Shown here in pieces: positions 1 through 64,000 of a DNA stretch of 64,000 nt. The DNA comes from Centroscyllium fabricii (lineage: Eukaryota), in NCBI GenBank assembly GCA_051313645.2, contig JBNRSN020000001.1:347448001-347512000 (forward strand), written 5' to 3'. How positions within the stretch are numbered: position 1 is the stretch's first letter; each line of letters begins with the position of its first letter. The position numbers and the translations under genes were made by a program. The notes beneath the pieces are model-generated. The model did not search any database and had not been told where the DNA came from. It worked only from the letters and a program-made list of their open reading frames with translations.

Positions 1-34
1 CCTTAAAAACGCGGCCCAGGCCTTCCAGCGCCTC

Positions 35-2200
35 ATGGACTCAGTCCTACGGGACTTGACGTTCATTTTCGTCTACCTGGACGACATCCTTGTGGCCAGC
101 ACCTCCCCCCAGGAACACCTCCTGCACCTCAGGACCCAGTTCCAGTGCCTGGTCGAACACGGCCTAATATTAAGCCCCACTAAGTGTAAATTCGGCCTCC
201 AAACCATTGACTTCCTCGGCCACCGCATTTCCCAAACCAGGGCCATACCCCTGCCCTCCAAGGTGCAGGCGGTCCAGGAATTTCCCCGCCCGCACTCCAT
301 TAAGGGGCTGCAGGAATTTCTGGGGATGGTCAATTTTTACAACCGCTTTATCCCGGGAGCAGCCGCTCTCATGGCCCCCTTATACCAGGCCACACGCGGG
401 CAACCCGGCAAAACTGCGGTAGAGTGGACGGCCGACGCCGACACCGCCTTCACCGCAACCAAAACCGCCCTGGCTAACGCCACCCTCCTAGCCCACCCTA
501 GGCCCAACGCCAGAGTAGCCCTCACCACTGACGCCTCCGACCACGCTGTCGGGGCCGTATTTGAGCAGTGGACCGGCAACTCGTGGCAGCCCCTGGCCTT
601 TTTCAGCCGGCAGCTCCGGCCCCCAGAGGTCAAGTACAGCGCCTTCGATAGGGAGCTCCTCGCTCTCCATCTTGCAGTGCGACATTTTTGCTTCCTCCTG
701 GAGGGCCGCCACTTCACAGCCTTCGTCGACCATAAGCCACTCACGTTTGCGATGGCTAAGGTCGCCGAACCCTGGTCGGCCAGGCAGCAGCGCCAGCTCG
801 CGGCCGTGTCGGAGTTTACGACCGACATTCAACACATTTCCGGCCGCGACAACGTGGTCGCTGACTGCCTCTCACGCCCCACTATTAACTCCGCCCAAAT
901 GGCAGTTGATTATGCCCAGCTGGCAGCAGACCAGCTAGCCGACCCTGACCTGCTCAACCCCGCAGCAAACCTCCCCGGCCTCCACTTGGCCAAAATCGCG
1001 CACGGCCCCGCTGCCACCGTCGTCTGCTGCGACGTGTCCCTGCCGCAGCCCAGGCCCGTTGTCCCCCACGCATGGAGGTGACACATTTTCAAGACCCTCC
1101 ATGACCTGTCCCACCCCGGCACCCGCGCGTCGATTAAACTAATCTCGGCCCGGTTCGTATGGCGCGGCCTGCGCAAAGACGTCCGCGCCTGGGCCAACTC
1201 CTGCATTGCCTGCCAGCGCTCCAAAGTGCATAAGCACATCAGGGCACTGCTGGAAACGTTTACAGTGCCGGCCAGACGCTTTGACCACGTCCATATCGAT
1301 CTCGTCGGGCCACTACCGCCATCCCGGGGCCACACGCATGTAATGACCATGGTCGACCACAACACTCGCTGGCCAGAAGCAGTCCCCCTCGCTGCCACCG
1401 GCACCACAGACTTGGCCAGGGCGTTCATCGCCACCTGGGTCGCCCGCTTCGGCGTGCCCACCGACATCACCTCCGACAGAGGACCCCAGTTTACGTCAGC
1501 ACTATGGGCGGCCATCGCCCGCGACCTCGGGGTAACCTTGCATCGAACCACCGCATACCACCCACAAGCTAACGGGCTCTGCGAACGGTTCCACCGCTCT
1601 ATGAAAGCATCACTGAGAGCCACCCTCAAAGATGCGTCATGGACCGACCGTCTCCCATGGGTCCTCCTCGGGCTGCGCTCGGCAGTCAAAGAGGACCTAA
1701 ACGCCTTGGCAGCAGAACTCGTCTACGGCCAAGCCCTAACAGTGCCGGGCGAATTCCTAGCCGAGCCAAACGCTCCCTGGTCAGCCGACCAGTACCTAAA
1801 GGACTTTGCCAACCCGGCACAAGCTTTCCAACCACTACCAGTGGCCCGGCACGGAGAGCCGGCAGCACGAGTACCGGACGGCATTAAAAATTCGAAATTT
1901 GTGTTCGTCCGGCGCGACGGACACCGATCACCACTACAGCCACCATACGATGGCCCTTATAGAGTGCTTCGGGTGGGAGCTAAAGCTTTCCAGCTTCAAA
2001 TGGGCAACAGAACAGAAACTGTTTCAATAGACCGGCTCAAACCGGCACACGTTATAGCGGGCGAGACGACAGTCCCCGCACAACCACCGCAACGCGGACG
2101 CCCTCCCACAACAACACCCGCCCACACTCCACCGCAGAACCAGGAACAACGCACAACACGGGCCGGCCGCATCATCCGGCCACCCCAATGGCTCACATAG
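35..2200 (+). pseudogene. pol: Gypsy pol polyprotein (5'-truncated by window edge) with a single in-frame stop at 1079-1081
   Basis: ORFs 35..1081 and 1226..2200 share a frame. The sequence between them reads W-R-*-H-I-F-K-T-L-H-D-L-S-H-P-G...C-I-A-C, which is the integrase zinc finger. Confidence 0.9.
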
Positions 2201-2241
2201 ACTCCTTCTTATTCTCCCGGACAGATTCTGGGGGGGAGCTG

Positions 2242-2487
2242 TGTGGCGGCACGCCCACTAGGACACCGAATCTGCCACGGGAACACTGCGGGGCATGGCC
2301 CCGCTTATCCGGGTGACGCGATGACGTCACCACGACTTCCGGCATGAAGACCTCACCAACGGCGGGCAGTTTAAATAAGCCTGCTTCGAGTGGTTCACTC
2401 TCTTCCTGTGTTACTGTAATGCATTAAACAAGTGCTTTCTCTAGCTCTCTGGCTCACGCGTGGTTTCTAGGCCTTGCTGGCGCTACA
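2242..2487 (+). repeat. 3' LTR of the Gypsy element (~246 bp)
   Basis: Begins TGTGGCG just after the PPT and ends CGCTACA (TG..CA with an imperfect terminal inverted repeat). Internal TTTAAATAA and ATTAAA. The 5' LTR is outside the window, so the boundary is unconfirmed. Confidence 0.75.
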
Positions 2488-2503
2488 CTAGTAAGTATAT
2501 AAT

Positions 2504-3342
2504 GGGCCAGAATTTCGGGTTTGCCGGTTGGTGGGGAACTATGACCATGGGGATCCCTAACGAACCGCACCAACATCGCACTTTTTTTACTCCCAGCATT
2601 TCGGCTCGGCTACGCCCCCTTCCTGCGCAACGTGGCAGTCCAGCCACGCTAGGAGCGCAGTGTATGCCCCACCCACAGATCCCCAATTTAAATTTAAAAA
2701 CGCCCACAGATCCCCAATTTAAATTAAAAAACACCCACAGACCCCGAGTCGGACCTTTGAGAGAGCAGGGACGTGAGGCGCTGCACTCACAGACTCGGCA
2801 GTGAGCAGCGCGGCCAGACCAGCTTTTGACTGAAGGTAAGTCAGCGATTTTTTTCTCTTCTTTTTTTAACTTCACTAAATTCGTTAAAAATTTCAGAACT
2901 CTAAATTTAAAAATTAGCGATTTGGAATAGGTATAGCAATTCAAAATCGGATTTGTAAAAAAATTTTTTTAACTTTAACATCCAAATTTATTGATACCGA
3001 ACTGGCCACATTACTCCCCAAAACTGTTAAAACTTAAAATTAAAGGTCAAAAAATAACTTACCTTGTTTAAAAATGCATTTTACTCCGTCACGCACGAGT
3101 TACAACTGGTTTTCTCCCGTGCAGCTTGTGGGCCCGTTGCCCACAGAATCACTGACCAAAAATCACCCTATTGGAGCCCAAATTCTGGGTGCAACTCACT
3201 CCTGCGTTTGATGCTGAGGGCCCTTCTCCCTCAGCATCGGAAATCTCGGATCCGTGGGCATCTCCCGTGCATTCATCGCACGGGGCATTTTGGACCCGTT
3301 CGTGCATGGGCATCTGGTTTGAGGCACCCGAAATTCTGGCCG
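2504..3342. mobile_element. Non-autonomous DNA transposon (MITE), PIF/Harbinger-like, family M1
   Basis: TIR GGCCAGAATTTCGGGT (2505-2520) / ACCCGAAATTCTGGCC (3326-3341), flanked by AAT on both sides. The interior is homologous (inverted) to 52830-53668. Confidence 0.8.
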
Positions 3343-4339
3343 AATTAATAAAAATACCATGTGGGTATGAGCAAATTTGTGGAGTGCAGGTAGGGGTGTA
3401 AAGGTGTAGAGATGTAAGGGTTCTGGGTGGAGTGAAGGTGCGGCGGTGATAGTAGGTGTATTGGTGAAGACTGTGGCCTTTCCATGACCTTCCATTTACT
3501 TACCACCACCTAACAGCCCTGTCCCTCCATGTCGCTTGGGTGTTATTTACATCTGACCTCCTGCATGCCAGAATGTCAGGAAGTGGCAGGCAAGATCGAA
3601 ACACTCCTAAACGAATATTTAAATGAAGCCTCTGCCTGCTTGTGGTGAGCATTTCCACCATTGCAAATTCAACCAGTTTGCATTGAGCCTCTGAAACCAA
3701 GATGCAAACAACTATTGCACAGTCTGACAATTCATAAATATCTTACTGCAAGTATATACCTATGATACGATTAGTAAAGTTAAACAGTTAAATAACCTGC
3801 ATTGGAGTGAATGAGATCCCTTCTAATTCCACACCTGTTCCCATATGTGGCAGACTCTGGGGTCCATCTTGCTTTAGATCAGAAGAATCTCTATATCATA
3901 CATTACATTTTACTACTTGTTGACGTGTTTTTGTCACACTTTTGTGTCACTTTCCGTTCTAAATTCCTATTTTCATATTTATAATGGAAAGTGCCTATGT
4001 AAACTAGTCATGCTGTACTTGTGCCCTTCCACCAGTTGTGGCACTGTAGCATCTCAGTTTTGCATCTTTTAGCTCCACCTCCTCCTTGGAGCTGCTCCAG
4101 CTCTGCTGCCGTAACTTTGCTGAAAGTGTAGCAGACAGCCCATTTCCGAGTGTAAGTGGGGTTTATGCCCCACTTCCAGCATATTTAAAGTGGCGGAGCG
4201 GGAGCAAGTCCAAGGAAATTCTCTGCCCTGTGCTCTAATCACAACTTTACCTGCTTGCTTCTCAAATTGCTCTAAGTTTACCTATTTAGCCATAAATAAT
4301 ATAAAATCAAAATATTGTATAAAAATAAGGACAATGTAT

Positions 4340-5100
4340 GGCCAGGATCCTCAGTGGGCCACGGAAGCGTGATTGGAGGCGTGCGGGGGAGTGAAAATTG
4401 TGAAAACTGGTGGTCGGAGTGTGAGGGCTGCATAGTCAAATAGTTATGTGTATGTGACCATAGAGAGAAAGGGAATGGGTAAGGGTGCATGGATGTCAGT
4501 GTCAAGTGGGATGTGGAGGAAGAGATTGCTGAAGCTGAGTGCTGGTGAGGAAAGGCAATGGGGATCCGATTGAGGGTGATGGGAAAATCATCCTCACTTT
4601 TCCAGTGTGGAGAAGGTCATGAAATCTCTTCCTGCACTGTATCCAAGTTCTGCGGGTGACTCCCAAGGAGTTGCCCTCCTCAGCCACCTGCATCCACACT
4701 GCCTTGGTCTGCTTGGGAGGCCTCTTCCTCCCTGTAGAAGGGAAGAGCACCTCCCTGTTGGCTGTAGCCTCATCTACTAATGCCTGCAAGGCCACCTCAT
4801 CAAAACGAGGAGCTGATCTGGGTCTCCCGCTAGTCATCTTTCCTGCAGGTCTCTCACACTCCACAGGCAAAAAGCTTGGCAGTCTGCAGAAGAAGCAAGG
4901 CTTGGTGTAGACCTTAAATACAACAGCAATGATGATGTCATCGGAGGTGACTTTCAGTCATGAAAAACCCATTTGCCAAGGGTTCCCACACGTTGGAAAT
5001 CAATTGGACAATTAAGTTAAAATTGCACCAATCTCCCACATGCATTTAGATTCAGGTGGATAGCACGACACCATCCCGCACCTGAGTTAAAATCCAGCCC
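4340..5100 (-). mobile_element. Degenerate Harbinger-derived element carrying a Myb/SANT-like DNA-binding exon
   Basis: Ends GGCCAGGAT... / ...AAAATCCAGCCC with TAT on both flanks. The TIR match is weak. Contains a Myb-like coding remnant. Confidence 0.5.
4597..4837 (-). pseudogene. Myb/SANT-like (NAIF1/MSANTD-type, Harbinger ORF2) DNA-binding domain exon
   Basis: Reads MTSGRPRSAPRFDEVALQALVDEATANREVLF...KAVWMQVAEE...RRTWIQCRKRFHDL, the spaced F/W/W trihelix pattern, followed by a GTGAGG donor on the minus strand. Confidence 0.7.
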
Positions 5101-5469
5101 TATGACTTTAAAATCAGGACTGAATTACTCTGTATGCCCTGCTCCAATTATCTCTGACTCTTTAACCCTGCTTCACGTGATGACTCCCATGTGCAACACC
5201 ACCAAACATTTACTAGTTAGATATATATTTTTATGTGGCTATTGATAGCACAGCTTGTGGTTTATCACTTTTTGTGCTTTCTCTAACTTCTAGCATAGCT
5301 GCCTCACTCTAGGGAAGATATGAAATAGAGCTAACTCGGCATTTTCTGTTGTTATTTGAGCAAACTATATTACCCACTTCAAAGGGAGTATTCGGACCTC
5401 TTTATGTAAATTGATTAACAAGGAGACAAAAAGTTAACCAGTGGTAGAAATAATGAAATGTAAAACATT

Positions 5470-6010
5470 TTTGTGGTGCCGTTAATGTTGAAAAACGTCC
5501 CAAGGTGCTTCACAGAAGCGTAATTAGACAAAGGTGGCTATCAAACCAAAGAAGATGATATCAGGAAGGATGACATAGCTTGATCAAAGAGGGTCTTAAA
5601 GGAGGAGACAGTAGGTGGAGAGGCAGAGAAGTTTAAGGAGCAAATTCCAAGGTGTACAACCCAGATAGTTGAAAGCCGAGTACCAGATGATGGGCGAAGG
5701 GAGCGGGGATTCAAAAAAGTTGGCGGAATGCAGAGATCTCGGAGGGTTGTAAGGCCAGAGGAGGTTACAGAGATAGGCAGGGGCAAGGCCATAAAGCGAT
5801 TTAAACAGGATAATGAACATTTTAAATGTGAGGCATTGGGGACCAGAAGTCAATGTGGAGCAGCGGGTTCTGGGTGAGCGGAACAGGAAATGGACAGCAG
5901 AGTTTTAAATGAGCTGAATTTTATGGCGGGTGGGGAATGGGAGGCTAGCCAGGAGAGCATTGAAATAGTCAATTCTAGAGGTGACAAAGCAACAGTTTAA
6001 CTGAGGCAGG
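5470..6010 (-). mobile_element. L2 LINE 3' fragment (degenerate)
   Basis: Minus-strand translation FKSLYGLAPAYLCNLLWPYNPPRSLHS resembles the L2 ORF2 C-terminus. Similar to 6945-7258 and 27335-27549. Confidence 0.65.
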
Positions 6011-6254
6011 CGACGTGTTCTAATGAGTGTTTCCAGGGTTTTCTGCATTACTTTTTCAGTGTTTCACAGTAGATTAGGTGGGTTTTAAACCAGATTAATT
6101 TCACAGTGGGATTTGAACTCGCAGCATCTGTGTTGCTAGTCCACCATAACCACTACACTTCCATGCCTCCTCATCTCACCTCCTGGCTCTTTTGTCAATC
6201 ACCTTAAGTCTGTGTCCTCTGGTTACTGACCCTTCTGCCAGTTATTTATCATTT

Positions 6255-6535
6255 TCACAGCGCTGGAGACCCGGGTTCAAATCCAGCCTCGGGTGACTAT
6301 CTGTGTGGAGTTTGCACATTCTCCCCGTGTCTGCGTGGGTTTCCTCCGGGTGCTCCGGTTTCCTCCCACAGTCCAAAGATGTGCGGGTTAGGTTGATTGG
6401 CCAGGATAAATTGACCCTTAGTGTTAGGGGGATTGAATATGTGGGGTTACGGAGATAGGGTGGGATGTGTGTCGGTGCAGGCTCGATGGGCCGAAATGGT
6501 TTCTATCTGCACTGTAGGGATTCTATGATTCTATG
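6255..6535 (+). mobile_element. V-SINE (HE1-like), 5'-truncated, tail type i
   Basis: V-domain TGTGTGGAGTTTGCACATTCTCCCCGTGTCTGCGTGGGTTTCCTCCGGGTGCTCCGGTTTCCTCCCACAGTCCAAAGATGTGC, with a CTATGATT-type tail. Confidence 0.85.
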
Positions 6536-6944
6536 GAAACAGTTTCTTCTTATTTACTGCATCAAAACGCTTCAGGATTTTGAACACCTCTATTCAATCT
6601 AAGGAGAACAACCCCAGCTTCTCTAGTCTCTCCACGTAAGTCCCTCATCCCTGGTACCATTCCAGCAAATCTCCTCTGCACCCTCTCCAAGGCCTTGGCA
6701 TCTTTCCTAAAGCGCGGTGCCCAGAATTGAACACAATACTCCAGCTGAGGCCTAACCAGTGATTTATAAAGGATTGGCATAACTTCCTTGCTTTGTTGTC
6801 TACGCTTCAATTTATAAAGCCAAGGGACCTGTATGCTTTTCTAACTTGTCCTGCCACCTTCAAATATTTCTGTGGGTAAACCCCCCAGGTCTTTCTGATC
6901 CTGCACCCCCTTTAAAATTGTACCATTTAGTTTATATTGCCTCG

Positions 6945-7258
6945 ACAACAACAACTTGCATTTATATAACACCTTTAACTAGTTAAATCGCCCCAAAGTG
7001 CTTCACAGGAGCATTATCAAGCAGAAATTGACACTGAGCCACATAATGAGATATTAGGAATGATGACCAGAAGCTTGGCCAAAGAGGTAGGTTAAAAGAG
7101 CATCTTAAAGGAGGAGAGAGAGGCAGGGATGTTTAGGGAGGGAATTCCAGAGTTTAGGGCCTGTGCATCTGAAGGCCCAGCCACCAATAGTCGAGTGAAG
7201 AAAATTGGGGATGCACAAAGACCAGAATTAGAGGAGCTCAGAGATCTCAGAGGATTAT
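6945..7258 (-). mobile_element. L2 LINE 3' end
   Basis: (ACA)n tail followed by sequence matching the reverse complement of 27335-27549. Confidence 0.65.
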
Positions 7259-7660
7259 GGGCGGCACAGTGGCACGGTGGTTAGCACTGTTACCTCACAG
7301 CACTGGAGACCCGGGTTCAAATCCAGCCTCGGGTACTATCTGTGTGGAGTTTGCACATTCTCCCCGTGTCTGCGTGGGTTTCCTCCGGGTGCTCCGGTTT
7401 CCTCCCACAGTCCAAAGATGTGCGGGTTAGGTTGATTGGCCAGGATAAATTGACCCTTAGTGTTAGGGGGATTGAATGTGTGGGGTTATGGGGATAGGGT
7501 GGGATATGTGTCGGTGCAGGCTCGATAGGGATCGAGAGATATGGGGAGAGGGCAGGGGCGGGGTGCTGGGTTTGGATGATCAGCCATGATCTCATTGAAT
7601 GGCGGAGCAGGCTCGAAGGGCCGAATGGCTTACTCCTGCTCCTATCTTCTATGTTTCTAT
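7259..7660 (+). mobile_element. Full-length tRNA-derived V-SINE, tail type ii (CR1 3' end)
   Basis: tRNA-like head with A box (TGGCACGGTGG) and B box (GGTTCAAATCC), V-domain, and tail GATCAGCCATGATCTCATTGAATGGCGGAGCAGGCTCGAAGGGCCGAATGG. Confidence 0.9.
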
Positions 7661-8096
7661 TATAACCTTCTCTGCATTAAATTTCATCTGCTACTTTTCT
7701 GCCCATTTCAGCAGTTTGTCTCTGTCCTCCTGACGTCTGTTACTATCCTCCTAACTGTTTACTACATTTCTGAGTTTCGTGTCACTGCAAACTTTGAAAT
7801 TATGCCCTGTATACCCAAGTCCAGGCCATTATTATATATCACAAAGAGTAGCGGTCCTAATACTAACCCCTGGGGGACACCACTGTATACTTCTCTCCAG
7901 TCTGAAAAACAACTGTCCTTTAGCCAATTGTGTATCCATGCTGTAATTGCCACTTTAATCCCATTTAATCAATTTTGTTAACAAGTCTATCATGTGGTAC
8001 TTTATCAAATGCCTTTTGAAAGTTCATATACACAGCATCAACTGTACAACCTTCATCAACCCTGTCCATTACTTCATCAGGTTCATAGTTCATATT

Positions 8097-8863
8097 GGCC
8101 CAGTATTTCCAATGCTCGCACCTGGATTTGGAGCCGGGTTTAAGCGCACCCGAGCTCCAAATTGCATGAAACAGACGTTTCCAGCTGCTCCATGCATTTC
8201 CGAAGGTGGCCAGCGGGGGGGGGGGGGGCGGGGGAGGGGTGTAAAGCTGCTGCGAGGACAATCGCACTCGCCTGCGCACCAAGGGGGTGCGCAGTAATTA
8301 TCCATTTTTTTCCCCAGAGTTTTTCATCGGGGTAAGTATTGAAGATTTTACGCTTGAAAATACCAGTTTTTAGCAGGTTAGTCTTTATTTTATACAATTT
8401 AAGTATTGTTCTTACAGGTTTTTAATTTTTTAAACTTTAAAGACAGGTAAGTGTTCTTTTAGGCCAGTTAAAGACTGTAAATTCTACATTTTTATTTTTT
8501 CTTTAAAATAGGTAATTTATGTTAGTTGGAGTATTGTTAAAAAAAAGTGGTGTTTTTAAATTTTATTTTTTGAGTTTAGATGTGTTTTGGAAGATCTCTC
8601 TTTTCAAAAGTTACACAGATTTCTCCGTTTAAGTTTTGAATGGAGGATTGCTTCCATTGATTGGCTCCCTGCCGATCACGTGGTCTCGTGCAAGATTTTG
8701 AATTAATTACGCCCTTCAGTTGCAGCAGCAGCTTGCATAGAGCTTTCACCAGCTGTACAACTCGGGAGTTCACAGCGTAAAATTTCAAAACGGCAAAAGT
8801 GCAGGTTAAGTGCAAATAGGAGCCCTACACTCGCACGAAGGCTCCAAGGCTAATTTCTGGGCC
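8097..8863. mobile_element. MITE family M2, copy 1
   Basis: Ends GGCCCAGTATT / AATTTCTGGGCC with ATT on both flanks. Alignable end to end with 18266-19022. Confidence 0.8.
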
Positions 8864-10686
8864 ATTGTGAATCCTATGGTCTTTAAGCATGTCATATGCT
8901 GCCAATTTTGGATAAGTCAAGAGTTATGGGGGAATAATCCCTTTTGGTTGTAGTCTACATACCGATGGTAAAAGTGTTTGTTGTTCACCCGCTATTCCAG
9001 ATTACTTCACACATAAAGTCATGTTTTGGTTCGGGGGAGTAAGGGTTTGCTTGTGGATGCAAGCTTTTGCATTGAATATGAGAAAAACGTATCTGGAGTA
9101 AGCCCAAATCGTAACACTATATTTGACAGAAAACGTGTTCCTATGGGAAGCAAAATACCAAACATTATTCTGCTGTTGTCCATGCCTGATTTTCAGAATG
9201 ACTGCTGGCTGTATGATAGAAATTGTGAGTGGCTGTGATATACGGTATACTTCATCAACCTATTAAAGAAAAATTGCACTCAAGAGATTTAAAATAAAGA
9301 AAGAGAACAAAGCAGAGTTTAATCATTCATTTCTACAAGGTAATGCAAATTATCTGTTGGCGCCGGGGTGCTTTTTGACACTGAAATATTGCATTTTTCA
9401 GCACCTGATAGGTTGCAGTAGTTACAAATTTTGCTTTGCTTCTCCAAGTACACATTCTTCCCTGCAGAACTGCTAGCTTCTTCCATTAATTTCACCCATT
9501 GCTTGTGAAAGCCTGTCAGCAGCAGCACCCTAAACACAATTAAATCTCCCAATTTTTCTGACTGACTCTGCGAAAATGCATTAGTTATCCAGGCTAAAAA
9601 CTCATAAAGTGCTCGTTGAGATATTGGTGGCTATTTTATGAGCTTCCAGCATAGCTGATCTACATACTTAGTCAGATTCTTATTTCACAGTGAGTTGGAT
9701 TTCATTGAGGCCCCGGTATTGACTTTGTGGATGAAGCAGGCATTATCTGGTGATTCAGGTTGATTTATGATTACCACGCGTTACTTTTATTCATTTATTT
9801 TATATCCAGCTTACTTTTTCTTTTATACCATATATTTTTTTCTAGTATTTGATGGTTTTCCTGAATATTACTGTGATGTGTCTCTCTCTGTGTATATAAC
9901 CCATCTCGGCTATTGCCTTCATTAATGTAACCAAACACGCACTAAGGTAAAGTATCTACTAGTAGAAATGCATCGCAAGGTAAAACAAAGAAAATGATCA
10001 TTCTGTGGTGTTGGGCATAAGGTCTAAAGCATGTTTAGCATGGCACTATTCTAACCAGAGAGGAGGGAGTGCTGTGCCATGGGGTACATAATTTTACAAT
10101 TAAACCGCTGGACCTCAAGAGAAGTAAACAGCTTACCGTTTAACAGCATGGGGGAAGCAGCTAACTGTGATGACAACACTTAAGAGAATTATTTTTTCCT
10201 GGAGCTAATTTCCAATCAGAAAGCTGTAAATGGAAGAAACATTGGTTTACCCAATTAGCCCTGTTCCTGGGACTAGGGACAGGGTCACTGGCAAGGCTTG
10301 GAAGCTAAGCCAGAGCCAGGCCAGGTTAGTACTTGGATGGGGGAATACCAGGTGCAGAAGGTCACGAAAGGAGCCCCGGGGAGGGGCAGTTGGCTGAAGA
10401 TTGTCGGAATGATGGAAAGATGGAATGGCAGCGCACACAGACGCAGCGGCTTTGCTGGACTCTTGGGAGCTTGCAAGATCACATATCGTTGTTCATGTAC
10501 TTGTACATATTGTCATTATACAAAGAATTAGAAAACTGCCATGTGTCTTTAAAGGAAAAATACTTTTGAAATGATTGACAGCACGACTAACTATTCAAAA
10601 TGGATGCCACAAGGTCCGATTTGAACGTGCTCGCTACCTGTCCAGTACTGTATTAGACTGGGGGAGGGCAAAGAAGCCTTATCTGT

Positions 10687-11152
10687 ATGTGAAAGGGTTG
10701 TCTTATGAGGAAAGGTTGAGCAGGTTGGGCCTATACACATTGGAGTTTAGAAGAATGAGAGGTGATCTTATTGAAACAAATAAGATTCTGAGGGGGCACA
10801 ACAGGGTAGCTGCTGAGAGGATGTTTCCCCTCATGAGGAATCTAGAACTAGGGGGCACAGTTTCAGGATTAGGGGTTGCCCATTTAAGACGGAGATGAGG
10901 AGGAATTTCTTCTCTCAGAGGGTCGTGAATCTTTGGAATTCTCTACCTCAGAGAGCTGTGTAGGTTGAGTCAGTGAATATATTCAAGGCGGAGATAGACA
11001 GATATTTGAGCTACAGGGGAGTCAAGGGTTATGGTGAATTGACAGGAAAGTGGAGTCGAGGCCAAGATCAGGTCAGCCATGATTTTATTAAATGGCGGAG
11101 CAGGCTCAAGGGGCCAAAAGGCCTACTCCTGCTCCTATTTCTTATGTTCTTA
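10687..11152 (+). mobile_element. CR1 LINE 3' end
   Basis: GLSYEERLSRLGLYTLEFRRMRGDLIET...; 3' UTR ends CTCCTATTTCTTATGTTCTTA. Confidence 0.85.
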
Positions 11153-11667
11153 TTGTGGGAATTACAATTTTATGTTCTGGAATTGCAATCTATCAGCGTG
11201 CACACTGACAGTGCTGCATGCTGGGAGTTGCAGTCCACCTGTGTCACATCCACAAAGTGGCATTGGTGAATTAGAGGAATCTGTTACTTTGTTGAGCTTT
11301 TCGATCAGTGACGCCTATGAAATGTAGTTAAAAGCACCAAGCTTCAGAGATCGCAGCACACCTGGGCAGGGCAATTGTACAGGAAACATTTCTAATGTGC
11401 CTCGACTGATTTGTGGGTAGGTTCAGTGTGGGTTTTCTTTTTCAGAATCATTTTTTATTGGTTTGTTATAAATTTTATTTATATAACTATATATTCAGCT
11501 AGATCAGAAATAAAAGTGGCAACTGAAACTATTTTCTAAAAATTAAACGACACGATGTGATGTGATTGGGTGAAATTGTAAACGTTCACATGTTTGTTTT
11601 CTGTGGAAGCTGTGATGTTCTATACTTCAGGGAAATTGATCTCGATACTAAAGTCTCACATTAATTA

Positions 11668-11889
11668 CGATAGCAAAATACTGCGGATGCTGGAAATCTG
11701 AAAGAATAACAGAAAACACTGGAGAAACTCAGCAGGCCAGGCAGCATCGATGGAGAGAGGAGCAGAGTTGACGTTTCAGGTCGATGACCTTTTTGAAAAA
11801 TTGTCATCGACCTGAAATGTCAACTCTGCTCCTCTCTCCACCAATGCTGCCTGGCCTGCTGAGTTTCTCCAGCGTTTTCTGTTGTTATT
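11668..11889. mobile_element. Penelope-derived palindromic insertion (family B)
   Basis: Inverted arms centred near 11795, with TSD TCTCACATTAATTA (11654-11667 / 11890-11903). Same sequence as the 3' end of the Penelope fragment at 61049-61640. Confidence 0.8.
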
Positions 11890-12846
11890 TCTCACATTAA
11901 TTAGTTGTTTATGCAAATAATTATATTCAATTAAAGAGGGAATTTCCTCACCTGGATCTCTTTTCCAAAAGTGTTGATATTCATCGCAGTTTGATTAAAA
12001 AATGATGAGGAATAATGACCCCTAACAAAATAAATAATGGATGCCAAATCAGTTTTTTAGATTCTCATTCTATTAAACGGGTCTATTACAGGCAGCCTCT
12101 TCAAGAAGTAATTGTGCCCACCATCAGATACCGTCATCAGTGCTTGTCTGAGAGAAAGAAAGCAGTGTGGATGTTTCAAGCAAAAAACAAGTATGAAGTG
12201 TGATTGTTTTAGAAGTACTGCTGAAAGTCAGGCTGTCTGTGATGAATTTCCCTGTATAATATATGTGTATGTATGGATTGTGCTCATAATATGCCCCAAG
12301 GCTAGGTATTCCTCCTCACCTGTGGCCTTCGGGATGCCTGCCGTTTCATACGCCGTCAGATCTCTAAAGGCCCTGTCACACCTTGACGTTTTAGCTTGCG
12401 TATGCAAATTTGGCCGATACGCTGGTATACGTTGGACAAGTTATGGGTACGTTATGCATACGGTAAGAGCACGTTGCCATACGCTGGACATAAGCTGTAT
12501 ACGTCGTTTAAGTCGTGATTTTTTGTGCATGCACAAAAAATCACGACGTATAAATGTAACTCTTTATACGCTCAGCATACGCTGAACATACGTTGCAGGC
12601 ACGTTAGGCGATCGTTGACACACTTTAGTCATACGTCATAATACGTCGAGATAATGCCTATTTTTCCAGGAACTTATGTCTAACCTATGAGTAACGTGCT
12701 TTGAACTTATGCGTAACGTATCTCCAACGCATATTGACGTATGTAGACGTATTTGACGTCTTGCGGACGACCACAGACCTTACTGAACGTGTTTCTAACT
12801 TACAGCTAACGTATAATGGCGTACTGGCAGCGTTTAGGGAATTTGG

Positions 12847-12855
12847 TATATAAAA
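12847..12855 (+). promoter_or_regulatory. Candidate TATA box of the transposase gene
   Basis: TATATAAAA about 80 bp upstream of the ATG at 12927. A candidate polyA signal AATAAA lies at 14438-14443, after the stop. Confidence 0.5.
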
Positions 12856-12926
12856 AGGGGTTTCACAGGAGGAACCAGTCAGTGTTCCAGACTCCATGGT
12901 GAGCAGATGTCCATGTAATCCAAGAG

Positions 12927-13996
12927 ATGGAGGATCCGGCAAGACGAGAACTACTACTAGCTGTCCTCCAACATCAACAAGCACTCTTCGATTTTACACT
13001 GTACCAGAGGCGTGCCAAAAGAGCCAAGAGAAGATTAGCTGAACGGAGGAGAAGGAACTGGGTGAGACCATGGATCGGGAGGCGACGGCAGTTTGGCATG
13101 TATGACCAGCTCATGGTGGAACTCCGTAACGAGGACCATGCATCCTTCACCAACTTCCTGCGTATGCCCCCAGCGATGTTCGACGAGCTGCTAGCCAGAG
13201 TGGGTCCAAGGATAACCAAGCAGTACACCTTCTACAGGGATCCGCTTGAGCCTGGCATGAAGCTGGCACTGACTTTGCGTCACCTTGCCTCTGGAAACAA
13301 GTATGCCTCGATGAAGTTCGCATGGAGGGTCCCTCACAACACCCAGTCCATAGTGGTCAGAGAAGTCTGTCAAGCCATTATTGACGAATACGTGGATGAG
13401 GTGATGGTTTGCCCAACTACTCCTGATGGTTGGCGCGCCATAGCTGACAAGTTCTTCCAAAGATGGAACTTTCCCCATACATGTGGGGCACTTGACGGGA
13501 AGCACGTGGCCTGCCGCTGTCCTCCAAAGACTGGGTCACAGTACTACAATTACAAAGGATTCTACTCCATTGTTCTGATGGCGCTTGTAGATGCAGACTA
13601 CAAATTTATTTGGGCAGATGTCGGCGGTACTGGATCTGCATCAGATGCGCAGATATACAATGACTCTGAGCTAAAGGAATGCGCTGAAGACGGTACCCTT
13701 GGTTTCACTGACCCTGAGCCTCTTCCCTACGACAACCAGGACGTGCCTTACTTCTTCATCGGTGACGATGCCTTCGCCTTACGACCAACCATGATGAAGC
13801 CATTCAGCCTCCGTGGAATGACGAATGAAGAACGCATCTTCAACTACAGGCTTAGCCGAGCAAGAAGGGTAGTAGAAAATGCATTCGGCATCCTGGCTAA
13901 CAGATTCCAGGTTCTGCTAAGTACCATGCAGCATCACCCCTCCACTGTCAAGCTCATTGTCAAAGCATGCTTGATCCTGCACAACCTCATGACCAG
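12927..13996 (+). CDS. Harbinger (HARBI1-like, DDE_Tnp_4) transposase, exon 1
   Basis: FTNFLRM...FDELL, LALTLRHLASG (HTH), GALDGKHV, YYNYKGFYSIVLMALVDADYKF, GSASDAQI, FIGDDAF and RRVVENAFGILANRF. Donor AG|GTAATT at 13997. Confidence 0.92.
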
Positions 13997-14193
13997 GTAA
14001 TTAATGTTTACATAGCATATATTATACAGTATACAATGAAATTTAACTTTTAGCCTATGCTTATAAACATTATATGATTTACCTTAAATTTTACATGTAT
14101 CATTATATTACTTTTTAATGTACAGCGCATTAGAATATATGTTTTCATTATAGGTGCGCTTTATAAGTAAATAAAATCAAATTCAAATTCCAG

Positions 14194-14410
14194 GTACCCA
14201 GGACTACAGAACCAGCAGCTTGACCAGGCAGAAAATGAGAACCGCGACCTTGTTCCAGGAGCATGGCGAAAGGTACATCAGTTGGAGGATACACAGACAG
14301 CTGCTGGCCCCAACACTGCCTCCAAGGACGGAAGGAAACAGAGGAATCTCCTCAAGCACTGGGTTAACTCCACAGCTGGCGCAGTTCCGTGGCAAGATAG
14401 GATGATTTAG
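14194..14410 (+). CDS. Harbinger transposase, exon 2 (spliced product 428 aa)
   Basis: Acceptor TTCCAG|G. Phase-2 splicing gives (R)YPGLQNQQLDQ...PGAWR...RNLLKHWVNSTAGAVPWQDRMI*, ending in the characteristic Harbinger GAVPWQ motif. This exon is not in the ORF track. Confidence 0.85.
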
Positions 14411-14861
14411 ATATTTGTATTACAGCATTGTTCAGGCAATAAAGAGACTTTCCTCCTGAAATGAACATCTTAAAGCCTTTTTTTCAATTATCCACTTTTC
14501 AATATACATGTACATTATATTATTATACCTTTTTCAAAGTGATTGAATTTATTATTGTTAATTATTGTTGTAATGATTTAAATATTAAAGCAATAAAATC
14601 AGCAAACATCAAGAGTTTGCTCAACTTTTATTAAATCTGTAGTGGTATGATTTGAATCGTCCAATGGCAGCCTTTGAATAGTCTACACCACGTGATCTTT
14701 GGCGATACGCTGCCGCGCGCTATGCATACGTTAGACTATCGTTGGGCATACGTTATGAATACGCTACTACACCGCAAAAATTGAACAAAGTGTCAAAAGT
14801 TCAGCGTTTTAGCCTCATTTGCATAGGCTGGCTAAAACGTCTAGGTGTGACAGGGCCTTAA

Positions 14862-15254
14862 GCACTCCAGTGGAGAGAGAGTGACCATCAACAAAATGTT
14901 AGCTATTCTGACAACAACCTCCTGTACTTTGGGCAATCCACCAATGCGGTGCCATCGGGCAGGCCTCTCGTGCTGCTGTTGAGTGGGAAAGGAGATGAAA
15001 ATATTGACCCTGATGGACAATACATCAGTCACCTGTTTGATGCACCCGTGAGCAGCAAATTGGCTGATACTGCGGAGTTCCTTGTGATAGCTCGGGAGGG
15101 ACTTGAGCATTTGACTGCTGTTGGCAGTGCTGTCCTCATGGTGAATGGCTCCAGGTTTTCTTCGAAACAGAAGGCACTGCTCCGTAACAACCTTCCTGCA
15201 GAATATGAGGCTACAAAAATAGTTCTCCTGTAAGAAGGGACGTACTGAAAGCAA
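14862..15254 (-). pseudogene. Old degenerate HARBI1-like transposase remnant (host of the young Harbinger insertion)
   Basis: Minus frame reads ...FCRKVVTEQCLL...SISQFAAHGCIKQVTDVLSIRVNIFISFPT...HRIGGLPKVQ, resembling the ISQxxVxxCIxQVTDAL...FISFP...IAGFPKVQG stretch of HARBI1-type transposases. A TIR-like end AATTTCTAGCCC lies at about 15678-15689. Confidence 0.6.
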
Positions 15255-16221
15255 TCCTCATAGCTTGCAATTGAATGGTAGCAAAAGGAAATGATAAATT
15301 CAGCTTTAAAGATTTATTTTCTGACAGTCAAATGGTTGGCCGGCCTTTAGCACCCATTTGTAAAGCACGAGGATTGTGAGAATTCAGGAATATGAAGTGA
15401 CGAATGGCTAATGAATCCTTCTTTCTCTGTTCACAGGGGAGTCTATTGGCAATCTTCCCAACACCTTAGTTCAACCATTTCAGACAAGTTTACCACTAAG
15501 AGACCCTCGTTTACAAATGTAATGGGCTTAACACCTGTATCAGGTGGGCGCCATGAATGCTTGCACAGCTAACTATGCCAATATGGTGGTATCCATACCT
15601 CTACCACTAATTGAGTTTCTTCCCAAAATTGTCCCTTGCACCCATTTTAAGCTCATAAATTGGGTGCAATGAGGTGCAATTTCTAGCCCTTTAGATTTAA
15701 CTACCTCACACAAAGGGTGGTGAAACTGTAGAATGGACTGACCAATGGAAGCAGACATTATGGAGAATTTTAGGGAATAATTGGCTAGATATTTCAGGGA
15801 GCAGGTGAATGAGAGGTATTAACTTTCAGGACGGACCAGATTGCATCCAGTCATTTTTTTGCCTTCTGCACTTTCCTATGTTCTTAGTTTTGCAGGTTTC
15901 TTCAGTAATGCCTGATTTGCATTGGTTTGCAATTCAAAGTGAAGCTCTCAACCATTGTATGCAAGGGACTGTACCATTGGCAAGAAACCAGGTCAGGATG
16001 TGCAGAAAGCACACAGCTAGTGGGAAGGAGGTGAGTTCCCAAACTCAATTTTCCAGGCCCCAGATGCACAATTCTCACTGATAAAGCATTTACAAGCATA
16101 CAGAAAGGACAGGAAAGGACCAAGCAGTCCATCAAACCTGTCTTATCCAGACACAGTGCAGCCTATGTGCACCATCAACCCGCCAATCTCCTGGCAGAGG
16201 CAGCAAACCTTAAACCTGAAA

Positions 16222-17612
16222 AGTGAGAGGTGATGCATTTTGGGAGGACTAACATAGAAGATAAGAGCAGGAGTAGGCCATTCGGCCCTTCGAGCCTGCT
16301 CCGCCATTCAATGAGATCATGGCTGATCATCCAAACCCAGTACCCCGTCCCTGCCTTCTCCCCATATCCCTCGATCCCTATCGAGGCTGCACTGACACAT
16401 ATCCCATGCTATCCCCATAACCCCACATACTTAATCCCTCGAACACTAAAGGTCAATTTATCCTGGCCAATCAACCTAACCCGCACATCTTTGGACTGTG
16501 GGAGGAAACCGGAGCACCCGGAGGAAACCCACGCAGACACGGGGAGAATGTGCAAACTCCACACAGATAGTACCCGAGGCTGGATTTGAACCCGGGTCTC
16601 CACTGCTGTAAGGCAACAGTGCTAACCACTGTGCCACCGTGCTGCCCTGGCAAGGGAATACATAATGAATGGTAAGAGCCTAGGAAAGACAGAGGATCAG
16701 AGGGACCTTGGTATGCATGTACATAGATCCCTGAAGGCAGCAGGACAGGTAGATAAGGTGGTTAAAAAGCCATATAGGATACTTGCCTTCACTAGCCGAG
16801 GCATAGAATATAAGAGCAGGGAGGTTATGATTCAATTCAATTCAATTCAATTCAAGTTTTATTGTCATTGCAGAGTACTAGTACAATACAACGAGATGAA
16901 GACTCGACTCTCCCGAGAGTAGTGCAAACAAAATAAATAAATTACATGAAAATTGCATACAGTAAAGTTCATTATCAGTCGTGCAGGTACCGGAGTTATA
17001 CAAATGCTACTTTGGCCACAGCTGGAATACTGTGTGCAGTTCTGGTCGCCACACTATAGGAAGGATGTGATTGTGTTGGAGAGGGTGCAGAGGAGATTCA
17101 CCAGGATATTACCTGGGCTGGAGCGTTTCAGCTGTGAAGAGAGACTGGACGGGCTGGGGTTGTTTTCCTTAGAGCAGAGAAGGCTGAGGGGGTCCTAATT
17201 GAGGTGTACAAAATTATGAGGGGCATAGATAGGGTCGATAGAAAGAAACCTTTTCCCTTGGTAGAGGGGTCAATAACATAGAAACATAGAAGATAGGAGC
17301 AGGAGTAGGCCATTCGGCCCCTCGAGCCTGCTCCGCCATTAACCAGGGGGCATAGATTCAAGGTAAGGGGCAGGAGGTTTAGAGGGGATTTGAGGAGCAC
17401 ATATTTCACCCAGAGGGTGGTTGGAATCTGGAACTCACTGCCTGAAAGGGTGGTAGAGGCAGGAACCCTCACAACATACAGGAAGCATTTAGATGAGCAC
17501 TTGAAATGCCACAGCATACAAGGCTACGGACCAAGTGCTGGAAAATGGGATTCGATTATTCTGGGCTTGATGGCCAGTGCAGCCGAAGGCCCTCTTTCTG
17601 TGCTGTATAACT
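16222..17612 (+). mobile_element. CR1 LINE 3' part with nested insertions
   Basis: [43 protein letters not shown] and FTQRVVGIWNSLPERVVEA; tail ACTCTATGACTCTAT. Confidence 0.85.
16252..16647 (-). mobile_element. V-SINE, tail type ii, inserted in CR1
   Basis: Reverse complement of the 7259-7660 element. Confidence 0.9.
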
Positions 17613-18265
17613 CTATGACTCTATTAACAAAAACATAAATAAGCCATAGGCCAATTTAGGGAAAAATATATGTGGGAACTATCCCCTGTGACCACCTTGA
17701 TTAATTTAAGCAAGCTCCAGGTGACTGCAGTAATTCATATCAATTCTCAGAACTACCCCTTACTACCTTTTATAACTTGAGATGCCCTCCACTCTTGGGA
17801 CCTCATCCTGTTTCTTTTCAGTGTGTTTGTACTTATCATATACTTTGATAATTTGCCCCAGGGGTCGCTGATTCTCCCTGAAAAGAAATTCTTCCTGGCA
17901 TCGAACCCATCTCTTTGCTTTTGTATTTTAAACGTGTGCCCTCAGTTCTCCCATCCTCATCTAGCTCAAATAAGCTGAATGAAATATATTCCCTTTATCA
18001 CTTTAACAACTTCAATCACATCTTCTCGAAATCTACGCATCTCCAATGGGATTTAAAAAAAAGGTTTCCTGACCGTATCCTCATTGCTGAGAGCCCTGTG
18101 ACCAGGTATCATTCCGGCTGCCCACCTCTCGACCTTCTCCAGGGTCTTTTGCATGTTCCTAAGTTCTGCACCAGGAAAGATTCTTACTTGGGGGTGTCCT
18201 ATAATCAATCCATGCACACTTCACAGCATCAGAACGAATTAAAAATGTTTGATGTCACAATCATT

Positions 18266-19022
18266 GGGCCAATACTTCCGATGAGCGCAGGAGGTTTTGG
18301 AGCCGGATGTTAGCGCACCCGAGCTCCGAATCGCAGGGAGCAGCCGTTTCCAGCTGCTCCCTGTCATTCCGAAGGCGTCCAGCGGGGGGTGCAGAGCTGC
18401 TGCAAGATGGATCGCATTCGCCTGCGCACCAAGAGGTGCGCAGTGGACTTCCATTTTTTTCCCAACTTTTTTATCGGGGTAAGTATGGAAGATTTTACGC
18501 TTAAAAATATCAGACGTAACCACCCGTTTTTAGCAGGTAAGTCTTTATTTTATAGAATGTAAGTATTGTTTTTACAGGTTTTTAATTTTTTTAAACTTTA
18601 AAGACAGGTAAGTATTCTTTTAGGCCAGTTAAAGACTTTTAAAAAAAATCTAATTTTTTTTTTCTTTAAAATAGGTAATTTATGTTAATTAGAGTATTGT
18701 TAAAACAATGTTTTTTTTAATTTTATTTTTGTGTTTTGATGTGTCTTTGAAGCTCTTCCTTTTCTAAAGTTACACAGATTTCTCCGTGTAAGTTTTGAAT
18801 GGAGGATTGCTTCCATTGATTGGCTCCCTGCCGATCATGTGGTCTCGTGCGATATCTCGCACTAATTGCACCACTGAGTTGCACCAGCAGCTCGCATAGA
18901 GCCTGAAGCAGCTGTACAACTCGGGAGTTCACAGCATAAAATTTCAAAACGGCAAAAGTGCAGGGTAAGTGTAACTAGGAGCCCTGCACTTGCACGAAGG
19001 CTCCAAGGCTAATTTCTGGGTC
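18266..19022. mobile_element. MITE family M2, copy 2
   Basis: Same orientation as, and alignable throughout with, 8097-8863. Flanks are ATT / AAT. Confidence 0.8.
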
Positions 19023-19430
19023 AATAAGAACTCATCAGTGAAGCTGATGTAGAATGGGAGCCCTAGAATTAGATACTGGTTATGTTTAGGCTTCAGTCAC
19101 TGTCTGAACCTTTCAATTGGAGTGCTGCTTTCGGAGTTAGTGAGGCATATCCATTATCCTCTATTAACATTGATGACAGACCAGCCCAGCACTGACCGCA
19201 AGTACCGCGTGTTTCCCAAAATAATCCTTCCGCTATACTTCAGAAATTCGACTCATTTGCAAGTCCAACACAGCCGATAACCACTTTACGCGAATAAGCA
19301 CAACTCAGTTTCTAGTTCAAAATGTTCATTTAAAGAGAGAATCTCAGCATCGCTCCTTACAGTAAAATTGCAAAGAATCGCGATGAGCTTGAACTTTTTT
19401 TTGTAATCAATGTCATTTTGTAAAAATATA

Positions 19431-19497
19431 ATCGCAAAATACTGCGGATGCTGGCTGCCTGGCCTGCTGAGTATTTCCAGCATTTTCTGTTGTTATT
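19431..19497. mobile_element. Very short Penelope family B insertion
   Basis: GCAAAATACTGCGGATGCTGG plus the opposite arm, between direct repeats TCATTTTGTAAAAATATA. Confidence 0.7.
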
Positions 19498-19897
19498 TCA
19501 TTTTGTAAAAATATATATTTAAATGTTACAAACTAATGGGAATTACTTCGAGTGGACACATCCTTGTGTTCTTCTCTTCCTTGGTCTCCTCGCTTGAGTC
19601 CAACTTGTTATTTGCTCCCCCGCCCGCCCCCCGCGTGGGCCCGGAGTTGTTGTGAACAACACGTCTTGTTACAGACTTGGCAGCTTCTCAGAACACCTCC
19701 AAGGCGCCAATTTTGAATTTCAGTGTTGCAGTATTTTTGCAGAATATTTCAGCTTTATCAGTGCTCAAACATGTTTGACTATCATTTTTATGAGGATGGG
19801 GTTTAAAACTCTCTCACAGTCTACTTCCACGTATTTGCGAGTGATATTCACATTCTGCCTACTTTGCAGCGATAAGACTGTATTATCATAGAATCAT

Positions 19898-20711
19898 GGG
19901 GGAGAAATTGACACTCTAGCGCCGGCCCACGGCGCTGAATTAGCGCTAAAAATAGCGTCCCGCGCTAAACTCAGCTGGGCGCTAAATTGGGGGCTAACCC
20001 TAATGAATTTAGCGCCCAGCTGGATGTCGGGAATGATGTCATCAGGCCGCACAGCGCTTGGGAGGCGCTGCGCGGCCAAAATTCGGCAGCGCCCGCCGTC
20101 CTGCCCCTGGGTGCTGCCCGCGCCAGCTTTCCTCGGCCGAGAAAGCAGCGGTGGCCCGCGGAATGGCAGGCCGGCCTCCCTCATTAAAGGGGAGGGGCCT
20201 AGCGCGGCTGCAGCGAGAGCCCCGCGGGGCCGCCGAGGGACCAGGAGCTGCAGAACGAGCCCGGCACTCGGAGAAAGTGCCGGGCTCAGCTGAGGAAAGC
20301 CTCACCCCACCGGGGAGCAGCGGGGGAGGCCGGGTGAAGCCGAGTGGGAAGGAGCTGGCGTTCGGCCAGCAATAAAAATGGCCGACCGCCGCACTTGCCT
20401 TTAAGCAGCGCTCGAAAAAGAGTTCTGCTGTTTGGACAGAATAAAGCTGGCGCTGGTAGAGTGTCGCAATAAAACGGTGGGCGCTGCCCAATTTCGGGCG
20501 CGCAGTGCCTCCCAGGCGCTGCGCAGCCTGATGACGTCATCAGGACATCCAGCTGGGCGCTAAATTCATTGGGGCGCTAACAGTTAGCCCCCGTTTTAGC
20601 GCCCAGCTGAATTTAGCGTGGGGCGCCATTTTTGGCGCTAATTCGCCACTGGCACGTTAGCGCCCATTTTGTGCGATAACGGGCCGGCGCTAGAGTGCCA
20701 ATTTTGCACCC
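19898..20711. mobile_element. GC/CpG-rich MITE with ~200-bp inverted arms (family M3)
   Basis: GGGGGAGAAATTGACACTCTAGCGCCGGCCC ... GGGCCGGCGCTAGAGTGCCAATTTTGCACCC. Inserted into a CR1 tail (CATAGAATCAT|AGAG) with AT on both sides. Confidence 0.85.
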
Positions 20712-21040
20712 ATAGAGTTATACAGCACAGAAAGAGGCCCTTCAGCCCATCGTGTCCGCGCCGGCCATCAAACCCTGTCTATTCTAATCTCATTTTCCTG
20801 CATTTGGTCCGTAGCCTTGTATGCTATGGCACTTCAAGTGCTCATCCAAATGCTTCCTGAATGTTGTGAGGGTTTCTGCCTCTACCACCCTTTCAGGCAG
20901 CGAGTTCCAGATTCCAACCACCCTCTGGGTGAAAAAGTTCCTCCTCAAATCCCCTCTAAACCTTCTGCCCCTTACCTTGAATCTATGCCCCCTGGTTATT
21001 GACCCCTCTACTAAGGGAAAAAGTTCCTTTCTATCTACCA
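20712..21040 (-). mobile_element. CR1 LINE 3' end
   Basis: DRKELFPLVEGSITRGHRFKVRGRRFRGDLRRNFFTQRVVGIWNSLP. Confidence 0.85.
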
Positions 21041-21097
21041 TTTGTCACCATGAAGGAAACTGCAATCCAATTGGACCCACTCTTGTAGATAGCACGA

Positions 21098-21220
21098 CAG
21101 GTCATCGACCTGAAATGTTAACTCTGTTTCTTTCTCCACAGATACTGCCTGACCTGCTGAGTATCTCCAGCATTCTCTGATATTTCAGATTTCCAGCATC
21201 CGCAGTATTTTGCTTTTGTA
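21098..21220 (+). mobile_element. Penelope family B 3' fragment
   Basis: AGGTCATCGACCTGAAATGTTAACTCTG...CCAGCATCCGCAGTATTTTGC. Confidence 0.7.
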
Positions 21221-21244
21221 TCAGTCGTCTTTCAGCTGATGTGT

Positions 21245-21455
21245 CGGAGAGGAATTTCCCAGATTTTTTCTCCCAAATTGGCCACTGTGTTTTTTATCTG
21301 GTTTTTCGCCTCTCCCGGGTGATCACATGGGTTTGGGCGGGATGGAGAGTGAAAGTAAAATTGAGGTTAGGATCAGATCAGCCATGATCTTGTTAAACGG
21401 CGGAGCAGGCTCGAGGGGCCGATTGGCCTACTCCTGCTCCTATTTCTTATGTTCT
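21245..21455 (+). mobile_element. Short element ending in a CR1 3' tail
   Basis: TTGAGGTTAGGATCAGATCAGCCATGATCT...CTCCTATTTCTTATGTTCT. The same tail occurs at about 38090-38185. Confidence 0.55.
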
Positions 21456-22077
21456 AACTCAAGTGTCATGGGCTATTATGCGAAGTAGCACCAGAATTGT
21501 TTCCATGTGTTTTTAGGCTATGCTTAGTTTTTGACCTTTTAAATGTACATGACTAACACCATACAGGAGCAATTTGGTAAAAGATTGACAGGAGATCAGA
21601 ACTCTGCGAGAGGAAAAAGAATATATCAGAATATTAGTGAATTTCCAAAATGTTAAAGCAGTTGTTCCATATTGCTGAAGTGATGGCTTTGGCTTGTGAC
21701 GATCAATGGACAATTAGACCCACCGACCAAAAATAGCAAATCTAACATTTAGTTCCTGACTAGAGCACAAGATGGGATATTCCTCCTGGGGGAATAACCT
21801 CTAATCCTCCTCCCTCGCAAACGGGCATCATATTCATGAAACCAACAGGAGGCGATGGTATCCAGAGTGGAATCTGCCATCCCAGCGCCACATTGCCATC
21901 TGGAAAGTGATGCACTGGAGACCCAAACAAACCAACTGCAGGATTGCCTTTTCTTTTGGTAATGCGTTGTACTCTTGTTCTATTTCCAGGTCAGTTGAGG
22001 CATGATTGGTATTTTCATGAATGTACCAGAGGCTGCAGAACAATGGAATGCCTAGTATACATATTTCAGGTGAAAAT

Positions 22078-23823
22078 ATAGAGTCATAGAGTTATACAGC
22101 ACAGAAAGAGGCCCTTCGGCCCATCGCGTTTGCGCCATCCATCAAGCCCTGTCTATTCTAATCCCATTTTCCAGCACTTGGTCCGTAGCCTTGTATGCTA
22201 CGGCATTTCAAGTGCTCATCCAAATGCTTCTTGAATGTTGTGAAGGTTCCTGCCTCCACCACCCTTTCAGGCAGCGAGTTTCAGATTTCAACCACCCTCT
22301 GGGTGAAAAAGTTCTTCTTCAAATCCCCTCTAAACCTCCCGCCCCTTACCTTGAAACTATGTCCCCTTGCTATTGACCCCTCTACTAAGGGAAAAAGTTC
22401 CTTTCTATCTACCCTATCTATGCCCCACATCATTTTGTACACCTCAATCAGGTGTCCCCCCCGCACCCTCTCAGCCTGCTCTGCTCCAAGGAAAACAACC
22501 CCAGCCTGTCCAGTCTTTCTTCATAGCTGAAGCGCTCCAGCCCAGGTAACATCCTGGTGCATCTCCTCTGCACCCTCTCCAAAGCAATCACATCCTTCCT
22601 ATAGTGTGGCGACCAGAACTGCACACAGTATTCCAGCTGTGGCCTTACTAGCGATTTGTACAGCTCCATCATAACCTCCCTACTCTTATATTGAGAACTG
22701 GCTGGCTCAAAGGAAGCAGAGGGTAGTGGTAGAAGGCCAATACTCGGGCTGGAGACCGGTCACCAGTGGGGTACCACAGGGGTCGGTGTTGGGGCCACTA
22801 CTGTTTGTAATCTTCATCAATGACTTGGAGGAGGGGACTGAGGGGTGGGTCAGCAAATTTGCGGATGACACAAAGATTGGGGGAGAAGTGGATGAGGAGG
22901 AAGGAAGTAGAAAGATTCAGAGGGATATAGACAGGATGCAGAGCTGGGCTGAAGAATGGCAAATGGAGTTCAACACGGGGAAATGCGAGGTGATGCACTT
23001 CGGCAGGGCAAATAGGAAGAGGGAATATAGGGTCAACGGCAGGATCCTGAGTGAAGCAGAGGAGCAAAGGGATCTGGGAGTATATGTACACAGATCACTG
23101 AAGGCTGCCACCCAGGTGGACAAAGCAGTAAAAAAGGCCTATGGTGTATTGGCCTTCATCAACAGAGGAATAGAGTTTAAGAACCGGGAGGTCATGCTGC
23201 AACTGTACAGGTCACTGGTGAGACCACACATGGAGTACTGTGTGCAGTTCTGGGCACCGTACTACAGGAGGGATGTGGAGGCGCTGGAGAGAGTGCAGAG
23301 GAGATTCACCAGGATGCTGCCGGGAATGGGGTGAAAGTCATACGAGGAACGGTTAAGGGAACTGGGACTCTTCTCCCTGGAACGGAGAAGGAAGAGGGGG
23401 GACTTGATAGAGATGTTTAAAATGATGAAGGGGATCGATAGAGTAAACGTGCAAAGACTGTTTCCCCGGGCGGGAAGAACGTCAACAAGAGGACACGAGC
23501 ACAAGATTCAAGGAGGAAGATTCAGAAGGGATGGAAGGGGCAAGTTCTTTACACAGAGAGTGGTCGGGGAATGGAATAGGCTACCATCTGAAATAGTGGA
23601 TGCGGACAGTCTGGGTGCTTTTAAAAGGATGATAGACAGGTACATGGAGGGGAAGGAACAGTAGGGGGGACAGGAAAAATCAGAGACGGACTAAGGGCGG
23701 CACTACATTGAGGGCCCAAGGGCCTGTACAGTGCTGTATGTTCTATTCTATTCTATTCTATATTCTATGCCTCGGCTAATGAAGGCAAGTGTCCCATATG
23801 CCTTTTTAACCACCTTATCCACT
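22078..23823 (-). mobile_element. CR1 LINE 3' part (minus strand), split by a younger CR1
   Basis: [26 protein letters not shown] (22448-22672). The sequence resumes at about 23761 (TATTCTATGCCTCGGCTAATGAAGG). Confidence 0.85.
22693..23760 (+). mobile_element. Young 5'-truncated CR1 LINE (RT C-terminal half), nested
   Basis: [21 protein letters not shown]...KFADDTK... ORFs 22726..23334 and 23404..23664 share a frame with one stop between them. (TTCTA)n tail. Confidence 0.9.
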
Positions 23824-23838
23824 TTATATAATGTTCAT

Positions 23839-24055
23839 GATGTGGAGATGCCGGTGTTGGACTGGGGTGGACAAATGTAAGAAGTCACACAACACCAGGT
23901 TAAAGTCCAACAGTTTTATTTGAAATCACAAGCTTTCCAAGCGCTGCTCCTTCGTCAGGTGCAGTCTTCACCTGAGGAAGGAGCAGCGCTCCGAAAGCTT
24001 GTGATTTCAAATAAAACTGTTGGACTATAACCTGCCGTTGTGTGACTTCTTACAA
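23839..24055. mobile_element. Penelope-like palindromic insertion (family A)
   Basis: ATGTGGAGATGCCGGTGTTGGACTGGGG... with inverted arms and TSD TTATATAATGTT. Core CTGAGGA-A-GGAGC/GCTCC-GAAA at 23972-23996. Confidence 0.75.
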
Positions 24056-24183
24056 TTATATAATGTTATCAGCGAGAGGCTGGCAAAAGTAGAGGACGAC
24101 AAGGTACCAGAAAACAAAAGATTTAAAAAAAATTATTGTTTTATATAACCAACTTTTAAATCTCTAACTTCTTCTGCTAACTT

Positions 24184-24522
24184 GGGCGGCACGGTGGCAT
24201 AGCGGTTAGCACTGTTGCCTTACAGCGCCAGGGGCCCGGGTTCAAATCAAGCCTCGGGTGACTATCTGTGTGGAGTTTGCACATTCTCCCCGTGTCTGCG
24301 TGGGTTTCCTCCGGGTGCTCCGGTTTCCTCCCACAGTCCAAAGATGTGCGGGTTAGGTTGATTGGCCAGGATAAATTGACCCTTAGTGTTCGGGGGTTAA
24401 ATATGTGGGGTTACAGGGTGGGAATATGGGGGGTTACGGGGATAGGGTGGGATATGTGTCGGTGCAGGCTCGATGGGCCGAAATGGCCTCTATCTGCACT
24501 GTAGGGATTCTGTGATTCTGTG
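24184..24522 (+). mobile_element. Full-length V-SINE, tail type i
   Basis: tRNA-like head, V-domain and GATTCTGTGATTCTGTG tail. Confidence 0.9.
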
Positions 24523-25966
24523 AAATGACTCTGAATGAGCGTGTCCCTCTCCCTGTTAAACTGGAGTGCTGGAATGGATCCATTGGGCCATCGCTGTACA
24601 ATATACTGACTGCAGTTAGGTGGTGTAATAACAGTCCAGCTCTCGCCTGCAAGATGTATTTTATGTATTTTATTTTAAGTATGTTCCAATTTACATGTTA
24701 TTAATGATATTATCGTTGTTTAAAAGGTCAGAGCAACGTAATTAACATTAAGTCGGGGTCACGGTAATTACAGTCTCAACCCAGCAGCGCTGGGCTGGAT
24801 AGAGGCTCTTGACGGAGGAGGGCGGCAGTTTGGGGATTGGCTCCCAGTTGCACACGTGTGTCCCACTGCAGGTCGCATGAAACAACGCAGTCAAAATCTA
24901 TAATACACCAAAGATTCTGCTAATTTTACCTAGAAAATCCGATGATAGCCAACCCATTACAAGAACCTTCCAAACTAAAAAGCATTCGAACATATTCTAA
25001 AACAGAATAGACGAGTAAGCGGTGTTTTCCAAATTGGTCACACGAATACTTCAAACGACAAGTCATTGAACATTTCTGCCTCTTGCACGTGTGGTTTTTG
25101 GGCAGATTCGTTTTTTGCCCAAAGGAAGATTTGAGGCTCCGGGCCGACAGTGGTAGCTTTCCTATTCAGGCCCACTTTAACATGATGCAACAAACAGAAA
25201 GTGTGTGGAAGAATGCACTTGTCATCAATGAGAATTGATTACGTTTGTTGAGAGGCAAAATTGCCTACATCAAATATTTACCATAGAATTGTAAATGGAT
25301 TGCCTGAATGAAAGATTGAAACGATCTGGTGCTGATGCATGTCAAGCCTTCAGTCGAGTACCAAGGTGTAGCACTTAGTCCTCCTGTTAATATCTTCACA
25401 GACCCTGCCCCCGCCACCCAGTCTCCGCCGGGATCGGAGTGCAGGGAACTGCAGAATGGCAGGAACATGAAACACGGCTCGGAGCTACTGTCATGGCTTT
25501 AGACATTTAGAGCTCTCCTCCCCTCCCCGCCCTTTCTATCTATAAATATTAGAAACAGGTCCAATGCTAATGACAGGGTGGAAAGTATTATGTTTTACGT
25601 GTGAACAGCCCTATTTTGCAGCGCATCTTGCAGAGGTGTTCGTTACTCGCCTTTCATCCTTGACGTGAGCAGGTTTTAATGTGTTGGTGTTTTTGCTGAG
25701 AGTTCTTACTGCAAATACTTGAAGGGTGAAAGTTGCACAGGGGCTGCGGGGAAAGCGCAGGGGAGTGGGATTCATTGGATCGCTCTACCAAAGAGCCGGC
25801 ACAGGCACGGTGGGCCGAATGGCCTCCTTCTGTGCTGCATCATTCTATGATTCTGTGACTTATGGTACAAATCCCAGCTCACATCGATCCGAGCAAGGAT
25901 GGGACGGAACGTGCCAAAGTAACTTCGTCGGTGGTTTCACTGAAGTCTTCAGATATTATTAAACAT

Positions 25967-26156
25967 AATGTGGAGGTGCCGGTGTTGGACTGGGGTGGAC
26001 AAATGCAAGAAGTCACACAACACCAGATTATAATCCAACAGTTTTATTTTAAATCATGTCAGTCTCTCTCTTTCATCTGACGAAGGTGGAGAAGCTCCGA
26101 AAGCTTGTGATTTAAAATAAAACTGTTGGACTATAATCTGGTGTTGTGTGACTTCT
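25967..26156. mobile_element. Penelope-like palindromic insertion (family A)
   Basis: Family A sequence with inverted arms and TSD GATATTATTAAA. Confidence 0.75.
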
Positions 26157-26754
26157 GATATTATTAAAGATCTATTAAAACATTAAACGGGACTGGGTTG
26201 TTTATCCTATATACTTTGTTGACAATTGTTAAATATAATACATGGCGCGGGCGGGGGCTCGGTTGGAACATCCCACTCCGAGCTACCAGTCTGACTTTTC
26301 TGTTTGATTTGTCGCTTTGGGACGAAACGCACCATTTTTAACTGGCGTTTCCCCAGAAAGCGAAGCTTGCATTCCAGAAAAGAAATGAAGTTGGGAAATG
26401 TCAATTCATTGCAGCATTAAGAGAAGAGGACAAAAACAATGTTCCCCATTCCGGTCAATATTTGTGAATTTTCCCCCTTTATGTGCTTGACCCTAATCCT
26501 GAAAGGTGTGGGGAGGGCTACAGCTCGCAGTTTTCCTGCAAGGCTTGAGTGAAGCTTGAGTGACTCGTCGGTCTCCCGCGGCGTTGCATTTGAGGAGTGC
26601 AGACCATCTCAGTCTTCAGGGGAAGCAGGGTTAGAGGGCGGGCGATAATTAGACCAGGGCACGCAGACATCATTCACTTTTTATTTTAAAGTTTTACATT
26701 CTGGCCTTATTTTTATATTTCCAGTATAAATTCCCATACCGACATTTATAAAGA

Positions 26755-27025
26755 TGATATGGAGGTGCCGGTGTTGGACTGGGGTGGACAAATGCAAGAA
26801 GTCACACAACACCAGGTTATAGTCCAACAGTTTTATTTTAAACCACAAGCTTTCGGAGCGCTGCTCCTTCCTCAGGTGAAGTGTCGAGATTCATTTAAAC
26901 ATAGCATATATAGGCTATATATATATGCTATGTTTAAATGAATCTCGACACTTCACCTGAGGAAGGAGCTGCGCTCCGAAAGCTTGTGATTTAAAATAAA
27001 ACTGTTGGACTATAACCTGGTGTGT
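26755..27025. mobile_element. Penelope-like palindromic insertion (family A), long near-perfect hairpin
   Basis: Arms of about 110 bp centred near 26912, with TSD GACATTTATAAAG. Confidence 0.8.
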
Positions 27026-27334
27026 GACATTTATAAAGGAACTCCCTATGTAAACGTGTCACTCTGTAATTCCACCCTCCTGCCTGGTGGTGTCACTCCA
27101 GTGTCTCCACTGGGGGCACGGTGTAATTACACAGGGGCAAATTCACATTATAAATATGAAAAAGGGAAATTAATGGTGAAGTTGACAAAGTGTGTGCAAA
27201 TTAAATATTTTGAATATAGCTAAATACATAGCAAAGACAAATATTGATTGCTCAGTTATTTCAATGGAAAATGTAAAAATCGAATTTTGAATGGCCCAAT
27301 CCAAAATTTATACTTGTTCTCCATCGATTTTCCC

Positions 27335-27549
27335 CTCAGCTGTCGAGGCCCTAGGCTCTGGAATGCCCTCCCTATACCTCCCCACCTCTCTCTCCTCCTC
27401 TAAGATGCTCCTTAAAACCCACCTCTTTCTGCACTAATATCTCCTTATGTGGCTCGGTGTCAAATGTTGTTTGATAACGCTCATGTGAAGCGCTTTGGGG
27501 CAGTTTACTACATTAAAGGTGCTATTTAAATACAACTTGTTGTTGTTAT
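27335..27549 (+). mobile_element. L2 LINE 3' end
   Basis: ...CTCCTTAAAACCCACCTCTTT...GTGAAGCGCTTTGGG...TTGTTGTTGTT tail. Confidence 0.65.
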
Positions 27550-27702
27550 TCTCCTTATCCTGAAGTATGGTTTCATAAGCAGTTATATTCGGGGATCTAA
27601 TCTTCATAGCTGAGCCAGGACTGTGAGTGTGAGCAGGCAGCTGGACCCCAATAAAGCCAAGCTTGGTGCTGTTCACACGTCAATATATCTGCACATCTCC
27701 CC

Positions 27703-28057
27703 CAGGGCCGGCCTTAGGCCAATTGAACCTATTTCCCCGCACCCATTACTTGAAAGTCCATACTCAAAACCCTGACACCTTCAAACCAAACCTGTGTCTT
27801 ATTCTTTTAAGCTGCAATAAGGCACCAATCAATAATTAGTCTAGGGCTAGAAATGCAGGCATGGAGCAGTCATGCACAACATGACTAATTATAGCAACCT
27901 TGAAGGAGATCTGGATCACTTTACTTTCACATTGATGCTAAGGTATCATCCTGGGCGCTGACTTGAGTTTAGCCAGCCCTGAGTGATGTGTAATATCATA
28001 TTGCTTAAGTTCCACCCTGGTCCAAATTGGGCCCTGCAATTGCTAAGGCCGGCCCTG
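27703..28057. mobile_element. hAT-superfamily MITE (355 bp)
   Basis: Perfect 15-bp TIR CAGGGCCGGCCTTAG / CTAAGGCCGGCCCTG and 8-bp TSD ATCTCCCC (27695-27702, 28058-28065). Confidence 0.85.
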
Positions 28058-28289
28058 ATCTCCCCCTCCCTGTTTTCTCTTCTACTCTTTGAACATGTAT
28101 GAAAATTTAATCCAGCCATCAATTTATGCCCATCCATTGGCATAATGTGTTTACTACCTGGGCCCATACACGAAGAGTGACCATTGGTGGAGGTACTGGG
28201 TGAGCGCGCCAGGAGTCTCTGGGCCCCAGCAGTCCGGCTATCTGATAACTCGCCACGTGTGAGCCTCAACAGTGAGTATGGAACAATAT

Positions 28290-28590
28290 AAAAACAGAAA
28301 ACACTGGAAAAACTCAGCATCGGTGGAGCGAGAAACAGAGTTGACGTTTCAGGTCGATGACCTTACGTCAGAACTGGAAAAAAACATAAGGGGATAGATT
28401 TTAATGCAAGTACTAGCTTAAAATCTATCCCGGCTCCTGGGGTGTTTTTTTCAGTTCTGACGAAAGGTCTTCGACCTGAAACGTTAACTCTGTTTCTCTC
28501 TCCACCGATGCTGCCTGGCCTGCTGAGTTTCTCCAGCGTTTTCTGTTGTTGTTTTGGATTTCCAGCATCCGCAGTATTTTGCCATCGTCG
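28290..28590. mobile_element. Penelope family B palindromic insertion
   Basis: Inverted arms with TSD GAGTATGGAACAAT and an intact ribozyme-like core at 28453-28489. Confidence 0.8.
28453..28489 (+). ncRNA. Minimal type-I hammerhead ribozyme-like motif (Penelope type)
   Basis: AGTT-CTGACGA-A-AGGTC(TTC)GACCT-GAAA-CGT-T-AACT: conserved CUGANGA and GAAA boxes, stem II hairpin, stem I AGTT/AACT, and palindromic AACGTT in place of stem III. Confidence 0.65.
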
Positions 28591-29969
28591 GAGTATGGAA
28601 CAATGTTTAGGCAATGGTGGTGAGCTAGCTGTTTGCCATTGAAGAAACATCGCAACTGAACCCAATCTTGTCCACACCTGCCACCCACACATGCACACTT
28701 TCCACACAGCTCATTGGATAGCAATCGAGAGTTGAAACCCAGTTGATTCTTACTGTTCCCCGGGGCTGAGATCTGCTAACTCAGCAAGGCCAGAAATCCA
28801 ACAGGTGGTTCGGTGCCACCTCAGGTAGTGCGCACCCACCGAGCCACATCTGCTTTTCGGATGGTGCTGGTGCAGCAGCAGGAACCCTGGCTTCCCTGGT
28901 CAAAAGATACTGATGCTAATTGTAACATTCACAGTAAATTCAGTTAACCCAGCGCTGACCAGAGATGAAAGCTGATGTGTATTGCTCAGTCTCACACCAC
29001 ACATTTCCCCATTGAATCGTTGGAACAGATATCTCTTTATACAGATATAAAACTTGTTCATTTATCAACTGAAAAGAAAGTAAAAAGGAAAGTTTGGACA
29101 CAAAATAAAAACACTGTCTAACTGTGATATTGACACCTAGGTACGTTTAATATGTAACAATGTAATGTTTAACTATTTTACCAGAATGTGATCGCCAATT
29201 GAAAGAAATCTTAGAAAATGGTTAAATCAATTGCGCTTAATTAATACACCTGTGGGAGTCACAGCAATGTGTGTACTGTAATTAATCTGTCAGTCAAAAT
29301 AACCAAATAAATCATCATTTTCTCAATTCATGAAATGCATATTTTGTCGTTTTATTGCTTTAGGCTAGTGATTAATTATTGTCTAAGGTGCAAGAAACTC
29401 TACTAACTAAATCTAAATCACTCAGGTTAAAATATTCTGCGGAGTTCTGTGAGAGAACGCAACGACAAGAAATGCTTCGGAAAGATTTCACTTTCCCCCT
29501 TAATCGCAAAGTATGTTCTGTACGAAGGTGAGATTACATTTCATATGGGAAATCTCGAGTTCCTCTCTCCAATCAACGCCGAAAATGTAACGCCTTCTTC
29601 CAGTAAAAAATAAACGTTGCGGCTGGATTTTATTTTATTTTAATTTTTAACTATGCAATATATTTTAAAATGCAACAATTCAGATTTGCTCTGCTGTCCA
29701 TTCGAAGCCTAAACGTTCGATGTAACAGCAATGAAGTTATGCCATGTGTTGAACCATTCAGAAATAAATCTTTTATAAGTATGTAGGCCTTGTTATTTTA
29801 AAAATATAACGTTAAATTGTCCCTCGTTTTGCAAATGTTTGACTAACCAAGACAACGTATACGTACATTGGAGAGGTTCAGTCTGCAATGAATGACTGGT
29901 GTATCGGACTTGCTGCATATGTACAACGATGAGGGGGTTGCACACTAATGTCATCGTCAGCTTTACCGA

Positions 29970-30161
29970 CCTGGTGTTGTGTGACTTCTTACAATTGTCC
30001 ACCCCAGTCCAACACCGGCAGCTCCACATCAAGGTTATAGTCCAACAGCTTTATTTGAAATCACAAGCTTTCACCTGACGAAGGAGCAGCGCTCCGAAAG
30101 CTTGTGATTTCAAATAAAACTGTTGGACTATAACCTGGTGTTGTGTGACTTCTTGCATTTG
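29970..30161. mobile_element. Penelope-like family A insertion (rearranged)
   Basis: Family A segments in both orientations, with core CTGACGA...GAAA at 30075-30099. Confidence 0.7.
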
Positions 30162-33116
30162 TAATTAATAGAACCCACTTTGCTTTCGGATTAGGATTGG
30201 GATGTAAACATTAAGCAGAAATACGACATGCTCGAGCTCTGGGGCAGCTCTAGCCCGACGCGTTAAATGCGTTAACGAAATGCAATTTGCCCATAAACTT
30301 CATCTTTATGGAAACACTGAGATTCTATTATAACCAGTCATGGCACCATTTTATATCACAGAAAATGTTGGCAGCCGAGTAAACGTGAAGCACGAGGATT
30401 TAAAACAACTCAAGAATGAGGCACTGGGAGCTTGTACAACCGCCGAGCACTCTTGGGACGGAGGTGACTGACAGCGAATTGTGGATGTGCTGAGCCCAGC
30501 CACAACGATCATTACTCCACTTAAAGGATGGCAGCCCCCCCGCCACACACTCCCCACCCCCCCAATTACGCGTTAGCAGGTTGCTGCTCAATTCCTAGAC
30601 GAGAATAGTTAATTTTGATGTGAAACCTGTTGGTTCAGGGATCCGTTTCTGTTTAAGGCATTAGCTGTTTTACCCTGATCCAGAATCCCCCAACAAATTA
30701 GCACTTCGTTGTGCATTTGCTCGATCGTAATCCCTCGGCCTGACTAAACTCCGGTCAGTCGAATCGCTCGAATGGCGGCTGAAAGAATTGGATTAGGAGG
30801 GGCGGTTGTTATGGGGCAAATAACATTTTATTTAAGTATCGTTACCGCGTAAAAGATTTATTTACAGCATCGGCTACACCTGTAAGTGGGAGGTGCATTA
30901 CTCGAGCGCCGGGTGGAGAATTCCCGTCAACATTATGCAACGAACAGCGACATTCTCAACACCCTTTAAAGGTCTCACATGAAGAGATGTGTGAAAGGCC
31001 AGCCAGAAAACTTCAGATCGACTGCACGACAGAACGCACGAGAAATCCATTTCACACCCATTAACTCGCCCAGCTAATGCCATCCAGAAAGTGTTCTTTC
31101 TTGTGTTTAAAATGCCACGGGGGAAAATGTTGCAACGTTTGGAAAAGCAAATCGCGTTTATACAGTAAATAAAGTCATACATGTCATTTGATCTAAATAC
31201 CGAACATTTACTGGCATTTTATGGCAAACATTGGTCAGCTTGTGAAGATGCTGTCTGGCTCCACGTTGTGACTGACCCCCAGTGCACCCGAGAAACAGTC
31301 CATTCATTCACCACAGCACCCTAACAGAAACTCGCATTCTGACATTAAGGTCTTACTCGGTGTTGCTTGCAAGTGCTGTCGAAAACTGCCTAACCGATGT
31401 CACTTGTCTTTCTCATTTAACAGGTCGTTTTGCTGAAGACACGTTTTTAAAAAAAAAGACTTCTCATGTTGGAAAACTACCACACACACAAAAAAAGACC
31501 TGCTTCTCAGCACTATCTGTAAGGAAAAGAAATGGAATGTGCTTGTGTGTGAAATAGCGCTGCTGCAATGATCCCTGCTGAAGCGTGTGTTGGTGTGTGG
31601 GATGCATTTAAAGAAAATCACATGTAATATTATAAATGACATCTCCGCCTACATATTTGCACATAGCTTTTTTTTTGTAACTAACTTTGATCATTATTAA
31701 TAATAATCAGTTAGACTGAAGGTTCCTCGATTAATGGATTTGTTTAAAGGAAAATAGAACTGCAACGGACGCGTGCGCAATGGTATTTTTTTAACATTTG
31801 GGTGTTCATCTCTATACAAGATCACTGTGACAAGGGGAAATAACGAGTACAGGTTAAAAAGCCGCAAGGCGTGTTTATCCGCAGCCCACTCCAAGAAAAC
31901 AGCAGGAAAGTTTTGTCGTTGCAATAACGTATTTGCAAGTAAGGGCACAATCATTAGAGCTGGCTGTCTTTCTGTGCTGACAGTCCAACTCTTCATGTGT
32001 TGCTGCTGATCCGTCTGCATGCGGCTCACTCTGACAATGCAACATTAGGTCGGGGTGCAGGTGTCACTTAACTTGGTGGAATCCGCAGTCTTTGTACAGG
32101 GGGGGCCATACTTCTGTAAAGCTTCGAGTTTTGTACAACGACGCCTTGCAATGAAATCTGCAAGGGATCCGCACGCTAATGCAAGAATTAATGAATCGTT
32201 ATATGGCGTTCGGGATATCCCATTAAAAGGAGCTGAGGAAATAGGCTTACAAGGGATTTAAACCCAAATTCAATTACACGCATGTTGCAATAATTAAGAG
32301 TTCGTGGAAAAAAAATCACCAGTTATCTCTTCATCGCATTTCAATTAGGTACTGCGTATTCATTCAAAGTAGAATCAGTCGGATAATCATTTTATTTTGT
32401 TGCAAGGACAGCTCTCTAGATTAAGCTTTCAAAAAAGAATTTTACACATTATTACACGCTTCATTAGGGAACAGAATAATATGTCTGAACTTTTTGTCTA
32501 ATCGTGAAACGCATTAAAAAAAGCGCCGGGGCGTGACCAATATTCACTAGGTGAGGTCGCGTTAAAGACATCTTCAGTATCACCTTCAAGCTGCGCTGTG
32601 CCAATAACATGTGTCTGTTCTTAGCAATACAAATAAAAGAGTATTTTATGCGTGAAATTAAGGCACCGGCGATTGTGAAATATGGAGAGAGAAAATGAAC
32701 AGCTCTGCTTGAGCAAAGACTCTTGTGGGGCGGAAGTCGTCGTCTGTGCAGCGTGATTTTCACATTCGCTCGAACATTCAAAGGCTGTTTCAAAACGTGG
32801 TGTGCAAAGCAAATTGAAACACCTTCTCTCTGCAATCGAATCCATGGAGTAATAGCGGATGCCGGGCTTCATTACCGCGTCTCTGTTTTGAATAATTTAA
32901 GGTTCAGGAATTATGTGAGTACTTACTGCGCTGTGCACAACGAAAATCTATACACTTCAGAATATCTATATCATCCTATCATTTCCAAACAGTTGTCAAA
33001 TGAGTTATAGTCATGAGCGAATGATCTTAAAGGTAGGTCCTTTGCCACGGGTTTTTAAATGTTATAACCAGTACCAGATTACACATCAGGTGCGCAATGT
33101 GAGAAATTGTAACCGT

Positions 33117-33388
33117 AGTCCAAAGATGTGCGGGTTAGGTTGATTGGCCAGGATAAATTGACCCTTAGTGTCAGGGGGATTGAATATGTGGGGTTACGGG
33201 GATAGGGTGGGAGGATAGGGTGGGATATGTGTCGGTGCAGGCTCGATAGGGATTGAGGGATATGGGGAGAGGGCAGGGACAGGGTATTGGGTTTGGATGA
33301 TCAGCCATGATCTCATTGAATGGCGGAGCAGGCTCGAAGGGCCGAATGGCCTACTCCTGCTCCTATCATCTATGTTTCTATGTTTCTT
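33117..33388 (+). mobile_element. V-SINE, 5'-truncated, tail type ii
   Basis: AGTCCAAAGATGTGCGGGTTAGG... followed by the CR1-type tail. Confidence 0.85.
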
Positions 33389-33838
33389 CTGAGTGCTGTC
33401 TTGTATGCACGATGTTTATGAAGCTTACAATTGTACATGTTCTGCGCAGTGCGCTCTATAGCAGCGCGATATCAAGGCACCAGCAACAAGTTTAATTTGA
33501 ACTCTGCTGCCACACTGTACATTGACCGAAGATACAGTTAAAGGTTCGCTTCGCAGTTGTAACTTTCAGTAAGTACAGTACACAACTCAGTGCAAAGATG
33601 TTCAGCTCCCAACTACTACTGTTTAGTTTCAATATTTCCTCACTTATTGCTTTGTGAAAAGGGTAGGCTTAGGAGCTAGTTCGTAATACCAATACAATGT
33701 GAACGTTATAGTGCTATGCTATTGCGCTTACATAACTATACAGTGCACTTTATTTTAGGATAATTCTGTACAACCTTTTTACAATGAAGACGCGTGGTTA
33801 CTATGCTCTGTGCATTGAGAGTATGCGATATATTTAAT

Positions 33839-34190
33839 GCAACAGAAAACGCTGGAGAAACTCAGCAGGCCAGGGCAGCATCGGTAGAGAGAGAAACAGA
33901 GTTTCTTCAAAACTCTTCAACACATCGACCTGAAACGTTAACTCTGTTTCTCTCTCCACCGATGCTGCCCTGTCCTGCTGAGTTTCCCCAGCGTTTTCTG
34001 TTGTTATTTCAGATTTCCAGCATCCGCAGTATTTTTGCTATGCTACAATATATTTAATATCTCGGTTTCGTGACTTCTACAAAGCAAATGTTAAATGAAC
34101 TCTAGATATCGATGCTGCCTGGCCTGCTGAGTTTTTCCAGCATTTTCTGCTGTTGTTTTGGATTGCCAGCATCTGCAGTATTTTGCTATC
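33839..34190. mobile_element. Two adjacent Penelope family B insertions (about 33839-34045 palindromic; about 34110-34190 single arm)
   Basis: Family B sequence; the first copy is flanked by ATATATTTAAT. Confidence 0.7.
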
Positions 34191-34309
34191 GGACAAGTTT
34201 TCAGCTTCGCTGTCCAGTTCCAGTTTTAGTGTGTGTGCAGAGTGGCATCAAACAGCAGCAATGCTTTTTGTTTGGGTGTTGGGGGGGTCGGGGTCAGAGG
34301 TCAAAATCA

Positions 34310-34742
34310 GCGCCCCCCCCCCCCCCCCCCCTTTGCCTCAGGCAGGCGGCAGAGGCGGGCACGTGACCTGCCCGGGGAGCGCCGACCAATGGGAGTCCGG
34401 CTGGTGGCGTGTGATTGACAGCTGGGCGGGAGCGGCGCCCGCGCGCCGCTGGAGCTGGGCTGGGAAAAGGCTGGCGGCGAAAAGTTGCGCTTCACACTGC
34501 TCGACAGGCAGCCAAAGTTCAGCGCAGGGGGAAGAGCCCGCCTTGTCGCGGCGGCCCGCCACAGTCACAGCTAACCGCGAGTGTGACAGAGAGGAAGGGA
34601 GGGAGGCGGGGGCAAAGGGGGAGAAAAATTAAAACTCGACAAGCTGAGGACGGTATTGCCCTTGGCCACTTTCCGAGTGCTGGCTGAAGATTGCCCGAGT
34701 GATCCCCGAAAATGCAACTTGGCTTTTAATGAGTAATCTGAG
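34310..34742 (+). promoter_or_regulatory. SIM1: CpG-rich SIM1 promoter / putative non-coding first exon
   Basis: GC- and CpG-dense. CACGTG at 34360, CCAAT at 34386, TGATTGACAG at 34412 and GC boxes. A donor AG|GTGAGC at 34743 pairs with a strong polypyrimidine acceptor ending at 35100. Confidence 0.6.
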
Positions 34743-35614
34743 GTGAGCAACAGGACGCACGTTGGCAGACTAATATAGTCTTAGTAAGTAAGTGAAGTCA
34801 ATGCTAATCCTTGAAATCTCATTTTAATGCAAAAAAAAAGTAATACAAATACAATTGTTGCTAAGTTGGAGGCCTCTACAAAGATAGTCATACCTGCAAA
34901 CAACAACAGTGCAAGACATCTTTATTTGTGCATTAACATTTCGTTCAGTCGGTTATGTAATTAAGTTGCAATTCTAATTGGAATGAAGTCATCAACTACC
35001 TGATTCGGTTTAGTCATCTAGGCACAGTCAAGCTTTCGTTTTTTTTCTTTCTGCTGCCTGTTCTTCTTGTAAATTCCTGTTCCTTTCTGTCTTCCTCCAG
35101 ACACTTGCCACTGGCGGGTATGAAAACTGAAGCACTTTGGAAATTGCATCTGCAATAAGGAAGGGCAACTTTGAGGACTGAGACTGGCTGGATTATGGCT
35201 CCTTCGCTGCGAAAGCAGTCCCCCTCCAGGTATAAACACCCAGCAGAGAGAGAGCCCTTGGCACGGTGCACCACCGGCACAGTAATGACCAGCCGGCTGC
35301 AAGAGTTCTGATCTGCGTTGGATTGCTTTCAAAATCTCCCACTTCATACATATAAAACACACTGACTGCACCACGGCTTTCACTCGCCACTGATTTTAAT
35401 ACAGGGCTGGGATGCTCTTGAATTTATCGACGTTTACGCTTTAGTAGTGCCATATTTAGTTTGATTGAAAAGGAGGGGGGGAGTTATTCCACAACCCCCC
35501 CTCCCTCCCCCCCCCAAAAAACAATTTCGACATATATGCTGGTTTCACACGTGGTGTTAAAACCACAACCGTTTCTTTTTGTGGGGGAATGAACCTATGG
35601 CGGCCGCGCTGTAA

Positions 35615-35956
<342 letters not shown>

Positions 35957-38900
35957 TGAGGACATTCGTTAACACTCACACTGGGCGCAGTGTGCACAAT
36001 GTGCAAGTGTCCTTGGATTATGGTGTGCTTTCAAAGTCCTGAAATTGGTCACCCACCAAAATTGTGACTGTTAGATGATTATTTTATATAATCAAATACA
36101 AATAGGGATGAAAATAATATAGAAAAGTAAAGTAATATCACCATAAATGTGCAGTCATTGCAACATTAATGAAAACTTATGTATAAGTTTTGTCTGGTAA
36201 ATATATCATTTCCTTTGAGGCCATATTTAATTATATTTGCAATCAGGTCTTTATATTTGAGATGTTGTATGCATTAGACCAAAGTTCGGGTTATGCAGAC
36301 GCACAGACTTGTAACAATTCTGTAAATATAACAATCAATAGATTTCGATGGGAATGACTAATTTCTATTTAGTGCTGCACTGACCCTAGTTATTCCTATG
36401 ACGATTTGAATGTATTTTTTGAATTTTAAGAGCATATAATCGAGCAGGGAACTCTTGACAGCAATGTGTAGGTGGCTGTTGAAAATGACTCATTTGTTTC
36501 ATGAAAGTTCTAGTGACAGACAGTAATTGAATCTGAGCAGGAACAATCATTATTATGCAATGAAAACCAACAGGTTGTTATTAAAGACAAACCAGTAGCC
36601 TTATATATGCTGCATTTTACAAAGTAATTTCATTCGATCGCTGGCAAAAGATACGAACTATGGACTGGATAGTTTGAGCTCATCCACAAGACCTGAACTG
36701 GTTGATTCAGAACACTTGTAAGAAAAATGTAAGCGTGATATGTAACAACACAATTAATATGACAAAGCGGTGCTTCTGGACGTGTTGCAAAACAACAAGA
36801 CTAATGTACTTTCTGTTGCAAAGCCCTATTATATAAGATATGCATTTTATTCCACATACCTCGCAGAAATGTGAGGCCAACGCCGCACAAGTATAGAATG
36901 GTAAAGTTTCCACCGCAGGATGACTTACTGATTGAAGCCCGCTGTTGTAGTTCAGCCGTGGGCCGGCGATTGTGTCTCCACCCCGTTGTTATTTACTTTG
37001 TTTTGTGAGTGTGTTCACTGCAGTTCACAATTGGGATAATCCGCAAATCGTGAGCTTTTAAAGTGTTGGTCAATGAAAGATTGAGGACGCCGCTTTGTGT
37101 GGGTCTGTCCGAAATGTACTGACCGGCCGTGCAGCGGTAACTGCAATAGAAAGCTTTGATTATAGTTTAGCTTATGTGTTTACACCTTGCTCGATTGGTT
37201 GTTAGCACCGTGCGCGGTCTAATCATTCGTCTTATTTACATCCTCAATATCCCACGTTTCAAAAACCAAAAATGTCCACGATTCCCCCCTCCTTCCCGTT
37301 CTCCGCGGTGATTTATCAGCCCCACTGGGCTACTTTTCCGCGTGCTTTCAGGAGAGACTTGTCAATTATGGTTTTGCATATCTGACGAGATGTTTGATCC
37401 AACGAAGCATATGGCGCTGCTTGTAAGGTGGTGAGTAATCTATAGGGTTTCAGAGAGAGAGAGAGCGGTCCTACTCGTCAACAACACCCTCTGAAAAAAC
37501 AAAGTGTTTTAAAACCCCGGAGAACCCAGGAACAAAGTGCACTCCAGCAACAACCGCTAACCAAGGAGTATGTTAACCGTTAGGAAATCGCGTGAATGTA
37601 GGTCCAATTGTATATGTGTGTATAATTCTCGCTCTGTACTGTACACACACACACATGTGCCATCTAGCCCCTTTCGGTGCATGCCGCGCATATTCTCGTG
37701 TCAAATGACAATCGCAATTGTCAGTCGACACCTCAAATTCTAATCGGCTCAAGCTGTGAGAAAAGGGGGCTGATCATGACTTCTCACGTTTTCAAATGTC
37801 TCTTTCAAATTAAATCACGTTCCCCCGTTTTAATTATGCCCTTGCGAGACTGCCAACCCAGATTTAAGAAACGTATCACTAACCGCCAAGTCATTTCGCG
37901 TCAACAAGAGGTGCTCGGAACCAAATTGTGCCCAGGTGAGGAATATCGCGGCGTGTTTTCCCACCAACATAACTATTAAAAAAAATACACCGATAGGCGC
38001 TACAGACCAACTCCCTAAGCTGATAGTTGAAAGCACAAGGATAGTGCCATTATTACCATATGTTTGGATGGAATGAGAGAGAAAGTCGATTTGAGGTTAG
38101 GATCAGATCAGCCAAGATCTTATTGAACGGAGCAGGCTCGAGGGGCCGATTGGCCGACTCCTGCTCCTATTTCTTATGTTCTTATATTGTTGACAACAAC
38201 AATAATTCATAATATCATTGTGTGTACACATTGCCCCATTAATAATTATGCACGAGGCTATTTTCTTGTTTAACTTAAATATAATTCATTGCACGTTCCA
38301 TAGTTGTGTGTGCAATAATTCATATTTAAACACAGTTGAATAGCTCTCGATATGGTTAAAAGTGCCACGGGTTTTGCAACTGAAACGCTTAAAGCGAAAC
38401 ACCATGACTACGAGATTGAAATGCTCACACCAATTTTGAAAAGCGGTGGCATGGCTGTCACGGTTCTATAGCATGTTTAGACCACTTTTGCATGGTTTTT
38501 AATCGAACGTATAAGGTATTAGAGAAAAAAATGACAGGCAATTTAATTTCCTTATGACTCATTGAAGAGCAGGAGCAGACAGCGACCAAGCAATTAAAGA
38601 ACCTCTGAGGGTTGGAAGGCAGTTGCCTGAAGTGCTACATTAGGTGGGTGTGATTGGTTTGATATCCAGACACTCTCAGCCTCTCGGTTCCTCTGTAAAC
38701 AGTTCCTTTCTGGAGGCTGCTGTTGTGCTTGGAGAGACCGAGCGGAGCATCGCTTTAACAGATGAGAGAGAGAGAAGGAATATATGTATTTAAACTTTGA
38801 CTTCAAATTCACTGTTTTGAAATCTTTGTAACTATTTTCTGCACATAAACCCAATTCTAAAATGTAATCAGTAAAAGTGCAGGATTGTGAAAGCGAAGGC

Positions 38901-40289
38901 ATGCGTTGTTAGGAACTCAAACTTAATAAACCAAGATGAACATTTGGTGTGCAATAAATGCAGCATTTAAAACATAAGGCGTTGTAAGTTCGCTTAAGCT
39001 CAGAGTACAGACTCTGGAAAGGTGAATTGAAATGACAAGAGCGATCTTTTTGCTCTCCGTTTAGCATCACCAGGCGGGTTGAGTTAAAAAATGCGTTATT
39101 GAGCCCGGACAGCACCGCGCGGGACAGTTCGGGTTAACGCAAGGCACCCAGGGGAGCAGGAGATTATGTTTAGGAATAACTTTCGATTTACATCAAGTTC
39201 ACTCAGCATAAAAACAGGGCTTCGGGAAATACTGCTCCAGAAGACTTGACAATCCATATCAAAATCACTGTTGCTTGAAAATGTCAACTTGATCCCAACA
39301 GCCCAGCATAGAATTCCCCTACATACAAAGCAATCCGACAATAGCTGCTAGCAGTCCCGCCTAATACAATGGTGTGAGGCGTTAGGGTTTTTGGAAATGA
39401 CTATGTCCAATCGAGAATGGAGTGCTGCCATTCTCTATTCGCATCGCCGTGGCCTGGAGATTGCTGCCGTGTTGTGTGTGGACATCCCTGGATGTTTCAG
39501 ACCAACACTTGTCGCTCCACTTACAAGTCACACGATTATAGTCTGATAAAGCAGCCTTTGATTATATTGCTCCCTCGTTTGCAGCTATTAAGGATCGAGA
39601 AATGCGCTATTTGCTCATCGTAGAGCTACTCGGTGCAAATTTTCTAAACCTTCAAACCAGCAACAAACCAAAAACGAAGCAAACATTAGATTTACAGGGC
39701 GGGGGGCGGGGAGATCCCAAACTCCCCCGCGAACTCAAATGTTGCCGTTTTCATTTGTCACTAATGAGAAATGAGTTTTACCAGCGTTTTCTGTTGTTAT
39801 TTCAGAAACCCTTCCCCGGTCAGGTTGCGTGTTTTCTTTGATTTAACACTTGGTACTGTTGAGACCTAACGGGGTCACCGGCCGCTTTAAGACTTCAGAG
39901 AGCTTTCTGTTTATCAATCCACATTTTAATTGAGGTTTACTACTGATTGTGGGGCCCACAGATGCCATCCTGATTTATAAAGCGTATGGCTCTACAAGGC
40001 GGAGGCTCCCCGCGCCGCAGCATCGTTCCTTAGAACTTTATTACAGTCAGTTCAGAGTGAAACACAATCCAAGGCTCGGGGGGGGGTTAGAATCCTTCTG
40101 GAAAGGGACGGACTGCCAGTACCTGCTTTACAGACCTCCATCTGGCAACATTTTACACGTGCAATTCGGAGAAACACGCCGTTCAAATTCTTAGTGGCTT
40201 TTGTTTAATAGGCTAACGCTCCTGGTGTTGGGCAGTGCCCCCAGTGAGATAGTCAGGTGGAAAAAACAGCACCTTGTTGGCTGGAAATT

Positions 40290-40450
40290 GTTGTAAGAAG
40301 TCACACAAACACCAGGTTGTAGTCCTAATGTGGAGGTGCCGGTGTTGGACTGGGGTGGACAAATGCAAGAAGTCACACAACACCAGGTTATAGTCCAACA
40401 GTTTTATTTGAAATCACAAGCTTTCGGAGCGTCTGCCCCTTGCTCAGGTG
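40290..40450. mobile_element. Penelope-like family A insertion in SIM1 intron
   Basis: Two tandem family A arms. Confidence 0.7.
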
Positions 40451-41425
40451 GCCGGGGACACCGGCTCCGTTATCTGGAGAAGCCATAGAGAATGGTTCTT
40501 TAGCAGGCTAGATCTTTCTGTTGCTTAGCCCGAATGAGAGCTAAACAAACCGAGAGAGAGAAACAAAAAAACAACAGGTCCTTTCACCAGATTGCATTGT
40601 AAGGCTAAAAAACCTCCAGCCGCCCCCAGCATCTGGGCCGACCGGCTGGAATCCCATACATGCACAGGAGGGCTCAGACAGACAGACAGACAGTCAAATC
40701 CCGCACACACAGGCTCAGACACCGACTCAGATCCCATCCACACACACACACACACATACAGATCCCATAAATACACACAGACTTAGTCAGGATCCATACA
40801 GACAGACTCAGAGCAAGATCCTATACATAAACAAACCCAAGAGAGAGTCAGATCCGACCCCACGCCCAGAATAACATGCACGCATACACAGCCAGACAAA
40901 GTGAGACTGAGATCCTCCCCACTCATCCACACACACAGACACAAATATATCATGAAAAGGTGACCTCGTCGAGATATTCAACACTAGAGTCGATAAAATG
41001 TTGTTTCCAATCCAGTGCGCAAAAAATAAATTTCAAACACAGTTTTTCGTTTTTAAAATTCTAATGGCCAGTTGGTAGTTATTATTTTATTAATGTTAGG
41101 CATTTGATCTGATCGATGTGTGTGCATGTGAAGGGAGGAGCGGGTTGCTAGAATCTCACTGGCCACGGTTTTACCCTGCCGGGTTGTAAAGGAAAGCGGG
41201 ATGCTGAATATGAGGGCATTTTTGCGATTTAAAAGGCAGAAATGATTGCCATGCCTGTGATATATGTCCCGTTCTTGGTGGTGGTGGTGGTACAGAGGGT
41301 TGGCTGTAGGCTGAAGCCGGATTTACCTCCGCGAAGGGCTGATGAGTGCAGCAAAGATCCAAAGGGTGGGTGGGGGGGACTGAGAAAAAGAATTCACCTG
41401 CGCCAGGCTGCTGTCAGTGGGAAAC

Positions 41426-41730
41426 TGCAAGAAGTCACACACCAGATTATAGTCCAACAGTTTTATTTTAAATCATAAGCTTTCGGAGCTTCTGCCCCTT
41501 CACAGATGAAAGAGAGACTGACTTAAAGAACGCACATGTGTGATGAAGAGAGAAATCTGATATTTCCCACATCTCAACAGCTGGAAGACCACATTGTTCT
41601 CTCTCTCTATATAAATGCTGTGTTTAAATGAATCTCGTCACTTCACCTGAGAAAGGAGCAGCGCTCCGAAAGCTTGTGATTTAAAATAAAACTGTTGGAC
41701 TATAACCTGGTGTTGTCTGACTTCTTACAA
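41426..41730. mobile_element. Penelope-like family A palindromic insertion in SIM1 intron
   Basis: Inverted arms around a unique spacer that joins the sub-variants seen at 26880-26950 and 46520-46560. Confidence 0.7.
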
Positions 41731-44700
41731 GTGGGATAGATTGTGAGAGATACCTTTACTGGCTGTGTTCACCCCCACCGCCCCCCCCCCCCCCCCCCCT
41801 CCCCGACCATCTCATAACAACCAGGTGCTAACTGCTCGCTTTTAGCTCGCTAAAGAAGGCACAAGAACAACCCGGGGCCAGATTTCCTCTGTGTACTGAA
41901 GTGCAGCAAAGTCTCAAACACACATCTCCATCAACAGATTTAGAATTATTTTGCACGCTGACAAAATCATTGGCATTTAAGCGTGTGCGAGTTATTTTTA
42001 AATACAGTTCACAGGAACCATGCGGATGGGAATTGTTCCAATCATTTGATCTGTCCCCAGGTACAGGCCAGGTAGCGATCGAGTATCTTTGCAGCCGATC
42101 TCGGTCGCGCTATTCCTGGTTTTAAACTGGGCTGGGTGCATCGTTCGTCCTTGTCTGCTCCCTTTAATAAAAGTGGACAGGGAGAAACTTCCATCCAAAA
42201 ACACTCGATGGATCAGCTTCATATAAAAAAAAAACGACAAGAGCATTGCAGCCCAAGGATGTGTACAAGTGTATCCGTCTCAGAATAAGATATAATGAGA
42301 ACTCCCCAGAAACATAATGGGCTTGAATAAATGGCGTGGCCAAGATCCCGTAAATCAGGTTATATTTTTTGACGGCAGTGTCTCAAATGTTCAGTTTACA
42401 TCAAGTGGCAAACAAAGTAACAATTGAATTTTCTTTTAAATTATATCCCCAACAGCTCAGAGACGGGGACTTTATAAAAAGCGACGAGAAAAATAAATTA
42501 CTTTAGGAAATGTGATCTTAACAGGCCTCTTACGTCCAATATTAATTATTGCCAGGCTAAACTGAAACAATGGATGCAGACTTTTAAAATCAATTACCAC
42601 ACATATACTTTTAAAACTAGTTGCACGCACTATATATTAATAGTCCCATCAAAATTCTGAAAATCAACTACTAAATTGTAATTGAAAGGATTCTCCTCAC
42701 CATCACAGGCAATGGGCCTGTTCTGTACACATTATTTAGGGTTGTGGGTGGTGTTTGCTGGATTCTTCCTGTTCCTGCTTTAAATTATAGATTAATATAT
42801 AGATATATAATAATAATAATAATGTGGAGTATGAGATTCACTCTGGGAAACTTGGATCGATTGCTTTTTTTGGATAACAGAAAGCCCAGCTGGAGACCGA
42901 GTCGAGCTGAGGACTGATTAGAAACCATCGCTTTACTCGCCAAGAACAGCCTTAAATGGCACCTCAGGGATTTGGTCAATTTTACTGGATCTACTTCGCC
43001 TCATTTGGTTACTAATTGGTTTCTTGTTTTATAAATCGAAATCTCATTTTCAGGAAATTACAAAACACAAGCGTCCAGTCCATTGAGGTAATCCGGGTCA
43101 GGGGGTATTTAAATGGAAATGGGCCCTTCAGTGCATCAATCCCGCCGTCGAACTGCTTCTCGGAAACTTTTCGCTTCTCCCCCCCCCCACCGTGTGCGAG
43201 CCGAGGCTTCACTTGGAATCGAAGCCATTTTAGCCACCAGCTCCCTATAGCATAATGTCACTCTCACCTATACAATAACTTCAAAATATTATTAAATCAA
43301 GTCTTTTAGCATTGAAAGGCTAATGTGAAGGAGGTGGCGGATTCCTTCCACAGTAGATTATACATCTCTGCATGGCTGATAACCTCTTCTCGCTGGGAAA
43401 ATCTTTCGCCTCCCGAAACCTTCAGCTATACATTTCAACGCACAAAAGCTGCTTGTTTCATCTTAGTCCTCTTCACCTCACAAGAGTATCTTCACCCCCC
43501 CCCCCACCCCGCCCAACCCCCTTCGCCTCTTGTTTCCATTCAAAAAAGCTCCCCCTCTCTCTCTCTCTCTCTCTGTTCTGATGGTGGTGCCGCTTGTCGG
43601 CGGTAGGTCAAGTGCAAAAATCACAACTTCAGTCTCCAGTCTCAAGGCTAATTCCTCCAGTGATCTTCAATGGCTTTCGTTCTGTTTAGGACATGCTTTA
43701 CATTGGATTACTTGCTCAGATCAACTCCTCAGAGCCGACTCTCAGTGTTCTTGGACACGGGAACTTACTGCAATGGGCCTTTGCTTTTGTGTGGTGGTTG
43801 TCAAAAGAGAAAACAATGCGAGTTTATGAACGGCTTTTCATCCACGGCCAACCATCATTATAATCGAAAACGTGAGGGACACTATTTCAAGTTGACCTGG
43901 ACAAGAGCAGGAGTTTGACTCGCCCTCTTTCCAATAGCCGCGGACCCAGATGTTATTCACGGTGGCTCATGCCAACTCTATTTAAGGGCTGAATAAATAA
44001 ACGGGATTCACATTAATGATTGTATTTAAACACGATCAGTTTTTGCAAACTACCTTGTGTGCTCACGGATTATATTATGGGCCGCCTCAAGTATTAGCAA
44101 CATGCGAAAACGCACCCGCAGTTTGATTGCAGGCTTTACCCTGGAAAACCTGCTGCACTTTCTCAGGCATTTCGCGGGGGTGTGGGGGGGGGGGGGGGGG
44201 GGCGACTTTCTAAATACAAAGGACATTTCTTTGAAAAGCTCAGAGCTTCTTGGGGCGCACGTATCTTTAAATGCAGCTGTTTTGGGGGAAATGCCCTCTT
44301 CCCCCCTCCCCTCCTCCGGAACACTCGACATAACATGCCAAGTAAGGCGAGCGGAACGACCATTTCACGGCTTTCTCACACTTAAGTGAAAGTTATTTAC
44401 GGACCCGCGTCTGTAAACTCTCCCACTCATCTCGTTACGGTCCCAAACAACAGACAACAGGAGTCGGAATAGACTTGGTTTAAACCCTCTGAGCAGAATA
44501 ATGCCCTGGGAACAGGCACAATGACAATAATGATCGCATTGTGGCTGGAGTTAGCCCTTCACAAATGGGTGTGTCGGTGCTCTTTTGTAGGCACGGGTCT
44601 ATAATTCGCTCTCCGTGTGGGGTTGACAGCACAAGTGCTTGCTGGAATCTCTTTTTTTGTTGTCCAATTTGCATCACATCAGTCAGGCAGTCTCGGTTGG

Positions 44701-45277
44701 AAATGCTGAATCCTGCCCTCCGTCCGCCGACTGTTACCTTTATCCTCAAAACAAAACAAAACAAAAAAAAACCCTCGGGAGCTGCAATTTGTTTGCCCAC
44801 GGTCTAATCTTCAAACTGTCAACTAACAGTCAGCTGACGGACACGAAGCTCGTTCGTGGCCGAGATGTTCTCGCTCTCTATGTTATAATATATAGTAGAG
44901 CCCAGAAGATCTGAAAGAATAAACGGGTAGCAGGGCAGGAAGTCACCGACACAAAAGAGATTTCGATGCATCGCCTCTCATGAGGTAGCGAATTGGGGAA
45001 CTGGGCCATTTGCAGTGTTTTCTCTCGCGCTAGTGTAATAGCTTGGGCTGATAGGAAGGGGGAATGAATTTTTGACAGGAAGAAAGCACACACATCAGTT
45101 TCTCCACAGGCGATGAGCAGCATCGGTCAGATTTAAGATTTCAGTGGTGAGGGGCAGTCAGGAACGCTGCTCATGGCGGGGTTGTGGAATAAGATCGGTG
45201 ACAGGCTGGTCAAATGCCGAAAAGGTGACTTCGAAACTGAGAGCTTTGCATCCGCAACCATTCAAACGGATTTGGTC

Positions 45278-45372
45278 TTGACAAAGGGTCCTAACCCGAA
45301 ACGTCGACTCGATTTCTCTCCACGGATGTTGCCTGGCATGCTGAGTTTTTCCAGCATTTTCTGTTGTTATTT
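45278..45372 (+). mobile_element. Penelope family B fragment
   Basis: TTGACAAAGGGTCCTAACCCGAAACGTCGACTC...CTGAGTTTTTCCAGCATTTTCTG. Confidence 0.6.
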
Positions 45373-45779
45373 CGATGAAAGAGCTGTTTGGTTCTTACTT
45401 TCTCTCCCTGTCATTCAATAATCCCAGGCGAATGTTCTATTAACAAGTGTATGTCTAACCGGAGCGCCACTATGACATGCTGCAGTTAATGCCTGAAAAC
45501 GAGATTTCAATTGACAAAAATGAAAACTATTTAGAATAAACTACGGCATTGCTCACAGGCTGAGAAAAATAAATGGTTGGCTGTTTAATTCCAATGATAT
45601 TTGGTTTTACAAATCAGCCCGCCCGCAAGTTTTTGTCACGTCTTTCGATTCTGCCCGCTTTCTGTCCAATAGTTTTGGATTTTCTTGACCGTTCTAAAGC
45701 AATGGACCGACAGTACAGGCCGATAAAGAAATGTCTCCGTTTTGTTCAAATACTTGCAGCTTCGCCTGATAAAGTAACC

Positions 45780-45857
45780 ATGATGTGGAGGTGCCGGTGT
45801 TGGACTGGGGTGGACAATTGCAAGAAGTCACACAAACACCAGCTTATGGTCCAACAG
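45780..45857. mobile_element. Penelope-like family A, single short arm
   Basis: ATGTGGAGGTGCCGGTGTTGGACTGGGGTGGAC...; flanked by AAAGTAAC. Confidence 0.65.
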
Positions 45858-46399
45858 AGAAAGTAACGCTTGAGGTTAATAAACGGGACTTTTAATATAA
45901 CGCACATCAGTTCATTCACAGTGCTTCTGTTTGTCATAGTGGCACAGGAGTAAACTCGATTTCCAAGGCGCCCTGGCGACGTCCTTGGACTCGTTCCTAT
46001 TTTTTTGGGGGTTTGGGGGGGGGGGGGATCACGGATTCGAAATGAAATCCCCTCTTTGCTGGCTCTCGATGCGCCCCAGTCACAGCCGGATCTATTCTAA
46101 CAGCAGCCAGAAACCCCGAACCCCAATGCAAGTGCGGAGAAGCAGCAACCTGTTCACACACGGACACTTTCTGTGCCCACCATTCCTGCGTGTAACTAAC
46201 TAACTCTCCACCCGTGACTCATATGGTCGCCTGGGTGTCTGTTTAAGATGACAGGGTCTGTAAATGTACCCCCCCCCCCCACCCCCACTCCCCGCCTCCC
46301 TGCTCCCCAGTGGTTAGTTACACCATCAGTGTGTGAAAGACAGTTTATCACATTGAAATAACGGGTGCAGAAAGCAACGTGAAAGTGTGCACTCATAAG

Positions 46400-46651
46400 A
46401 TGTGGAGGAGCCGGTGTTGGACTGGGGTGGACAATTGCAAGAAATCACACAACACCAGATTATAGTCCAACAGTTTTATTTTAAATCACAAGCTTTCGGA
46501 GCAACTGCCCCTTCCTCAGGTGAAAGAGAATATGTGCGTTCTTTAAGTCAGCTTCTCTTTCACCTGACGAAGGGGCAGATGCTCCGAAAGCTTGTGATTT
46601 AAAATAAAACTGTTGGACTATAACCTGGTGTTGTGTGACTTCTTACATTTG
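46400..46651. mobile_element. Penelope-like family A palindromic insertion in SIM1 intron
   Basis: TSD CTCATAAGAT; core CTGACGA-A-GGGGCA(GA)TGCTCC-GAAA-GCTT-GTGA at 46564-46597. Confidence 0.8.
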
Positions 46652-47346
46652 CTCATAAGATACGCCGAGCTTTGTTACTAGTCAGCCGAGTATTTGTCTG
46701 TTTGACTATTTCTTGATAAATGACCGTGGTTATGTCTTTGTGAGGCCAGATCTTTGTGAAAGGGGGAAGATCTGTACATTGCATTCCGGCGGTTCTCGTT
46801 GATCAGACGCCTTCACATTCGACCTAGATAACCCACATCAAACACAAATAAAATGTAATAAAAGCAATCGCTATCAATACAAATAAACCAAATATGTATT
46901 CAAATATCACTCTGAGTTGTAGACCTGCATTTAAGCCGCCCCCCTAATCCCTATTTTATATGGTTATGTTCAATATCAGAAACAATTATGGTTTGATTGT
47001 CGTTTATACATACAACTCAACTATTGAACACAAATAATTGCTTTGGCCTAGTTCTGCTTTGTTTAAACATTTTATCGTTTGAACACATTCATTCAGCGTG
47101 TTAAACGACCTAATTATTGCCCAATCTGCAAGAAAACATTCCGGCTCGGAGGTGTATTCCCGGCAATAATACTGCCTAAAATAAAATTATATAAAAAAAT
47201 AAATCCAGCTCCTGGACTGTCCACAGGTTAACTCCAAAACATGTTAGTTAGCGGTTGTGTAACGCCTGATCCTCGCCGCTTCCCGGCCCGCATGTCCACT
47301 TCGCCTCAGTCCCTCGACCGTTTCTTACTGTTTTCATACGTTTCAG

Positions 47347-47429
47347 GACTGGGAGAAGCTTGGGGCCAGACCAGTCGCACCGGTCACTTGGACAACGTCG
47401 GCCGGGAATTGGGATCCCACCTTTTACAG
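47347..47429 (+). CDS. SIM1: SIM1 coding exon 2, 83 nt
   Basis: TTTCAG| (G)[27 protein letters not shown] |GTACAG. Confidence 0.95.
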
Positions 47430-47750
47430 GTACAGTAAATCGCCAGGAGCGCTCAGTGTTCATTGCGCTTGATCGAAATGCACGGCCCGATTCGAGCGTT
47501 CAGGTCTGCAGCCAGCAGCGTTGCATTTACAACAACAACAAAAAATATCTACGCTTCGCATCAGAAGCAAACGGCGTCGGAACAACGTGGGGCGCGGTAA
47601 TCCAATTCCTGATACTTGTGGTGAACAGGAGCACAGCGACACCTCGGCGTGGGCAAAAGTCGCATGTCAGCATGTTCGTGAAATGCCCCCAATGTCCCGG
47701 GCCCTCTGCTCCCCGATTGTCAATGACACTTCCTGTGTCAGTTTCATGAT

Positions 47751-47915
47751 GTGATGTGGAGGTGCCGGTGTTGGACTGGGGTGGGCAAATGCAAGAAGTC
47801 ACACAACACCAGGTTATAGTCCAACAGTTTGATTTGAAATCACAAGCTTTCGGAGAAAGCTTGTGATTTCAAATCAAACTGTTGGACTATAACCTGGTGT
47901 GTGACTTCTTGCAAT
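47751..47915. mobile_element. Penelope-like family A palindromic insertion
   Basis: TSD AGTTTCATGAT; the arms meet at AAGCTTTCGGAGAAAGCTT. Confidence 0.8.
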
Positions 47916-49025
47916 AGTTTCATGATAGTAAACGGGTTCCACCGGACTGCGAGCTACAACCCCGAGAGGCCGCTTGATGCGGTCTTCATGACAAGCTGGC
48001 TTGTTGTTACTCATTGAGATTGAAACATAAGAATTATCTCAAGGCAAAAGAAACGACTGAGATCATTATTTAGTGTTGTTTTATGTAAATTTGATTTTAA
48101 GACTAGATTGTCGGTCGGTCGTGTTCCTTTGCGGCCCACTGCTGAGAATTATACCACATATTGCACTGGAAGACTGCTTTCAAATATACACCATTGCTCT
48201 TTCAGTCGCCGTTACCTCAAGCCCTGAAAGGGTCCCTCAAGCCCTGAAAGGGTCCCCCCCGCCCCTCCCCACACTATGAAACCAATCAGCTGCGTGTCCA
48301 TGTATTGTCTGATCGGATTCCCACCTGCAACACCGGGACGGGCAATACATGCTGGCCTTGCCAGCGACGCCCACATCCCATAAAAACCGAATAAAAATAA
48401 CACAATCGCTGCCAGGCACGCAGGTGTTGGAAGGGCGGGTGTGGGGCCGTCTGATGGTGAACCGGACGAGCACATCAGCTGCAGAATAAAATAAGAGTTG
48501 TCGACACTGCTTGCAACCCGAAAGCGCGGGGGAATGATGCCAGGTGAGCAGTGCCACACTGTGATACAACAACACGTTCAAAAGATAATTATTATCGCTC
48601 CCCAATTACATATCATTCTGTAAAACATATAACATTACAGATTTAACCATCTGACAAGGTGGTCCATCAGAAAACGAAGGATGCATATTTCAAGACAGGC
48701 CGTGTTCCTTTTTTTTTTGAGGTTACAAAATCTGGCCAAGAGTTCAAGCAATCTTCCTAAACAATTCCCCAGCAAGTCAGACAGAGCTCAGCGTTACCGG
48801 TTTGGTGAACGCGGGAACGCGGCGCGTTTCTCCGGAGAAGCTTCTGCCGCTGCCGAGGCAGACAGCAGGCAGACAACAGGCAGAGAGATGCACACATCTT
48901 TCTGTGCTGCATAGTTCTATGATTCATAATCTGTGATTCTATTCTATACATTCCTTGTACAACACAAACCAGAGACAGTATTGTCAGGATATTCGATGGA
49001 GCCGCCTCGTTTAGCCAACAAGTGA

Positions 49026-49211
<186 letters not shown>

Positions 49212-49785
49212 TAATATGTACGTATGCATTCACAAATATGCATTTCGCCATTTATTATTCGCATTTGATTATTTATGATGTATAAACTCGCGCGCATTAA
49301 GTAGGCTTTAAAAAAATATTATTTGCCTGGCGGTATTTAATATGTTCGAACATAATGAAGGTCTGAATTGACTGACACATTCGCCCACTGCCTCCTATTG
49401 TGGAGTCATGTATTGTGTGCTCACATCTTTCAAAATCATTCCCACAGATTGTGTGCTGTTGGAATTTGACCGTTGTTGGGAGCTGCGGGCTCCAATATAT
49501 CCAATGTTGATACTTTTTTTGTTTTTATTCACGATCAGAACCAAAGGTTCATAAAAAATAAAATGACAGGCAAGACTGGCAAAAAAAACCTCATAAAAAT
49601 ATACCCAGGACTAAAGCATCGGCATGAAGTAAATAGAGTCCATTGGTGACTAAATAACATTTTGTTTGCCTTTATCCTTATTTTTTGGGTTAACTCTAAG
49701 CAAGTTAGGTTTTATTGTGTGAATATGAGAAGTACCATGGGATAAGGTGGTCCATCAGAAAACGAATGATGCATATTTCAAGACA

Positions 49786-49982
49786 TAATGTGGAGGTGCC
49801 GGTGTTGGACTGGGGTGGACAAATGCAAGAAGTCACACAACACCAGATTTATAGTCCAACGGTTTTATTTTAAATCACAAGCTTTCGGAGCGCTGCTTTG
49901 ACGAAGGAGCAGCGCTCCGAAAGCTTGTGATTTAAAATAAAACCGTTGGACTATAAATCTGGTGTTGTGTGACTTCTTGCAT
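49786..49982. mobile_element. Penelope-like family A palindromic insertion
   Basis: TSD TATTTCAAGACA (49774-49785, 49983-49994). The empty site is visible in the duplicate at 48656-48752. Confidence 0.85.
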
Positions 49983-51267
49983 TATTTCAAGACAGGCTGT
50001 GTTCTTTCTTGAGGTTACAAAATCTGGCCAAGAGTTCAAGCAATATCACTACTCTGAATTTTGTGTGAAGGAATGCACATTAATCTATTACAGAGTATGG
50101 ACTGCCCAGTGATTCTGTGATCTATTCATGTTTTCTAAAATTGTTACGTGTTTAAAAAGTCTACTACAGAAACGTTCAGTTTAATCTTAAAAATTCAATA
50201 CATCATATTTTTGCAAGTACCCTGTAATATAAATACACTATATTTAATATAATTATATTCTGATTTTCAAAAATCAATGCCAATTTCAATCTTTTAAAAT
50301 TCACTGCTGTTTAATTATTGTAAAGCAGTGCACACATTGCAAAAAGCATGAAACTTTCTGTATGGTAGAATATGAAGAGGCTGGTAATAAAATAGTCATA
50401 GATCATAAGATAAATGGACAGTCATTGCGCACTTTATGTTCATTTAAAAATAATCTTACTGCAATGACACAATTGGAACAGTAATAAAATATCACAACTC
50501 TTATAATCTTTAGCTTCTCTGAAGCCTAAATGGATAGTCAACATCAAATCAAAGCACCTAACTGTAGAATAGGAAAAATAAGTGCATCTTTTTTTGGTGA
50601 GCAATTATAATCCTTCTGCGCCATTAGTCTTTCTTTAAAAAATGACTAGCGCAACTTTAAGAAACCCAGAGCTATCCGGCAGTAGTGACCTCCTCAATTG
50701 TCCCCACATCATTATCTGAACAATGTTCCTGAAAATCCTTAACAAGGCTACAATGCTGTATTAATGTGACAAGTGGTTAATACATTGCTTTTGAGTACCA
50801 GGGGCTTATATCATAGCGTTTTATAATGGGGATACCCATATGCCTGGAAGGCTAAATTTCAAAATATATGGGAACTACCTTCAATATGTTAGTTACAAAA
50901 CACCAGCTCTAAAATCCTATAACAACTCTTGTCTGCATTGCAACAAATATTTGAAGTATGCAAATTTATGTGAGATTGCAAAGAGAGCATACCAATGTAC
51001 AAACAGCTTCTCGTTAGTTTTATTTTTTACTTATACTTTTGAAGTTTCTATGCTAATTTTTTCCTTTCATTTTTGGTTATTAAAAACTTGGCAAAGCATT
51101 ATAAAATAAAGTATAGATCTATATCTTTCAAAGGCTGCAGTTTGATGTGTTCCCCCCAGCTAATTAATATTCACAGAATATTCATGTAAACAATCATACA
51201 TGTGCGATGCATCGGTTTCATTACCGAACTGTTTTCAAGGAAAGTTTAAGAGTGTTCATGATGTTAA

Positions 51268-51450
<183 letters not shown>

Positions 51451-51524
51451 TGAGGGGTGGGGGGGGGGGTGCTTTTGTCCCCTGTCCCTTCCTTCCCCCC
51501 ACTCCCACTCTGCCACCTCTGTAG

Positions 51525-51746
<222 letters not shown>

Positions 51747-52049
51747 TGAACATTATTTTGAAAATAATCTTTTATTTTCTGCCCAATATTGTAATGCTAT
51801 TCACATTCATGACTGTATACTGCAAAATTATTATACCTCACCCTCTCTCACCTCAGGGAAACATTATGTTGGCTAGACTTATGTACAATACTTTAATGTA
51901 GAGACATGTTTGCAGTAATTGTTCATTTACCGAAAGGCGAATAATAAGTTGCATTTACTTATAATGGGATTTGGGTCTCAGAAAAGAATTAATGTGTAAT
52001 GGCTGGTTATGTTTTACTTATTTGGAGAAGTCATTTAAAAAAAAATTGT

Positions 52050-52348
52050 GCTTGGGTTGTGGGCAATGCTGGCAAGGCAGCATTTATCACCCGTCACTAG
52101 TTGCATTGTACCAGGGCATTGAGTCAATCATTTAGTGTGGGACTGGAGTCATGTGTAGGCCATACCAAGTAGGGATGGCAGGTTCCCTTCCTCGAAGGAC
52201 AGCCATGAACTAGTTGGGATTTTAATGACAATGCAGTAGCTTTCATGGTCATTTTTTTCTGGCGCTACTGCATTTATTGAACAACTTATCATGGTGGGAT
52301 TTTAATTCACAATCTCTAGGTTGTAAGTCCATAACTGCTATGCTACCA
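52050..52348 (-). mobile_element. Degenerate Deu-domain SINE (SacSINE1-like)
   Basis: Reverse-complement similarity to 53870-54892 (GGAGTCATGTGTAGGCC...GGATGGCAGGTTCCCTTCC...TTTCATGGTCA). Confidence 0.55.
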
Positions 52349-52829
52349 CACCCCATGTATTCAGTCACTTCAAGTTACACATTGGAAGATTTCATATAAA
52401 TTGATATTTTCCACACTGTCAAATCCCAAAAAGAAATTTATATCAAGGTAATCTGGTACACAGTGTATCTAAAAGGGCCCACAACAAAGCTGATGAGCTG
52501 ATTGCTAATAAAATGCAGCTCCATAGCAGTGGAAGCACATGCTTTATAAATTCTTGTGCATGTGAATCTCAGTGGAGTCCAGAACGCTAATCCACTGAGC
52601 AATATTTCTGCTGGTTTTGTCTAATCCTAGTCAGGTTGGTGTCTCACTGGGAAAAATGATACAATGTTTATTTTCCTGATGAAAGTATATCTCGTGCCTC
52701 CAAACTGCATACATGTTAGAACCCATGGAGAAGCTTAAAGAGCAGCTATTCTGACTGGAGAAAGGTGGTACGGGTTGATCAGTTGTGGAAGAATTGGAGG
52801 AGGGGTTAATGAAGGCAGCAACAATTATT

Positions 52830-53668
52830 GGGCCAGGTTTTCCTGTGCTCCAGAGGAGCTGCACACTCACGAAGGGGGGTCCAAAATGCCCCGTGGGTGT
52901 GCAGCACGGGGGATGCCCACGAACGGGAATTTCCTGTGCTGAATTTTAAGGCACGTCAGCATCCAACGCATGAAGACCTTGCACTGACGATTTCCTGTCA
53001 GAACGGGTGATTTTTGGAGAGTGATTCCGTGTGCAACTGGTTCACAAGCTGCACCCAGAAAAACCAGTAGTAAACTCATGCGTGAGGGACAAGATTTAGT
53101 TACTAAAGCAGGTAAGTTAATTTTTTAACTTTAATTTAAATTTTTTACAGTTTTTGGGAGTAATGTGGCCAGATCGGTAGCGTTAAATTTTTAAGTTAAA
53201 GTTTAAAAAAAATGTTACAAATCCGATTTTAAGTTAATTTACCTGTTTCAAATTGCTAATTTTTAAAGTTAAATTTCTGAAATTTTTAACTCTCTAGCTA
53301 TTAAAAAATCTAAGAGGACAAAATGGGAGACTTACCTTCCGTTTCTTCCTCTGAGAAGCTGCTCTGCCTGCGCTGCTCCCCCGCCGAGTCTGTGAGTGCA
53401 GCTCCGCACTTCCCTGCTCTCACAAAGGTCCGACTCGGGATCTGTGCGCATTTTAAAATTTAAATTAGGGATCTGGGGGCGTTTTTAATTTAAATTTGGG
53501 ATCTGTGGGCGGGGCATACACTGCGCACCTAGCGTGGCTGGACTGCCACGCAGCGCAGGAACGGGGAGGAAATTGAGGGTGAAACTTCTGTGTGATGTTG
53601 GTGCGTGCGATTAGGTGTCCACAGGGTCCTAGCGCACGCACTAACCGGCGCAGAGGAAAACCTGGCCC
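52830..53668. mobile_element. MITE family M1, copy 2 (inverted relative to 2504-3342)
   Basis: TIR GGGCCAGGTTTTCCT / AGGAAAACCTGGCCC with ATT on both flanks. Confidence 0.85.
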
Positions 53669-53869
53669 ATTAATATATCACAAAATTCCTTTCTGCTGTA
53701 GAAGGCTTGACTTTCTTGTGATGTTAGCGTCCTTCAGGAATCCTAAAACTAAAGTGGTCCATGAAGTTGGAAGGGCATGCAACAGTAGAAATGGTCCCCA
53801 CACAGAAACATTTTAGTTCACAGCCTCAATAGGCCATTGTGAGATACATCATGAGATACTAGGGAATGG

Positions 53870-54892
53870 TAGGATTGTGGTAATATTACTTAACTAGTAA
53901 TCCAGAGTAAAGAGTTCAAATCTGGATTTGAATTCAGTTAAAATAAAATATGGAATAAAAAAAAAGCTAGTATCAGTAATGGTGACCATGAAACTACCGG
54001 ATTGTTAATTCACTAATTGGAGCTCCAAGCTCATGATCTACAGAGCAGTAGTGATACCCGCCCTTCTGTATGCTTCAGAGACATGGACCATGTACAGCAG
54101 GCACCTCAAAGCACTGGAGAGGTACCACCAACGCTGCCTCCGCAAGATCCTGCAAATCGATTGGCAGGATAGGCGCACCAATGACAGTGTTCTCGCTCAG
54201 GCGAGCAGCGAAGCTTTGACCACACTCAATCAGCTCCGATGGATGGGTCACATGCCCGATACGAGACTCCCAAAATAAACGCTCTACTTGGAGCTCCAAC
54301 ACGGCAAGAGAGCTCCAGGGGCAGAGGAAACGCTTCAAGGACACCCTCAAAGCCTCCTTGAAAAAGTGCAACATCCCCACCGACACCTGGGAATCCCTGG
54401 CCCAAGACTGCACAAAGTGGAGTAGAAGCATCTGGGAAGTCGTCGAACATCTCGAGTCTCTTCGCCGGGAGTAAGCGGAAGCCAAGCGCAAACAGCGGAA
54501 GGAGCGCACGTCAACCCAAGCACCCCACCAACCCGCCCCTTCAACCACCATCTGCCCCACCTGTGTCAGAGACTGTAGGTCCTGCATTGGACTCATCAGT
54601 CACCTGAGAACTCATTTTTAATGTGGAAGCAAGCCATCCTCGGTTCCGAGGGACTGCCCAAGAAGAAGAGAAGATTCACTAATGTCCTTTAGGGAGGGAA
54701 ATCTGCCATCCTTACACGCTCTGGCTTATATGTGACTCCAGACTCACAGCAATGTGGTTGACTCTTAACTGCCCTCTGAAATGGTCTAGCAAGCCATTCA
54801 ACTGTCAAGAAGGCAGCTCTGCACCACCTTCTCAAGGGCAATAAATGCTGACCTTGTCAGCAATGCCCACATCTTGTGAATGAATAAAAAAA
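53870..54892 (+). mobile_element. Deu-domain SINE (SacSINE1-like) split by an RTE insertion
   Basis: GGTGACCATGAAACT...CACTAATGTCCTTTAGGGAGGGAAATCTGCC...ATGTGACTCCAGAC...GTGGTTGACTCTTAACTGCCCTCTGAAATGG...AATAAATGCTG...TGAATGAATAAAAAAA. Confidence 0.7.
54018..54673 (+). mobile_element. RTE-clade LINE 3' fragment
   Basis: YRAVVIPALLYASETWT...LERYHQRCLRKILQIDWQD and a C-terminal CPTC..C...HL motif; (AAG)n tail; TSD ATTCACTAAT. Confidence 0.85.
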
Positions 54893-54925
54893 ACTTGCAA
54901 CCAATAAGGCAGGTATGAGGCTTAG

Positions 54926-55249
<324 letters not shown>

Positions 55250-55848
55250 TAAGATCATTACATTGTCAAGTAATCTTTTGGTTTAGATGAGTGCCAACAA
55301 TGGAGTTTCATTCTTTATCCATTGCAAGTACAAAATTGCCTGAAGTAGTGCTGTAGCTGGGTTACAGAGAGCACAGTGCTCGATTAGTTATGTAGAAGCC
55401 CCCAAACAGTCGAGTAGCTGCAGTAATATCTTGAAAATCAGCATCTGTCCTGAGCCCTTGTGAATGGTGTTGTGTTCACCTTCAATTGTAAGTTAGCTTT
55501 AGAGCAGATCACCAGAAAATACTTCGGAACATCCAGCAACTTGAACCTCCATTCTCAGAAAAAGATCCTTCTTGGCACCAGATGATATTTATACTGGTAG
55601 ACCCTTTTAGCATAGGTCTCTCAGAATTATGAATTAGAAATGAGTTTGTGTAATTTATCACTGTCTACTGCTCAGCAGACTAACAGTGCATCAAATCATA
55701 AAGAGTTACATTACAAAAGTCAAGACTTGAACGGAAGAGTTCAAAGTGAAGGACACTTTATCTTCATTTATCTTTCTTTATCCTTCATCTTTCATTGTTG
55801 ATGAAGTTAATTTTGTAATGCAATCGAATGGAGTATACAAGGGGATAA

Positions 55849-56073
<225 letters not shown>

Positions 56074-56523
56074 TGAGCACAAGGATTGCCTTGTTTGGTC
56101 ATAGCTGTGAAGCATAAATTAATTTTTTCTTTTAGCATTGCCCTCAATTGGATATCTGAGGTTACAGGAATTTTGAATATTGCAAAGGGAAAAATACATT
56201 GTGCTAATGTGCTAGCAAGGATGAGTGCCAAAAATAGTCAGTCCTTTGGAAGCTAAAAGAAAATCAGCTTCAGGGCAGAATAAAACAAATTGGGCCTGAG
56301 TCTTCTGGCCAAGATGCTAAAGTACTTTCCTTCAGGAATCAAAATACAATCTTGATTGCTCAAGAGTATAACTTAGGGGAATTATAAATACAGTAAAGGT
56401 CGCTCTTGCAATCTTTGGAACAACATTTTAGCACTAAAACAGAAGGTACTTTGTGTTCCAACATTGTGAACTTCTTATTTTTATAAACAGTGAATGGAGA
56501 ATAACGAGGAATTATCAGGATGA

Positions 56524-56703
<180 letters not shown>

Positions 56704-57625
56704 TGAGTAACCATTTCCCTCCTCATTATTTGTTTAAACACAGGTGCCGTGGCAATGATGCAAGCGTTGCCATAAAGTCAAACAGCATCACCAGAATGAA
56801 ATGTACGTTAAAAAGGACCTAAATTGGACCAATGCTACAGGATGTTGGCAGGATGATCATATTTAGATCTTGTGTAGAGTTCAGCTACATTTTCTATGAG
56901 CAAACAAAATAAAAATGGATAGAATAGTCGATGGGCTGACTTGTGCTATAAATGACCTTATGGGTTGGGGAGGACCCAGCACTCTTCGTTATTGTCCTAT
57001 TTATAATCATCATGTAGACTTCCCCCAATGCCTTGAAATTAATGCAGGCTAATCTATTATTTTGAAATAATGAGCATATCTCCCAAGGCATTAATGTATT
57101 TTATAATGACAGGAGCATTATACCATGTAATGCACAGTGTGTTGTTCTGCTGATTAAGTGCATCGGAGTGTAAATTGACCTGTCCCTTTAAGGCCACATT
57201 GTCGAATTGCTGTAAATCGTTAATTCGAGGTGGATTTCTCTATGACACAGTCGTGAGGTAAGTTAGATAGTGGCTGTTCCCCTGTAGACTGGCAGCAGCA
57301 GGAAATGACTGGCTTTCTTTGTAATGCTTTTGTAAAGCTTGCTTTGCATATGTAACAAAGAGTGTGACACTTTGAAGTGTGATGTCTTAAATGTGATGAA
57401 CTCAGGACTTTTATACATATGCAGATACGTATGCACCGTGAGGACCATGAGGAGTGGTCTGATTCTGTTTTTGTGCCTATATCAGCTGTCAGTAGCAGTG
57501 CTGGTAGGGAGGGTGCTCTGTCATTTATGTGACTATCAACTGATGCAATCACTGCAGTTGTGCTGAAAAGTATGGGAAATCCTCTATCGAGTATATCGCA
57601 GTATCTTCATTTTAACAAAGACTTT

Positions 57626-58417
57626 GGGGGGGATTTTTGGAGGGCTGTGAGGGTGGGTTTCCGGTGGGGCGGGGCTTAAAATCCCCAAACCAGGGGGGGT
57701 CCCGACCCCTCCTGCCGGATCCCCGCCATTTTGCGGTTTTCGGGCAGCGTGTCCAGCTGACCCGAGTCCTTCCTGCTCGCCACCGGCGGGGTTGATCGTT
57801 GAGGTAATTAGGGGCCATTAATTGACATGGGTAATCCCATCTTAAGGGCCCCTTGCGATTTTTAAGCCCTTCCTACCCATACCCCGCCATCCTGAAACCC
57901 CGCCAGTGAAACCCAGTGTGTTCACAGTCGGCTTGGTCACTTTCACCTTCAAGGCATTGAAGGACCTACAGCACATTGCCTGCCAGGCCTTCAACACCCT
58001 GGAGGTTTAAGTGACTCCCTTGGGTGAAGACCAGCTGTGAAAAAAACACTCAAATCACTTACCTTGACAGATGCTGCAATGCTTCATAGAGAGACGTCCC
58101 CTCACTGTGAAAGCTTTGCAGCCTGTCCTTAGACCTGTCACTCAACCCACTTGGGCTTTGCGATTGGTTGCATTCCATTGTGATGTCACACTGGACTGTT
58201 TCCATAGAAACTAACAACACACAGCCCCTAGAACTGCCAATCAAACCTCTGGCTGTCAACTGGAAATTGTATATTGGCAGGGGCTTCCCACATGCAGGCA
58301 ATTAATTGGCCAGTTAAGCCAAAATTGCATGCGATTCCCAGGCCCTCAAACATTCATGTCAAAAATTGACATGCCAAAAACCTGCCATCTTCCCACACCT
58401 TTGTGGAAATCCCCCCC
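57626..58417. mobile_element. Degenerate MITE, Harbinger-like (family M4)
   Basis: Ends GGGGGGGATTT / AAATCCCCCCC with flanks TTT / TTA. GC-rich left arm; about 790 bp. Confidence 0.5.
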
Positions 58418-58508
58418 TTAGAAAAAAGTATATTTTGAAATCAAGTGAATGCAAACAATTGATCGAAGCACAAGGTTGTGCACATTTGTAAAATCCAAGC
58501 TTGACGTC

Positions 58509-59572
58509 ACATAAGAACATAAGAACATAAGAAATAGGAGCAGGAGTCAGCCATTTGGCCCCTCGAGCCTGCTCCGCCATTCAATAAGATCATGGCTGAT
58601 CTGATCTTGGGCTCAGCTCCATTTCACTGCCCTCTCCCCATAACCCATCACTTGCTTACTGTTCAAAGATCTGTCTATCTCCACCTTAAATATATTCAAT
58701 GACCCAGCCTCCACAGCTCTCTGGGGCAGAGAATTCCACAGATTTACGATCCTTTGAGAGAAGAAATTCCTCCTCATCTCAGTTTTAAATGGGCGACTCT
58801 TTATTCTGAAATGATGCCCCCTAGTTCTAGATTCCCCCACGAGGGGAAACATCCTCTCTGCATCTACCTTGTCGAGACCCCTCAGTATCTTATATGTTTC
58901 AATAAGATCACCTCTCATTCTTCTAAACTCCAATGAGTATAGGCCCAACCTGCTCAACCTTTCCTCATAAGAAACCCCCTTCATCTCAGGAATCAACCTA
59001 GTGAACCTTCTCTGAACTGCCTTCAATGCAAGTATATCCCTCCTTAAATAAGGAGACCAAGACTATACGCAGTACTCCAGGTGCAGTCTCACCAATACCC
59101 TTTACAGTTGTAGCAGGACTTCCCTACTTTTATATTCTAACCCCCTTGCAATAAAGGCCAACATTCCATTTGCCTTCTTGATTATTTGCTGTACCTGCAT
59201 GCTAACATTTTGTGTTTCATGCACAAAGACCCCTAGGTCTCTGTACTGCAGCATTTTGTAATCTCTCTCCATTTAAATAGTAATTTGCTTTTTTCTTTTT
59301 CTTTTTCTTACCAAAGTGGATAACCTCACACTTTACTACATTATACTCCATCTGTCAAATATTTGCCCACTCACTTAGCCTGTCCATATCCCGTTGCAGA
59401 TTCTTTGTGTCCTCCTCACAACTTGCTTTCCCACCTATCTTTGTATCATCAGCAAATTTGGCTACATTACACTCGGTCCCTTCAGCCAAGTCATTAATGT
59501 AGATTGTAAATAGTTGAGGCCCCAGCACCGATCCCTGTGGCACCCCACTAGTTACCGTTTGCCAACTGGAAA
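58509..59572 (-). mobile_element. CR1 LINE 3' part
   Basis: [18 protein letters not shown]...KFADDTK and VQRRFTRLIPEMKGVSYEERLSRLG; (ACATAAGA)n tail. Confidence 0.9.
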
Positions 59573-60585
59573 ATTACCCCAAAAATTACTTAAGCGTTAT
59601 TTGCATGATTTATCCCATCTCTCTCACTCATTTCAATGTTGACGGTGCTGTACACCATGCATGGCCTTGCATCTCAATGAAAAAACTTTCAGTGATTCTG
59701 CAGAGAGAGTCTTGCAAAAGCAGCCTTTGTGCATTTAAGTAACGTTGTGGTTTTTCAAAGTTGGGTCCTTGACCCTGATGGGTCTGTAAGGGGATCCTAG
59801 TGGTATCTGAGGCCATCACATTCCTTTCTGTCTGTCATCAGATTTCTGTACTTTTCTGTATTTGTTGACTCACCAGTACAGTACATTATTTGTGTTGCGA
59901 CATACTAACAAAGAATGATTTTTGCACTGTTTCCCTTTGGTCGGTTGACACTGTCTTTTGGAGGCTAGTTTCAGGAAGTGTATCAGTATTTGCAAGTGGT
60001 CTCTCAGAAAAAAAGTTTGAAAATCAGTTTGCTGAAGAACGTGTTTGACCGCGTGTGGTGAAGAGAGTGATTGATGCTGAGTGCACAGTTACTGCAATGC
60101 AAGTGCTTTTAATAGTGAGTAGAAATCTGCATTTTGAAAAGGTTCCCAGTTCCAGGCAAGTATTTAAAAATGCTGCAGATCTCAAGTCAATTTTGCAAAG
60201 GCAGCATTAAGGAAGATTAATGATGGCAAATAATGCCTGACTCCCAAATTCACAGTTATTATTTCAGAAAATGAGTCAGCCATGGGTTTAATTTTCAGAT
60301 ATAATTTGACCTAATTTGCATTATTAGTAGTTTGTTTGTATACCTAGGGTTTTTTTTGGCAGTGGGTGGGTATTTTTCCTCCATCTTAAACCTCTTATTA
60401 CACAATGGTTGAAAAGACAAATGGCAGAAATGCCAGCAACTTTCTTAATCTGATCGTCAGGATTTGTGTCAAAATAGCCTGAGGTGACTACCATTTGATT
60501 TCTCCTCCCTCTAGTTCCATTCACTTCCATTCTGCTCTGATGATACATTTGAGTTTGGAAACTCACCGTGTAACAATTCATGGAC

Positions 60586-60899
60586 ACGGCACAGTGGCAT
60601 AGTGGGTAGCACTGTTGCCTCACAGCGCTAGGGGCCCGGGTTCAAATCCGGCCTCGGGTGACTATCTGTATGGAGTTTGCACATTCTCCCCGTGTCTGCG
60701 TGGGTTTCCTCCGGGTGCTCCGGTTTCCTCCCACAGTCCAAAGATGTGCGGGTTAGGTTGACTGGCCATGATAAATTGACCCTTAATGTTAGGGGGATTA
60801 AATATGTGGGGGTTACGGGGATAGGGTGGGATATGTGTCGGTGCAGGCTCGATGGGCCGAAATGGCCTCTATCTGCACTGTAGGGATTCTATGATTCTA
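60586..60899 (+). mobile_element. V-SINE, tail type i
   Basis: Head, V-domain and tail as at 24184-24522. Confidence 0.9.
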
Positions 60900-61048
60900 A
60901 TGCCATGACCTACATCACTTTAAGACACTGCGGCAGGAGATGTGTATGCAATTGTTCTTCCCCACACCCCAATTTTCTCCCCTGGCGTGCTTAAAGGCCT
61001 GGCTTATCCTGCAGTGCATTTCCATGGCCACTGACTGACCTTCAGTGC

Positions 61049-61640
61049 GATAGCAAAATACTGCGGATGCTGGAAATCCGAAACAACAACAGAAAATGTT
61101 GGAAAAACTCGGCAGGCCAGGCAGCATCGGTGGAGAGAGAAACAAAGTTAACGTTTCAGGTCGGTGACCTTTCTTCAGAACTGGAGAAACCGGGAGAGGG
61201 GATAGATTTTAAATCTTGTGGGGGCTGGGGAAAGGGCGAGGGGGGCTGAACGAACAAAGGAAAGATCAACAACAAGATAGAAGGCAGAGGAGATTGAGAG
61301 ACATTAGAAGAAATTCAAGGAACACAGGACGGCTCTGGCAGAGAGAAGAAAAAAGAAAAAAGCCCAGACGAAAGTGTGGATTAAAAAAAGAGAGAATATA
61401 TATATATATATATATAAAAGTGTGGTGGGGTTGAGGTTATGTTTAGTCCAGAGGGCTGTAGAGTGCCTAAGCGAAAGATGAGGTGCTGTTCCTCGAGTTT
61501 ACACTGAGCTTCCGTGAAACAATGCAACAGGCCGCAGACAGTGAGGTCTGAATGGGAGTGGAGTGGAGAATTAAGGTGACAGACCACCGGGAGCTCGGGG
61601 TACGGGCCTTCAGTACCTTGCTTGAGTGGCCATTCATATG
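61049..61640 (-). mobile_element. Penelope-like element 3' fragment (GIY-YIG endonuclease C-terminus plus 3' repeat; parent of family B)
   Basis: LPVVCHLNSPLHSHSDLTVCGLLHCFTEAQCKLEEQHLIFRLGTLQPSGLN, followed by the family B sequence with core AGTT-CTGAAGA-A-AGGTC(ACC)GACCT-GAAA-CGTT-AAC on the minus strand at about 61147-61182. Confidence 0.85.
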
Positions 61641-62107
61641 GTGTGATCCTGGACTGCGAATATTGGCAGGCTGTCTGACCACGGGAGCCATCAGTACTGT
61701 CCAGATCTGACATCCACACATTAAACTTTCCAGATAGATAGCGAGTAGGAGAGGGGACATCCCCCGTGGCTGATTTTTCCTTCTCCATAGCTCACAGGTA
61801 CTGAGGCTAGCTGAGGTGCCCCTACTGCTGCAGCAGCTAAAATTACCATTCTCAACACACACCGGAGAAAAAACCAAGAACCTTAGTGGTCTGCAGGCTA
61901 AGTGAGCTTGCATTTACACATTGAGTTATTAGGAGGGGAGACTATCTTAAATTAAACAAACCAGACTTTCTTTTAGCACTTTGATATTTCCACAAGTTAA
62001 ATTGTGCGGGGTGAGGAGGAAGGGAAAGCATAGTGCTAAAGTTAAGGCCACTTGTATCTCACTTACATCTTTGTTCCGAAATGACAATTTCTTCGAGGCT
62101 CAGTAAC

Positions 62108-62546
62108 ACAGAAACACAGAAGATAGGAGCAGGAGTAGGCCATTCGGCCCTTCGAACCTGCTCCGCCATTCAATGAGATCATGGCTGATCATCCGAACCC
62201 AGCACCCCCCTCCTACCCTCTCCCCATATCCCCCGACACCCCCAACTCTAAGAACTATATCTCACACACATACTCATGGGCAATTTTTAGTATCTCCAAT
62301 TCACCTAACCTGCATGTCTTTGGGTGGTGGGATTAGATTAGATTAGATTAGATTCAATTTTATTGTCATTGCATAGTGAAACACAATACAACGAAATGCA
62401 TACTTGCAAACTACCCGGAGGAAACCCACATGAACACGGGGAGAACATGCAAACTCCACGCAGAGAGGTCCCGGGCCAAGCAAGATTCGAACCCAGGAGC
62501 ACCTTATTGCGAGGCAGCAGTGCTAACCTACTGCGCCACCGTGTCG
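62108..62546 (-). mobile_element. V-SINE variant with CR1 tail, interrupted by a short (TTAGA)n-tailed insertion
   Basis: Reverse-complement V-domain (GGAGGAAACCCAC...GGGGAGAACATGCAAACTCCAC), tRNA-like head at the right end and CR1 tail at the left end. Confidence 0.75.
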
Positions 62547-62699
62547 GCCAGTTAGTACAGTTAGTAGAATGTGCCGTAACAGTTCAGTTAGTACATGGCA
62601 CACTTTAATGCATTCTGCACTCCATACAAGAGGAGCAATCAACAAAATAGTCTTGTGACCCCCTTGTTCCGAATTTAATTAAAATTTTGATTTTTTTTC

Positions 62700-63958
62700 T
62701 CTTTTTATGAAAACTGTTGCCTGTGATTTGTCTGTCACCTTTTTGGTGGGAGGAAGTTTGAGCAGCTCACCTTGTTCCACCCCCTCGCCTCATTTAAAAT
62801 CCTCGCTCTCTACCGCCCAACCAAGTACCATGCCAAGTTTCTCACAGAGATACCTTCACTGCATTCCTCCCTCAGCCTCTGCACTGAGCAACCTCTCTCA
62901 CCCTCAGTGATTTCAATCTCCATCTCAACTCATCATGCTCTCTTTTCTCTTGAGTTCATTGCCCTCCTACCCTCCTTTAATCTCGCCCTCCATACAAACT
63001 CCTCAACCATATTCATGGCCACCCCCTCAACCTTGCCATCTCATGTGGCTTCTCTACTCCTATCGTGTCAATTTCAGATAAGGCCATCTCTGATCACTTT
63101 CTCATATCACTTTCTACCCACAACTCCCTTCCCCCCCGCTCCCCCAACACCACTTCCTTCTGTGTCTGCTCCTGGAAAAAAAACTCTCTTCCAATTCACG
63201 TATAACTGCACTTTCAAAATAACAACTGTCTAGCCTTTGGCCCCCCATTCACCACAACATTTCTGCTCAATCACTTCCTCACCTCCACCTTTGATGCCCT
63301 TGTCGCCATTAAAGCTATTACTCTCTCTCACCCTGGTTATTCCCCCGGTACTGCCCTCATCTCCACTCCCTTAAGTCCAAGGGGCGCAGACTTGAATATT
63401 TCTGGCGGACAACTGGCGAGCCATTCACTCCCAGATCTGGCTGGACCACATAAAGCATTATCGGCTCCTGCTCTCATCTCCCAAAATTGCTCACTATTCC
63501 AGGATCATCCTGGAATGCAACGATAACCCCCAGATTCTCTTCTCCAGTGCAAGCCATCTTCTTAAACTCCTCTTCCCTGCCTCCTCCACCCTCACCTCCA
63601 ACAACAAGTGCGAGGACCTCATGAACTTGATTAAGACCATCCGTTGAGCTGCCTCAGCTGCTTCCCTTCCCCTAGCCCATTGGGCCAAACCTCTCCTAAG
63701 GTTCCCCCCTGCTCTAGCCCCGAACTCGCATCATTCTCCAGTTTCTCTCCTATCTCTCCTCACGCCCTTTCCGAGCTCATCTTGTCCATGAGACCTACCT
63801 CCTGCTCCCACGACCCTGTTCCCACCAAACTGCTGCCCACCCAACTTCCCATCCTGGCCCCCTTGTTAGCTGATATTATTAACCATTCCCTCTCTCAGGT
63901 ACTGTCCCCCAGCCCTTCAAATCTGCCATCATCACCCCTCTCTTCATAAAATCCACCC
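62700..63958 (+). mobile_element. L2 LINE ORF2 fragment (degenerate)
   Basis: Pyrimidine-rich; ISPHALSELILSMRPTSCSHDPVPTKLL...LAPLLADIINHSL is typical of the L2 region just before the RT. Confidence 0.75.
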
Positions 63959-64000
63959 ATGAGCAATGTTCCCTCTAAGGTGCGCAGCTGCGCACCAATC

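Follow-up and report, generated by a model that had tools for sequence, protein, structure and literature searches.

The window analysed here, a stretch of 64,000 nucleotides from the genome of the shark Centroscyllium fabricii, contains a Harbinger transposon that the initial annotation had described as intact, candidate active and possibly acquired by horizontal transfer. This raises the questions of whether the element can move by itself or belongs to a larger system, and of where that system came from. The element is 2,491 bp long (12368-14858), is flanked on both sides by TAA duplications, and is made up as follows (TIR, terminal inverted repeat).

12365..12367, no strand: left target-site duplication, TAA
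12368..12424, plus strand: left TIR, perfect over 16 bp and 84% over 57 bp
12368..12807, plus strand: left arm with CpG-rich ATACG-core repeats, common to MADF-only, two-gene and MITE members of the family
12509..12550, no strand: 42-bp palindrome in the left arm
12849..12855, plus strand: TATA box (TATAAAA) of the transposase gene, a TATA box that the main MADF-only class does not have
12927..13996, plus strand: transposase exon 1, with D190, D280 and E317
about 13990-13993, plus strand: private one-codon deletion in exon 1
13997..14193, plus strand: GT..AG intron, 197 nt, 22% GC
14194..14410, plus strand: transposase exon 2, ending GAVPWQDRMI-stop
14411..14636, plus strand: 3' UTR and AT-rich terminator, with AATAAA at 14438 and 14592 and a minus-strand AATAAA at 14627-14632
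14631..14636, plus strand: TTAAAT microhomology, the deletion scar of the MADF gene and its promoter by comparison with the two-gene copy L122 and with MADF-only copies
14637..14858, plus strand: right arm, including the right TIR (14802-14858)
14859..14861, no strand: right target-site duplication, TAA

The matching TIRs, the perfect TAA duplication, the TATA box, the polyadenylation signals and the two-exon frame with its DDE triad and GAVPWQ end are all present as initially annotated, and similarity between the TIRs continues beyond the perfect 16 bp at 84% over 57-61 bp. The subterminal wealth of undecayed CpG and TACG/CGTA repeats is likewise borne out: CpG observed/expected ratios are 1.62 and 1.31 in the arms versus 0.45 and 0.30 in the 2-kb flanks, and ATACG/CGTAT occurs 19 times in the arms, compared with a commonest word of at most 17 occurrences (mean 8) in 300 resamples. 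The ATACG-core repeats of the left arm are likely to be binding sites for a MADF protein. A DDE_Tnp_4 domain with the D/D/E triad, a TWA duplication, TIRs and subterminal repeats place the element in PIF/Harbinger, and the Myb/SANT/MADF protein typical of this group is found at family level, as PF10545 in elements with the same ends. The window element does not itself combine transposase and MADF, as an autonomous Harbinger does; frame and Pfam searches of the element found no MADF/Myb gene, and there is no room for one. Harbingers need a Myb-like protein as well as their transposase (PMC9710019), and without a MADF gene the window copy cannot move alone. MADF-only elements also contain its segment 14453-14636, which in them terminates an opposite-strand MADF gene. 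The reading preferred here, with a probability of roughly 0.7, is that the window element derives from a two-gene PIF/Harbinger by a deletion that left only the transposase, and that it was likely mobilised by MADF protein from other copies, probably mainly from its MADF-only sisters.

The two exons give a frame of 428 aa with the C-terminus GAVPWQDRMI, a Pfam DDE_Tnp_4 match (E 4.7e-30) and a catalytic triad that is conserved across aligned rows (D190 in 54/55, D280 in 55/55, E317 in 55/55); the predicted model of exon 1 has a mean pLDDT of 87.6. The description of this transposase as intact does not hold, as one codon is missing from an HN-x5-YP motif, which has five residues between HN and YP in each of the 98 listed homologues (out of 120) that contain it, at a position that maps to the end of helix 338-355 in the predicted model. 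In the other 19 of the 20 nearest copies the coding length is 1,290 nt (429 aa). In the preferred reading the window copy is a passenger, and its enzyme product may be faulty. No relative of the transposase was found by sequence search of the PDB, and a fold search with the model returned nothing at E 0.001, the best match being piggyBac at E 0.011, too weak for use. Splicing from 13996 to 14194, which the initial annotation had proposed to check, was recovered as an exact 197-base skip in contigs of related elements in four of four presumed-RNA runs (4 organisms, 3 studies), all from organisms other than the host and with the RNA nature of the runs being a guess. These spliced contigs differ from the window by roughly 4-15% and carry three letters absent from the window copy, and there are also unspliced contigs. 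Across 50 copies the intron (window 13997-14193 and its family counterparts) has 4 shared changes versus 24 private ones, as if constrained. The first 60 transposase codons (window 12927-13106 and family) have a shared dN/dS of about 2-2.5, which is not significant, while the core is conserved.

Copy divergence, also among the proposed checks, is low: the 20 nearest copies differ by 0.29% on average and 18 of them retain an open frame, with 1.7 private substitutions per copy on average and 2 in the window copy. None of the 190 pairs among these copies is identical. Private changes at CpG are about 8 times those at other sites, a bias suggesting that the copies were likely methylated after insertion and that fresh CpGs do indicate youth. 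At the epaulette shark mutation rate of 7e-10 per generation (PMC10587355), these private substitutions correspond to about one million generations (0.5-4.9 million), provided that they accrued in a clock-like manner and that neither repair nor errors of assembly account for them. On these sequence comparisons the window copy appears young, which upholds the youth but not the current activity implied by the initial call of a very recent insertion, given the absence of identical pairs.

The element belongs to a large family. Exact matches to TWA plus the first 15 TIR bases mark 31,453 ends in the 7.2-Gb genome, equivalent to about 15,700 elements or one member per roughly 460 kb, and among 40 candidates scored, 38 besides the window copy were full-length at 99-100%. 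Members fall into numerous MITEs (about 0.5-0.6 kb), transposase-only (2.4-2.7 kb), MADF-only (2.5-3.0 kb) and two-gene elements (4.0-4.2 kb). MADF-only elements have the same ends and a two-exon, opposite-strand gene whose product of about 420 aa matches Pfam MADF_DNA_bdg (E 7e-7). Exact-motif counts, all of them lower bounds, place the transposase motif in at least 2,179 places and the MADF motif in at least 2,861. The two transposase-only junctions occur in at least 1,368 and at least 545 copies (at least 1,913 transposase-only elements), the main MADF-only junction in at least 1,914, a count that misses a variant one base shorter, and the junction of the two-gene clade (clade C) in at least 352; MADF-only elements number about 2,700 in the genome. 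As in a bipartite or solo-ORF Harbinger, both single-gene classes have multiplied at independent sites.

Two-gene copies also exist. Of the places on contig C1 that carry the transposase motif, the first 70 include 6 two-gene copies and 42 with a transposase-only junction; inspection of the sequences at the remaining 22 found no whole MADF gene, with one place retaining a remnant and one having no right end in the stretch. Six of 70 scales to about 190 genome-wide, and the overall estimate is about 150-200. The exact motif for a two-gene copy with the full UTR was found once (L122). Of 48 clade-C junction loci, 16 have both frames intact, and 24 without a parsed transposase form a second MADF-only class. 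An obligately bipartite state with no intact two-gene copy, as in C. inopinata, is ruled out by these 16 loci and L122. The ancestral layout (left arm, transposase, shared terminator, opposite-strand MADF, right arm) survives in copies of 4.1-4.2 kb, and the single-gene classes differ from it by microhomology deletions, at TTAAAT (14631-14636) for removal of MADF and at CT for the joining of the left arm to the transposase 3' UTR. The MADF proteins of clade C (L078-L082, L055) contain a variable QPQYQQQ tract that is absent from the main MADF-only class. At L060 and L064, family members are nested in one another at TWA sites inside arms.

The family's density also bears on the surroundings of the element. 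A SIM-type bHLH exon, presumably of SIM1 rather than SIM2, starts at 35636, 20.8 kb away, in agreement with the earlier figure of about 20 kb from SIM1. With one member per roughly 460 kb, this distance needs no explanation, and a regulatory link to SIM1 was dropped. Of the GG..CC Harbinger relics reported elsewhere in the window, one element was recovered, at 4340-5100: it is 761 bp long, is flanked at each end by TAT and contains a Myb_DNA-bind_5 frame (minus strand, 4505-4957) but no transposase, and by its sequence is a Myb-only relic of an unrelated Harbinger family with a different Myb protein. Neither tblastn nor a profile search revealed a second Harbinger transposase relic in the window. 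A 372-aa integrase frame of LTR-retrotransposon type lies at 1082-2200.

Whether the two halves cooperate can be approached through selection on their proteins. The MADF-only frames are intact in 42 of 46 copies, with one further copy carrying an insertion left unparsed, although synonymous divergence behind their one shared deletion junction reaches 0.18. Shared changes in the MADF-only DNA-binding domain have a dN/dS of 0.31-0.41 (p 2.5e-5 to 1e-3), versus about 1 in the downstream part, and private MADF changes one of 0.45-0.59, a low value that arises because scoring was confined to intact frames; it is not significantly different from that of shared changes. All five shared length classes in each MADF exon are in frame, whereas arm lengths vary in all three phases; triplet repeats favour such a pattern. 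In the transposase core, shared changes have a dN/dS of 0.24-0.30 versus 0.75-0.94 for private changes (Fisher p 0.025 in 39 intact copies, 0.035 in 50/52 copies), a signal that falls to p 0.09-0.23 against all neutral sites, intron and UTR included. These estimates rest on pairwise and private-versus-shared counts. Both halves thus show signs of purifying selection, clear for MADF and modest for the transposase. In a survey of 307 vertebrates, DNA transposons evolved neutrally inside genomes and cis preference was given no place (PMC7070016); against this background, the selection signal needs either coupling in cis, a history of passing through re-joined copies, or imports that recurred.

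The arms also cluster across the two classes. Left arms are up to 20% apart, against a maximum of about 5% between transposase frames, and the left-arm tree intermixes transposase-only and MADF-only elements. Of 35 transposase-only left arms, 29 have a MADF-only arm as a closer match than every clade-C arm, in a comparison of 42 MADF-only with 6 clade-C copies whose imbalance favours this result; for the left arm of the window copy, the closest MADF-only arm lies at a distance of 6.6% and the closest clade-C arm at 13.6%. A four-gamete test for crossover recombination gave 12-19% incompatibility, with no steady rise with distance. The two-gene copy L122 (G000:C1266, about 258.414-258.418 Mb) has two frames that look open and matching TTA duplications; its positions 1-2249 are 98.8% like transposase-only copies and 2128-4233 are 98.5% like a MADF-only copy, the overlap lying in the shared terminator. 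L122 looks re-joined from the two halves, though it could be a surviving ancestor instead. A stronger reading, which is possible but doubtful, is that a cut-and-paste transposon has long persisted in a vertebrate as two halves that depend on each other, each under selection to retain a protein for which it has no use alone, with fast-evolving arms kept in step and with re-fusion through the shared terminator into an autonomous element. If true, this would imply a degree of cis preference or of selection resembling that on kin, neither of which is usually credited to DNA transposons.

The target sites suggest how the elements are cut. In 90 insertions (from loci L001-L158), T-x-A is found on both sides in 88; the duplications are identical in 57, differ only at the middle base in 31 (34%; for example, TAA/TTA) and are otherwise different in 2. 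Directly before TWA, C is preferred (58% of 180 flanks). The middle-base mismatches far exceed copy divergence, which suggests that donor overhangs travel with the element, and a staggered excision cut at the duplication has been proposed for mPing (PMC4561436). Mismatched duplications could serve as a genomic readout of cutting chemistry, no solved Harbinger structure being among the PDB matches found. In the mechanism proposed here, the family would have entered the shark lineage by horizontal transfer from a marine animal. Reciprocal microhomology deletions, as the surviving layouts show, split the two-gene ancestor into transposase-only and MADF-only classes, and each class then multiplied into the thousands by insertion at fresh TWA sites. 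The transposase mRNA would start from the TATA box and be spliced and polyadenylated, and the MADF protein, by analogy with Harbinger3_DR, may bind the ATACG-core repeats and recruit the transposase. A staggered cut at TWA would leave 3-nt overhangs, which the element would carry along to its next site for mismatch repair there, and the halves would swap arms and sometimes re-join.

As to origin, a hagfish protein shares 90.7% identity with the transposase, one from shrimp 87.5% and one from periwinkle 89% over 279 aa; a sea-urchin homologue is 72% identical. None of the 21 organism-named rows among the best 120 matches is chondrichthyan, nor is any named member of 10 clusters. For the control, a CR1 reverse transcriptase from the window (22675-23334), 9 of 120 rows are chondrichthyan-named, including the top match, and the nearest is Stegostoma at 75%. 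Among 19 matches to MADF exon 1, the nearest are Priapulus (76%) and pipefish (82% over 77% of the query). A transposase tree of 19 named rows, with unnamed rows and seven others excluded, rejects vertebrate monophyly (AU p 2e-7) and a jawed-vertebrate clade (1e-54), but protein identity is the main argument for transfer, as old paralogues can also break clades. Half or more of the element's words occur in 9 of 22 sequencing runs listed (two organisms, a fish gut metagenome and one unlabelled), and two of the run organisms, which may be sharks, contain about 0.7 of its words; no RNA run is on record among those listed as containing them, which bears neither way on expression. These comparisons suggest that the family likely entered horizontally from other marine animals. 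The transfer concerns the family, whose diversity within the genome (arms up to 20% apart) is far older than the window copy, and the initial idea of horizontal acquisition stands at that level without being tied to this copy. A transposase tree also pairs catfish with scallop (P0055/P0182) and toadfish with oyster (P0041/P0114), which hints at further marine transfers.

Vertical inheritance of the family from an early vertebrate would fit the fact that the nearest named protein comes from hagfish, itself a vertebrate, and trees can be scrambled by old transposon paralogues; it is nonetheless improbable, with shrimp and snail proteins 87-89% identical, no shark-named relative, and Harbingers undetected in the elephant shark by a study that asked for checks in other species (PMC9179366). 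Very improbable is the initial view of the window element as an autonomous, currently active single-gene transposon: the open frame with its DDE triad, the perfect ends and the fresh CpGs are what such an element would have, but the missing MADF gene, the one-codon deletion, the 2 private substitutions and the 0/190 identical pairs speak against it.

Two further alternatives bear on the relationship between the halves. Both single-gene classes could be passengers of the roughly 150-200 two-gene copies, with frames open only through youth. Clade C could have supplied both proteins, as both genes are intact in 16 of its 48 loci and its apparent age is similar (nearest-neighbour distance in the transposase 0.39%, versus 0.47% for transposase-only copies), and neutral evolution within genomes has been reported for DNA transposons (PMC7070016). 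Such passage is considered unlikely, because the MADF-only copies span 18% synonymous divergence behind one junction and yet remain in frame in 42/46 with a conserved DNA-binding domain, and because clade-C arms differ from those of the window copy by 13.7% (left) and 25% (last 120 bp). Alternatively, the selection signal and the ladder of subfamilies could have arisen not by selection within the genome but because functional two-gene elements were imported again and again from marine hosts and recombined with halves already present. Transfer is reported to impose purifying selection on all TEs (PMC7070016), near-identical sequence occurs in runs of other organisms, and a 9-bp deletion is among the features with a mosaic distribution over the junction types; this is judged unlikely too, since a single junction is common to the 46 main MADF-only copies and the ladder is stepwise, as descent in place predicts.

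Taken alone, the window element would be one more case, this time in a cartilaginous fish, of a young Harbinger acquired by horizontal transfer, and it is the view of the family that matters more. Thousands of near-intact copies per half could provide a test of in-genome selection on DNA-transposon proteins, which the 307-genome survey denies (PMC7070016). Searches outside of which lay Repbase and most subscription journals found no report of such a family in sharks or of selection in solo-ORF halves. Harbinger derivatives with a single gene are on record from sea kraits and from a nematode. Harbinger-Snek of sea kraits (PMC8437027; bioRxiv 10.1101/2021.06.13.448261) is likewise marine-acquired and comprises full, transposase-only and DNA-binding-only variants as well as MITEs, with 269, 2263 and 452 intact copies of the first three, respectively, in L. 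colubrina (bioRxiv 10.1101/2021.06.13.448261). It is likely another family, as judged from its description, since its nearest relative is a sea-urchin element whereas the sea-urchin protein is 72% identical here; its solo variants were called possibly non-autonomous, and the parts of these reports consulted contain no test of selection, arm clustering or re-joining. Two-protein transposition, TWA duplication and a staggered cut are shared with Harbinger3_DR of zebrafish and Ping/Pong-mPing of rice, in which a Myb-like protein binds subterminal motifs (PMC9710019, PMC4561436). In those systems both genes lie on one element, whereas the shark family is mostly split and 34% of its sampled duplications are mismatched at the middle base. 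In Harbinger-1M_cIno of Caenorhabditis inopinata, as in the shark, DDE and MADF genes lie on separate TWA-flanked derivatives of one ancestor, and supply in trans was proposed (PMC13668399). That family comprises 258 elements, in which a single DDE locus is intact and two-gene copies in working order are absent (PMC13668399), whereas in the shark each half exists in thousands and an intact two-gene clade persists, numbers that could test whether split Harbingers of the sea-krait and nematode type cooperate or just ride.
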